DNA from: Mantamonas sphyraenae STR306
Lineage: Eukaryota > Protista > CRuMs
Assembly: GCA_026936335.1 (NCBI GenBank)
Contig: JAPMXV010000043.1
Location: 434,001-498,000, forward strand
Direction: 5' to 3'
Length of the DNA: 64,000 bases
The translations under genes were made by a program, and so were the position numbers. The notes under the pieces are model-generated. The model saw only the letters and a list, made by a program, of their open reading frames with translations. It did not search any database and had not been told where the DNA came from. Positions 1 through 64,000 of this stretch are shown here, in pieces (within the stretch, counting starts at the first letter, position 1; each line of letters starts with the position of its first letter).

Positions 1-2940
1 GTGTTCCAGGTGAGGCCGGCAGCGATGCACTGGGTGCGATCCGGGTAGCGGCGGGTGAGCACACACGTGTTGCTCTTCCACTCGCCCTTGATCTCACCGC
101 ACGTGGTGCTGTCCGTCACCGTGGCGTTCTTGCACAGCACCTGGCTCAGGGCGTCGTTGCGGTTGGTCGACTCGCACTTGCGGCACTGCTGCGTGCAGAA
201 GCGCTGCGCTGCACACTCGGTGCTGTTGAACGGACGGCCACCGTGGTTGTGCACCACGCAGCGGCCTTCGGCACAGCGCTGGGGCGTGTCAAAGCGGCCG
301 CGCTGGAAGCGGTGGCCGTAAAAGTACGAATGTCCTGGCTTTGCGGAGCATCCGGACGGGTTCCACTCGTTCAGGCGGTCGACGCACAGACCGTTGCCAT
401 TGCCCCACTGTTCGTCCCAGTAGTAGGCGAATCCACGTGCCTGGCACGCAGTGCGGTTGTCGTTGGTGTAGCAGCGACGGCGGTTGCATCGCCACTCGGC
501 GTCATCGCCCTTGGCCATGGGGTCGGAGCGAGGGCAGATCGACGAGGGCAGACAGCTGCCTTCCGTGTTGTTGTTGGCAACACAGCGCCACTGGTTCCAC
601 TGATCCTGCTCCCAGGAGTAGCCGGCGCCCTCACATTGCTGCTGGTTCTGCAGCGCCCACACCTGGCACATGGTGGGCCACGACTGGTCGGAGCAGTAGG
701 GGCCCCAGCACTCGCCACAGAAGTAGGTCTTGCCGTTGGCCTGGTAGCCCTTCTTGGCTTCGCACTGTGCCTTGTTGCGGTTCTCCCAGAAGTTGTACGA
801 GCACAACTTGCGGCGCTCACACTCGGTGCGGTTGCCCGGGTAGTACTTGGGCTCGTAGTTGCCCGTGGCCGGGTTCTTCTCGTACGTGGAGTACGATCGG
901 CGGAACATCATTTTGAAGCCGTTCTTGGTGCAGGTGCTGGGCTGGTACGAGGCGCTGTAGTCCACGCACCACTGGCCCTGGAAATCCCAGGTGCCGCCCA
1001 TGGAGCCGCACGTCACCTGGGTGGCGTCCATGTTGACACAGCGCGGGTCTGTGTCCGAGCCCGCGCAATCCATGGAGCTCATGCGCTGCTTGAACTCGGT
1101 CTCGTACGTGGTGCGCGAAACATCCACGGGCAGGTTCCACGCCTTTTGGTTGAACTGGCGCGTGCGGTTGTCCATGCGGTCCAGGTAGCAGGCAAACAGG
1201 AACGGGTCGGGGTTGTCCCACGGGCGTTCACACTTGAAGTTGCCCGAGTTGTAGCCCTCCTCGACACAGGCCAGGTCGCCGTACTCGTTGCAGTCCGAGT
1301 CACTCTTGCAGTTGCGATCCTTGAAGATGGCGTCCCAGCACTCCTGGCGGAAGGCCACGCGCGTCTCGTAGAGCTGATCGGGCACGTCGCGCTTAAAGTT
1401 GACGTTGCACGTGCCACTGGGCTTGTTGTTGGCGTTGAGGTCCCTGCGGAAGGCCTGCAGCATGCGGAAGATCTTCTGCGGGGAGCTGCACACGCCGGCG
1501 ATGGGGCCGGGCCTCACACGGCCCTGCACCTCGTACGACTCGTTGACGGCGCGCGGGTTGCAGCACGAGCTCCAGCGCAGAGCCTGGTTGCAGCACGGGT
1601 CGTTCTTCCATGCGTCCGAGTTGCGATCCTGGACACCGCAGGCGCGCGAGTTGACCTGGAAGGTCTCCTGTCGGTTGGCCTCAAAGAAGGGACCGAAGCG
1701 CTTGATGCAACCCACGTAGGGCTGACGGGACGTGACACTGTTGATGCCGTTGATGAGGTTGCTGAGCTGGCGCGGGTCGTCCATGTTGCGGAACAGGCCA
1801 AACATGCGCCTCATCTCACGCTGGACTTCGTTGATGCCCTGCTCGGTGCACGGGGGCACGTTGGCAGCCTTGTTGAAGGCGTACGAAGAGGCAGTGGTTG
1901 CAGCGCCGGCTTGGTCGACGACGTTGCCGTTGGTCCAGCTGACGGTGCCACCCATGCAGGTGTTGAGCTGAGCCTCGTCCAGGGGCGAGTTGAGGTTGAA
2001 CTTGCCTGTTGCCTTGAGGATATAGATGCCGGCAATGCTCCTGGGGTCGTTGCCAGAGCCTCCGGCCTCGGCGTTGTACGCGTTGAACACCTCGGAGAAG
2101 AAGGTGCCCAGGATCTCGTTGGTGGCACGCACACCCATGAGGTAGGGCGGCGGACCGTTGATCTGGGTGTCGTTGGCAGCAATCTGGAAGTTGCCGCACT
2201 GCCAGGTGAGGCCGGCCTTTGTGTACAGGGTCCAGCGCTTCTGGTAGGTCGAAGCAGACCCGATGGCCTTGTTCACACCCTGATCGCGGATGAAAATGTC
2301 TTGGTCAAAGGTGATCTTGAAGAAAGCAACCTGTGTGTGGAGCAGCGTGTCAGTTGGCGCGCCGCTGCAAAACTTCAGTGTAACCTTGCGGCCTCAGAGA
2401 TCACCCCCCACACGGTGGTGAGAGGGGCCGGGGCGGGTCAGGCGACCGAGTTTGCGGTTGGTCGAACGAAAGCCGTTACTGTAGGCAGCCGTTGCGGGGA
2501 TGGGAGGCGACCGCGTGTGATCCCGGATCGGAGGCAGGGCTGCGTTTTTGTTGTTTGTCGCTGCGGTTTGACATGCGTTTCCCACGCGCATAACGCCTGC
2601 GAACGTTTCTGCGGCAAAACGCACACGCGCCTGTGCTGACTCGCACACGTACCTTGAAGTCTGTGCACGGGCAACAATGCGTGGACGTACATGTAAGCAA
2701 GGAGCAAGGCGGGCGAGAGCGCGTGGCGACGGCGTGTACCGTGCGCAGCGAGCGTGGTTGTTCGCGCGGCGAAGGCACGCGAACATATCCCGTGCGCGAA
2801 AAATTGTGTGTGTCGGAACAACGGCAAGGAAACGTACTGGTGGACTCGACGTGAGCGTCAGAGACCTGCCACATGCTGTTGGTCACAGCAGGGGCTGCAC
2901 ACACGCATGCTACAAGGAGGGCGAAGATGGCGATCCTCAT
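1..2940 (-). CDS. Large secreted cysteine/tryptophan-rich protein; the 3' end runs off the window. Exons 2940-2838, 2660-2653 (8-nt microexon), 2330-<1
   Basis: Signal peptide MRIAIFALLVACVCAAPA. GTACGT donors at 2837 and 2652, CAG acceptors at 2661 and 2331. Manual translation of the minus frame from 2330 to base 1 has no stop (VAFFKITFDQDIF...DPCCNQALRWSSCCNPR...FCGECWGPYC...). It is missing from the ORF track because it has no stop inside the window. Confidence 0.85.
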
Positions 2941-2978
2941 TTGCGTGGAAAGTTTTTCTTGTTGGCGAGCCGCGCGCA

Positions 2979-4361
2979 TCACTTCCCAGCTTCGTGCTGA
3001 GCATCCAAGACATCCGCTAGTGTGTCAAAGGCACTGGCAAATGTCTGTGCATGCACACCGTACCGGCTGTACCAATGGACAAACGCCCCCGCGTTGAATT
3101 GGAGCGAGGCCCGGTCGTAAATGCGCTGCAGCATGGCGGCTGTGCCTGTGTGGTTTGCAAGCATGGTAAGGCGAGGTACGCCACGCGGGACTTTGGAAGC
3201 AGCCAGGAGTGGCGTGCATGAGTCCCACGGGTCGTAGTCGGAGGAGAGAAGCTGTGCAAATTCGCCCATGCCACGCTTGCGCAGAGAACGACTGAGAGGT
3301 CCATCAACATCGTGCTTGAAATCTGCAGAAGAAGTGACGTCCGAGGCACCTGCGATGCCACGCATGCACAGCATGGCAGAGTGGACGTGGACGGCCTGCT
3401 GTGACCCCGGTACAAAGCGTGGGAGGCCATCCATGACGCGAGTGATGTCGACAGACCACGAAGGGCGGCGTATGCTGTTGTTGTGTGCCGAACCGCTGTG
3501 TGAGAGCGAGCACAGCTTGAGATGGCTGAGCGGGCACACTTGCTGTACAATGTCAAAGACGGGCAGTTTGCGGTAGCTGGGACCCATAGGCAGTAGGGCA
3601 CCTGCAAGCGCACTGGCAATCCACCCATTGATGGCAGACAAGGATACTGACTCTCCCTGGGATGATAGGGATGATGACGATGACGTTGAGGAGGAAGAGG
3701 AGGAAGAAGGCGAATCCCGCAGCTGTGCCATGATTTGCTCGTTTTCGAACAGTAACACCGCGTCACAGTTGTCATGCATCCACTGCAGAGTCAACAGGGC
3801 GTTGTAATGTTGCAGAGCGGTGTCACCAAGGGCGAATGGAGCCACACAGGCGCTCACTACGGACGCCCCGTACTCCTGACGCATGTGTTCCATGATGCGA
3901 GAGCCCAGGCCCGATCCTGTGCCCCCTGCCAAAGAATGAATAATGAGAGAGGCTTCGTGCACGTCCATGCGCTCCACCTGTTTGCGTACCGAGTCGTACA
4001 CGCCCTGAAGGTGTTCCGCCGACGTTTCGGCAGTCTCCATGTACCCACCGTGCAGCGACGATGTGAATGCCATGGCCTTGCTGGATGAGGCCTTGTGTGC
4101 CAGGCGTCCATTGTAGCCCAGTGCCCAGTTGTTGCCTCTGCCGCCATGTTCGACGTGCACATTGTCCGCACGAATCAGCTCCTGCTTGGCACGCACCCGC
4201 TTGGCCACTTTGGGTTCAGAATCCACCAGGATGCAGTTGAGGTTCCCCTGGCTGTCATGAAAGGCGTCTACAGATGTCTCCGTGCCCAGGGCCTGCTGCA
4301 CCTTTGCCATGAGCGCGTCGGTGACTTGCAGGCCGCACTGACCCACGCCAAGAGTAAGCAT
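2979..4361 (-). CDS. Divergent tubulin, zeta (cryptic/eta, delta-related) type
   Basis: GQCG start motif, VDSEPKV, GRGNNWALGY, tubulin signature HSLAGGTGSGLG, LQHYNALLTLQW and C-terminal GAFVHWYSRYG. VDSEPK, GRGNNW and LQHYNALL fit recalled zeta-tubulin better than delta (VDMEPK, GSGNNW, VQNYNS). Confidence 0.85.
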   Translation of the reverse strand: MLTLGVGQCGLQVTDALMAKVQQALGTETSVDAFHDSQGNLNCILVDSEPKVAKRVRAKQELIRADNVHVEHGGRGNNWALGYNGRLAHKASSSKAMAFTSSLHGGYMETAETSAEHLQGVYDSVRKQVERMDVHEASLIIHSLAGGTGSGLGSRIMEHMRQEYGASVVSACVAPFALGDTALQHYNALLTLQWMHDNCDAVLLFENEQIMAQLRDSPSSSSSSSTSSSSSLSSQGESVSLSAINGWIASALAGALLPMGPSYRKLPVFDIVQQVCPLSHLKLCSLSHSGSAHNNSIRRPSWSVDITRVMDGLPRFVPGSQQAVHVHSAMLCMRGIAGASDVTSSADFKHDVDGPLSRSLRKRGMGEFAQLLSSDYDPWDSCTPLLAASKVPRGVPRLTMLANHTGTAAMLQRIYDRASLQFNAGAFVHWYSRYGVHAQTFASAFDTLADVLDAQHEAGK

Positions 4362-4447
4362 TCGAAAACGTTGCTACGAACGGGGCTGTCATTGCACATG
4401 CACTGCAAACCCATAGCCACCCCCCCAAAAAATCGATCTCACCCACG

Positions 4448-5824
4448 TCACATGTCTTCTGTGCGCCATTTGTACGCCGCGTTGTCTTTGCGCTTGCGGT
4501 TGATCTCGGCGGCCACAATCTTGTCTTCGAATCCCGACGAGCGGTCGACGCCGTCCCACAGATGACCCGGACGGATGCCAAAGCGATTGGGTGGGCCAGG
4601 ACGTCCCGTGTAGGGTTTGGAACGATCCAACAGCATGTCCTTGCCCTTGGAAGGCTTCTTCCTCCTCCGGCCTTCCTTCCTCTCCTTCTTTGCCTGCTTC
4701 TTGGCGGCTGCTGAAGACGACGAGGCGGCGGATGAACCCTCGAGGGCGCGCATGGGATCATGCCACCTGCTCTGTGCTTTGTTGTACGCGTTGAGATCTG
4801 CGTCGTCTGCATAGCGGTTGAGCGGCTTGCTGGCCTCGGCGGCGAGGAGCGCCTGTTCACGCTCCAGCTGTTCGCTGGACACCATACCACGACCCCACAC
4901 CAGCTTGCGTTCGGGCTGCACCGTTTTTCCTGCCGCGGCTGCTTCCTTTTGTTCCATCATTTGTGTGAGCATGTCCAGTTTGCGGCCGCGGCGATCGCGG
5001 TACACTGTCTGTGCGTTTTTGCCACTCAGCTTGGCATCCATGTTGCCATAACGCTCCTGTTCCACCCGTTGCTTCTTGTCTATTTCTGCACGCAGTTGCT
5101 CGGTGCTTTGCAGACCTGCTGCCGTGCCATCGTTCATCACAGGGCCGCTCTCCTCGCGCTCCCTCTTGCCGTTTGCGTTGTGTGTCGCCTGCGCCGTGGC
5201 TGTGCTTGTTGTTTGCCCACTCCGCCTGCGTGGCACGTCTGCTTCGTCCTCCGATTCAGAGTCGGACGAGTCCATGCGAGCGGGTCGTCCTGCACCCGCC
5301 AACGGAGCCGACGTGACCCCGGCCCGCTGCCGCGGAACCTGCGCTTCGTCGTCGTCCGAGTCTTCCGAGTCCGAGTCATGCCGTGTGCGACGACGCACAG
5401 GTGCATCTGTGGTGCTACTCTTCTGTGACACGGTTTCCACGTGTGTGACCGCTGCCTGTGCGCGCCGCCTGGGCACGTTGGCCTCGTCCGAGTCCGAGTC
5501 CGACGAGTCCAGCCTCTCCCTCGCAGCAGGTGCCACGGGCGTCCATTGCGCCTCGTCGAGCTGCACGACCACAGGACCGTCGTCTGCATCGCCTTCTGCA
5601 TCTACCTCGTCTGTGTCCACGTGTTGCGGCATCATCGTGCTGCTGTCCGGCCCCGACACAACAAGATCCGCGTCGTGCACGACCATGCCCGTGGAGTGCA
5701 TCATCCCAGACTTGCTGCCCTTCTTCTTCTTCTTCTTTTTCCTCTTTTTGCCCTCGTCCAGGTTCAGCTTGGCACGCTGTTCTGCGCTCATGTACCGCGC
5801 CAACGCGTTGATCTTGGAAGACAT
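4448..5824 (-). CDS. BUD13: BUD13 (RES splicing complex subunit)
   Basis: TVYRDRRGRK, WGRG, RWHDPM and C-terminal PPNRFGIRPGHLWDGVDRSSGFE...AYKWRTEDM. Start placed at the ATG at 5824. Confidence 0.95.
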   Translation of the reverse strand: MSSKINALARYMSAEQRAKLNLDEGKKRKKKKKKKGSKSGMMHSTGMVVHDADLVVSGPDSSTMMPQHVDTDEVDAEGDADDGPVVVQLDEAQWTPVAPAARERLDSSDSDSDEANVPRRRAQAAVTHVETVSQKSSTTDAPVRRRTRHDSDSEDSDDDEAQVPRQRAGVTSAPLAGAGRPARMDSSDSESEDEADVPRRRSGQTTSTATAQATHNANGKREREESGPVMNDGTAAGLQSTEQLRAEIDKKQRVEQERYGNMDAKLSGKNAQTVYRDRRGRKLDMLTQMMEQKEAAAAGKTVQPERKLVWGRGMVSSEQLEREQALLAAEASKPLNRYADDADLNAYNKAQSRWHDPMRALEGSSAASSSSAAAKKQAKKERKEGRRRKKPSKGKDMLLDRSKPYTGRPGPPNRFGIRPGHLWDGVDRSSGFEDKIVAAEINRKRKDNAAYKWRTEDM

Positions 5825-5909
5825 TTTTGTGCTGCGTACGCCAGCGTGTGTGTTTGTTGTCAAGTGTGTGTATGTGTACGTGTCCCCCCCCCCCGCGTCC
5901 GAGTCATCA

Positions 5910-8900
5910 TCACTCGTCCGCGTCGTCCGAGTCCTTGACCTTGCGCAGAATCACAAAGCCTTCCAGGATGTTGCTGACGGGCTCCCACTCCTCGGTGGCC
6001 AGTTCTGCGCGCTCGCCATGTGCAATGAGCACCGGTGTGCTGTGTGTCTGAAATCCTGTGATGGTTTTTGGCCTGCCGGCCTGGCCGACGACGTCGACGG
6101 CCTCGCCCACACGCACGTTGACCACGACGGGCTCGAGGTTCTCGTCGAGGGTGGTGAGCATGCGCGGCTCCATAGCAGTCATGAGGTAGTACATCATGTA
6201 GTGCTTGTCACCCAGCAGCGTGTGCTCCATGTCGATGCACGAGTGCAAAAAGGTGAGCAGGCCAGCGACGGCCACCTTGCTCATCAGCAGGCCGTCGCTG
6301 TGGTACGGCTGCAGGCTCATGGTGCCCTTGCCCATGTGCAACAGACCTTGGGCCAACCGCACGACAAACAGCGTGTTGGGCTCGCGTGCATAGTACCCGG
6401 CGAGCGTGCGCAGCAGCTGGGCGATGCGCGAGTTGTTTGTGCCTGCTGCAATCAGACCCAGAGCCATGATGGCGTTGCGTGCCGTTTCCTCATCGCTGTC
6501 GTGCGACAGCTTGCTCAGCGTCTCCATGATGCTGATGTCTGGGTTGCACACAGAGGCCAGACCCAGGGCAAGCGGGACACCACGGCGTGTGGCCATGCTG
6601 CCGTACTGCAGCACATGGTTCATGCTGCGAATGAGCATTTCGCTGCCAAGGTCCTCCGCCATGGCCACCAGGGCCAGACCCACGACCGCCACCGCCTGAT
6701 ACGTCGACTTGTGAGCGTCGTCCTCGCTTGTCTGCTCTCCGCAGATGGCCAGCAGCTCCTGGATCTTGAGCACGTTGCCTGTGCCTGCGAATGCGCATGT
6801 GTCCAGCGTGAGCATGGCGTAGCGGCGCGTATGGCCCTGCAGCACCTTGAGGCTCTCCAGGAACACCTCGCCCTTGTCACGTGCGCCCAGGAACACCAGA
6901 CCCAGGCCAAGGAACACGTAACGAGCTACGCTTTGCTCCAACTGGGTCTCGGAGCGCTCAAACAGCACCTGGAGGATGGACTCGGCCACATCAGTGTCGC
7001 AGGAGCCGACGTAGATGAAGCCAGCCGCAAGCGCTGCCTGCGAGGCTGCCTCGATGGAAACGTTCTCGTCGCTGAGTACGGGCAGCACCAGAGATTCGTA
7101 CACATCTGCACGCTTCGAGCCTGCGTAGGCGAGGCCCAGGCCGATCATGGCCGAGCTCTTGAGAGTGCTGCTGGTATCTTCCTCGGTGAACCTGTCCAGC
7201 AAGGCCATGGCGGTGTCGTTGACGTCGCGTGTGCCCACGGAGCAGACGCCAATGCCGACCAGGGCGCCTGCGGCAATGTACTCGTTGTCCGATTCGAGAT
7301 ATTGGTCGAGCTCGTCGACTCCGTTGTCGTGGTCCCACAAATACAGGGCGCCGACGCTGGCCACAGCCGAGATCATGCCATGCTCCTTGTTCTGGTACAG
7401 CCACTTTTGCTTGGGGTCTGTCATGAGCTTGTCGCTCTTGAAGCCTGCGTTGACAAAGGCGCTCACAAGTGTACTGCTCAAGTTCTGCTTGGCCGACGAG
7501 AGGCCGCCAGACGAGGAGCTGAGCATCCTGTTGTTCTCCTGCAGGTGGGTCTTGTAGATGTCTTCCGGTTCCTTCGGGGGCAGGATTTCCAGCTCGCGGC
7601 CGAGGGCAAGGAAGCTCTCGGAGAGCTTCTCGTTGGCAATGATCTCCACGAGGTCGTCGTCATCCTCGTCGGGCTGGTAGTCGACGTGGTGGCGAGCGAG
7701 CATGTAGCCCATCTGCTTGATGATGAGCTGGTCGTCGACGGTGTCAAAGAGGGAGGTGACGAGCTCGGAGTTGCCGAGACGCAGTGCGCAGCGCAGCGCG
7801 TTGGTGTACTGCTGCTGGCCGAGGTAGATGTTGTACACCTCGAGGACGATGTTTTCGTCTTCAGGCGGCGCAGTGTAGTTGGAGCAGGCCAGCAAGTACA
7901 GGGCGACGCGCTGGTAGTTTGCGTCGTCGACGTGGGCCTGCACGAGATCCAGACGCTGGACCTCCATCAGCAGGTCGCACGCTTCGGCCTCAGCGTTGTG
8001 CGTCATCTGGAAGGGCACGAGCTGGTTGACCAGGCGCAACAGATCCTCGTTGTCCGAGTCCACAATGCTGTCGTCCTGTTGGCGGGCCTGCCATTCGGCG
8101 GCCACCTCGCCTGCAAGATGGCGCACGTACTCGTGACCCCATGTGGCTGTGCGGAGTACGAGTGATACGAGTGGGGCGGGCGTGACAGACGGTGGTGGTG
8201 CGTGGGTCGTTAGCGATGTGCGTGGTGATGGTGGCCTGTGGCCGGTGGGCAAAGGGGGAAACGAGGAAGGCGTCGTGTGTGCAATTCTTTGGCGCGCGGG
8301 GCCTTGGCGGAAAACGCACCGACTTCGTCCATGGCAGCAGCGAGACGGTATTGCAGACTCTCACGCTTCTCGCGATCTCCCATGGTCATGGCCAGGACGG
8401 AAAGGACGTCTGCAAAGGCAGCCTGTGGAGGGACGGGCGCAGGGTGCAAGTCGGGAGGGTCAGGGGAAAGGCGCGCGCAGGATTCCGTCTCTGGGCGGGT
8501 GGGCAAGGCGGAAGGGACACGATGCAGGTGTGGATGGCCACGAGGCAGGTGTGGACGCTGCAGGGCATGGGTGTGTGTAACGACGGGAGGCGCAGCACTC
8601 ACCTTGAGCTCGTCGTTCTTGCAGCGGGTGTGCAAGTCTTGGAGAACCGGGTACGATTCCTTGAGGAACTTGAGGGGCTTGGGCACGCTGCTGAGGCTGC
8701 TGGTGCTGGTTCGGATCTCCTCCTTGAGGGAAGAGAGAGCGGTGAGGGCCACTTGCGTGTCCTGGTCACTGGCACGGACGACCAGCAGCTCGAGGTCGTC
8801 CTTGAGCTTTTGATCTTCTTCGGACAGCTGGAGATCCTCCACCTCTTTCTCCGACAGGGAGGTTTCCTTGAGCTTGGACTGCTCGGTGTCCATCTTGTCG

Positions 8901-8926
8901 TCCTGCTTGCTGTCCTGCGAGCTCAT
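5910..8926 (-). CDS. PSMD2: 26S proteasome regulatory subunit RPN1/PSMD2. Exons 8926-8603, 8422-8320, 8146-5910
   Basis: LSEEDQKLKDDLELLV, SSLSSVPKPLKFL, WGHEYVRHL, PC repeats and VRVGEAVDVVGQAGRPKTITGFQTHSTPVL. Two GT-AG introns join the ORFs in frame. Confidence 0.96.
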
Positions 8927-8993
8927 TGTGTGTGGGCGGATTGGGGTGGATGCAATGGGGCGGAAGGGATGCACCGGGTTCATTCCATGTCGC

Positions 8994-10334
8994 TCACAAC
9001 TCGTCGTACGGGGTCGTGCCGGCGACAGAGGCCTTGCCTACGCCGCGACTGACATCGAGCGGGTTGCGAGAGGGCCATAGGAGGTAGACGAGGATGGTGT
9101 GTACGAGAAAGTCGCAGATAAAGACGGAAAGAGTGAGGGTGGGCAGCTGGAAGCGATGGACCTGGGAGTCTGCGAGGAGAACGCACAGCGGGAGGGAAAG
9201 GAACCAGGCGACGGAGAGGAGAAGGAGCCAGAGGACAATCTTGCGGCGTTCGGCAGGCATGTTGTCGGCGGCAAGCTGGTTGAGGGTGCGGCGGCCGCAC
9301 TGGAGGGCGTAGAGAGCGAGAAAGACTCGAAGAATGACCATGGCAATGCCCATGAAGCCTTGGTATGGGTAGGACTGGAGGGAACCTGTGTTGTGCTGCA
9401 GGACGTCTGCTAGGAGCATGCCAAAACCAAAGGTTGCGACAGAGGCGCCGACGAGGCCGATGGTGGAGCGGAGTGTTTGTGCAGAGTCTGCCTCGTTGCT
9501 CTTCCAGCCCTGGGCAAGGAGGACAAAGAGGACAGAGAGGATGGTGGTGGAGGCCACGGCGGCGAGGTCTGCAATGGCACGCAGCCCCGGAAGGCCGAGG
9601 CCGTCGACGCTGTAGACGAGGAGGTGAAGCATGGTGACAGCAATGTAGAAGAAGTAGGAAAACAGAATGGCAGTGACAAGGCGTGGGATGGCGGAAAAGG
9701 TGTTGCTGGCCTGGAAGCGGCGAACGGCGAGGAGCTGGGCGGTAAAGACGCCAATGTAGAGGACAAAGAAGGCTATGTAGATGGGCACGACGCCCTGTTC
9801 CTCGCAGGAGAACTGTTTTGTCCATGCATCGCCGGGGTTGAGAAAAAGGATCTGGTAGTCGGCTTGCAGTGCGTTGCGTGGACAATTGCTGAGGGCCACA
9901 AACCATTGACGCTGTGTGCCTTCTGTGATGAGGGTTTCAAACACTGTTTCCTCGCCGGCGCCGCCGAGGGAAATGGGGCTGCCTGTGGCGTTGGCAATGG
10001 CGACGCGGTTGGCACAGGGCATGCTCGGGTTGGCCAGGATTTGCGGCCAGGAGGCCGGCTCGTCGTCAAACAGGAGAACGTCCTGGGTGCCCACCTGTGT
10101 GCTGGACACGACAAACTTGCCTGTGATGGAGCCTGCGTCCAGATTTTCGCCTGTGTCGAAGCAGAACTTGTCGAGAAAGGAAAAGGGCTGAGCGACATTG
10201 ATCGAACCGGTGGCCAGTTTCCCCAGGGACGGCCCAGGCAAGAGAAGGAGGAGGAGGAGGAATGGGAGAATTACAGCTGACGCGGGCCGAGATGGCAGTG
10301 GGAAATGGGTCGAGCCGGGACGACGCAGCAGCAT
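8994..10334 (-). CDS. GPR180/TMEM145-like (GOLD domain + 7TM, GOST family) protein
   Basis: Signal peptide, FLDKFCF, RQWFVALSNC, QFSCEEQG, then about 7 hydrophobic helices with LLAQGW. Confidence 0.85.
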   Translation of the reverse strand: MLLRRPGSTHFPLPSRPASAVILPFLLLLLLLPGPSLGKLATGSINVAQPFSFLDKFCFDTGENLDAGSITGKFVVSSTQVGTQDVLLFDDEPASWPQILANPSMPCANRVAIANATGSPISLGGAGEETVFETLITEGTQRQWFVALSNCPRNALQADYQILFLNPGDAWTKQFSCEEQGVVPIYIAFFVLYIGVFTAQLLAVRRFQASNTFSAIPRLVTAILFSYFFYIAVTMLHLLVYSVDGLGLPGLRAIADLAAVASTTILSVLFVLLAQGWKSNEADSAQTLRSTIGLVGASVATFGFGMLLADVLQHNTGSLQSYPYQGFMGIAMVILRVFLALYALQCGRRTLNQLAADNMPAERRKIVLWLLLLSVAWFLSLPLCVLLADSQVHRFQLPTLTLSVFICDFLVHTILVYLLWPSRNPLDVSRGVGKASVAGTTPYDEL

Positions 10335-10480
10335 GGGCGTGGAGAAGGCTGGAAGACGCTGCCGTTTGGGCCAGCGGGCGGGGTGAATGACGAATGGCAA
10401 GCAGCGAATGGGGATGAGGAGGAGGTGGTGAAGGGTGTGGAACTTCAAGTGTGCATTTGATGCTGCACTGCATGGGTGGA

Positions 10481-11305
10481 TCAGCCAGAGAGGAGGGGTT
10501 GCTCGTCGTTGTCGTCCTCATGATCATCCGACACCCCTTGGCCGAGGCCCGGAGAGGAGGAGGAGGAGGAATTGGATGCGGCGGCGGCACGTGCGATGCG
10601 CAGGCGTTCTTGGCGAGCTTGGTCGCGGGTGCGCTTCTTGTCTGCACGGGCAGCACGTTTTTGCTCGAGCAGAATGCTGCGCTGGAGGCGCTGTTCAGCC
10701 TTGCCGGCCTTGGAGGAGACGGAGGAGGCTGGGGAGGAGGAGGCGGAGGAGGTAGGAGAGGAGGAAGAAGAAGAGGCAGCGCTGAGCTTCTCTTGGACAG
10801 CCTTGCGACGTGCCTGCTCGGCGGCAGCGGCGGTGGTGGGGTTGATTTTGAGAGTCAGCGTGAACGTGGGCGTCATGACGGCCTCGAGCGAGTAGCCGGT
10901 GAGAGTGTTTGCACCGTCGAGCTCAAATGCAATGCCGCGCTGGAAGTATTCCTGGTTGCAGCGTGTTTTCAGGGTCTTCATGTCGCTTGCCCATGTGTTG
11001 TGCTTCTTGTGGCACCAAAAGTAGGCGAGGAAGGCAGGGGCGACACCAAACACAATGTACCCTTGCAGGTTCTTGTCGCTGAGGCAGATGACGGCGAGAA
11101 GGGCGGCGAGAAGCACTGCAGCAGCGACGATGATGGGCTTGCGTGGCAGTGTGGTGGTTGTGATCTCGTTGAAGTCGTCGATGATCTCGGCATACTCGTC
11201 GGGGCTGAGGAGGTCATTGAGTTTGGCGTTGTAGCTGTTGTCGATCTTGGGGAGGAGTCTGTCTGCATGGGACGGCAGAGTGATGGTGACAAGGTCTGAA
11301 GACAT
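10481..11305 (-). CDS. Small two-TM membrane protein, possibly Erf4/Golgin-A7-like, with a charged low-complexity tail
   Basis: YNAKLNDLLSPDEYAEIIDDFN followed by two TM helices and NQEYFQRGIAF resembles the Erf4 pattern from recall. Start context cacaATG. Confidence 0.55.
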   Translation of the reverse strand: MSSDLVTITLPSHADRLLPKIDNSYNAKLNDLLSPDEYAEIIDDFNEITTTTLPRKPIIVAAAVLLAALLAVICLSDKNLQGYIVFGVAPAFLAYFWCHKKHNTWASDMKTLKTRCNQEYFQRGIAFELDGANTLTGYSLEAVMTPTFTLTLKINPTTAAAAEQARRKAVQEKLSAASSSSSSPTSSASSSPASSVSSKAGKAEQRLQRSILLEQKRAARADKKRTRDQARQERLRIARAAAASNSSSSSSPGLGQGVSDDHEDDNDEQPLLSG

Positions 11306-11376
11306 TGTGCACACACGAGCAAGGCCAATTTTCGTGGGCCGGGGGGAGCCCAGCCGACGCCAAGAAATCACGACGA

Positions 11377-14300
11377 ATGTCCAACACGACGACGGAGGCC
11401 AGCGTGGCCGAACGCACGGCAAATCTGGACACGACGCAGCTGTGGAATCTGAGCTTGCCGTTTCTGATTCCACTGGTGATTGTGTTTATGCTGGGATGGC
11501 TGCTGCTGCACTTTAAGCTGCGGTACCGCATGAAACGCCTCAAGGTGTGGCTGATTGCGATGAACCCAGACATGTTCAACGACCTGTCGCAAGCGAGCGT
11601 CATGCCATCGCTCATTGGCATGATGGTGGCTGTGGGCCTGTTGTGGTTCGCTGTGCCTGCCCTCGTGCTGAGCTGGGGCATCACCGTGTCGGCCCTGCTT
11701 CAGCCGGACTTTGTGGGCGCAACGATCATGCTGCTGCTGTTTGCGCTGCTGTTTACGCTTGGTGCCTACTACAACTGGCGTGTGGCCAACACCTGGGTTC
11801 TGACAAGTGAGTTTTTGGCGACCGGCGTGCGCGTCGGCGCAGCTGTAGCCGTTGCGCGGGAAAAGTCGTCGCGTTTGGGCCTGTGGCGGCATCCGCAGTG
11901 GACATGTGTTGTGCAACCGCAGACGGAACCATGGGCCTGGCACGACGAATGTGGGGCGGGAGGGCAGGCGTTGGGAGTGGGAAGAGTGAGTTCCACTGAC
12001 ACGAACTGGGGGGGGGCGGTGCGTTTTCGCGGTGTGGCGGTATGCGTTTTTGGCAGAGGGCACAAAGTGGCTGTTTGCCATGGCGCTGCTGTGTGTGGTG
12101 ACCATTGTGATCATGCTTGTGTTTGTGATCCAACCCTACTCGTACCTGGGCTTCAGCGCGGTTTGGCTGTCGCTGAACATGGTGCCCATGGTGTTTGTGA
12201 TCTACTACGGGTCGCCCGGCCGCTCCATCGACTTTTCGGTGTTTGTGAACGCAGACGACCCCGCTGCTCTGCTGGAGCAGCTCAAGACTGCGCCCAAGGA
12301 CGACGAGGTTGCAGGAGCTGGACAGAACGGTGCCGGGAGTGCCGAGGAGAACGGCAGCGCCAACAACGGCACGCCTGTGGAGAACGAGCACGGCAACGAG
12401 GGTGAAGAGAACGAAGAGGGACCGGAAGGACCGGAAGGACCGGAAGAAGGCAGCCAGGCAAAGGCATCGCCGCCACAGCTGGAAATGACGGCTCAGCAGA
12501 GACGGTCGCGAATCACCATGTCGTACCTGCTTGCGCTTGTGATTCTGCTGCTGTACGGCCTTTTGGTGCTGCTGACGACCAACAAGGGCGCCGGATTGGG
12601 CTTTGCCAACGCGGCAGCTGTGTTTGTGCTTGACATCTGCATCTACCTGCTGTTTACGGCGGGCCTTGTGCGCAACCCGCTGCGTGTGACGGCTGCCCTG
12701 GTGCTGTGCCGCGCGGCGCTGATTCTGCCTGGGGCAAACTACTGGTTTGTCGGCCACAGCATCGTCTACTTTCTGTTTGCCAACTTTCTGGCATTTGGTT
12801 ACGTGCGACGCCGGTTCCCGCTGAAGTCTCTGCCGGACCCGAGCGAGGCGCGGCCGGCGGCAAAGGACCCCGAACGGTACACGGGCATTGACGACGACGA
12901 CGGCGACGACGTGGACGCCGATTTTGACGACGACGAGCTGGACAACCCCAAGGAGGACCAGGAGGGACTTGCCGGATTTGGGTCGCAGCTGCAGGATGTG
13001 CAGCTGGCAGCCCCCAAGTCGAACCGTGGCTCGGCCTGGCTGTTGCTTACGGTTTCGTTTGTGGTGGAGACGCTGTTGGCGCGATATGTGTTTGCGTCGC
13101 AGCTTGTGACGCTGCAGCTGAGCGCAGGCGGCACTGCGCAGGCGCAGGAAAACTTTGGCTGGTCTGCGCTTGCGCTGAGCATCATCCTGCCCTTGTGCTA
13201 CGTGACGCTGCGCAAGCTGCGCAACAACGCGTGGCAGTTTACGGGCGACGTCCTGCTGTGGGTGCTTGTGACCGAGGTGGTCATCGTGGCCTGTGGCCTG
13301 CTGATCAACGCGTTGACAGCCAGCGCCATTGTGCTGTACACGGCCATCTATCTGCCGCTGATTGTCCTGCTGGCCATCAACGGCTACCAGCAGTGGGTGC
13401 GCCAGGACTACGAGCTGTACCGGTACCGTCAAATGGACGCCCAAGGCAACATGGTGGGGGCAGGGGCGGCGGCGAGCGGATCGTCGTCGTCCACGGGCGC
13501 TGCGGCTGGCTCTGAGGCTGGGTCGAGCAGTGGTGGAGCGGCCGAAGCCATTGAGGCACCGCAGAACCCTGCCGCGGGCGGGAGTGGCGAGTTCCGCTCG
13601 TTTTATCGCAAGAATAGGCGTCTGTCGCTGCGCGACGATCTGAAGAACGCCGACGACTCGAAGCCCGACGGAGAGCTGTCGCTGAAGCATGTGTACGGCT
13701 ACAGGGGACATGACGCACGGTCAAATCTGTTTTACACGTCGGAGGGCGAGCTTGTGTACCACGCAGCAGCGCTGGGCATTGTGATGCATCCGGGCACGCG
13801 AGAACAACGATTCATGAGCGTGCACACAGACGACATGACGTCGCTGGCCCACCACAAGGACCTGGGGATCACTGCATCGGGTCAGATGGGCAAGCGGCCG
13901 TCGCTTGTGGTGTGGGACAGCAAGTCGATGGAAGTGAAGGCGTCGCTGAAGTTCCACAAGCGCGCCATCCCGGCGGTGGACATGAGCGCAGATGGCGAAT
14001 GGGTTGTGTCTGTCGGAGACGACGACGACCACTCCGTGTGCGTGTGGAAATGGGACGGCGAGAGCAAGATCGTGGCGTCTGCCAAGGGCCCCAAGAACGC
14101 CAAGGTGAGTTGCCTGCGCGTGAATCCGCTTGACCGCACCGAGTTTGTGACGGGTGGTGTGAAGCACATCTCGTTCTGGAAGTTGGTGAACGGCCAGTTG
14201 GAGCGCAAGAAGGGCACATTTGGCATTGGCCTGGTGACCAACGTGCTGTGTGTGGAGTACCTGCAGAGCGGGCGTGCGATTTGCGGCACCAAGGACGGCG

Positions 14301-17300
14301 ACCTGCTTGTGTGGCAGGACGGCGCAGTTGTGACGCGCATCGAAAAGGCGCACAAGGGTGCAATCTTTGGCTTGCGTGTGCTGGAGGACGGGAGCGTGGT
14401 GACGGGAGGCAAGGACGGCGTGTTGCGCGTGTGGGAAGCTGAACCCAAGACGCGCAAGCCGTTGGAAGTGCTGAAGCTGCCCGTGACGACCAAGAACAAC
14501 AAGCGAGTGTGTGTGCGTGCCATTACGTACGATGCAGAGTCGCAGCAGTTTGCGGTGGGCACCAAGGGCAACGCGGTGTACATTGTGCCGCGTGGGGACG
14601 CCGAATCGACCGAGGCGCTGGTGCAAGGGCACGCAGAGGGTGAGGCGTGGGGTATGGCTGTGCATCCGCATCATGCCAACGTGGTCGCCACAGCGTCGGA
14701 GGATAGCACGGTGCGCGTGTGGAACACCGAGACGCGAAGGGAGATTGCGTACGAATTTGTGGGATTGAAGGTGCGCTCGTGCGAGTTCTCGCCGGACGGA
14801 ACACAGCTTGCGGTTGGCCAGCGCAACGGCGGCGTGCGCGTGTATGCGTTTGCGCTGACGAGTGCGAATGTGGCGACGCTGAAGCTGCGCAAGAAGTGGC
14901 AGCACCGCAAGCGGTTTGTGGACGTGATGCGGTTCAACCCGAGCGGGACGCGACTTGCGGTGGGGAGCCACGACACGTTTGTGGACCTGTATGACGTGGA
15001 GGAGGGCTACAAGCGTGTGGGCGTGTGCAAGGGCCACTCGTCGTACATCACGCACATCGACTGGAGCGCAGACGGCAAGTTTTTGCAGACCAACAGCGGC
15101 GACTACGAGCACATGTACTGGTTTGCAAACGGAAAGCTTCAGGCCAAGGAAAAGTCGATGGCTGGGTACGAAATGGCGTCGTGGACGTGCACGATTGGAG
15201 AGGAGGTGATGGGCATCTGGCAAGGGACGTCTGACATGACGGACATCAACGCAGTGACGCGCAGTGCGGACGGCGGGGTGCTTGTGATGGGCGACGACTT
15301 TGGCAAGGTGCGGCTGTCGCGCTTCCCGTGCCCTGACTTTCCACACAAGAAGGCTGGGTACAAGAGGTACAACGGGCACAGCTCGCACGTGACGCAGGCG
15401 CAGTTCAATGCGGCGCAGGACCAGGTGTTGTCGCTGGGCGGAGGCGACACGTGCGTGTTCCAGTGGGAGTACGACGCGGCGGGCAACGTCAGCGAGAGCG
15501 GGCTTGTGGAGGTGGAGGCGCCGCGCAGGCAGGCGGTGGAAATGGTTGCGCCGCGTGTGCAGGGAGAGAACGCAGGTGCGGGGGTGGGCAGCTCGTCGTC
15601 GGGAGAGGAGGAGACGACGACGACGGCGACACCGTCGGAGCCCGGATCGTCGGACAACCGTGCGTCCAAGGCTCTGACACCGGAGGAGCTGGAGGCGCAC
15701 GAGGCGCGTAACCGTGCACGTCAGGCGGACAAGACGGTGAAGGGGCGGTACTACGGAGGCCCGGAGCCTGCGTACCAAGCGTTCTTTACGGGCAAGTTTT
15801 CGAAAGAGGACTACCAGCTGATTGGAGGCAACGTGTTGCTTGTGCTGCTTGTGTTTTTCTACGGCATGACGATTGCCCTTACGTCGACGCCCGAATACGT
15901 GGGCTGGTCGATTGCGGCGTGGCTGGGCATTGTGTTGGCGACGGCGCTGCCTGTGCTGCGGTGGTTCAACACGTTTGAGCGCGACTGGACGACGATTGCA
16001 TCGGGAGTGACGGCTGTATTGCTGCTGCTGCTGTGGTCGCTGCTTCAGGGGCTGACGACAACGTTCCCGCTGCTGGCTCTGGCTGCGCCGGGGTACGTGC
16101 TGGCGATGGCGTTTGCGTTTGCTTACTGGAAGTGGAAGGACGACGGCTACGTGATGAGCGGAAGCGTCAAGGGTGTGGTTGGTGTGGGCGTGGTGCTTGT
16201 GGTGGGCGGCATGATTGCAGTTGCGGTGACGGTGAAGCCGTGGAGTGTGGGCGTTGCTGTGCTGGTGGGCATGATTGCGCTGCTGACAAGTGCGTACGTG
16301 GCTGTGCAGTGGTACAAGAACGGATTCTACCTGCCTGCGAAGCTGCGTGTTGTGGGCGGAGTGGCACTGCTGCTGATTGTTGGCCTGGGCCTGGTGGTGG
16401 GCTTTGGGTGGGGCCGTGCTTTTGTTGGATTCAGCGTGAGTGCAGGCTGCCTGTGGCTGATCCTGGTGATGTTTGCTGTGCAGAAGCTGAACGCAGACAG
16501 CCGCGGAGATGTGGTGGTGCAGTACGGCCGCAACATCTTCCCGGTGTACAAGATGGATCTTGAGACGGAGCGGTTGACAGAGTTTAACCAGGCGCCACTG
16601 TACGCGTACACGGCGCTGGTGATCCTGCTGGCGTGGTCGATTGCTGCGTCGATTGTGATGACGCCTCCGTACGTGGGGCTGGCGATGATTGCGCTGACAA
16701 TCATCCTGTTTGTGCTGCTTACGGTGCACCTGCGCCGTGTGCCTGCGGCCAAGTTTGGAGCGGTGGCGCACATGCTGACGAAGGAGGTGCTGGAGAGCAG
16801 TGTGCAGCTTGCGCACGGCAGCCAGATGAACAGCACGACGACAACGATGGTCAAGGCAGACGAGCGGGGTGGCGAGTACGCTGGTGCAGGTGTGGCACGC
16901 GAGCGGGAAACCGTGGTGGAAGTGGAGGCGGAGCGTGGAGGAGGCGAGGCCAGCGGACGCAGGCCCGATGTGGACGACCTTCGCCTGGAGCTCGCGTCAG
17001 AGTACAAGGAGTGGTCGCTGGAAGATCTGGAGGCCAAGGTTGTGGAGCTGGAGGCTGAGCTGAAGGCTGTGTTGGCAAGCGCTGGAAACCAGAACAACGG
17101 AGGGAACGGAAGCAAGGTGAGCCCGATGATTGGATCTGGGTCTGGGCCGCGTGGACCGAGTGGCGGGGATGACGACCAAGAAGATGAAGATGAAATGGTG
17201 GAGGTGATGGAAGAGGGTGGTGGTGGTGGAGCGGGAGTGGGAGGGGGGAAGGAGGAGAACGAAGAAGACGAGGAAAAGGAGAACAAGGCAAAGAAGACGC

Positions 17301-19354
17301 AAAAGAACGAGGATGTCGTTGCGGAGCAGGTGAACACGGTGCAGAAGGCGGCAGTCAAGAGGGGTGAAGCGGTGAAGTTGGCGCAGACGATCCTTGCGGT
17401 GGAGTTTTACATCGAGAGTCGCAAGATGGAGCACAACCGGTTTGCAGCGACGGTGCAGCTGCTGTGCGTGCGCAAGACCGAGTACCTGCAAAAGAGCCAG
17501 GCGCAGGAGTACAAGCAGTTCCTGCGGGATGTGGGGCGTGCGGACGTGACGGAGGAGATGATGAAGAACTGGACGAACGACGAGCGGGTGGAATTCGAGG
17601 CGATGTTTGCGGCGTGGAAGAAGGAGCAGGCGGAGAAGGAGGAGGAAGAACTGCGCAAGCAGAAGGAGGAGGAGGAAGCGGTGAGGCGACGACAGCGGAT
17701 GCTGGAGGAGCAGGACGAGGAAAGACGTCGCAAGGAGGCGGAGGAGGCAGAACGCATCCGACAGGCCAAGCTGGCGGAGTGGAAGGAGGAACAGGAGCGC
17801 AAGGCGGCAGAGGAGGAGGAGCGCCGACGTCAGGAAGAGGAGGAGCTGCGGCAGAAGCTGGAGGAGCTGGAGGAGGAGGAAAAGGCGAAGCGGCTGGCGG
17901 AGTGGGAGGAAGAGCAGAAGCGCAAGGCGGCAGAAGAGGAGGAGCGTCGACGCAAGGAAGAGGAGGAGCTGCACAAGCAACTGCGTGCAGAGGAGGCGAC
18001 ACGTGCGGCGAACCGAGCGGACGACCTGACGGAGTACAACGCGATTGTGGAGGAGTGCAGGAGCAAGGGAGGGAAGTGGACGGACCCGGAGTTCCCGCCA
18101 GAGGAAGGGTCGCTGCGTCACGGCCAGCTGGATGTGTCGCAGATTGCCGGGTGGAAGCGTATTCCGGAGCTTGCGGAGGAGCCGCGTCTGTTTGACGACA
18201 CGATTGAGCCCGGAGACATCCAGCAGGGATCACTGGGCGACTGCTGGCTGCTGTCTGCCATGTCTGTGCTGACGATGGACCGGGAGAAGTTTGATGCAGT
18301 GTTCTTGACAAAGGAGGTGAACGAGGAGGGCGTGTACGCACTGAAGTTTTTCAAGAACGGAGTGTGGCGACAGGTGATTGTGGACGACCACCTGCCGGTG
18401 TACGAGTGGGACGCGCCTTCGTTTGCGCACTCGAAGAACCCAGCCGAGTTTTGGACGTCGATCATGGAAAAGGCGTACGCAAAGCTGCATGCGTCGTACG
18501 AGGCGATCGAGGGTGGGTTTGTGAACGAAGGATTGGTGGACATGACGGGCGGGATTGCAGACACGATTCCGTTGCAGACGGAGGAGGGAAAACAGGACGT
18601 GGCGAGTGGCAAGACGTGGCAGGTGCTGAAGGAGTATCACGCGGCCAAGTACCTGATGGGCTGCGGGTCGTTCAGTGGGTCGGACACGGACACGAACGAA
18701 AGCGGGATCGTGCAGGGCCACGCGTACAGCATTCTGAATGTGGTGGAGATGGACGGACACAGGCTGCTGCATGTGCGTAACCCGTGGGGTCGTGGTGAGT
18801 GGACGGGCGACTGGTCGGATGGGTCGCCGTTGTGGACCAAGAGGATGAAGGCAAAGCTGGGGTATGTTGACGCAGACGACGGAGCGTTCTGGATGGCGTA
18901 CGAAGACTTTGTGCTGAACTACAGGGTGGTGTACGTGTGCAAGACGTTCAACTCGCTGTGCGTGCAGACGGTGGAAAGCGAGTGGCGCGGAGAGAGTGCG
19001 GGCGGGTGCTTCAACAACGAGAGCGCTGGGAACAACCCGCAGTGGGTGGTGCGTGTACCGCGACCGATGCGTGTGGTGCTTGTGCTGGAGCAGAGCGAAA
19101 AGCGAGGCACGGGACAGGAGACGATGTGCATCGGGGTGCAGATGCTGGACAAGGGTGGGAAGCGGGCCAAGGCATTGTATGTGGGCGACAAGGTGGCCGG
19201 GTCGAGTTACGCGTACAGCCGGCAGGTGTATTGCGAGGCGAGTGTGCCGAGTGGCGAGTTTACGATTGTGCCGACGACGTTCAACGCAGGAGAGGAGAGT
19301 GAGTTTACGCTGAAGGTGATGAGCGAGTACGAGGTGGAACTGGAGGCATTGTGA
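11377..19354 (+). CDS. DEK1-like transmembrane (TML) calpain with an inserted EML-type HELP/WD40 TAPE domain. Exons 11377-11806 and 12057-19354, about 2575 aa
   Basis: More than 20 hydrophobic helices in two blocks. HELP motif LSLKHVYGYRGHDARSNLFY (~13673) and WD40 repeats ending GHSSHVT...GGGDTCVFQW (~15470). E/K/R-rich coiled coil. CysPc with an intact triad (QGSLGDCWLL, GHAYS, RNPWG), then a C2-like domain III (AGGC, NPQW, IVPTTF). Intron GTGAGT 11807..CAG 12056 restores the frame. Confidence 0.93.
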
Positions 19355-19384
19355 GGGAGAAGGTGCGAGGAGGGAGGCAACGCA

Positions 19385-20332
19385 ATGGAATCGGAAATTG
19401 TGGAGGCGGCGAGTTGTGGAGACCTCGAACGCGTGTGTCGGTTGCTGAGGAGTGGGGTCAGTGTGGATGAGAGGACATGGAGCGGGAGGACGGCGTTGAT
19501 GGAGGCGTCGCAGGAAGGGTTTGTGGATGTGGTGAGGGTGTTGCTGGACGCCAAGGCAGAGGTGGATGCGGTGCCGCGGCTGGCGGAAACGGCGTTGGCC
19601 ATGGCCGTTCGGGAAGGCCACTCGAAGGTTGTTCGCGAGTTGGTTTGCGCAGGAGCGGACACAAACGTGGCGCTGTCATCGAGAATGCCGGTGATTGTCT
19701 TTGCGTGTCAACAGGGAGACGTGGAGACGGCAAGGGGGCTGCTGGAGGCTGGCGTGGACCTCGACGTCAGGGATGAGTTTGGGAGGACGGCGCTGTGTGA
19801 AGCTGTAGATAGTGGGAACATGGAGTTGGTGCGGATGTTGCTGGAGGCGGGTGCGGAAGTGGATGAGCGTGGGAGGCAAGATGCCACGGCGCTGATGGCG
19901 GCCAGCCAAAACCTGGACGTGAGTGCGTTGTCGCTGCTGCTGGCGTTTGGCGCAGATGTCAACCACGTGGACGAAGACGGATGGAGTGCAGTGGTGTACG
20001 CGGCCGATGGAGGCGATGTGTTGGATGAGAACCAGGAAGATGGGTTGGAGCCGCTGCGACTGCTGTTGGATGCAGGTGCAGACGTGAATGTGGTGACGGA
20101 TGGAGGAATGAGTGCATTGTCGTATGCGGTGGTGCGAGAGCGATGGGAGATGGTGGACGTGCTGCTGGATCACGGGGCGGACGTGCTGGAGTGGGAGATG
20201 TGTGTGGCAATGGAGTCGCAGGATGAGGATGGTTTCGGGAAATTGGCGCAAGCCGGGGGCGATCTGAATGTGTGGACATCCAAGGAGGTGAGGGACTGGG
20301 TGGCTTTGTGGAGAGAGCGCGAGGCGATGTAG
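19385..20332 (+). CDS. Ankyrin repeat protein (~7 repeats)
   Basis: Repeated G-x-TAL-x-x-A...V-x-x-LL-x-AGA-x-V motifs. Confidence 0.92.
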   Translation: MESEIVEAASCGDLERVCRLLRSGVSVDERTWSGRTALMEASQEGFVDVVRVLLDAKAEVDAVPRLAETALAMAVREGHSKVVRELVCAGADTNVALSSRMPVIVFACQQGDVETARGLLEAGVDLDVRDEFGRTALCEAVDSGNMELVRMLLEAGAEVDERGRQDATALMAASQNLDVSALSLLLAFGADVNHVDEDGWSAVVYAADGGDVLDENQEDGLEPLRLLLDAGADVNVVTDGGMSALSYAVVRERWEMVDVLLDHGADVLEWEMCVAMESQDEDGFGKLAQAGGDLNVWTSKEVRDWVALWREREAM

Positions 20333-20341
20333 AGAAAAACG

Positions 20342-23300
20342 ATGCGCGTCCTTGTGGCCTTGGCTTTGGTGTTGGTCATTTCCACGCATGCAGTGAGTGC
20401 GAGGTTCCAAGTAAACGGTGTCACCCATCCCGGGAAGCAGGGTGTGTTTGCTGGCAAGCTGTCGCTGAACAAACGGCGTGTAGCCGTGGTGGAGGGCGAT
20501 TTTTCCGCCGTCAGCGCTCTCGGAACGTCCGTGTTTGTGACGCAGGGGACTACGGCTGGGAGTTCGTTTGTGGATTCAAACGAGAGAAACGATTGTGAGC
20601 CAGCCGAGTCGGCGATTCGTGGCCAGCGTGGACTCCGCGTCGGGGCGCGCCAAGTGGAATGCAACGACATTTCCAGGGCCTGCGCTGCAGCAGGAGAACA
20701 TCGAGCTGGCGGGTCCGGTGTTGTCACATCCGGACTCTGCAAAGGATGTTTTGATTGTGTCCGATGAGAACGTGTACGGGTTGGACGTGAAGACGGGTGC
20801 GTTTCTGTGGTGGCACGGCGACGTTGGGTGCGGCGATGCGGTGGCACTTCCCAACGGCACCTTTGCAATGGGGTGCTCGAACCGCAGTTTGTTGTCTCAG
20901 GAAGTGCTGGTGGTCCGTGGGGACTCTGGTGAGGTGCAGGCGCGGCTGCGGAACGACTCTGTGTATTTTGTGCGCGTGGCAGCGGCCAATGCGACCCTGG
21001 TCGTTGCATTTGGCATAGTGCAGGGAGAAAAGCCAGAGGGTGTGTTGATTGTGTGGAACACGGCGACGGGGGGGTGGAGGTCGACCGATTTGCCAGGTAC
21101 CGGCGAGGGGGTGGCGTCCTTTGTGGCGGTGGAGGGGAACACCGCGGTGGTGTCCACAGTGGCAGGCGAAGGCACGAGCAGGAAGGATGCGATTGATGTG
21201 TGGGCAGTGGATGTGCAGTCGGGCGGCGTGCTGTGGCGGTATGGGAGCGAGAACACGCAGAGACAAAGGGCGCCTCACATTGTGGTGCGGCCGACGCAGG
21301 TGTTTGTGCGGACGCGATTGGAGTTGCCCACTCTGCCGGGAGGATCCCAAACCAACATCACCGTCCTGTCTCTGGTGAATGGACAGGAGCTGGCGACACG
21401 CATCCTGAGCTCGGGGACTGCAAACAGCGACGTGGACGGGTTTTTCTTCTCCACGACGCAGAATGCACTGATCACAGGTGTGTCGTCGTATGATGTGGCC
21501 GCAACGGGTGTTCTGAGCGAGGGCTCGCGTGCGGGCTTCACGTCTGCGCACATGCGCGGGTTGGCTGTGGATGATCAGAGCTCGTTTGCCATCCTGGAGC
21601 TGCAAACAGCCCGCATTGACAGTACAAAGACGGTGCACCGGTTCACACTGAACATTTACGGGTGTGGCGAGCATTTTTTGGATGCGGTGTGTGCCGAGTG
21701 TGCACCGGGCTATTTTCTCACCAGCCAGTCGTGCCAAGAGTGCCCAGCGTTTTCCCCCGTGGCGATTGTGGTGTTGATTGGACTGTTGTTTGCGGCCACC
21801 GTGGTGTGGTCTGTTTGGAAGCCGCCAAAGGGAGGCACGGGCCCGGAGGCGTCGCACAACATCGAGTTGAGTGTCCATGGGAGGGACGAGGGTGATGGCA
21901 AGAATTCAACGAGTCGCGAGGTTGGAGTGCCACAGTTGACACGGTTGATGCCATTTGTGCAGTTTGTGCACTTTGCGCAAGTGGTGTCGCTGTCGGCGCG
22001 TGTTGCGGCGCCTGGATTTTGGCCTCCGGTGGCGCTGGCAGTGGTGGACATCCTGCAGTTTCTGAATCTGGATGTGGAGCGTGTGGGTGTGCAATGCGAA
22101 GTTGCACTGGACCTGCTTGCGCGCAGTTGGTTGTTTGTGGGTGTGCAGGTGGGTGGGTGTGGCCTGTTGCTGGGTGTCATCGCGTACATGCGTGTGACGG
22201 GCAGTGGCACAGATGGACAAGCGGCCCTGCTTGCACGTGTGCTCATCCAGCTGATCCGATTTGCATTCCTGGGCGCGGCCGTGCGTGGACTGACGGTTTT
22301 TGATTGCATCGGCGAGTTTGAAGGCAGCGTGATGGTGGCCGATCCAAACGTAGTGTGCTACACCAGCACCAAGTGGGCTGAACACTTTGTGATGAGCATG
22401 TTCGGGCTGTTGGTGCTGTGTTTGCTGCCGCTGTGCGGTTTCTACGCCCTTTGGCAAAAGTACCGCGCAGAGGGAGATGAGGATGCATTTGTGCGCGACG
22501 CGTACGGGTTCCTGTTTGTGGACTACCGCGTGGATGCCGGATTCTTTGAGGGAGTGGTTCTGCTGCGCAAGGCGCTTGTGTCTGTCCTGGTGCTTGGATT
22601 CGAGACGCTGCCGACGCACATCAATTTCACGCTGTTCAGCGTCCTGACGTTGCTGACGCTGGTGACTGCGCTGGGTCGTCCGTACCGACGACGTCGTCGC
22701 AACGTGCTTGAGTGTGTGCTCACGTTCTCGAGCGCGCTTGTGTTTTTGCTTGCAGCTGTCGACAACATGGACGTGGCAGGGGCAGGCGACACGCCAGGCC
22801 TGATTGCCCTTGTGGTGGTGTTGGCTACCATTCCGGCGACCGTTGTGGTGGCAGTGCAGGATTGGAAGGAGGAGCGCTCGATTGGGTCCATGAGCGCAGC
22901 GGAGGTGGAAGCGCTGGAGGAGGACGATCAGCTGGGGGTGACACCCGGAGGATGGGGCGACCGTGCGACGCTTGCACGTTGGGCTGTTGCGACTGCCGTT
23001 GTGCATTGGAACGGGTGGATCGTGGGCTTGGTTGCGCTTGTGCTGCGGTTCAACGGAGGAAGCGAAGGGGTTCTGCGTGCGTTGCAGAGCACGAGCACAC
23101 TGACGTGGATCACCCCCGTGTTCATGGGCTTTCTGTTGTTTGTGAAGGAGCTGGAAGAGGAGGAGGAAGAGCATCCGCACAGCAAAGCGTTGGGCGCGTA
23201 CTTTGGCATCCATTTCAGCGCGGGCGGGATTGCCATGGTCAATTTTTATGTCACCGATGTGGATCCCGCGACTTTGATCGCGTTTTTTTGTGTCAGTTCG

Positions 23301-23354
23301 ATGGCGCAGACTGTGTGGTGGCAGCTGGCGTGGAGGCGATGGAGGAGCCATTGA
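20342..23354 (+). CDS. Receptor-like membrane protein: signal peptide, PQQ-like beta-propeller, Cys-rich neck and multi-pass TM region. The frame changes near 20560-20600
   Basis: Signal peptide MRVLVALALVLV in ORF 20342. Propeller-type motifs VYGLDVKTGAFLW and WAVDVQSGGVLW, CAECAPGYF..CQECP, and YGFLFVDYR...FFEGVVLLRKALV typical of protist TRP/GPCR-like TM domains. The two ORFs are offset by +1 nt. Confidence 0.75.
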
Positions 23355-23373
23355 ATTTTCATCGTCAACAAAA

Positions 23374-26300
23374 ATGCGCACATTTGGCACGCTTGTGCTT
23401 TTGTGCACTTTGATGTCGTTCATTGCCTGTATACATGCGGGCAATAGTCAGGAGAGCCTCCAAGAGAGGTTCGAGCATGTGGAGGAAGCGGTAACGGGCG
23501 AGGAGAAGCAGGTGGGCAGCGACACGCCCGACTCGCAGTTCTGGCTTGTGCAGGACAGCGAGTTTGAGGATGTGGAGGATGGCGAGGCGCTCACGGGTAC
23601 AGGCAAGCTGGATGCAGACGAGCAGGCGAAGATGGTGAAGGATGAGGAGGAACATCAAGAGAGTGGATTCAGCGTGTCGACGACAACCCGTGGCGATGTG
23701 CACACCCATGCCGACTACGTGGCGCTGGATGCAGAAGCTGCGGCAGGCGTGCGCGTGGAGAAGGAGCCCACGAATGAGGTGACTCAAGACGATCCTGCGT
23801 CGCTGCTGCAAGACAAGGTGCCGTCGATTTTGGAATCGTTGCAACATCATGCGGAAGCCAACCCCGACGCCGCAGGCAAGGGCTTTGTGCTGGATCACGA
23901 CGATCTGGACCAAGAAGACGTCGAAGCGAAGGACGAGGAAACTCTGGAAGAGGTCCCCGAGTCTCAGATGGGTAAGTGTGTGTGTAGGTGGACGAGATTG
24001 AACAGCGCACGTAATCTTTGCACGACGTCCAGGCCAGAATGGACCCCAGCCCCATCCGAGGAGCTGCTTGTGTGTGAAATGTGTGTGTGTGGCATGTGCG
24101 GAGTAGATTTTTCTGCATGCTTGTCGTGCGTGTGGAGATCAATTCGTGCGGTGAAGCCTTCAGGGCGGCCAAGGCTTGCTCCGAGCGCTGCTCTGAGCGC
24201 CTCTTTTTTTCCCCGAAGAGCCCTGGCGAAAACAACTGACGCGGACACTGCACAGGCGTGCTCACGATGCCTGTGGCAACTGCCACAAAGTCTGGCATAC
24301 GTGCGGGAAGCCGTTTGTCGCTGGAGACGGGCTTCTACCGTGTGGTCGCCTCGCTGGGCAGCGAATCGGGGATGTCGCGCTTTTCCTGCGTGCGCAGCTC
24401 GATGCTGGACAATCTGGAGGAGGGAGATGTGCAGACGGTGATCAAAGGTACACCAGACATGGTTCAAGATGCAACAACGGGTGAGGTGGACGAGTTGGAC
24501 TCGCCTGCAAATGCCCAGGAGGAGTTGCAGCGGTCGTTGAAGCGTATGGCGCATCTGCAGATGCTCCTGCGCCAAGATGGGGTGCTGGAAAGGCGCATGA
24601 AGTCCGTGGACGAGCAGCTGGGATCTTCCGACGAGGTGAAGGAGCTTCGCGGAGACGCAAAGGCATTTCTGCTGACGCGGGAACACGCTGTGGCTGCGGA
24701 TGTGGCGGCGGAGCTGGATGAGGAGGTCAGCGACGAGGACAAGGACAAGATCTTCGGGTCGCTCTTCCGAAAACTGCGCTCCATTGCACGCAAGGTCGTG
24801 CATGGCATCTCGAGTGTAGCTCGAGCGACTGTGGCTGCGTTTCAGCGTGCGTATGCATACGCACAGAGGAGCTGGGGCACACTGAGGAAGGCCATGGTGG
24901 CGCTTGCCACAAGTGTGACGGAGGCAGTGCGCAAGGTGGCCAACAAGGTTGTTGCTGGTGTGAAGTACGTGGGAGGACGATATGTGATGCCTTTGGCACG
25001 GAGGGTGGCCATGTCTGGGTTCAAGGTGTTGCGTTCGGCGGTGGCTGTGACGCGACGTGCGTTTGAGGCTGTGGGCAGGGCTGCACACAGCGCAGTGCGC
25101 TCGATGGTCAACAAGGCCGTATCACATGTGCGTGCGGCAGTGCACAAGGCGCGTGCTCATGCCATGCGTGCCGTGAACGCCGTCAAGGCAGGCGTGCAAC
25201 GTGCGGTGAGCACCGTCAAGTCGGTGGTCAAGTTTGTGAGCGGCCTGCTGCAGGGGAACCTGAGCCTGGAGAAGGACTTTGCACGTCAGGCGCGCTTGAC
25301 CATGGTCGTGCGCAACCGCTACGTGGTGGACGTCCGCAAGCGAGGCGGGCGATTCCGAGTGGGCCTGAAGGACGCAACGATCAAGATGGTGCCGCAGTTT
25401 GTCCTGTCGATCCAGGTGCGCAAGTTTCGACTGAAGCGGCTCAGTGCTGTGCTGTCCGGAAACCTGCACATGAACCTGAAAATGCTGGCGCAGCTGACGG
25501 GCACCTTTAAGCACAAGAAGGAGAAAAAGGTGATGCGAGTGCGCAAGAAGAAGGTCAAGTTCATGTTGGGAGCGCTTCCTGTGGTCATTCTGATCAAGCA
25601 GTGGGTGTTTGCAGGCGTCAACCTGAACGTCAACTCGAAGATCGAACTGGAGATGGGTGGCTCGCTGACGGCGCACCTGCGCGTGGGCGTGCTGTACACG
25701 GGTGGAAGGTTCCGAGCCATCTTTAAGCGACACTTTCGGCAGCAGGTGCAGAAGCCACAGGGGATCAAGGCGTGTGCCAAGATTTCGGTGGAACTGTTCC
25801 TGAGGCCGAAGATTGCCTTTTTGCTGTACACCAAGGCGGGTCCCACCTTTACACTGTCTCCTTACATGGAGATGGAGTACAGTCCGGTGGGTGGCGTCAA
25901 CGCATGTGTGCGTCCGCTGACGCGTCGCGTTCGCTACGCAAAGTGGCGCATCTACCTGGGCATGCGTGGCCACGTTGGCGCGCGTGTGGAGGTGCTGGGC
26001 AAGAAGCAATTTGACAAACAGGTCAAGTTGGTGGAGCCCAGGTTTGTGGTGCTTCAGGGATCCATCCGCCTGCCGAGTGCAAACGTGCAAGACACTGGTC
26101 CGACCGGTGCAAATCAGGAGGACGTGTGGGACGCAATGATCCGCGACGAAGACTACGATCCGGCTGAGCTTGTGCGTGACGGTGACGGTGGATTGAGCGC
26201 GCGGGAGAAACACTTCCGCGCGGGTTGGCATGCAGTTTACCGCGTCATGGTGAGGAAGTGGAAGACGATGGCACACTGGATCCACCGACGTTGTTTCCCA

Positions 26301-27515
26301 AATCCAAGTTGGTACTACCGCTACACCTGTATGCGACACTACTACGATGAGTACTTTGAGAAGAAGGCGGACTATGACCAGATCTACAGGAACTTGGCCT
26401 ACCAAGACCGCAAGCACAAGGTGCACTGGCGCCGCTATCTGAATGACCGTTGTATGAAATCTTCGACGTGGTCGCGTCGTTTGGCGTGTATTCGCTTCCT
26501 CGCCGACGACTACTACCACGGCAAGATCGCGTACCTGAAGTTGCGCCGAGAACTGTACCACATCGCGCACCGCAGCACAGCAGACAGCATCATCCGCAAG
26601 GTGAACCGCTCGCAGACGACGTGGACAGGCATTGCATCCAAGCTGGGTACAGAGCTGCGTCCTCTGCGTGCCAAGCGAGAGTGGCACCTGACGGCATCCA
26701 AGTTTTCGCGCATGGACCGCAGTGCGTTCCGGAGGGCCAAGAGTGTGTGCTACAGGTTGCCATGGGTGAAGGCTGCCCCATGTTTGCTGAAGAAGTACGA
26801 TGAAGCCACGCGGCTCAAGATGTACAACAGCACGATGCAGGCGATCCGAAGCTTCGCACCAGACTGGGCCAACTTGACCCGGCAACAGTGCAGCGCACGC
26901 TCCAACCGCGTGCGCTGCGCCGCACAGTACCTCAAGGAAGGCCAGGCGCGCAGGGAGTTCCACCGCGTGTACAAGCTCGTGTCTGCACACGCTGTGCGGC
27001 AGTGCATGCGCCGCAACTCGTGGGTGTCCCGCAGCCACTGCATCAAGTCGCACGTGAATGTCCACGCGTACCAGTCGCAAATTCGTCGCATCCGAGCGGC
27101 AATGGATCGCCTGGGCGCCGGCATCTCGGCGACCGCGTGGCGCAAGTGCGGGCCGGCAAGTTGGCGCGATGCAGCGAGCTGCATGCAAGCGTCCCTGGCA
27201 ATGGCCCAGCGCAAGATGGGAGGGGTCGACGCGGAGGCACGCAAGAAGGTGAAGGCCGAGAAGGCTGCGTACGTGCGAGCTCTGCAGCATGGACCTGAGA
27301 TGCAGCGACTCAAGACAGTCGAGGCACACGCACGCCGTCTGCTGCGTGAGGCGCTCGTGGCACACTACCACATGCGCAGACTGCCGCAGGAGATGCAAAC
27401 AGCAGAGATGGTGAAGCGCAGCAATGCCACCATCGATCGCATGCGTCGTTTGGTCGACCAGAACGAGCGTGAGATTGCAAAGTTGATCGCTCGTGCGCAA
27501 GACGTCAAGGGGTGA
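23374..27515 (+). CDS. Large secreted orphan protein: acidic pro-region, cationic amphipathic helices, beta-rich domain and C-x4/5-W-x5-C helical repeats. Exons 23374-23971 and 24256-27515
   Basis: Signal peptide MRTFGTLVLLCTLMSFIACIHA. GTAAGT donor at 23972, ACTGAC branch ~24235 and CAG acceptor at 24255 join the ORFs in frame. Confidence 0.85.
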
Positions 27516-27645
27516 AGGGGACCCAGCACATGCAATAGTCCATCCAGAACGAGCGCGAGATTGCAACGTTGATCGCTGGTGCGCAAGACGTCAAGGGGTG
27601 AAGCGACACTGTGTGAGAGACACAGCACATGCAAAGGTCCATCCA
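27458..27645 (+). repeat. Imperfect tandem duplication (~86 bp period) of the 3' end and stop codon of the preceding gene
   Basis: CCAGAACGAGCG(T/C)GAGATTGCAA(A/C)GTTGATCGCT(C/G)GTGCGCAAGACGTCAAGGGGTGAAG at 27458 and 27544. CAGCACATGCAA..GTCCATCCA at 27524 and 27623. Confidence 0.9.
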
Positions 27646-27675
27646 TTTCCATCCATTCCATTCCGTTTGCTCAGC

Positions 27676-28530
27676 TCACTCTTCATCGCCGACTTTCTGG
27701 CGTTTCTCGTCCGAGGAGGAGGAATCGTCGTCATCGGAGGAGGAGGAGCGCTTGTTGGAGGAGGCAGGGGCGACGTATGTGTGGATGCACGCCTCGATGT
27801 TGTGGTGATCGTTGTCAAAGGCAAAGGCGCCGTAGAAAGTGGGGCCGTACATGGGACGTGGGCCGGGGGGGCCATTGTCTTTGCAGCCGGCCTCAAGTGC
27901 CGCTGCGTACCAAGCATCCACGTCGTCGGTGGACGCGACATGGAAGCCCACATGGGTTGCAGACACAGAGTCCGAGTCTGCAAGGACAAGGCGCAGGGTG
28001 GCTGGGCCGGAACCGAGGCCAAACTCGAGTGCTGACTCGGAGGACGTGTCCCGAACGGAAGCGCCGCAAACTGCAAGATGAGCAGCGTACTGCGTGCGGG
28101 CAGAGTCCAGATTGGTCACCTGCATTTGGTAGCATGCAATGACGCCCGTGGGTCCCGATGATTGACTGCCGTTGTCGTTGGCCGAGGCGCCAAGAAAACA
28201 ATCGTTCCCGAGATCCACGGTGGCGGTGACGAACCCGTTGGCCTCCTCTGGCTGGCCAGCGTCAGCGAAACCTGCTTCAAGGGCCGCCGCGTGGAATTCT
28301 TTGACGGCTTGCGAGGACGGGGCGTGGAGGATGACGTGGAGCTTGGGCACGCCGTTTTCGTGCAGCTTGGGGTTTGCCGTGGATGTCCACAGTTGAGGGG
28401 CAAATGTGCCCCAGCCGACGACCTCGCCAAACTTGACGATGGACTTGATGCCCAGGGCGGCGAGGGGTGCCTCGAGGTTGCCGATGGTGGACACGTCGGG
28501 GAAATAGAGGGAAGCGTGGTCGATGGACAT
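27676..28530 (-). CDS. Tandem glyoxalase/bleomycin-resistance (VOC) domain protein
   Basis: MSIDHASL, LHVILHAPSSQAVKEFHAAALEAG and a second copy HVGFHVASTDDVDAWYAAALEAGCKDNGPPGPRPMYGPTFYGAFAFDNDHHNIE. The upstream part of the track ORF is antisense to the ankyrin gene. Confidence 0.9.
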   Translation of the reverse strand: MSIDHASLYFPDVSTIGNLEAPLAALGIKSIVKFGEVVGWGTFAPQLWTSTANPKLHENGVPKLHVILHAPSSQAVKEFHAAALEAGFADAGQPEEANGFVTATVDLGNDCFLGASANDNGSQSSGPTGVIACYQMQVTNLDSARTQYAAHLAVCGASVRDTSSESALEFGLGSGPATLRLVLADSDSVSATHVGFHVASTDDVDAWYAAALEAGCKDNGPPGPRPMYGPTFYGAFAFDNDHHNIEACIHTYVAPASSNKRSSSSDDDDSSSSDEKRQKVGDEE

Positions 28531-28558
28531 TTTCAATTGGTGCGCGGGCGCTGGCAGC

Positions 28559-29938
28559 ATGACGTCAAGAGTTGGTGACGCAAAGAGTACCGAGGGGAAC
28601 GCTGCCGTGCTCAAGGCAGTACGGCGTGGCGACGTAGAGGCACTGCGTGGGCTACTGGAGGCCGGCGCCAAGGTGGACGGTTCGATGGTGCTCTTGCTTG
28701 CTGTGCAAAAGGGCCACGTGGACGCAGTCAGGGTGTTGCTGGCACACGGGGCGGACGCAAACGTGTGCAGGGAAGATGGGGCATCTGTCGTGTGGATGGC
28801 AGCAAAGGATGGAAACGTGGAGATGGTGAGCGTGCTGCTGGACGGAGGCGCAGATCCGAACTCTGTCCGCCCATCGAAACGTGGAGACACATCGGCGCTG
28901 GTGGAAGGGGCAAGGAGTGGCAGCTGGAAGATTGTGGACGCGCTGCTGGGCGCCGGAGCAGACGTGAACGCAGCGGAGGGAGGGACGACAGCATTGTTTG
29001 CAGCAGCAGCTTGTGGCTTTGCACAGACGGTGCGTGTGCTTGTGCGTGCGGGTGCGGATGTCGACGCGCGGCTGCAACGCAACAACAGCACAGCTCTCAT
29101 GCATGCGGCTTGGAATGGGCACGCAGGTGTGTTGAGCGTGTTGATGGACGCAGGCGCCGATGTGGACATGGTTCGGAGCGATGGACACACTGCGTTGTCG
29201 CTTGCGGCGCTGGGTGGAGCGGCAGAGTGTGTGCGTGTGCTGCTGAAAGGCGGAGCATCCGTGGACGCCTGCACACGCAAGGGTGGTTGGACGCTGATTA
29301 TGGATGCCGCGCTAGGAGGAAGCGCACACGCTGTCGAGATGGTGCTTGCGGCCGGGGCAGACCCCTGTGCGGCCCGGCCCAGCGACGGCGGATGCGCCAT
29401 GCTGGATGCAAGTGTTCACGGGCATGTGGATGTCGTTCGTGTTTTGCTGGGTCATGGAGGCGTCCACGTGGACGTTTGCAACGCCAACGGCGTCACTGGT
29501 CTGCACATGGCGGCGTCCGTCGGCAGTGAGGAAACGGTGGAGCTGCTTCTGCGCCATGGGGCCACCGTGGACATTCCAACGCGCGTTCAGCGTACCACGG
29601 CGATGATACTCGCCGCCGAAAACAACCACAGCGGTGTCGTTCAGATGCTCCTGGACGCAGGGGCAGATGGAGACGCGCAGTCGCTGCGCGGCACAGCGCT
29701 GTACACTGCATCCTCTCGAGGACATGTCGATGTGATGCGAGTTCTCCTGGATGCCGGTGTCGACGTGCACGCTACCCTCAACGACGAAGACGGCCTGGTG
29801 CAGGACACGTGCCTGGGCGCTGCCGTGCAAATGAGCAATTTTTCAGGTGCTGTGCTGCTGCTCTCTGTCGGGGCAGACCGCAATGTGTTGGAAACGCGAT
29901 TGAAGTGGACGTTGGTGTCGCGTGTGCCAGGCTTGTGA
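28559..29938 (+). CDS. Ankyrin repeat protein (~12 repeats)
   Basis: Continuous ankyrin consensus repeats (TALMHAAWNGHAGVLSVLMDAGADVD etc.). An alternative ATG at 28523 would overlap the VOC start. Confidence 0.92.
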   Translation: MTSRVGDAKSTEGNAAVLKAVRRGDVEALRGLLEAGAKVDGSMVLLLAVQKGHVDAVRVLLAHGADANVCREDGASVVWMAAKDGNVEMVSVLLDGGADPNSVRPSKRGDTSALVEGARSGSWKIVDALLGAGADVNAAEGGTTALFAAAACGFAQTVRVLVRAGADVDARLQRNNSTALMHAAWNGHAGVLSVLMDAGADVDMVRSDGHTALSLAALGGAAECVRVLLKGGASVDACTRKGGWTLIMDAALGGSAHAVEMVLAAGADPCAARPSDGGCAMLDASVHGHVDVVRVLLGHGGVHVDVCNANGVTGLHMAASVGSEETVELLLRHGATVDIPTRVQRTTAMILAAENNHSGVVQMLLDAGADGDAQSLRGTALYTASSRGHVDVMRVLLDAGVDVHATLNDEDGLVQDTCLGAAVQMSNFSGAVLLLSVGADRNVLETRLKWTLVSRVPGL

Positions 29939-30016
29939 TTGGGTGTGGGGGGCAAATGCTTCATTGCGGGAAAATCGCATCTCGCTGCCACCTGCCCTAC
30001 GGCGGTCTCACTCACT

Positions 30017-30861
30017 TCACTTCTCCTTCCGAAACTGAGACTCATTCTCCTCAATCGCCTGCTCCACATCCCCTTTGCCAAAGAATGCCGGAAACGCCTT
30101 GGGCTTCGTCAGCGCCACCTGCACCGCCTCCCGCGCGTCCATCCGGTCGAACCACGCGTTCAAATGCTCCAAGCCGTCCACACTCACCTTTGCCCAGTAG
30201 TACGAGCGGCAGTAGGGAAACATGGCCATGTCAACAACCGAAATCTCGTCGCCCAAGAAAAAGTCCTTCCCTTCCAGTTGTTTGTCGCAAATTTCAAGAA
30301 GCCTCCTGCTCTCTTTCCCGTACCTCTCAATTGCAAACTCGTCGTGATTCCCCTGAGGTGACGCGATGCGGTTGAAAAACATCGACTGGCCCATCATCGG
30401 CCCGATTCCGCTCATTTGAAAGAACAGCCACTGCATCGCCAGCGACCGCCCCTTGCCATCCTCTGGCAGGAACAGGTTGTACTTTTCCGCGAGATACCTG
30501 CATCCCATCACACACGCCACTCCACGTCAGCACACACCCGTCCTCACGCGCGCCGGAAACCCCCCCAGTCCGGTTTCCGTCTCCCAACCCACCACAGAAT
30601 CGCACCCGATTCAAACACTGCAAAATCTTCCGCCGAATGGTCAATCAGCGTCGGAATGCGCCCATTCGGATTGAGCTTCAGGTACCACTCTTCCTTCTGC
30701 TGGTTCTTGGAGAAGTCGATGTGGATCAAATTGTACGCGACGCCAGCCTCCTCCAGGAAGATGATTGGCTTCCACCCGTTCATCGTCGCTGCGGTCAACA
30801 ACGTCAATTCCGCACTGCTCTCTGCAACCAATTCCAGCGGTGTCTTTTGGCCTTGGCTCAT
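30017..30861 (-). CDS. Glutathione S-transferase, YghU/YfcG/Ure2-like (Nu) class. Exons 30861-30593 and 30497-30017
   Basis: TMNGWKP, LNPNGRIPTL, VFESGAILWYLAEK (joined across a 95-nt GTGGGT..CAG intron), QWLFFQMSGIGPMMGQ and ISVVDMA. An in-frame upstream ATG at 30930 is also possible. Confidence 0.92.
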
Positions 30862-30928
30862 GCTCACGACAACGGGTTTCGATGCAGTCGCCGGCGCCGC
30901 CGCCGACTTGCCCTTTCCGCCCCAACCC

Positions 30929-32538
30929 ATGCTCACGCAAACCGAACTGACCCAGCTTCTCGACGTGCTCGACGTCGACAAGCCCCTCGACAGCGTCGGC
31001 GCAAACTTCAAAGACGCCTTCCCGTCCCGCGAGGCCTTCAAATGCTGCAGCGGCCTCGCCCTTCTCCTGCAAGGCGACACCTCCCTCCTCAACCTCCACC
31101 AGCGCATCGCCGTCTACTTCCTCCTGTACTTTACCTCCCAGCAGCAGCGCCACGCAGCCTCCTCCGCTTCCACAGACAACGCCTCCCTCACCGACGAGGG
31201 CACCTTTGATGCGCTCTTTGTCAGCATCCTCGAGCAGGGCCAGTGCGAGTGGGCAGAGGCAAACTTTCTCGCCGACCTCCTCGCAGGACCTGCCGACGAT
31301 CTTTTTGCCAACTCTGCACGCGACGCTGCCTCCCTCATGGCCTCCCGCAAGCAGGTCAGCCAACTCGACATTCGCGCCATCAAGCAGCAAATCGCCTCTC
31401 AGCGCCCACAGTTTCCCGCACACAAGCAAGTACGCTTCCAACTGTGCCCCACCGCCCCCGTCATCCCTCCCTCCCTCGCCCTCACCGCCCTCCCGCCCGT
31501 CTCTGCACCCGTCCAGCCCAGCCATTCTCCCTGCCTCGCCCCCTCTCCCCTCGCCCATTTCCGCATGACCCCAACCCGGCCTGCCGCCTCCTTTCTCACA
31601 CATACACGCCTGCGCCCTCCATTCCCCCGCTCCCCTCCCTCCCCTCCTCCCTTCGCCCCGTCCTACCTCCCCAGTCGGGCATCGGCTCCATCATAGCCGA
31701 CCCCGAAGTCAACCTCATCACAGGCAAGCTGGTCACCTCTTCCTCCGCTTCCGACGCCAAGGACGGCGCCTCCTCCTCCTCCACCTCCTCCACCTCCTCC
31801 GACGCCTCCGACGCCTCCGATCTCCTCAACAGCTTCCACCTCGTCGACACCCAGCTCGACATGGAGGCCTTTGCTCCCACCTTTGCTCGCACCGCACCCA
31901 CTCTCCTTGTCCCCGACACCGACGAGGTCTTTTGGCTCAACTCGGACGTCACCCAGGACGTCGAATGGGACAGTGGCATGTGTGTCGACACTTCCAAGGG
32001 CAGCGAGCTGCGCGAGCTCATGTCCCTCGCCTTCCAGTCGCCCCTGACCCCAAATCAACACAGCAAACTCCTCGAAGAGCTCCACGCCGACGCACAGGCT
32101 GTCCACCACAGCGGCATGATGCCCCAAAAGCTCGAGTCTCTTGTCGAGAACAACCCCATGGTCGCCATCGAAGTCCTCCTCAAGCTCATGGGCTCCACAA
32201 AGATTGCCGACTACTTCCAGGCCCTCATCGACATGGAGATGAGTCTCCACTCCATGGAAGTTGTCAATCGCCTCACCACCTCCGTGGACGTGCCCAAGGA
32301 CTTTATCCGCCTGTACATTGCAAACTGCATCACCAGCTGCGAGCACGTCCAGGACCGCTACAAGCGCAACCGCCTCGTCCGTCTCGTCTGCGTCTTTCTC
32401 CAGTCTCTCATCCGCAACAAGCTCCTCGACGTCTCCGAAATGGAGACAGAGATCCTGGCCTTTTGCATCGAACACTCCAAGATCCGCGAGGCCGCGGGCC
32501 TCTTCCGCCTCCTCAAGTCCATGGACAGCGGCGGATGA
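30929..32538 (+). CDS. CNOT11: CCR4-NOT complex subunit 11. Exons 30929-31429 and 31675-32538
   Basis: FARTAPTLL..DEVFWLN, LVENNPMVAIEVLLKLM, MSLHSMEVVNRLT, RLVRLVCVFLQSLIRNK and FCIEHSKIREAAGLFRLLK. GTACGC..CAG intron in phase 0. Confidence 0.95.
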
Positions 32539-32578
32539 TCCAACCCCACCGTGCACATCTCCACACAATGAAAACCAC

Positions 32579-32632
32579 CATCCCAATCATCCCACCCATC
32601 ATCCCACCCATCATCCCACCCATCATCCCAAT
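32579..32632. repeat. 12-bp minisatellite (CATCCCACCCAT)x3 flanked by CATCCCAAT
   Basis: Read directly in the CNOT11-ALG14 spacer. Confidence 0.9.
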
Positions 32633-32673
32633 GCCCCACCCACCCACTTCCAACCAACCAAAACTGCACCACA

Positions 32674-33348
32674 ATGACCCCCCTCATCCTCCTCCTCCTC
32701 TCCTTCACCGTCTTCCTCCTTCTCCTCCTCTACAGAACATACACTGTCCTCCCACAACGCATGGGTGGCCCTAAACCCTCCACCCACCACGAAACCCCGT
32801 TCCGAACGCTGGTGGTCCTCGGCTCCGGCGGCCACACAGGAGAGATGCTCCGCATACTGCCGGCGTTTGCCCGTGCAGACACACACACATTTGCTTTTGT
32901 CGTTGCCGACACAGACCCAGACTCTGAGCGCCGCCTTGCCGACTGGTGGGCCGAGAACGACATGCCCGGCGAGCCAGACCTAGTCCGCGTGCCCCGCTCT
33001 CGCTCCGTCGGCCAGAGCTACCTCACAAGCATCTTTACCACTCTGTACAGCTTCAATGTCTCCCTTGCCCTCACCCTTGCCTACCATCCCGACCTCCTTC
33101 TCTGCAACGGGCCGGGCACGTGCGTACCCCTCGCCTTTGCCGCCTGGCTGTATAATCTCGCCTCCCTCTACTCCCTCCACGCCCAACAGCGTTGCCATAT
33201 CCTCTACATCGAGTCCATTTGCCGCGTCAACTCCCTCTCCCTCTCTGCAAAGATCCTCTACCACACCGTCGCCGACCGCCTCGTCGTCTTCTGGCCCAAG
33301 CTCCACTCCCTCTACCCCAGGTCCGTCTGCTACGGGCCCCTCTTTTGA
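32674..33348 (+). CDS. ALG14: UDP-GlcNAc transferase subunit ALG14
   Basis: N-terminal TM, VVLGSGGHTGEM, PRSRSVGQSY, LLCNGPGTCVP and YIESICRVNSLSLSAKILY. Confidence 0.96.
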   Translation: MTPLILLLLSFTVFLLLLLYRTYTVLPQRMGGPKPSTHHETPFRTLVVLGSGGHTGEMLRILPAFARADTHTFAFVVADTDPDSERRLADWWAENDMPGEPDLVRVPRSRSVGQSYLTSIFTTLYSFNVSLALTLAYHPDLLLCNGPGTCVPLAFAAWLYNLASLYSLHAQQRCHILYIESICRVNSLSLSAKILYHTVADRLVVFWPKLHSLYPRSVCYGPLF

Positions 33349-33462
33349 TTCCCATTCAACCAAAAGTCAGCACGCTCAAAAGACAGGCGACCCATCCCAT
33401 GCGTTCATGCTCCTCGACCGCAACACCACATCTTTTTCATTCTGCTCCGCGCGCACGCAACC

Positions 33463-34917
33463 TCACCTTTCCTTCAGCAACAAAAACTCCATCTGCCTCT
33501 CAAATCGCTCCTCCACCTCCCTCCGCCTCTGTGCAATCTCTTCCATCTTTCGAGCATGCTCTGACCTGATCCTCCCCTGGATGCCCCGCCGATCTGCGTT
33601 CAGAGCATCCGACACGCGCTGTTCGTTCGCCTCCAGAACACGCACCTGCATCTGCATCTTCCTCCGCTGCCCATCCACGCCCACCAGCCCACCCACCAGC
33701 CCGCTCCGCTCCCACACGTCAAACAGTTTCGTGGCCGTCCTCGCGGGGCTCTTGACGTGCTGGTCGTCTGCAAGCAGTTCGTACGCGTCCTCAACACTCA
33801 CATCCTCCTCTTCGCTCAAGATCCAACTCTCCAACGGGCCTTGTTCCCCATCCTCAGCCCCGCTCACCTCTTCCCGTGCCTCTGCATCCACCACGTACGC
33901 ACACACCATCTCCTCCCTCCATCCACCATATCCGGGGAACAACATCGCTGTACAACGCTCCCACCGCACCCTGCTTGACGCCTTGCTCACAAACACGCCT
34001 CCCAGCAGCACACACAGCGTGTGATGGATTTTCTCATCCGTGCCGTTGCCCAGAAACACCTGCCTGTGCTTCCCGCCGCTCTTTGCCCACATCAGCCGCA
34101 CAATCCCATGTGTCCACACGCACACAAGCTTGTCCACCGCAAACGCACGCCCTCGCCGCCGCATGGTCGCCTCGTACGCAAACGCCGCGTACTTTTCCGC
34201 CGCACCCTCACGCAGCGTTTCCAGCTCCTTTTCGTCCGCCTTGCGACCTGCCATCTTTGCAAGGTGCATGCACACCGCGTAGCCAAACAGCAGACGCAGC
34301 ACTGCCAGTCCCACTTTGTCTTTGCACATTCGCACAAACCCGTCTCGCCCCTCCTCCTCGTCGCCCCACTGCATCTCTCCGTCCAGCACCTCTTCCACAA
34401 ACATGCTTTCCTCCCTTTCCCCCCACTCGTCCAGCGTGTGCCTCTCGTCCTCCACATCGACGCGCTCCACACGCGCCGACGCCTCCACCTCCCGCCGACG
34501 CAAGCCTCCCTTCCTCCGCCCGATCGCTAGCGCCCGCTCACGCGTTTCCTCCAGCAGCTGCATAAACGCTTCGTCCTCCATCAGCTTCACACGCGCCTCT
34601 GGCATCTCCGTCTCTTCCAGAAACGCGTCCAGCCGCTCCTCTCTTGCCTGCTCGCTCTCCACCACCTCGTCCTCCTCATCTTCCTCGCCCTCCTCCGCCT
34701 CTGCCTTTGCCTTCTCTCGCATCCTCTCCAAGCCATCCTCCACCTCGTCCGCGCTCAGCTCCCCAAACCTCACCCGGAACCCGAGCGCACCCGCCACATC
34801 CTCACTCCACTTGCTCGTCGACGCCGTCACACTCGACGACAACTCCGACACCAGGTCGTCATCCAGCACACGACCACCACCGCCACTGCCCCTACTCCCC
34901 GAATCCCAACTCATCAT
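33463..34917 (-). CDS. Hypothetical acidic protein with a C-terminal coiled coil
   Basis: A 484-aa ORF with protein-like composition that fills the gap between ALG14 and the ferlin. No motif recognised. Confidence 0.7.
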   Translation of the reverse strand: MMSWDSGSRGSGGGGRVLDDDLVSELSSSVTASTSKWSEDVAGALGFRVRFGELSADEVEDGLERMREKAKAEAEEGEEDEEDEVVESEQAREERLDAFLEETEMPEARVKLMEDEAFMQLLEETRERALAIGRRKGGLRRREVEASARVERVDVEDERHTLDEWGEREESMFVEEVLDGEMQWGDEEEGRDGFVRMCKDKVGLAVLRLLFGYAVCMHLAKMAGRKADEKELETLREGAAEKYAAFAYEATMRRRGRAFAVDKLVCVWTHGIVRLMWAKSGGKHRQVFLGNGTDEKIHHTLCVLLGGVFVSKASSRVRWERCTAMLFPGYGGWREEMVCAYVVDAEAREEVSGAEDGEQGPLESWILSEEEDVSVEDAYELLADDQHVKSPARTATKLFDVWERSGLVGGLVGVDGQRRKMQMQVRVLEANEQRVSDALNADRRGIQGRIRSEHARKMEEIAQRRREVEERFERQMEFLLLKER

Positions 34918-34944
34918 CAGCGTTTTTGTTTGCTTTGGCTCCCG

Positions 34945-37900
34945 TCACGCTCCCGTCCCCTCCGTCGTGTTCCCCAAGCACACCACACTCCCGTTCACTG
35001 TCTTGTTCTTTGCACACGGGTCGGGAATCAGTTTTTCCACCTCCGGAACCACATACAGCCACACAAACAAGCCCAGTGCAATCAGCAGCACAGCCACTAT
35101 CGGCCACTTGTACTTGCCCAGCCACATCCCGATCCACTTGTCGATACGCCATGGCGGAAACGACCCTGGACGCTCAGGCTCAGGCAGGAATGGATACTGG
35201 TTCGGCTCCTTGCGCCCCTTCCCAGCAGGGCGGATCTTGGCCTCTTGCGCTGTCAACACCTCCATCTCCAGTTCCATCTCTCCTTGCACGCCCTCAAAGT
35301 TCGGGTGCGTCATGGGCACCCAGCATCGGTCCTTGATCTGCGACCGCTTCTTGCGGTGCGCCTTCTTGAAGAAGCCCTTCAGGTTCAGGTTGGCCTCCGC
35401 AATGGCGTCGTTTGGCCCCAGCGAATCCTTGTCCCACAGCTGCAGCTTCACACGCGGCACCTTCATCGGCAGGTCAAACTTGAACACACATCGCCAGTTG
35501 AACTGACCACTCCCGCGGCATCGCCAGTGCGTGTCCGTCTTTTGCAGATCGATCCCTTCCATTGCCGACGAACAAAACACATCGCTGCCATTCTTGTCCT
35601 TGAACACCACGTTGCGCGTCTGCCAAATCACCACACGCAGCTCGTACGGCTCCTTGGGCGGAGGCCGGATCGCCTTTTTCGGTGTCGTTGCCGCCTCTTC
35701 TGGCGACAGCAACTCCAGCCACATCAGCAGCTTGCCCTGCGGGTTCGACGATGCAGGCGACCACAACGTACGATACTCGTTCGGCTTGTTTTCCAGGTCG
35801 TGCCACTCCTGTGAAAACCAACGGTTCTCCAGGTCGATGAACGTCTCCCCAATGAGATCGTCTCCCAGCGGCACCATGTCGTAGTCGTACACCTGCACGT
35901 GCAGCTCGCTGGTGCCCGGGATCGTCGCCGGCAATTCGTAGCAAAAGAAAAACTCCGGGTTCAGCTCCTTTGCAATGTAGTGTGCCCGGTCGTTGATCTG
36001 GTTGGCCTTTTCCTTCCCATTGTTCATCCGGATGTACGGGTCCGACTTGCCATTCGGGTCCATCGGCACCAACTGGTACCCTTTCAGGATGTACGCACGG
36101 ATCACAAGCTCCGTCGGCTCAAACATGCGCTCCAGATCCGGCGCAGGTTCCGCCTTTCGCGCCTTGCTCTCCTCAATCACGCGGATCTGTCCCTTCCACT
36201 TGCCCACCTGACGCAGCCCATTCAACAGCGATCCCTTTTTGCCTCGAGTCACAGGGTACACGTCAAAAGGCAGCCTGCTCAGCATGTGCTCCAGTTCGTG
36301 AGGCGTGCTTTCGCGCTCCATCGCGTTGAACTTGCCTCCGTCGTCGTCCTCCGGCAGCTCGTCCAGCTCCTCGTCCAACCCGTCATTCACCTCTTCCATC
36401 CCCTCCAACACCTGCTCTTCCACATCTTCAATCGTGCGCTTCTCTCCGCGGTGCTCCCCAAACACGTCGCTCTCGGACACAAACTCCATCATCTCCCCAG
36501 CCACAACGTTCACCTCCTCATGATTCATCGGAATCCTGTCCTCCAGCTTGTCCAACTCCGCACGTGCGTCCTCGTCCTCCTCCGCCCCCGGGATTTCGTC
36601 CACAATCGGAGGAAGATCGCTCTCGGGCTTGCTCAGATCCAGCCAAGGCAGGTAATACTTCAGCGGCACGCTCACGGCACCCACCTGCACCACAGCAAGT
36701 CCACCAAACCGCCTGTCAAACACACGCACGTTCAGCGTCGGCGCAAACAGCGGATCCACAGGCAGGTCGCACATCAGCCGCTGAACCTGCAGGTGGTTCG
36801 GGTTCACCCCGTCCGGCGAGTGCGACGCGTTGGTGCGCAGCATCTGCACAGCGCGGTCGCCCAAGTCATACTCCATGAAGCAGTCCTGCAGCTCCATAAA
36901 CAGGTATGGCTGCATCTGCCGCAGACCCACCGTCGCAATCTCCAGCACGCACTTGCGCCGCTCGGGCTCCAGCGTCTCTGGCATCGGAAACTCGTCGATT
37001 TCATCGTGTGCAATCAGCTGGAACGACAACAGCGCTGCTCCTTCCTTGATGTCCGGCCGATCGATCCACAACGGGTACCAGCTCGGCTTCGCTGGCATCT
37101 CCTTCGAGATGCGCTCCACTGGGATTTCCGTACGACCAATCACCTCGTCTGCAAAAAAGTTGTCGTGGTCACGCACCTCCAGCATGATCTTTGGCGCGTA
37201 GCTCAGCTCCTCCGGCAGCTCGACGTCCATCACCACACTCTCGTACCACGCCGGGTACACCGTCTCCTCCTCCACGTGTGTCTGCGCCTGGTGATGGCCA
37301 CATCGCACACGCAGATACGGGTCCGAGAACCCGTTGCTGTCCGACGCTCGCAGCTCCCGTGCCTGGTAACAGTGCACGCGCAGCTGGTACTGCTTGAGCC
37401 GCGGCCGCTCCAGCTTGGTCCGCTCGGGAACCACGTCCGCAGGGCCCACACCCAAGTTGAACAGCAGGAAGCCAGGGATCTCGCCTGCCTTGTAGTTTGC
37501 AGACATCTTGTCTCCCACCAGAGAGTGCCACCTCGGGGTGTGCCGGGAAGCCCTTGACCTTGTCGTACTTGAACTGCAGGTAGCCCTCGCGCGAGCCTCC
37601 TGCCCCATAAATATTCAGCACCAAGTCCGGCAGTTGGTCCTTGTCCACGGGCATCACCACGTACGTGTCCTCAAACGCCTTGTAGTATTGGATGAACCCG
37701 CCGTTGCTCTTCACCGCGTCGCTCTTGATCACGTTTGGTCCCCACACAAGCTCCACCGTGTACTTGGTCATCAGACCCGTGTTGAACTCGGCTCCTTCGT
37801 ACAGGTCCAGCCGCACCACGTAGTCCATCGTCTCGGGCTCCTCAATCGCCTGGCAGCCTTTGACCCCGAGCTGCGGATTCTCGTCCTGCTGCGCCTCCAG

Positions 37901-39332
37901 CGCAAGCAGCACGCGGCCCATGTAGTGTGTCTTGTCCGGGTACGCCTTGGTGCCAATCTTTGAGATCTGGTCTCGGATCTTGCCCGGCGGCACTCCGTAT
38001 AGGTTCACCCACTTTGGGCCGATGTTGTCCAACTGCACGTCTGTAAACTTGAAGTACGCTGTCGCGATCAGGTCGTCTCCGCTCACCTTGTCCCAGTCCC
38101 ACATTTCAAACTCGATCACGTTGCTCATTGTCGGCGTCCACGCAGGCACGCGCAGTTCTTCAAAGTACGTCGGATCAAACTCCTTTTTCACAATGCTGCT
38201 CCGCTGCGACGAGCCACCAAACTTCACCTTGGCATACGGATCCACCTTGCCCATAAGATCCATTTTCGGCAGGTTTTCCGCACGGTACACAAACGCGCTC
38301 AGGGAATAGCCCGTCAGAGGCAGATCCGGCGGACGCAGCACAAGGCTCGCCAGATCTGCGTCCTCGTCGTCATCCTCGTCATCTTCGTCCCCATGCGAAG
38401 GCGGCTGGTCACCCGGTCCCAGTACAACCGCACTCATCTTCAGGAAGCCCTGGTCACCGTCGTAGTTTTCCGGATCCGTCAGCATCAGCCACTTCCTGTA
38501 CACCTCGTGATCGCGGCCGCCGTACACAAACGCTAGCTGCATTTGGTACATCCCTGTGTGCGTGCGTGTGCATTTTCACAGAGGCCCCACGCCGTCGCGT
38601 GGTGTCATTGTGCGCAGCCAAGCGGTGTCAGCCCAGCCCGCGTTCAATCGCCTGCCCTCTCCGCCTTTGCGCCCCCTCTTGCCACAGGTTCGCCTCACGT
38701 ACTGCGGCCCACACCCATCTCTCTCTCCATGCACTCTCTCCACATGCACCTCCTCCTCTGCCGTCCATGTGCGTCTGCGCCTGCAGCAGTCCCGAGACGC
38801 CGCCGCTTTTGCGCGACTCGGCTCCAGGATTTTCCCCTCTTGTCTGCTGCACGAGCACCACAGGCGCCGTGCGCATGCCCAGCACGCTCACACAACTTAC
38901 CAATGAGTGTGTTGCGCCGCAGAGTGTTGGCGTCGAAAACACTGATGAGCATGGTGGCATTGTTAAACTCCTGCGGGCTCATGCGCACGTCGAAGAACAG
39001 CAGCGTGTCCCACGTGCACTCCAGCGTCTTTTTCATGATCGGCGTGTTCTTCTTCTGCCCGTCGATCTCCACAAAGCACACGGGATCACTCATACCCCCC
39101 GACTCGCGTCCCTTCAGACCACGTGCCTCAATGATGTGCACGCGCACCTGATACTCGACGCGGTCGTCCTGAAAGACATCGTCCACGCCAGCGCCACACA
39201 CACACGCACACATCCTTTCCGTGTCAGCCCTCGTCACACACCTGTGCACACGCCTCCACGCCACCCCCCATCCACCCTCAGAACCACATCGCATTCCACC
39301 TCCCCTCTACTGCGCCTGCTTCCACCCACCAT
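34945..39332 (-). CDS. Ferlin (multiple C2 domains + C-terminal TM, no DysF domain seen). Exons: putative ATG-only 39332-39330, 39168-38901, 38553-34945, with a +1 frame break at ~37535
   Basis: C2 motifs (YQVRVHIIEARGL..SDP, VYRAENLPKMD, YQLRVHCYQARELRASDSNGFSDPY, DPNGKSDPY, IGETFIDLENRWFS, YELRVVIW, QKTDTHWR..GQFNWR), AGKGRKEPN..PFLPEPERP and a terminal TM helix. Placement of the first exon is an inference. Confidence 0.92.
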
Positions 39333-39427
39333 GCTTGATGATTCGCTGCGTCTGCCTGCGGCCCTGCGCCCAAACTCTCCTGCACGTCCCAGTCCTTCTC
39401 AGCCTGTCCCGTCCCTCGACACTCTGC

Positions 39428-40153
39428 ATGACCAGCGTCACCCCGGTGAAGCACACCCATACCGCGGGCCACCTGGTCCAGTATGCTCTTACTACCATCG
39501 AAAAATGGCCTGTGCTCTCCGACAAAGCCTTTCGCCACGCCCAGGACCTCGTCAACGCCATTCTTGAAGCGCAGTACCTCGATGGCGCCGGTCTTTCTTC
39601 CATTTCCAACGCCTTCCCACGTCTCAGCTCCCTCATGGACGACAAGCTTGCCCGTGGCCGCCTCAAGCACCTCTCCTCCCTTCGAGCTTCCCTCGCCAAA
39701 CACGTACGTCCCTCGCACCCCACCCTGGATCAAACGCACCATCTCTTTCCTACCACCACTCATACCGCCATCCCCACACTACCACAGCGCAACGTCCTCA
39801 AACACCTCCAACAGCAACAGGCGGAGCTTGCACTGTACATTGCCACGCAAGCCCCGGAGGTTGTTCACACGCCGCTGCCTCTGCACAGCATGAGTTTAAG
39901 CAACGTGCACACACACATCGACACGTTGGTGTACACGCTGCAACGCGATCTACTGCTCAAGAGCACCGTCGTGGACCTGCTCAGCGAAGCACACACAAAC
40001 CCACTTGCACACACCACACACACATTTACTGTCGCCCTCGCCGCCTGGCTTATGGCTCCTTATTGGAACACGGTCACTATCCACGCCCTAGGGGTCGTCC
40101 TCCGCACCTATGCAGACGAGGAGGAAAGCCAGCTCCACCAGCCCGACGCCTGA
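39428..40153 (+). CDS. Helical hypothetical protein, possibly C1orf109/AIRIM-CINP-like. Probable 84-nt in-frame intron 39704-39787
   Basis: Coiled-coil-like ORF with LQRDLLLKSTVV and terminal LAAWLMAPYW, reminiscent of the C1orf109 family from recall. GTACGT..CACAG intron signals. Confidence 0.6.
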   Translation: MTSVTPVKHTHTAGHLVQYALTTIEKWPVLSDKAFRHAQDLVNAILEAQYLDGAGLSSISNAFPRLSSLMDDKLARGRLKHLSSLRASLAKHVRPSHPTLDQTHHLFPTTTHTAIPTLPQRNVLKHLQQQQAELALYIATQAPEVVHTPLPLHSMSLSNVHTHIDTLVYTLQRDLLLKSTVVDLLSEAHTNPLAHTTHTFTVALAAWLMAPYWNTVTIHALGVVLRTYADEEESQLHQPDA

Positions 40154-41691
40154 TGCGCCGCCTCCGCCTTTGCTGCTTCACGCTCCCCCACAAGGTCAAT
40201 GGGCGCCCTGTAGATAGACTCGAGCATCTGCTCCACCGCCTGCATGACGTACACGTGCTGAATAAACGCCTCTGTGCGCTGTGGTTCCAAAAGCCTTCCA
40301 AACTGCGCCTCCACCAGCGGCAGCAGCATTGGGACTTTGATGCTCCACTGCGGCCGATCCAGATCCAACTCGTCCACGGCATCGGTGCTCACCTCCGACG
40401 CCGACGCCGACGCCGACGACGAGCCCTGGCCTCTCTGCAGTTGCTTCGACACGTGGAACGACACACTTTCCTGCAGCTGCTCCTCCAACAGATGGTAGGC
40501 CACGTTGAGCACCGATTGGATGGTGTGTGCAAATGCCTCGCTGTCCACCACGTCTCTTGTCTCGTCGCACAGCCACGTCAGGCACTCCTGCTGCTCCGCG
40601 GCGTCACCGGCGTCCGATTCCAGCACCGCATTCTTTGTTGGCAACAGACACGCCAGCAGGTCCTTCGAGCCCGACTCTCCTTCGATGGCCTGTCTCAGCT
40701 GGCCCAAGAGCACAAAAATCTCGTTGTGCGATCGCACCACCCCGTTCAGCCGCAGTCCCTGCAGACCTGCGCGCACTCTCTCCTCCACGTATGCACACAG
40801 CGCCCGCATGCCCTCTCCGCTTGCCATATGTGTTACAAACCCGAGGTACAGTTCCTGCGTCGCCTGTGCGACGCTGTACGCCACCTGTGCCGGCTCCGCC
40901 TCCGCGTCCTGTCCCTCGCCGCCTGCTCCGCGGCCACGCACCAGGTCATTCACCTGGTACCGAGCCAGAATTGTCGTCCCCACCCTGTACATCACGTTGA
41001 ACAGCGCCACACTGTACATCCCACACAGGGGCCGGGCAAAGTCTGCAGGCCAGCTCACACACACAGAGCTCCACGTCAGCCGTCGCCGCCACACACGTCA
41101 CTCCTTCTCTCTTTCTGCCTCTCGCTCCAACACAACCTACGCAAACACCTCAAATCATCCCACGTTTCCATCTGCTTCTCCCGCACCATGCTCTTGATCT
41201 TGGCAAACTGCCCTCCGACGCGTCAGTGGGCCATCTCCGTCTCCTCCGTCCGTTCGTTGCCCGCGCATCACTCACCCTCGACTTTGCCTCTTCCACAGGC
41301 ACCAACTTGAGCACAGTGGCCTGTAGCCCAGGTACAAATCCGGCCAGCACAATGTGGTCCGAGTTCTCCATGACCCGCTCGAAATGCGCGGCCTTGCTGC
41401 GCCGCGAACAAGCACAACCAGTGTGAGCCACACACACACAACTCCAGAGAGAAGAGAAAGAGAGAGAGAGAGAAGGAGAGGAGAGGACGCGCCACACAAA
41501 AGGAAATCAACCCACAGATGTGCATCGTGCTGTTCAAGCATGTAGGTTCGCTGCCACTCTTCCAGCCGAGAACCAGACCACGTCCGCACAGCGTACGCAG
41601 ACCCTGCCACAACCACCACCAGAGCAATCTTGCCCTTGTGTCGCCATGCAAATCGCCCCACAGAGGCACTGCCATCCAACAGCCACTGCAT
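40108..41691 (-). CDS. PEX3: Peroxin-3. Exons 41691-41516, 41396-41276, 41207-41141, 41042-40108
   Basis: N-terminal RHKGKIALVVVVAG (basic + TM), HFERVMENSD and spliced KQMETWDDLRCLHFARPLCGMYSVALFNVMYRVGTTILARY, plus DETRDVVDSEAF. Three GT-AG introns keep the frame. Confidence 0.88.
41446..41486. repeat. (AG)n/(CT)n microsatellite in PEX3 intron 1
   Basis: AGAGAGAAGAGAAAGAGAGAGAGAGAGAAGGAGAGGAGAGG read directly. Confidence 0.85.
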
Positions 41692-41744
41692 GTGTCGCCT
41701 CCGGTCTCGATTTGCACCCGCGGGCGCAACACTGTCCCGCAGAA

Positions 41745-43526
41745 ATGAGTTCCAAGGCAGCCGCCGTCTCATTCCTCTCCGGCCTCTCCGTGGGCGAGGC
41801 GGCCAAGGACAAAGACAAAGACTCAAGTAAGCCGAACAAGCCGGCTCGCGGTGGCAACAGAGGCGGTGGAGGCAAGAAGCGCAAGGGAAGCGGAAAGAAC
41901 GCAGCTGCAGCCACTTCCTCCTCGGCTGCGGCTGCGGCCGCCATAGGCTCGGGCGGCGGAAGCAAGCGCGCTTCCACAGACGCCAAACAAGCAAAGATGC
42001 CGTCGGCGCGGGACAATCGCTCCGTCGATGGCGTCACTGGCTCAAAGAAGGGCAAGAAAAAGGGGGGCCAGGGCAGGATGGGCCGAAGCAAACAACTCAA
42101 ACGCCGTACCAAAAAGGATGGCGCACACGGCAGCAGCGGGACACACAGCACAGACAGCCACGGCTCGGGGGTGGGCCATTCCCAAAAGGCCTCCTCCTTC
42201 CTGTTGGGCCTCAGCACAGACAGAGATGCCGCAGATACGGCCTCGTCTGCGTCGACGACTTCCCATCACCGCCTCAGCCATTCCCAATCCGCCTCCTCCA
42301 TCGATCCACGTAGGGACCACCAGCCTCCTTCCGCCTCCAATTCGGCTTCTGCCTCCGCTTCCGCAGGAGACACTGCGCCCTCCACACAGCATGGCTTGGG
42401 CTCCGCTGAGAGTTCCGCCGCTCTGCAACCACGCACACCCACCAGCTCGGCCAACAAACCCGCCCCTCTCGGCCACGCCCACAGTGTCGATGTCCTCGCC
42501 ATCGAAGATTCGTTCGGCAACAGCAGGCCGGGCACCCCGACCATGTCCAGCTCATCGGCTGCCAAGGTCATCAGCTTCCACGCTCCCCTGGAACAGACCG
42601 ACTACGAGAATCCACACATTGTGCGCCAGGTCCGCCAATCCCGCACCGTCCTCACCGCCTCCTTCACAGGCCCGCCCGTGGCCATGTTCAGTGTCATCCC
42701 ATACCGCAAGCAGGCCGACTCGACAAACATGCGCTACGTCGTCGATATGCACGGCCGTCCACACCTCGTCACCGACAACGAACTACCCTGGCTCGACCGA
42801 GCCAACGAGATTTCCTACCGCGACCTGTTGCGACCCGATGACAACCGCTTCGAAGTGGCCGCCGACCATGGACCCGGTGCAAAGGGCACAGGCACAGGAG
42901 GCGACGCAGGCAGCGCAAGCAACATCATCCAGTATAACCCGTTCTTTCTGGACGACCCGGAGATGGTCACCGGCAACAAACGCACCGTCATGAATCTTGA
43001 CGGATGGTTTGTGTCCATTGTGCCCTACGTCACCCCCGACGACCTCAAGGCTGAGCTCAACGAACAATTCTCCCTCAAGCACCCCTGGGTCCACCCAGAC
43101 ATCACCCTGTCCAGGTTACGACACGAGAAAAAGGTCCTCCTCGACGTCGTCGTCCAGTACGACATCGATCTCACCACCCTTGCCATCGCCTTTGTCTACC
43201 TCGAAAAGATGATCTACCGAGGCGTCATCAACAGCGTCAACTTTGAGCTCATTGCCGCCACCTGCCTCACCCTCGCCCTCAAGTTCTGCGACCTCAAAGC
43301 CCTCGACCCCAAATTTGTGTACAGTGTCCTCGAGTCGCTGGGCAACGTCACGCCCAAGCAGGTCTTCCGCTCCGAGTGGGCCGTGTTTACCCAGCTCCGC
43401 TTCACCCTCCATATCCCTTCCCGCGAATATCTGCCCCACCTCAAACGTGTCCTACGTGCCCTCGACATGGGTGGCGTCCAGGAGTACCTGCGCGGCTGTG
43501 TGGACTTGGATCGCGATGAAAACTGA
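41745..43526 (+). CDS. CABLES-like cyclin-fold protein
   Basis: N-terminal AAVSFLSGLS, AMFSVIPY, YNPFFLDDPEMVTGNKRTV, DLKAELNEQF..KHP..ITLSRLR and cyclin box AIAFVYLEKM...AATCLTLALKF. Confidence 0.9.
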   Translation: MSSKAAAVSFLSGLSVGEAAKDKDKDSSKPNKPARGGNRGGGGKKRKGSGKNAAAATSSSAAAAAAIGSGGGSKRASTDAKQAKMPSARDNRSVDGVTGSKKGKKKGGQGRMGRSKQLKRRTKKDGAHGSSGTHSTDSHGSGVGHSQKASSFLLGLSTDRDAADTASSASTTSHHRLSHSQSASSIDPRRDHQPPSASNSASASASAGDTAPSTQHGLGSAESSAALQPRTPTSSANKPAPLGHAHSVDVLAIEDSFGNSRPGTPTMSSSSAAKVISFHAPLEQTDYENPHIVRQVRQSRTVLTASFTGPPVAMFSVIPYRKQADSTNMRYVVDMHGRPHLVTDNELPWLDRANEISYRDLLRPDDNRFEVAADHGPGAKGTGTGGDAGSASNIIQYNPFFLDDPEMVTGNKRTVMNLDGWFVSIVPYVTPDDLKAELNEQFSLKHPWVHPDITLSRLRHEKKVLLDVVVQYDIDLTTLAIAFVYLEKMIYRGVINSVNFELIAATCLTLALKFCDLKALDPKFVYSVLESLGNVTPKQVFRSEWAVFTQLRFTLHIPSREYLPHLKRVLRALDMGGVQEYLRGCVDLDRDEN

Positions 43527-43573
43527 ATGGGCGTTTTTTCTTCATCCTCTCCCCCTCTCACTTGCTCACTCGC

Positions 43574-45926
<2,353 letters not shown>

Positions 45927-45929
45927 TCA

Positions 45930-48900
45930 TCACGCAATTGCACTGGCCAGCTCGTGGCTGACAAACTCGTCTTCGCTGCGGATGCCGAGCTCGAGATGCA
46001 CGCCTCCGTTCTGCTGGTCGAGAATCAAGCGAGCGCGCACCAGCACGGCCACATTACCCACAAACAGGCCCGAAAGCAGCAGCACGTGCGCCGCCTTGCC
46101 GTTGTCCGCGTCCACCTTGTTGGTGTGGTCCACGGGCTCCATGCCGAGGAACGTGACGATCGAACTGATTGCCTCTTTCAGGCTCTTCATCGTCGCCAGG
46201 TAGAACGTCTCCACCACCTGGTTTTCCTCGCCCACTGTGTCCCACGCCGCCTTGAAGTTGGACACATACGTGCCCTGCATGTAGTCGCTTGTGCTCACCT
46301 CGACGGCCTCAAGCACAAACTCGTCTTCAAAGCCCTCCTCGCTCTCCACCTCGCCCGTCTCAGGGTCCACGTCCTTGACGTCGAAGCGCAGCAGACAGTC
46401 GAATGCTGTCACCGGGAACGTGCCTGCGGCACGCTCCATGGCCACAAAGCACACGCCTGGCGTGTCGTACGGCAGCTTGGCAAGCGGCACGCGCGCAACC
46501 TCCTCAAAGCCGCCTTCCACTCCCATCAGCTCGCTGTCCATCTTCACAGTCACCTTTTCCAGCAGCGCGTCCGGCAGTGTGTTGGTCACGTTGAACTGGA
46601 ACACGATGTGCTCGTCAAACACATGCTTCACGCACGTCACAGGGTATTCCGTCTCGGGCTCGCTCAGCTCCACCTCCTTTGACGAGCTGAAAAGCGGGCC
46701 GAATGACGCAAACTCTGGAATGCTCTTGAGCGACTCGGCGTAGAGTGACTCGCGCGCCACTGCGCCCGAGCTTCCTCCTGCGCCGCTGCTGCTTCCGCTT
46801 CCTCCGCCGCGTCCGCCGCCGCTGCTGCTGCTGCTGCTGCCTCCACGTGCACTGCCCCCCTTGGCCAGTGCCTCCTGCGCAAGCTCTGCGTCGATAGCGC
46901 GAACTGCACTCAGGTCAAACGCCTCTGTGGTGGGGTGCTGCAGGTATGTGCTCAGGGCCAACTCCAGGCCTTTCAGCGACGCAGGCAGCGTGTTGAGCAC
47001 CAGCTTCTCCTGCTCTTCCTGGGCCTGGTTGCTCAGCACGGACAGGTAGTATGCGGCACGGTCACGCACCTCGTCGTCCGAGTCCAGCAGCGAGCGCTGG
47101 AGCAGAACCACAATGGACGGCCGCAGTGTCTCCACCTGCACGCCAAACTTGGCCAGGGCTGTCACGGCGCTTGCGCGCACCGCGCTCTTTTCCAGAATCA
47201 CGCGGTTGTAGATGTATCGGATGTACTTGTGCGGCGCCGTCGTGGAAGGACCCACGCGACCCAGCAGGTTCAGGATGAACGTAGACAGGCTGGTAAACTC
47301 GCAATCCTCAATAAACTCGCACAGGTGCGACAGCGCCGTGTCCTTGCACTCCGGGATCGAGTCCATCAGGAAGCAAATTGTGTTGACAATCGCTCGCTTG
47401 TACTCAAACCCGCCCTCGTCACGCAGAGCAGACGACAGGAAGCTCAGCAGCGTTCTGTGCTTTTGGGGATACTTGAGGCACAGCGACTGGATGGCCTCCA
47501 CCACCAGGATCTTAAACTCGTCCGCGATCTCGCTCATAAAGTTGGAGATTTGCTTCATCAGGTGGTCGATCGACGCCTCCGAGCCCGTCTTGAGCAGCGT
47601 CGAGATGGCCAGCGTGGCAATGCTCCTGTTGGAATCCATAATTAGATTCTCCAGGTCCAGATTGCATGCACTCACGCTCAGCGCGTTGTTCTGCGCCACC
47701 GTGTTCAGCGTGCGCACCGCCGCGAACCGCAGCGTCGGCTTGGGAGACGACAGAAACAGCTGCAGTACAGTGATGGCTGGCGTCAGGTCGCGTGCAGAGA
47801 TGTTGGGCAGCGCACACATTGCGCGTGCAGCCTCGTAGATCACCATTTCCGAGCGGTTGCGCAGACACGACTCCAGGTATTCGTAAATTGCTCGCACCTC
47901 GCTGTACATGGTCCGAAAGTGGGGGGGGGACAGGTGGTGGTGGGGGAGAGAGACGTGGGTCAGTTGCGGCGCAATGGGCGTGCCTTGCGTGTGCTGTGCC
48001 CTGCGTGCACACACGGCGAGTCGTGGCGACAAATGCGCCAAAAATGCGCGGGGTGTGCTCTCTTTTTCGTCTCGCGCACGTTCTCAGAATGTGCGAGTTT
48101 TGGCTGTTGCACATGTCAAGTCATCACGAGGGCATCTTTGGCCCTACAATATGACTGGGGCGACAAAAAGAATTCATCACAGACGCGCGCGAGAGCGAAG
48201 AAAAGAGCGTGGGAGGGGAAAACCCAAAAGCAAAACTCACCTCGAGTCGCTGAGGCTGGGAATGACCTCCACTGCATAGCGGATGAGCAGACAGTGTGCA
48301 TATGGCGAACGGATGGTGTACTTGAGGTTGTTGACCAGCTTGGCAAGCGCCACCTTGTCGTGTTTCTTGATCTGAGAGGGCCGGAAACGAGCAGAGAGGG
48401 TCAGGAAAACGCCGAAACCCCGGCAGACACACGCCGCGCGCACACACGGGCCACACACGCACATACGCTCACCCACACACAACTCACCATCTTGAGCAGG
48501 CCCAGCGCGTGGTACTGCAACATGTCACTCTTGCTGACGACGGCCTCCTGGACTTCAGAGACCCAGCGGCGGATGACGTCGCTGTTTTCACGATGCAAGT
48601 GGACGGCGGTGACCACGGCCGCGCTGGCCACAAACGGGTCCTGGTTGACCACCCCCTGTTTGAGGTAGCGCTCCACGCCCGAAATCATGGAAGAGTCGAT
48701 AATTGTACAGAGGACTCGCATGGCATTGGCCTGATACAGCGTTTCCGAGCTTGCAATGTCTTTGCAGAGGGACGACGTGATGATCAGCGCGTCCTCCACC
48801 AGCGGCTGCAGCTCCTTCAGCACGAGATACACCATGCGCCGCAGCATAGGGTCCTTGGCCTGGAACAGCTTCGTGATGCCAAAGAACAGATTGGTCGCCT

Positions 48901-49090
48901 CGTTCGGCGTAAACTGCTGCGTGCCGCTGTGAATCACCCACAGGATCTTTACAAGCAGCGTCGAGCAGTCCCTCGGGCTGATCTGCTGCAGCGAGAACAC
49001 CTTGCTCTGCTGCAACACTGTGCCCTTGTCCAGCCCATGGAACGGAGACACATGGCCCTCCCCCTCAAAATGGTGTGAGGACGACGACAT
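45930..49090 (-). CDS. COPG: Coatomer subunit gamma. Exons 49090-48488, 48371-48241, 47901-45930
   Basis: LFFGITKLFQ, LRRMVYLVLKEL, QYHALGLL, LRFAAVRTLN, DEGGFEYK, HLCEFIEDCEF and the appendage ELSEPETEYPVTCVKH. Confidence 0.96.
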
Positions 49091-49252
49091 TGGTGTGTGT
49101 GACGAAAGCTTGCGTCCGACGGGGCATCCCTCCAGCGTGTGACCTGACCCGTCCCGTTGCTGCCCACTTCCCCCCCTCCCCCTCCCCCGGTTCAGCAAGA
49201 TCCCCGGGCGTCCCTCTCCCAACGCAAAACACCAATACCGTCGAGCAGCAAC

Positions 49253-50224
49253 ATGTCGTCGTCGAGCACACTCGGAGCCGCACCCATTTCGCGGCCCATG
49301 GTGATTGGCGTGTGCGGGGCCACCAACTCGGGCAAAACCACGCTTACGCGCACTCTGTACACCCACTACCGCTCTTTGACACAGCACTTTGTCCTGTACA
49401 TAGACGACTACTTTGACGTCACGACGGTGCGCATGAACTGCGGCGACTGGGAGACCGCAGACAACATCGATTTGGAGCTGCTTGTGCAACAACTCACCGC
49501 ATGTATTTACCAACGTGACGCGGCCACTCAATTCAAGGGCCAACAGTCCATGGTGGTCAATTCCTGCTGCGACAAGAGCCTCTCCCTCCCGTCTCGGCTC
49601 GAGGCACAGACCCTGGCCACCCTGGCCACCCTGGCCTCCGACGATCTCCATGAACACGACAATGGCATGGAAACAGACACAGACACAGACTCGGACACTG
49701 CCGTCTCTGACGAGGCAGATGCAGATACAGACACAGAAGCAGACACCGACGCCCTCACCCTCGACGTGTCCCTGTCCTTGTCCCCATCGGGCAACTCCTC
49801 CTCCTCCTCCTCCTCTGCACCCGCCGGTGTCCAACACACCTCATCGTCCGCTTCTTTTGGCCCTCAGCCCTCGCAATCGTTGAGCAACGGCCTGCCGTCC
49901 AACAGCATCCTCTTTGTCGAGGGCTTTGTCCTCTTCCACTTTCCCGAGGTGCGCCAGCTGCTCGACCACATGCTCTACATCGACGTCACAAAGGACACGT
50001 GTCGCCTGCGTCGCTATGGGGCCCAGCCCACGCGCAGTCAGCTCGACTACTTCGACTCCTGCATCTGGCCCGCTCACCTTGCCGCAAACAACATGCAGGA
50101 GTTGAAGAAAGACCCTCGTCTCGTCATCATCAACGGTCAACAGAGCAAACAGGAGGTTGCCGAGCAGACAATGGCGCTCATCGACGGCTGGCTCCAGGAA
50201 AGGGAAGCCGGCAGCAGCCTGTGA
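49253..50224 (+). CDS. Nicotinamide riboside kinase (NRK/NMRK)-like P-loop kinase with an acidic insertion
   Basis: VIGVCGATNSGKTT (Walker A), IDDYF, DWETADNID, ILFVEGFVLF, CRLRR and YFDSCIWP. Confidence 0.85.
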   Translation: MSSSSTLGAAPISRPMVIGVCGATNSGKTTLTRTLYTHYRSLTQHFVLYIDDYFDVTTVRMNCGDWETADNIDLELLVQQLTACIYQRDAATQFKGQQSMVVNSCCDKSLSLPSRLEAQTLATLATLASDDLHEHDNGMETDTDTDSDTAVSDEADADTDTEADTDALTLDVSLSLSPSGNSSSSSSSAPAGVQHTSSSASFGPQPSQSLSNGLPSNSILFVEGFVLFHFPEVRQLLDHMLYIDVTKDTCRLRRYGAQPTRSQLDYFDSCIWPAHLAANNMQELKKDPRLVIINGQQSKQEVAEQTMALIDGWLQEREAGSSL

Positions 50225-50270
50225 AAAACCCGCCGCGCCGCCGCACAAAAACAATCCTCGCCACACCGGA

Positions 50271-51440
50271 ATGAAGCTTTCCCTTCTCACCATCAGCCTG
50301 ACGCTGTGTGTGGCCACCGTCCTTGTGTGCAGCCACACTGTCCACGCCGAGGACGACCCGCTGGCCGAAAGCCGCGCCCTGTTTGCTCAGTGGAAGATGG
50401 TCCACGAGCGCAGCTACGCCTCCCATGCCGAGGAGCACATGCGCCTGCGCATCTTTCACGCCAACCGCGCCCTGGTCGCCGAACTCAACGCCGACCACAC
50501 CACCGGTGCCACCAACGGCATCTGGGGTCCCTTCATGGACATGAGTCCACGCGAGTTTTCCGAAACTGTGCTCATGCGCAAGCACCGCGCAGGCCACCCA
50601 GACAACGCCTTCCGCATCATTGGCGACGACGCAGCCGACGCCACCGATGCCGCCCTGGCCGGTGATTTGCCCGAGCACTTTGATTGGACGTCGCACAGCC
50701 CGTCGCCCGTCTCACCCATCAGCAACCAGGGCAGCGCCGGCTCCTGCTGGGCCTTTTCCACCAAAGAGGCCATCGAAGGAGCATGGGCCATGAAGCACCA
50801 GCAGAACGCCCTCTCCCTGTCTGCCGAGGCTGTCGTGGAGTGCTCCCACGCAAACTGCGGCGTCTTTGGCGGCTACCCGTCCCGCGCCTACGTCGACGTC
50901 ATTGCCATGGGTGGCCTGCCCCTGGAGAAGGACTACCCGTACTGCTCCGGTGGCGGCACCAAGGACGTGCCCGCCTGCTATCCGTGCATGAGCAACAACA
51001 CGGGCGTCAACGGCCTGCCCAGGATTCAGTGCGGCCCTGGCCCGGATTACTGCAAGCGCCAGTGCCCACTGGGAACCAACAGCACCTCCTGGTCCGTCGC
51101 TGCCAAGATTTCCTCCTGGAGTGCAATCAGCACCAACGAGACCACCATCCAGTCCGAGCTCATGCAACGCGGGCCGCTTTCCACCCTCCTCGATGCAGAG
51201 ATGCTGCAGTTCTACCACCACGGTGTGTTTGAACCCCACAGCTGCAACTCCAAGGATCTGGACCACGCCGTCCTCATCGTCGGCTGGGGCGTGGACAAGA
51301 CTATTTTCGGCGACGAGAAGCCCTACTGGATCATCAAGAACAGCTGGGGCACCAAGTGGGGCCTGGATGGTTTCTTCTGGATTCGACGCAACAAGGGCAT
51401 GTGTGGCATCAACACCACCGTCACTGCAGCCAACGTTTGA
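50271..51440 (+). CDS. Papain-family (C1A) cysteine protease with I29 propeptide
   Basis: Signal peptide, ERFNIN-like EEHMRLRIFHAN, LPEHFDW, NQGSAGSCWAFS (catalytic Cys), LDHAVLIVGWG (His) and YWIIKNSWG (Asn). Confidence 0.96.
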   Translation: MKLSLLTISLTLCVATVLVCSHTVHAEDDPLAESRALFAQWKMVHERSYASHAEEHMRLRIFHANRALVAELNADHTTGATNGIWGPFMDMSPREFSETVLMRKHRAGHPDNAFRIIGDDAADATDAALAGDLPEHFDWTSHSPSPVSPISNQGSAGSCWAFSTKEAIEGAWAMKHQQNALSLSAEAVVECSHANCGVFGGYPSRAYVDVIAMGGLPLEKDYPYCSGGGTKDVPACYPCMSNNTGVNGLPRIQCGPGPDYCKRQCPLGTNSTSWSVAAKISSWSAISTNETTIQSELMQRGPLSTLLDAEMLQFYHHGVFEPHSCNSKDLDHAVLIVGWGVDKTIFGDEKPYWIIKNSWGTKWGLDGFFWIRRNKGMCGINTTVTAANV

Positions 51441-51463
51441 CCAATGCAAATGCATTCCCCCTT

Positions 51464-54400
51464 TCACCTCCTCGTTCCGCCCTGACCTCCCAGCTCGGGC
51501 AGCTTGCGGTTCGGATTCAACGTCCCTCGCATGCTTAGCGTTCCACTGCCGCCTCCACTGTTGCTGTTGGCCGCCACAGGCGATCCTTGCACAGTCCAGG
51601 CGCTCGCACTCCCTTTGCGCTGCCGCTCCGTCGACGCCCCCAAGATGCTCCGACGCGTCTGCATGGTCCGGAACGATTGGTTCTTGGGCGTGCTCACCGT
51701 TGCACTGGCCTTGTCTTTGCGCATGCTGAGTGCGTATGCCTCCTGCATGGACGATGACCGCCGTGCCACGCTGTTGCTTGCAAAGTACTCTCGCACAAGT
51801 TCTCCATCCATCGTACGCAGCCCCATACCGCGCAATCCTTCTTCCGCCTCGTCTCCTTCCCCACCGCCCTGGCCACGCACACTCCGCGGCGACCGTCCGC
51901 GCCCGTGTCCGCTCCCCGTCCGTGGTTTCATCGGCGTGTGTGCACTCGGGACGCTGCTGTGTCCCTGTCCACCCACTCCTTTGTGCCCCGTGCCTGCAAC
52001 TGAAAACTCAATCACTGCCTCGTTTGGTCCCTTTTGCATGCCACTTAGAGCCACATGCTCCATCCCACGCCTCGTGTCCCGCTCACTCTCCCGTCGTCGT
52101 TGCTGCAACGCCGCACGCTGTCGCCTCAGCTCCATCAGCGACGCCTTCATCTCCTCTTCCGTCATTCCATCCTCGCTGTCACTCTCACTGCTACTGCTGC
52201 TGCTACTGCTGCTGCTACTGCTCGACGATCCACTGCTGCTCGACCCACTCATTGCCGCCGCTGCACCCTCGTCCACATACTCGTTCGGCACCGCACCACC
52301 CATCCCTCGCTTCATCCTCTTCTTGCGCAATCGTCGCAACTGTGCTGCCTGCCGCTCCAGCTCCAAGCGCTCCATGTCAAACCCTGCTGCCGGTCCTCCG
52401 CTCGATCGCCGTCCCTCCACCGTAAGTGTGCTGTGTGCTCCTCCACCACCATTTGCCAATGACCGTGCCATGCCCGTCAGCGAGCCTCGCAGACGTCCTC
52501 CACGTCGCCCTGTGCTCATACTGCGCACAAATCGGTTGGACGGACGCCTCGCTCCTTGGTGCCCCTCTTCGCCACTCACACGCAGCTGAGCCTCCTCCAA
52601 CTGCGCGTACGCGTCTGCATCCATCGGATTCACCTTTCCGCGTTGCTGTTCCTCCAGCGACGGCGACGATTGCATCACCACGTGACCGCTGCGGTAGTAT
52701 GCGTCTTCAAACTGCTTCCTCTCCATCGCATGCTGCCGCGCCAGCTGTGTGCCCTGCGTCAGTGATGTCTTGCGCACGCGCCCACGGCCGGATCCTCCTC
52801 CGTCGCTTCCACCGCTGTCTTCGCCCCCACTCAGGCTTCCGCCGCCGCCGCCGCCACCACGGTTTCCCTGTCGTAGGTAGTACAGCTTTGCTTGCAAGTC
52901 CGGTTCGTTGCGAATCATCTTGCGCACATTGCGCCACTCTGACGACCGTTGTGACAGGCCGTACAAGCCCATCGGATCCACCGTCTTGGTCAACCGGTAT
53001 CCTGAGCCGTCTTCGCGTCGCTGCTTGCTCACCACCACCAGCCGTCCAAACTCGTCCACTGCAATCCGAGACTGCTGCTGCTGCGACACTCCCCCTTCGC
53101 CCCCGCTGCTTGCCGACCCTCGTGACCCAGGACGCACACGCACTCGCCCACGATCCACTTTGCTCCCACTGCTTTGCATCCCTCGTCCCTGCAGCCCGTC
53201 CCTTCCTTCCATCCCTTCCTCCTCCGCCACGTAGCTGTTGCTGCGGTACGTCGTGCCGTATCGAGACGCATATTCTCGATCCGACACATGTCGACGTCCG
53301 CGCCCACCGCCACCGCCACCACGCCCTCGCCCTCCGCGCCTACCCACCCTCACTTCCCTCTCCTCGCTCACGTCAACCTCATCTGCAAACTTGACGCTGT
53401 GTTGGCTCGCATGACGTCGCATTCTCTCGTTGTTCGGCGACCCTGCGCTGCGCACCGCACTCCGCAGCGGCCTTCCTTCCGCTTCGCTGCCACTGCTGCC
53501 ACTGCTGCTACTGCCAAACATGAGCTCCCCACGCGATCGCGACCTTGAGCGAGACCGGGATCGAGCGCGCTCTTCCAACTCGACCTGTGATGCACGCGAC
53601 GACGCACGTCGCTCCTCACGCACGCGCGCACGCTCCTCCGTGGCCAGATAGATCTCCATCGGCGACGTTGAACGTGCGCCGTGCCATCGCAGCACGCCAT
53701 TCGGCGACGACGGATGCCGAGCGTACCCTTGCTGCGACGATGGCCGTCCATACAACTCCGCCTGCATGTCCATCACTTCCTGCATGCGCGGCATGGAGCT
53801 CATACTGCGTGCAGTCCTCATTGCTCGCCCCATTCCCGTCGCCTGTCCCCCGTGCCGCGCTTCCCACTCCTCCATCAGCTCCTTCGCGCTGTTCCCTTTC
53901 ACTCTGTCGTCCCACAGCACACGCTGCTGTTGGCTTTGTCCCTGCCTCACTCTGCGTGGTGATACGTCTTCGCTCTCGTCGGCTGCATCCATGTCGTCGT
54001 CGACAACCATGGACGCCTCACGACGTCGCCGGCGACGCCGCTTCCGCTTCTTCTTCCTGCCCTTCTTTGGTTCCACGTCGCCCAATCCACGACGGCGCAG
54101 ACCGCGGTGCATGTCACTCGACGCCGTCGACTGAGCGTAGCTGGGTCCCGCTGCCCGTCGCCGTGAGTCTCCTCGCGATGGCAGCCCACGATGAAGCCTG
54201 CCGTTTGCGTCCTCCTTGGCTGCATTCGCCGCCTCATCTTCTTCCCGTTGCAGCATCATCTTGTCCAGCGTGTCCTGCAACGAGTCGCCTGGTTCAACCA
54301 CCACGTGCACACGCCTCTTTCCCGCATCTGCGTCTTCCTCCTCTCCATCGCCTTCCTCCATCCCAGCCATCCCCATCGGCGTCGACTGTCTGCGTTTGCC

Positions 54401-57400
54401 CTCGTCTCCATCTGCGTTTCCCTCCCACTTGCCGCTCATCACCATTTCCAGTGCACTCATCCCGCCTTCCTCCCCGTCACGGCGGAGACTTGCGGCTCGT
54501 GCACGCCGCTGTGCCAATCGCAATTGGTTCAGCCGCTCTCGTGCTGCTTCCTCTTGCTTCGACCGCCGTGAAGCCTCATCTGCGCTCGCCTCGCCCTCTC
54601 CCCTCACCTCTCCTTCCAGCTGCATCTGCAACGCCGCCAGTTCCGCCAGTTCCTTCTCATCCAAACCAGCCGCAGGCGCATCGTCGTCCAATGCCCCGCC
54701 AAGCGTGCCACCTGTTTCTTCTCCTTCCCGCTTGCTCCCTCCTGTCTTGCCTGCCTTTGCCTTTTGCTTTTGCTGGATGAATCCGGGCAGTTGCAGCGCA
54801 AACTCCTTCTCATCCACCACCTGCCCAGGTGGACGCTCCCCCATGGCCTTGGGTACATCTGGCAGCGAAAGGTCGCGTTCGCCACCCCGCTTTCCCGCAC
54901 TCGCCACCGGCGCATGTTTCGCCAGATCGTTCTCGAATTTGGATACCATCTCGTACCCCTCACTGCCATCGTAGTACTTGCTCACCTCCTCCTTCACGGT
55001 CTCCAACCTCTCCTCCTCCTCAAACTTGCGCGCCTTGGCCTTCCGTTCCGCCTCTCGTCGCGTCAGTCGCGACTTTGGCGACAGCGACTCGTCGTCGTCC
55101 GTCGAGAGGCCATCTTCGTCGCTGCTCAGCCCCTCCACGTCTCCCAGCTGCCTGGCCCGCGCTGCGGCCTCACGTTCTTCCAATTCCTTGATGCGCTTCT
55201 TCTCGGCTAGCCGCTGCTGGTACTCTTCCAGCATCTTCTTGCGGATTGCCTTCATCTCTTCCGTCGCTTTGATTTCCTCCTGCAGCTTGGCCATCTCGCG
55301 CTGCTCCCGCTTCATCTGGAATGTCAGGCGGTGACGCATGCGCAGCAGGTCGTCGTTCACCTTGCCCTCGTCGTCATCGTTGCCCGACTTGGCCTTGCTC
55401 CTCTGTGCACGTCCATATGCCGTCACAGGCCGCATCAGCTCCTCCACATCGTCCACCACCTCGATACGCGCTTCTTGTCGCTGGTCCACCTCGTTGATAA
55501 ACTTGTTCTCCCGCACCACGCCCATGCGCCTTGTGCGCCCGTACAGCGACGCGGGAAGGTACTTTGCGCCGTGGATCACAAACACATCGTAGCCAATGCC
55601 CACTGCCACGTCTCCCAGTGGCGACACAAATGTTGCCGACGTGCAAGGCTCGTCCAGCACAATGTCTCGCACCAGGTTGCCCTCGTTGTTCCAAAACTTG
55701 ATCGTGCCATCCTTGCTCGCTGTCATGAACAGCGACAGCTCGGGCAGGTATTCTACAGAGTGCACCAAGCCGTGGTGGTCCCGTTCCACCTCGATGACCT
55801 CGCCGTCCACTGTGTACATCTCGAGTGCTCCGTCGCTGCGTCCGCACATAATGTGTCCCCGCTGCAGGCACAACGCTGTGTACGTCACCTCTTGGTTCTT
55901 CATCACGTCGCGCTGGCCCACTCGGATGGTGTTGACCAGGCGCCACGTCAGCAGGTCGTAGATGCGCAGGTACGAGGCGCCCGCCTTGTTGATGCTTCGG
56001 CTGTAGCAAAGGAACCAGTCGTGTGTGCTGTCGTAGCACACTTTTTCCACGGCCACGCCTCGCTCCAGCTCCAAGACATTGTACGGCACCCCTTGTTCGT
56101 ACCGATGCATGTCCCACAGCAGCAGCTCGCCCAGCCGCGTGCCCACGAGCAGCAAATCCCACGGTTCGCCCACGTCGAGCACGTGCTCGTAGGTCTCTCC
56201 ACACGGAGGCGGAAGTGATGTCTCGATGAGCATCATGCACGTCACGTGGTCGTGCTGGTTGGTCACCAGCGAATGGCGCCCTAACCGCTTCATCGGCTGC
56301 TTCAGTGCGTCAAACACATACACTTGGTTGTTCTGCATCAACGTGAACATCCGGTTTGTCTGGGGGCTGTGCACAAGCTCCAGCACCTCCATTTGCATGG
56401 GTAGGATGGTGCTGAGCACGCGTCCGTCCACCCCGCTCAGCAGGCACACGCTCGAATCCTCTGCAAGGGTCACCAGACGCGACACCTCGTTCACAGGCTC
56501 ACTCAGGCTCACCTTTGTGATCTTGGCTCGCGAGGAGCTGAAGAACGACGGCACTCTGTTCAAGTGCCACAGTTCCACACGATCGCGGCCCTGCAATGCC
56601 ATGTGCGCGCTGTTTGCGCCCAGAATCTCCATGCCATACAGCGGCATGCCCACGTTGCAGCGGTACACCTCGCGAGACGTGTCTACGTGCCACACACGCA
56701 CCGTGCTGTCCTCGCTGGCGCTGAGAAGCAGCCCAAGCTCCGGGTGTTGGCCCACTGCGTGCACTGGCGCCGTGTGGCCCGAAAACAGGCCCACTTGGAA
56801 AAAGTTGGCGTCCCACAGGCAGATGGTGCTGTCCTTTGACGCCGTGATGTAGTAGCCGTAGCGCTGGTGGAACTTGAAAACCGTGATTGTCAGCGAGTGC
56901 AGGTGGTGGATCGTTTGCCGGAATTCGTAGTTGTGGCAGTTGTACACATGCACCAAATTGTCCACGACCGCATACAGCATCTGATGTTGCTCGTGCAGAA
57001 ATAAAATGGTCACCCAGTGTTCGCGCGGGTTGTCGATGCCCCCTTCCCCGCTTCCGTGGATTTCCACGCGGTGCAACAGCTCCAACGACACCTTGTGCGT
57101 GCTCTCTTGCAGTTGACGCGCGTCGGACACTTCCACGTGGAAACGCCACACCATCACGTCTGTGGATCCCGTGATCAGCTCGCTCTTTTCCGCGTTGAAG
57201 GCGATGCTCACCGCGCCTGGGTGTTCGTAGTGCTTGTTGTCCAGCGAGCGCAGCAGACGCCAGTTGTTGTCGTACGTCTGGATCAAGCTGTTGTGTGTGA
57301 TCACAAAGTACAAATCCAGCGTCGGTTCGTGGTGCACACACCGGAAGCTTGGCGTAAAAATGTACGAGTTGATGTCTTCCGTTTCGTCAACACCGAGTTC

Positions 57401-59089
57401 GGGCCCCTTGCGCGTCTTTCCATCCTGTCCTGCCCCTGTGCGCCCGCCTCCTGCACCGCCTGAGCTGTCACCACCCGTGCCTGACCCTGTGCCCGAGCTG
57501 ATTCCGGGCACCAATGTGGCAACCACAGACTCGCCCTTCTTCTTGGCCTCCTTGACGCGGTCTCGCTCTCGCTGCCTCAGCTGTCGGCGCTCGTCCACAT
57601 ACAAGGGACTTTCTGGTCGCGAGCTGCCACCGGAATCCGTCCCTGTGAACGATGGTGCCCCCAAACCTGCGTTGTTGCCTGCCTGCCCCCGGCCCTTGTG
57701 GCTACTGCTGCTTTCTTCGCCACCGCCAGCCGTCTGCGTGTGTGTGTGTCCACCTGTCTCTTCACCTTTGCCGCTGCCTCCCTCCTCTTCCTCCTTCACG
57801 GCCTGCAACCTGTTGTTGAGTGAGCCCGAACGCAGGCGTCCACCCCTGCTGCTACTGGCTCCGGCGCTGCTATTCCTACTGCTGCTGCGCCCGTCACTGG
57901 CACCCGAGGAGGTCGAGGACGAGGTCGCCGAGTGCGTGGTGCCCGTCGAGACGGTGCGGTTTGCGCGGCCCAGAATCCGCGCAAGATCGGCGTTGTTTTT
58001 CGAGGCCTCTGCACTGCGGCTGGCAGTGCGAACGTTGCTCGCAAGGCGGCGCACCTCTTTGTAGTATTGTACACGTTCGTTCTGCAGGCCCACCAGATGG
58101 TCGACCTCCTCCTCCAGCGCAGCCTGCTGCTGCGGGGACATCTTGTAGCGCGAGTCGACCCCAATGGTATGCAGATCCTTGCTGTTGCCTCGCCCAGCCG
58201 CAATCGCTGCTGTGGACGATACTGCCATGAGCGATGAGGTGCTTGCGACGCCCGTGCTGCTGTGTCGCCCGCTGCCGCCGCCTCCGCCACCGGCGCGCTC
58301 GTCCTCGGAGCCGTTACTATTCTGCTGCAGTTTGTGCTCCAGCAGGTCCAGTGCCTCACTTTGTTTCAAGTTGTCCATCATGCGGATGGTGCTCATTTCC
58401 ATGTCCAGTGCCTCTTTCTTGTCCCGCATGTACTTCTGGTGGTCCTGGACCAGAAACGAGTGGGGCAGTTGTTTGAAAACGCCTTGCTCGTACGCGTCCT
58501 CCTCCGTGTTCAACGACTGGTCCACACGCTCACGCAGCCACGCCATGCTCAGTCGTGTGCTTGCCGATGTGGGCTTGAGGTACGGCCCCTGGCTACTGCC
58601 GCTGGCATATGGCAGCCACACCTTGACTCCGTATTCGTCCAGCACCACCAGGTGCTTGCGCGTGGCATTGAAGCGCACACGCAGGATGGGCGATGAGTGC
58701 CGAAACTCGCGCAGGAATTGGAAGCCATTGGGGATCACATTTTCCATCAGGTTGGCCTTGACCGCCAGTTCGTTGTCCGAAGAGGCCACGAGCGGGTCGC
58801 CCAGCAGACTCTGCTCGCGCAGAGGCTCCAGATCCATCCCCTGTTCCTCCACCTGTTTGGAGAGCATGTGTTCTACCAGTGTGCCCATCTGCGTCTCACG
58901 ATCCTTTTGTGCCAGCTCGGAGCTGAGCTTCTTGGCAATCAGCTTGAAGCTGCGGCGTCTCGCCTCCGGGGTTTCTCCATCTCCAGAGCCTTCAGAGCGG
59001 AAGATGGAACCCAGACTCGAGTTGCGAGTCAGCTTGATAGCCTTGGACAGTTTGGTGAGCGCCTTGGGTTTGGCCACGTCACCGTCCAT
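51464..59089 (-). CDS. Very large WD40-repeat protein (WDR87/WDR97-like) with long disordered regions, apparently intronless
   Basis: WD40 repeats (ITASKDSTICLWD, GHTAPV..LLSASEDSTVRVW, FMTASKDGTIKFWN) ending FVSPLGDVAVGIG..FVI....YLP, as recalled for WDR87/97. Coiled coil and R/S/G-rich tail. Confidence 0.8.
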   Translation of the reverse strand: MDGDVAKPKALTKLSKAIKLTRNSSLGSIFRSEGSGDGETPEARRRSFKLIAKKLSSELAQKDRETQMGTLVEHMLSKQVEEQGMDLEPLREQSLLGDPLVASSDNELAVKANLMENVIPNGFQFLREFRHSSPILRVRFNATRKHLVVLDEYGVKVWLPYASGSSQGPYLKPTSASTRLSMAWLRERVDQSLNTEEDAYEQGVFKQLPHSFLVQDHQKYMRDKKEALDMEMSTIRMMDNLKQSEALDLLEHKLQQNSNGSEDERAGGGGGGSGRHSSTGVASTSSLMAVSSTAAIAAGRGNSKDLHTIGVDSRYKMSPQQQAALEEEVDHLVGLQNERVQYYKEVRRLASNVRTASRSAEASKNNADLARILGRANRTVSTGTTHSATSSSTSSGASDGRSSSRNSSAGASSSRGGRLRSGSLNNRLQAVKEEEEGGSGKGEETGGHTHTQTAGGGEESSSSHKGRGQAGNNAGLGAPSFTGTDSGGSSRPESPLYVDERRQLRQRERDRVKEAKKKGESVVATLVPGISSGTGSGTGGDSSGGAGGGRTGAGQDGKTRKGPELGVDETEDINSYIFTPSFRCVHHEPTLDLYFVITHNSLIQTYDNNWRLLRSLDNKHYEHPGAVSIAFNAEKSELITGSTDVMVWRFHVEVSDARQLQESTHKVSLELLHRVEIHGSGEGGIDNPREHWVTILFLHEQHQMLYAVVDNLVHVYNCHNYEFRQTIHHLHSLTITVFKFHQRYGYYITASKDSTICLWDANFFQVGLFSGHTAPVHAVGQHPELGLLLSASEDSTVRVWHVDTSREVYRCNVGMPLYGMEILGANSAHMALQGRDRVELWHLNRVPSFFSSSRAKITKVSLSEPVNEVSRLVTLAEDSSVCLLSGVDGRVLSTILPMQMEVLELVHSPQTNRMFTLMQNNQVYVFDALKQPMKRLGRHSLVTNQHDHVTCMMLIETSLPPPCGETYEHVLDVGEPWDLLLVGTRLGELLLWDMHRYEQGVPYNVLELERGVAVEKVCYDSTHDWFLCYSRSINKAGASYLRIYDLLTWRLVNTIRVGQRDVMKNQEVTYTALCLQRGHIMCGRSDGALEMYTVDGEVIEVERDHHGLVHSVEYLPELSLFMTASKDGTIKFWNNEGNLVRDIVLDEPCTSATFVSPLGDVAVGIGYDVFVIHGAKYLPASLYGRTRRMGVVRENKFINEVDQRQEARIEVVDDVEELMRPVTAYGRAQRSKAKSGNDDDEGKVNDDLLRMRHRLTFQMKREQREMAKLQEEIKATEEMKAIRKKMLEEYQQRLAEKKRIKELEEREAAARARQLGDVEGLSSDEDGLSTDDDESLSPKSRLTRREAERKAKARKFEEEERLETVKEEVSKYYDGSEGYEMVSKFENDLAKHAPVASAGKRGGERDLSLPDVPKAMGERPPGQVVDEKEFALQLPGFIQQKQKAKAGKTGGSKREGEETGGTLGGALDDDAPAAGLDEKELAELAALQMQLEGEVRGEGEASADEASRRSKQEEAARERLNQLRLAQRRARAASLRRDGEEGGMSALEMVMSGKWEGNADGDEGKRRQSTPMGMAGMEEGDGEEEDADAGKRRVHVVVEPGDSLQDTLDKMMLQREEDEAANAAKEDANGRLHRGLPSRGDSRRRAAGPSYAQSTASSDMHRGLRRRGLGDVEPKKGRKKKRKRRRRRRREASMVVDDDMDAADESEDVSPRRVRQGQSQQQRVLWDDRVKGNSAKELMEEWEARHGGQATGMGRAMRTARSMSSMPRMQEVMDMQAELYGRPSSQQGYARHPSSPNGVLRWHGARSTSPMEIYLATEERARVREERRASSRASQVELEERARSRSRSRSRSRGELMFGSSSSGSSGSEAEGRPLRSAVRSAGSPNNERMRRHASQHSVKFADEVDVSEEREVRVGRRGGRGRGGGGGGRGRRHVSDREYASRYGTTYRSNSYVAEEEGMEGRDGLQGRGMQSSGSKVDRGRVRVRPGSRGSASSGGEGGVSQQQQSRIAVDEFGRLVVVSKQRREDGSGYRLTKTVDPMGLYGLSQRSSEWRNVRKMIRNEPDLQAKLYYLRQGNRGGGGGGGSLSGGEDSGGSDGGGSGRGRVRKTSLTQGTQLARQHAMERKQFEDAYYRSGHVVMQSSPSLEEQQRGKVNPMDADAYAQLEEAQLRVSGEEGHQGARRPSNRFVRSMSTGRRGGRLRGSLTGMARSLANGGGGAHSTLTVEGRRSSGGPAAGFDMERLELERQAAQLRRLRKKRMKRGMGGAVPNEYVDEGAAAAMSGSSSSGSSSSSSSSSSSSSSESDSEDGMTEEEMKASLMELRRQRAALQQRRRESERDTRRGMEHVALSGMQKGPNEAVIEFSVAGTGHKGVGGQGHSSVPSAHTPMKPRTGSGHGRGRSPRSVRGQGGGEGDEAEEGLRGMGLRTMDGELVREYFASNSVARRSSSMQEAYALSMRKDKASATVSTPKNQSFRTMQTRRSILGASTERQRKGSASAWTVQGSPVAANSNSGGGSGTLSMRGTLNPNRKLPELGGQGGTRR

Positions 59090-59216
59090 GCCAGTGGGGT
59101 TTTTGTTTGCGGGCGAAAGGGGGTGGGGGCGCGGCACGAGACAACACAGACACCAAAGGACAGAAAAGGCACGCAGTTGCTGCGCACGAAGCTTCCTTCC
59201 ACAACAATCGCAGCAG

Positions 59217-62200
59217 ATGGAACAAGCACAACTGCGACTGGCAAACGCGCAGCGTGCGTGCGAGAAACACCGCCTGCACTACGGCTCCGTGGTCATGGAT
59301 GTGTGCAAACAGGGCGAGTGGACGGACAATGCGAGTTTGGCGCATGGGATGGTGGAAGCCCTGCGTGGCGTCATTGAACAGCACGAGGCAGCAGAGGCGG
59401 CGGCGACAAGTGTTGCCGTGACACACCTGTGGCCTGACGTGGTACACGGCAGGGGCCACAAGGGAGAGCAAGAAGAAACCACGGGAGCGCTGGGGTATGT
59501 GGTGCAGAGTGTGACGGCCAACCTGGAGCCAGGCAAGCTCCTGGACGAGTACGAATTACGCGCCAAAACACTTGCACACGAACGCCGATGTGTGGAACAC
59601 ATCGAGGCATGCGAGATGCACACAGAGCTTGCCGTGCCAGCAGTGCTGCAGGTCGACTACATGGGACGTCGCGTCCTGGTCTCTACAGGGCCGCTACACA
59701 CGCCGCCGCCCAACGTCCACACGGACGTCTCACACGCACGCAATGTGCTGATGGAGCTTCAGGCTCGGCTCAATGTGCACCACAGTCATGCTACGACGAC
59801 GTCTTCATCCTCGTCCTCGTCCTCGTCCTCTTCTTCGTCTAGTTCCACAGAAAGCGACGACGAAGACGACCATGACGAGCGTCAAGCACGCCTGGCTCGC
59901 AATCTGGTGTTGCGACAACGGTAAGGAGACATTGGCCATACACATTGTGGGTGGGTGGAATGGGGTAGGGAACGCTAACACAGCATGCGCAGATTGACCC
60001 TCGCCAGCGTGAGCAAAACTGGCGGCCTGTTGACTCCGCTGGAGCCTGGGCAGTGCATGCCTGTGGAGCTGCCACTGGACACAGAAGGGAGGATAGGCAC
60101 ACTTGAAGACGGGAACGACCGCTTGATGGAAACTCTGTATCGGTGTACTCGTCAACTGCGTCCAGAGCTTGTCCGCAATCGATCGGTGTGCACGGGCGCA
60201 TTGTGCAGCCAAGTGCTTCTGGAAGCGTGTCGCACGTCGGAACAGAGCGGGGTGCACCAGTGCAGTGAGTGGCTGTGGCAGGAGCTTGTTCCCAGCGTGG
60301 CGACGTGGCTGGATGCGCAAGCCGAAGCAAACACGTTGAGCCATCGGCTGGACGACGGTGTGCTGGTGCGTCAACTGCACGCCAACGGGCTGAATGTGCG
60401 ACACATGGGAGCGTTGAGACGCCACAGCGAGATCCCGGCTACGGCACATGTGCTGCTGCGGCACATGGTTGCGCGCACGTTCAAGTGTATGCTTCGACGT
60501 GCCCTGCGCGCGGCTCCGGCTGGCATTGGCCAGGCCAAGACTGCTGTGATGGAATGCGTCAACGGGATGGTGGAGCACGTGCACGCCAGCAAACCGTGGC
60601 CTGCCTTTGTGGATCTGTTGCAACTCAAGTACCCAATGGCCCTGGACGATAGTGAACTGCAGCAACTGCGTGCCTCGTACGAGTGGCAACACGTGGGCAT
60701 TCGTGCTGTCGATCTCATGGACATTGTGGCCTACGCGGTGGAGGCTGTGGGCGTGTCGGTGCACGGGCGTTTTGCACGCCAGCTGGCCAGCCTTCAGCGC
60801 GACCACGAGGCGCGTGCTGTGTTGGTGTTGGACGACGTCACAGGGATTTTTGCAGTGCTGAAACCCAGTGTGGTTTCGTCAAGATACGTGGCAATGTTGC
60901 ACACGGTGCAGGCGCAGCTGTTGCAACTGCGCGGCGTAGAGCGTCCGGTGTCGGTGCATGGGCTCAAACAGGCACAGGAGCAATGGCATCGCTATGCACA
61001 GTGGCGTGCCTGCGACAAGGCTGCGCTGGTACAGCTTGCGACGTGTTTCCATGCAGTGGGCGGACCTGCTGATCTGCAAACTGCCACCCGCCTTCTCCGA
61101 GACGCACTGTCGTACCATCCACACTCTGCAGATGAGCATGTGCTGCTGGGAGACTTGCTATGGGCGCAAAGCGAGGCTGCGGTACGTGGAGAGACGAACA
61201 CGGTGGCACAGCGGGAGGAAGAGGCAACCGAAGGACAGGAGCGCTCGCGTCAACGCCGACGCATGGCTTTGCTGCGCAAGGCGGGAAGTCAATACCGCAC
61301 TGCGTTGGAGATGGAACACACACGGATGCCATGGGATGACACATGGGCTGGGTTGATGCGCATGGATGTGCTTGAAACGTTGTCGGATTCGGATGTGGGT
61401 GTGATGGTGTCATTTGCGCGATGGCAGATGAACGACGCGGCGTCACTCATGGACCATGCCACTGCATGGGAGCTGTTGAGTGCAGATGCACGTTGGCACG
61501 TCGCTCTGGACATCCTAAACGGGCGTATGAGCGTCCCTGACGCCGCATGCGTACGCCTGGCGAGCAAACACTCGTGGAGAAGCCCAACGACTACCGCCTC
61601 CTCCACTTCGTCTCTGTCTCAAATGGCTGCTGGGCAGGTGACATTGCGTCCTTTGACGCTGAGTGCTGGCGCGCAGGTGCAAGTGCAGTTGCCGGACGGG
61701 GCGACAGTGGCCATGGGACTGGGCACGGATGGACGCCGGCGCTTGACATTGAGTGGATGGCAAAGTGGAGTGAGCACGCGGCAGCTGGATATGTTGCTTG
61801 GCGTGGACACGCACGTGGAACGCGCGCAAATTGGGAAGTGGCTGCATGGGGCCATGGAAGAGCACCAAGCATTGCAGGTGCACATTGACTCGTGTCGTCG
61901 CATGCCTGTGCAGTTGGGAGCACTGATGCACCAGCACGGCCTAGGCGTGGACGAGTTTGTGTCCCACGGCACACAATGGATGGACGAGAGCCTGTACACG
62001 GCGATGGAGATTCTGTACGACACCGACAACAGCTTGGAGGTTGTGCATACAGTGGGAGCAAACGACCGTCCTATGGCGATGGTGAAGTTGCGTACGGGGA
62101 GTGAACAGGGATCTGCAGGCGGACCCGTGGACCTGTGGCAATGTTTGGACGAGGGTGTAGCGGTGTGCCGTGTTCAACATGGCCATTTGACTGCTCCGTT

Positions 62201-64000
62201 GGTGTTGCCACTGACACAGCGCATGGCCACTCTGCATCGACTGGCTTCACTCGACCTGAGCCACAATCGGCTCGGGGCCGGTGGTGCGGCCATGGTGTTG
62301 GGCCAGTTGCACACATGTCCACACTTGATGGATGTCAACCTGTCAGACAACGGGATTGACGATGAGGTGCTGGTGGAGCTTCTGCGCGAGAAGGAGGAGA
62401 ATGCGCTGCACGTGGATCTGCACACCCTCACACTGGCGGACAACCACATAGGCGACGCATTCTGTTTGTTGCTGGCCGCTTCGCACAGGCCCGGATGCGT
62501 CTTGCGTGTACTCCGCTTGCACAACAATGTCGTGGGTGACGCTGGCGTGCGTGCACTGGCAGAAAGTGGATGGATGGGCGAGTTGCACGAGCTGGCGTTG
62601 GAAGACAATGCCATTGGTGACGCAGGCATCATTGACCTGTGCCAGGGGGTGCGCAGGACGTGGGGTAGCACATCGACGCATGGACGTGCTTCGGACCCTG
62701 TGAAGGAGGTGCAGGTAGAGCTGGAGGAGGATGTCAACGACGATGCACTGGTTGTGCATGGCGTGCCACAGGAGATCTCACGCAGCAGTGGCAACAGCAA
62801 CACGGCGTGCCCGCTGGTGGTCTTGAGGCTGCGTGGGAACCCTGTGGGAGCGGATGGGGCTCGTGCGTTGGGACAGCTGCTGACGGAGGAGGCGTGTGGC
62901 ATACGCACGGTGCACCTGAACATGCAAGTGCACGTGGCCCAGCTGTTGCAGGCAGATGCGCCGGTGAGCCGTCTCACGCTGAGTGGAGAAGGGTTGCAGG
63001 ATGTGGATGCTGTGGTGCTTGTGCATCTGTTGCAGCACAGGCCTTCCATGGCTCGACAGGCGCTGCAAAGGCTGGATGTGAGTCACAACCGACTTGGCGA
63101 CGCGGGCATGGCAGCTGTGGCGTCGTTGCTGGGGCGTCGTGTTGCTGGTGGGGACAAGGATGGCGAGGATGAGCTGCTGGAAGGCCACCCCAACCTGCAC
63201 GATTTGGTGTTGCACAACAATGCCATTGGAGCAGACGGGGCGAGGGCCCTTGCGGACGCGCTGGGGTCGGAGGGCAGAGGCGGATGCAAGTCGTTGGGTG
63301 TGTTGGAGCTGCACAGTAACCCGTTGGGCAGCGTGGGCGTGGCAGTGCTGGCAGATGCGTTGCATGCACAGGTGGACTCGTCGTTGCTCACAGATCTGCA
63401 CCTGGACAGCGTCGACATGGGAAGCGACGGCGCAGAGGCGTTGGCCAAGGGACTGCTGCGTACAAGTGCACGGCTGCAAGTGGTGCACCTGAATGACAAT
63501 GGCATCGACGACCGGGGCGTACTGGCGCTGTGTGGGGCGTTGTTGGACAACGAGGAGTGTGGCCTGATTGCGCTGCACTTGGATTGGAACGATGTGGGCC
63601 ACGTGGGTGCACACGCATTGGCTCAAGTGCTGGCACGCGACGACAGGGTGCCTCTTTCACACTTGAGTCTGCGCGGCAACCCTGTGGGCGACGCGGGTGG
63701 TGCACGGCTAGCTGAGGCGGTGTGTCACAATCGCACCCTTGGCCATCTGGTGCTCAATGTGGACGTGGAGGTGCAAGTGCTGCGGCGCAGCCACACAGCG
63801 CCAGACTTGGACTTGTCTGCGTGCAGAGTGACCAATGCAGACGCCGTGGTGGTGGCCACACTGCTGTGTGCCAACACGAGTGTCCAGCGCCTGTCGCTGG
63901 CCGACGGCGAACTCGACGACGGGTGTGTTCCGGCCCTGGAACAGTTGCTCACGGCAAACGCAAGACTGAACACTCTGGACCTGCGAGGCAACCCACGGCT
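59217..64000 (+). CDS. Clu-domain + RNI-like leucine-rich-repeat protein; the 3' end runs off the window. Exons 59217-59920 and 59993->64000
   Basis: LAHERR..LAVPAVLQVDYMGRRVLV, then after a GTAAGG..GCTAAC..CAG intron QLRPELV and LHANGLNVRHMG (Clu motifs). From ~62240 there are repeated LxLxxNxLGxxGAxxL units. This frame has no ORF-track entry, consistent with it staying open to the window end. Confidence 0.85.

What the first reader, a model, noticed from the sequence alone, without database searches (positions are those of the whole stretch)
11377..19354. DEK1-type membrane calpain with a whole EML tubulin-binding TAPE domain inside its membrane region: candidate microtubule-coupled membrane protease
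Seen: a TM block, then HELP + WD40 domain (~13670-15470), a second TM block, a coiled coil, and CysPc with an intact C/H/N triad plus domain III, all in one frame. Recalled knowledge: the second TM block and linker resemble plant DEK1 (WKWKDD, KPWSVG, W..NGFYL, FVGFSV, FPVY..D, W...AS....PP.VG, W...ER..FE before the coiled coil). TML calpains are known from plants and a few protists. DEK1 has a large loop in its membrane domain and has been linked to mechanically activated Ca2+ current and cortical microtubule organisation. The EML HELP/WD TAPE domain binds tubulin. No LamG linker domain is visible here. Inference: I know of no calpain-EML fusion. It would be a Rosetta-stone link tethering a DEK1-like sensor/protease to tubulin, and it implies the loop is cytosolic.
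Basis: partly seen in the sequence, partly recalled or inferred. Interest (0 to 1): 0.88.

Follow-up and report, generated by a model that had tools for sequence, protein, structure and literature searches.

The report
DEK1-type membrane calpain carrying EML domain
The only DEK1-type membrane-anchored calpain of the flagellate Mantamonas has a complete tubulin-binding EML (TAPE) double propeller inserted into a cytosolic loop of its 23-helix membrane domain. This expressed, conserved and apparently undescribed architecture physically links this protease family to the tubulin cytoskeleton.

Summary

**What is there**
- The gene runs from 11377 to 19354 on the + strand and has two exons, not one frame. 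A 250-nt GT..AG intron (11807-12056) separates them, and a spliced cDNA contig confirms it.
- The protein has 23 predicted TM helices, a coiled-coil linker, CysPc with an intact Cys/His/Asn triad, and domain III.
- A full HELP + two-propeller EML TAPE domain lies between TM13 and TM14. It matches the EML1 structure 4CI8 at E 2.5e-96.
- The membrane domain is homologous to plant DEK1 (E 1e-22).

- The insert is not at the classical DEK1 Loop. That Loop corresponds here to a 70-aa acidic loop after TM9. The insert lies four helices further on.
- Helix parity and the positive-inside rule place the insert, that loop and the calpain all in the cytosol.

**Wider context**
- The genome's size and contig count match the published Mantamonas sphyraenae assembly.
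- A M. plastica transcript encodes the same architecture, with 65% identity in the TAPE domain.
- 90 other TML-like representatives, from Rigifila, Thecamonas, plants and others, lack the insert.
- The insert is sister to a free-standing mantamonad EML gene.
- No paper found describes this architecture.

Tubulin binding is inferred, not shown. I class it as a new variant of a known kind.

The parts
11377..11806 (+). Exon 1: start codon and TM1-TM3 (143 codons plus 1 nt)
   Evidence: ORF and hydropathy. Collinear homology to the N-terminal three-TM segment of the Thecamonas (residues 3-138, E 6e-9) and Anaeramoeba TML calpains. A cDNA contig starts at 11374.
11807..12056 (+). Intron, 250 nt, GT..AG, phase 1
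   Evidence: Sequence. The X3 contig skips exactly 11806->12057, and a low-depth unspliced piece covers 11793-12050.
12057..19354 (+). Exon 2: the rest of the protein (2431 full codons) and the stop codon
   Evidence: Uninterrupted ORF.
12062..12814 (+). TM4-TM9, with a disordered acidic loop between TM5 and TM6
   Evidence: AF2 helices at exon-2 residues 2-22, 29-51, 145-173, 180-200, 207-222 and 229-252. Homology to DEK1 residues 208-353.
12815..13024 (+). Loop 1: short acidic disordered loop, positional equivalent of the plant DEK1 Loop
   Evidence: pLDDT below 50 at residues 262-319. The flanking helices align with those flanking the DEK1 Loop.
13025..13429 (+). TM10-TM13
   Evidence: AF2 helices at residues 323-343, 364-389, 396-420 and 423-457. 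Aligns with DEK1 568-726 and Thecamonas 426-629.
13430..13663 (+). N-side tether: Gly/Ser/Ala-rich linker, then a conserved basic stretch just before HELP
   Evidence: Alignment with M. plastica. No Pfam hit.
13664..15472 (+). EML TAPE domain: HELP motif, Beta-prop_EML and Beta-prop_EML_2
   Evidence: Pfam, above the curated cut-offs. EML1 structure 4CI8 at E 2.5e-96, covering the whole domain. 65.5% identical to M. plastica.
15473..15802 (+). C-side tether, ending in the family-conserved amphipathic pre-TM14 helix
15803..16774 (+). TM14-TM23, with a conserved beta-hairpin between TM21 and TM22
   Evidence: AF2 model with mean pLDDT 87.5 and ten long helices. DEK1 785-1154 at E 1e-22. 92 relatives found.
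16775..18076 (+). Linker: poorly conserved part, a conserved DEK1-like segment and a Glu/Lys/Arg-rich coiled coil; no LamG domain
   Evidence: DEK1 1233-1307 at E 2e-6. No Pfam hit.
18077..18943 (+). CysPc protease core with Cys (18242-18244), His (18719-18721) and Asn (18779-18781)
   Evidence: PF00648 at E 9e-84. 39% identical to Amborella DEK1 over CysPc plus domain III. Residues located.
18974..19318 (+). Calpain domain III (C2L/CBSW)
   Evidence: PF01067 at E 1e-14.

Best explanation
**Shown**
- This is the single DEK1-type (MEM-Linker-CysPc-CBSW) membrane-anchored calpain of a Mantamonas genome. The assembly statistics match M. sphyraenae.
- Its membrane domain has the DEK1-like 9 + 4 + 10 = 23 helices.
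- A complete EML TAPE double propeller, about 610 residues on flexible tethers, is inserted in the loop between TM13 and TM14.
- The gene is transcribed and spliced. A second Mantamonas species has the same architecture, and there the insert is as conserved as the membrane and C2L domains.

**Inferred from helix parity and the positive-inside rule**
- The insert, the DEK1-Loop equivalent and the calpain all face the cytosol. The N-terminus faces outside.

**Inferred from a quick tree**
- The insert arose by duplication of a mantamonad EML gene before the two species split.

**Inferred from family knowledge, not tested**
- The TAPE domain binds alpha/beta-tubulin, either dimers or microtubule ends. 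It lacks the lattice-binding N-terminal region.
- That binding would hold tubulin or microtubule tips at the cytosolic face of the membrane sensor. It could either bring tubulin-associated substrates to the tethered protease or couple the cortical microtubule state to the MEM domain and so to calpain activation.
For: - **Domains:** Pfam on the ORF and the match to EML1 structure 4CI8.
- **DEK1 homology of both TM blocks, the linker and the protease:**
- **Splicing and expression:** the X3 contig lies on 11374-11806 and 12057-14934, and further contigs run to 17168.
- **Independent DNA contigs:** the 5991-nt stretch laid (11300-17290, exon 1 to the start of the linker) lies in single short-read contigs of X1 and X2, which may be source runs of this assembly.
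- **Same architecture in M. plastica:** protein P0226. Identity by domain is TAPE 65.5%, TM14-23 67.6%, C2L 66.7% and CysPc 81.3%, against 28-40% in the loops and the variable linker segment.
- **Helix counts:** AF2 gives 10 helices after the insert and 4 between Loop 1 and the insert.
- **Charge bias:** K+R is 12 on predicted cytosolic loops and 3 on outside loops.
- **Single copy:** this is the only TML calpain in the genome.
- **Origin of the insert:** it is sister to the free EML gene on contig C2, SH-aLRT 100 in two trees.
- **Family-conserved positions:** the insert keeps 92 of 118 conserved TAPE positions, against 96-100 in the organism's free EMLs.
- **TAPE function in EMLs:** it binds soluble tubulin heterodimers (PMC12182296).
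Against: - No experiment or complex prediction here shows tubulin binding. 26 of 118 family-conserved TAPE positions are changed, and the stem branch to the insert is long (0.68), so the function may have shifted.
- The trimerisation and basic region that EML1-4 use to bind the microtubule lattice is absent. Only a short conserved basic stretch precedes HELP.
- The topology rests on prediction only.
- The cDNA contigs listed leave 15502-15540 unbridged. The single ORF and the M. plastica transcript cover that gap.
- The M. plastica ORF starts near the exon-2 equivalent, so exon 1 is unconfirmed in that species.
Confidence: 0.6

Rival explanations
1. The architecture is real, but the TAPE insert has been repurposed as a general beta-propeller docking platform. 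It would bind calpain substrates, regulators or other cortical proteins and no longer bind tubulin.
For: - There is a long stem branch leading to the two inserts (0.62-0.68).
- 26 of 118 family-conserved positions are changed, and 15 of these changes are identical in both Mantamonas species.
- WD40-type propellers are generic interaction scaffolds (general knowledge).
Against: - The whole TAPE domain, including the HELP motif and the atypical second propeller, is kept and aligns end to end with EML1.
- Its retention of conserved positions is close to that of the organism's free EMLs: 92 against 96-100 of 118.
Confidence: 0.3
2. The fusion is an artefact: a chimeric assembly, or two adjacent genes read as one.
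For: Gene spacing in this genome is very tight, with the next gene only 30 bp downstream. The listed cDNA contigs have a 39-nt gap at 15502-15540.
Against: - One ORF of 2440 codons has no stop across all junctions.
- Short-read contigs of 16 kb and 27 kb hold the whole 5991-nt stretch laid.
- A cDNA contig joins exon 1, TM4-13 and the first propeller.
- An independent Trinity transcript of M. plastica encodes TM block, TAPE, TM block and calpain in one ORF of 2377 aa.
- The TM helices on either side of the insert are adjacent in every relative.
Confidence: 0.02
3. The TAPE domain faces the extracellular or lumenal side and has nothing to do with cytosolic tubulin.
For: No experimental topology exists for any DEK1-type MEM domain. 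Older DEK1 models drew the large Loop outside (my recollection, not checked here).
Against: - Ten confidently modelled helices separate the insert from the linker and the calpain, which is a cytosolic enzyme family.
- K/R clusters fall on the same side as the insert.
- EML propellers are cytosolic proteins (family knowledge).
Confidence: 0.03

Closest known systems
[quoted passage not shown] 2012 (PMC3563603)
   Same: - A 23-helix MEM domain with sequence homology in both halves.
- A conserved linker segment.
- CysPc with an intact triad, and domain III.
- A single copy in the genome.
- The loop after TM9 is at the same position.
   Different: - An insert of about 800 residues carrying a whole EML TAPE domain lies between TM13 and TM14, where relatives have 25-60 residues.
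- The classical Loop is reduced to about 70 acidic residues.
- The linker has no Laminin-G-like domain and has a long Glu/Lys/Arg coiled coil instead.
EML/EMAP family (EML1-4 with one TAPE domain; EML5/6 with three)
   Same: HELP motif plus two beta-propellers over the full length of the EML1 TAPE crystal construct. The nearest relative is a free-standing EML gene in the same genome.
   Different: The domain is embedded in a polytopic membrane protein on flexible tethers. It has no N-terminal trimerisation coiled coil or long basic region, so lattice binding like that of EML1-4 is not expected.
Other calpain-microtubule links: CAPN6, MIT-domain calpains and kinetoplastid cytoskeleton-associated calpain-like proteins; the 2026 hypothesis of calpains in microtubule-associated cytokinesis (PMC13413365)
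   Same: They associate a calpain module with the microtubule cytoskeleton.
   Different: Those are soluble or lipid-anchored proteins, and none uses an EML domain. The MIT domain binds ESCRT-III rather than tubulin (general knowledge). That paper does not mention EML, WD40 or propeller domains.
[quoted passage not shown] P0012
   Same: A homologous MEM domain and calpain. A longer loop of about 195 residues sits at the same TM13/TM14 position.
   Different: That loop has no EML or other recognised domain. They carry additional C2 and WW domains.

Membership tests
DEK1-type / Type 2 membrane-anchored (TML) calpain | Large N-terminal multi-pass membrane domain (more than 15 TM; 23 in the DEK1 model) | tested here: met
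   Three TM in exon 1 by hydropathy, plus 6 + 4 + 10 helices in the AF2 models, giving 23.
DEK1-type / Type 2 membrane-anchored (TML) calpain | Sequence homology of the membrane domain to DEK1 MEM | tested here: met
   BLASTP against Amborella DEK1 gives E 1e-22 for TM14-23, 5e-9 for TM6-9 and 0.008 for TM10-13. Plant DEK1s match at 6.6e-19 in a 5.8-billion-protein database. Matches are collinear in phmmer.
DEK1-type / Type 2 membrane-anchored (TML) calpain | CysPc core with the catalytic Cys, His and Asn | tested here: met
   PF00648 at E 9e-84. The triad residues align with those of DEK1.
DEK1-type / Type 2 membrane-anchored (TML) calpain | C-terminal domain III (C2L/CBSW) | tested here: met
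   PF01067 at E 1e-14.
DEK1-type / Type 2 membrane-anchored (TML) calpain | Long central Loop after TM9 (about 284 aa in land plants, 166 aa in Thecamonas) | tested here: inconclusive
   A loop exists at that position but is only about 70 residues, acidic and disordered. Rigifila lacks a long loop too, so the feature varies within the family.
Land-plant DEK1 proper | Laminin-G-like (LGL) domain in the Linker | tested here: not met
   Pfam finds no hit in the 434-residue linker even at E up to 1. It is therefore a DEK1-type protist calpain, not DEK1 in the strict plant sense.
EML (echinoderm microtubule-associated protein-like) TAPE domain | HELP motif followed by the two EML beta-propellers | tested here: met
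   PF03451 at 3.5e-18, PF23409 at 4.5e-55 and PF23414 at 6.3e-98, all above the curated cut-offs. 4CI8 matches query residues 11-612 to chain residues 57-653.
EML (echinoderm microtubule-associated protein-like) TAPE domain | N-terminal coiled-coil trimerisation domain and basic region (EML1-4 type; needed for lattice binding) | tested here: not met
   By inspection, the 78 residues before HELP are a Gly/Ser/Ala linker followed by a conserved stretch of about 40 residues that begins with a short basic segment. No coiled-coil prediction was run. No Pfam hit.
EML (echinoderm microtubule-associated protein-like) TAPE domain | Binding of alpha/beta-tubulin | not testable with these tools
   The complex predictor takes at most 1000 residues. 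The TAPE domain plus one tubulin exceeds that, so no job was sent.

The most novel reading that the evidence does not exclude
The fusion is a true Rosetta stone. DEK1-type membrane domains in general, including plant DEK1, would work together with tubulin or microtubule-associated proteins at their cytosolic face. In other lineages that contact would be made in trans at the TM13/TM14 loop or the neighbouring Loop. This would explain DEK1's effects on division-plane orientation and cortical microtubules.
Probability: 0.2. Interest if true: 0.85.

Novelty: new variant of a known kind. Interest (0 to 1): 0.62.

Why it matters
DEK1 is essential for plant development. It has been linked to mechanosensitive Ca2+ currents and to cell-division orientation. 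Its membrane domain has no solved structure, no experimentally settled topology and no known direct partner.

A natural, conserved fusion of this domain with a tubulin-binding module contributes three things:
- It offers a concrete candidate partner, tubulin or microtubule ends, that can be tested.
- It fixes the side of the membrane for two loops by simple parity with a domain that must be cytosolic.
- It shows that the TM13/TM14 loop tolerates an 800-residue insert, which is useful for tagging DEK1.

It also gives the recent calpain-microtubule-cytokinesis hypothesis its first piece of domain-architecture evidence. The limits are that the fusion is so far seen in only one small genus and that its biochemistry is untested.

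Tried and rejected
- **Architecture search with the EML region inside the long protein.** The list was flooded by three-TAPE EML5/6 proteins and said nothing about calpain fusions. The question was answered instead by searching with TM block 2 and scanning those hits locally for EML.
- **The look-up of encoding contigs for the M. plastica protein.** Not on record, so there is no genomic locus for that species.
- **ESM Atlas look-alikes for TM10-13 + TAPE + TM14-23.** Only ordinary EML clusters came back. This is not evidence of absence.
- **Fold search of the TM14-23 model.** Foldseek against PDB gave nothing at E <= 0.001. VIA-align wide gave a best Z of 9.1, with generic helical bundles only. 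No solved relative of the MEM fold was identified, and this does not show the fold is new.
- **The joint 13395->15609 in run X2.** Rejected: only 22 letters lie on one side, in a low-complexity stretch, and they belong to another contig.
- **The indels at 11740-11744.** They come from an unrelated contig that matches 33 nt.
- **Recent intragenomic copy of an EML gene.** Rejected: the insert is only 43% identical to its nearest paralogue.
- **Complex prediction with tubulin.** Not sent, because it exceeds the size limit.
- **Demko et al. 2014 on the DEK1 Loop.** Not held in the library.
- **Joined exon 1 + exon 2 protein.** The exons were analysed separately by reference.
Full report
**Gene model**

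The window is 60% G+C, with long runs of genes on one strand. A 2440-codon ORF (12032-19354, + strand) holds everything from a first block of hydrophobic helices to calpain domain III. That frame encodes 143 residues with three hydrophobic helices and then degenerates.

The sequence shows AAG|GTGAGT at 11807 and a pyrimidine tract followed by CAG| ending at 12056. Removing these 250 nt joins the two frames in phase 1. So the gene has two exons, 11377-11806 and 12057-19354. Each was analysed by reference on its own.

**Read evidence**

Two runs (X1, X2) may be source data of this assembly. Each holds the whole 5991-nt stretch 11300-17290 in a single short-read contig, of 16.3 kb and 27.1 kb, with 8 base differences and no indel that belongs to this locus.

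A third run (X3) is labelled 'DNA?' but behaves as cDNA:
- One 3331-nt contig at depth 200 lies on 11374-11806 and continues at 12057-14934. It skips exactly the predicted GT..AG intron.
- An Illumina adapter precedes its 5' end.
- A depth-3 contig (11793-12050) represents the unspliced form.
- Further X3 contigs (14905-15501, 15541-15644, 15615-16281, 16252-17168) mostly overlap by 30 nt, which is k-1.

One mRNA contig therefore carries exon 1, TM4-13, the HELP motif and the first propeller. Only 15502-15540 is unbridged in the pieces listed. A 'joint' 13395->15609 in X2 has 22 letters on one side, in low-complexity sequence, and is spurious.

**Domains**

Pfam (coordinates converted to window nt):

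| Family | Window nt | E-value |
|---|---|---|
| HELP | 13664-13780 | 3.5e-18 |
| Beta-prop_EML | 13802-14581 | 4.5e-55 |
| Beta-prop_EML_2 | 14648-15472 | 6.3e-98 |
| Peptidase_C2 | 18077-18943 | 9e-84 |
| Calpain_III | 18974-19318 | 1e-14 |

- The propeller region matches the crystal construct of human EML1 (4CI8) from end to end, query 11-612 to chain 57-653, E 2.5e-96. The TAPE domain is complete.
- The catalytic Cys, His and Asn are present and align with those of DEK1.
- The 434-residue linker has no Pfam hit, so it has no Laminin-G-like domain.

**Homology of the membrane domain to DEK1**

BLASTP against Amborella DEK1:

| Region here | DEK1 residues | Result |
|---|---|---|
| CysPc + domain III | C-terminal | 39% identity, E 8e-101 |
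| TM block after the propellers | 785-1154 | E 1e-22 |
| Block before the acidic loop | 208-346 | E 5e-9 |
| Four helices after the acidic loop | 534-7xx | E 0.008 |
| Linker segment | 1233-1307 | E 2e-6 |

All matches are collinear. A search of 5.8 billion proteins with the second TM block alone returns plant DEK1s at E down to 6.6e-19.

**Where the insert sits**

Hydropathy and local alignments were run against DEK1, Thecamonas calpain-B, Gefionella, Anaeramoeba, Andalucia, Rigifila and a stramenopile C2-type calpain. They show a common plan of 9 helices, a loop, 4 helices, a short loop and 10 helices.

- The classical DEK1 Loop (Amborella ~353-568; the 155-166-aa loop of Thecamonas) corresponds here to exon-2 residues 253-322. 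This loop is acidic and AF2 models it as disordered.
- The EML insert (residues ~458-1248) lies four helices further on. It falls between a conserved W-x-R-x-D-Y end of TM13 and a conserved amphipathic helix before TM14.
- Relatives have far shorter loops at that position: Thecamonas 25 residues (614->639), Gefionella about 60, DEK1 about 50, and the stramenopile protein about 195.
- Exon 1 is collinear with the first three helices of the Thecamonas (E 6e-9) and Anaeramoeba proteins. This supports the two-exon model.

**Topology**

- The AF2 model of the second TM block (41-sequence alignment, mean pLDDT 87.5) has ten long helices and a beta-hairpin between TM21 and TM22.
- The model of the exon-2 part of the first block (pLDDT 74.6) has six helices, the disordered loop, then four helices.
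- With the three helices of exon 1, the total is 23, the number in the current DEK1 model (PMC10762896).
- Calpains act in the cytosol. Ten helices upstream puts the TAPE insert in the cytosol, fourteen upstream puts Loop 1 there too, and the N-terminus falls outside.
- The positive-inside rule agrees. K+R is 12 on predicted inner loops and 3 on outer loops. Strong basic clusters follow TM1, TM9, TM11, TM13, TM15, TM17 and TM23.

All of this is prediction, not experiment.

**Organism and conservation**

The assembly has 25,061,354 bases in 78 contigs. These are the figures published for the Mantamonas sphyraenae FALCON assembly: 25.06 Mb, 78 contigs, 59.19% GC (PMC10492846). That paper does not mention calpain.

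An exhaustive HMMER search of 1.84 billion cluster representatives with TM14-23 found 92 proteins.
- The best hit, at 66% identity, is a Mantamonas plastica transcript from EukProt.
- Its longer isoform P0226 (2377 aa) has the same architecture: HELP 511-549, the two EML propellers at 558-1108, Peptidase_C2 1950-2239 and Calpain_III 2252-2366.
- A local phmmer scan of all 92 hits with the TAPE domain finds it in the M. plastica proteins only.
- The nearest other relatives lack it: Gefionella, Anaeramoeba, Thecamonas, Rigifila (the same supergroup, CRuMs), Andalucia, Paratrimastix and plants.

Identity between the two Mantamonas proteins:

| Region | Identity |
|---|---|
| CysPc | 81% |
| TM14-23 | 68% |
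| C2L | 67% |
| TAPE | 65.5% |
| Loops and variable linker segment | 28-40% |

The insert is therefore under constraint like the core domains. A profile search finds no second TML calpain in the genome, so the EML-bearing protein is the only one.

**Origin of the insert**

The genome has four other EML loci, one of them with three TAPE units. The insert is 43% identical to the closest of them, on contig C2. That is no more than its identity to foreign EMLs, so the event is old.

Two quick IQ-TREE trees were built, the second including single-TAPE EMLs from animals, algae, oomycetes and environmental protists. In both, the two inserts are sisters, and together they are sister to the C2 paralogue (SH-aLRT 100 and 100). 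A long stem leads to the inserts. Caveats: these are quick searches, there is no bootstrap, and no EMLs from other CRuMs were sampled.

The insert keeps 92 of 118 positions that are at least 90% conserved among 90 foreign TAPE units. The organism's free EMLs keep 96-100.

**Mechanism**

In EMLs, the TAPE domain binds soluble tubulin heterodimers. The N-terminal trimerisation and basic region binds the polymer. A short EML2 form without that region has been reported to follow shrinking plus ends (PMC12182296).

Here only the TAPE part is present. It hangs on a 78-residue N-side tether and a tether of about 110 residues on the C side. A short basic stretch just before HELP is conserved in both species.

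The most likely function is to hold tubulin, or microtubule ends, at the cytosolic face of the membrane domain, next to the linker-tethered protease. I put this at roughly 0.55-0.6. The main alternative is a propeller repurposed as a docking site for other proteins.

**Literature**

- The review of membrane-anchored calpains defines four types, none with WD40, HELP or EML (0 occurrences).
- The survey of 41 calpain architectures has no WD40.
- The 2026 calpain-microtubule-cytokinesis hypothesis paper does not mention EML.
- No paper in the library holds both 'Mantamonas' and 'calpain'.

The M. plastica sequence has been public in EukProt, so the data are not new, but the architecture appears undescribed.

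**Verdict**

This is a real, expressed and conserved new variant of the DEK1-type calpain. It is wrong on the frame and on the insert occupying the DEK1 Loop, and too strong on 'microtubule-coupled'.

Noticed in passing
window 11300-17290 (run X3): Run X3 is listed as 'DNA?' but is evidently a cDNA library. It has a spliced contig, adapter sequence at contig ends and depth varying from 45 to 540. Its contig starts 3 nt before the ATG, so the 5' UTR is either extremely short or truncated.
   Followed up: partly
window 13430, 15583, 16123: Single-base differences between the assembly and short-read or cDNA contigs: C>G at 13430, which would change Gln to Glu in the tether, G>A at 15583 and T>G at 16123. 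These are probably allelic SNPs of a diploid. None breaks the frame.
   Followed up: partly
G000:C57:272066-280126 (L001, L003, L004): A 2006-codon ORF with three TAPE units (EML5/6-like). EukProt protein P0018 appears to be its M. plastica orthologue, with very short branches between matching units in the tree.
   Followed up: partly
P0134 (M. plastica isoform i12): A 1080-aa isoform starts with non-homologous sequence inside the last propeller blades and ends out of frame before the calpain. It could be a retained intron, an alternative transcript or a Trinity artefact.
   Followed up: no
window 16499-16591 and 13112-13141: AF2 models two short beta-hairpins in inter-helix loops. The TM21/22 hairpin (FPVY..D motif, predicted cytosolic side) is conserved across the aligned TML calpains. 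For the TM10/11 hairpin (predicted outer side) conservation was not examined. Their role is unknown.
   Followed up: no
P0228 / P0141 (Rigifila ramosa): The TML calpain of the CRuMs relative Rigifila has neither a long Loop after TM9 nor any insert between TM13 and TM14. Both loops are therefore dispensable for the basic fold.
   Followed up: partly
window 19355-19385 and 10481-11377: Gene spacing is very tight around the calpain gene. The next ORF starts about 30 bp after its stop codon, and another ORF runs head-to-head just upstream of its ATG.
   Followed up: no
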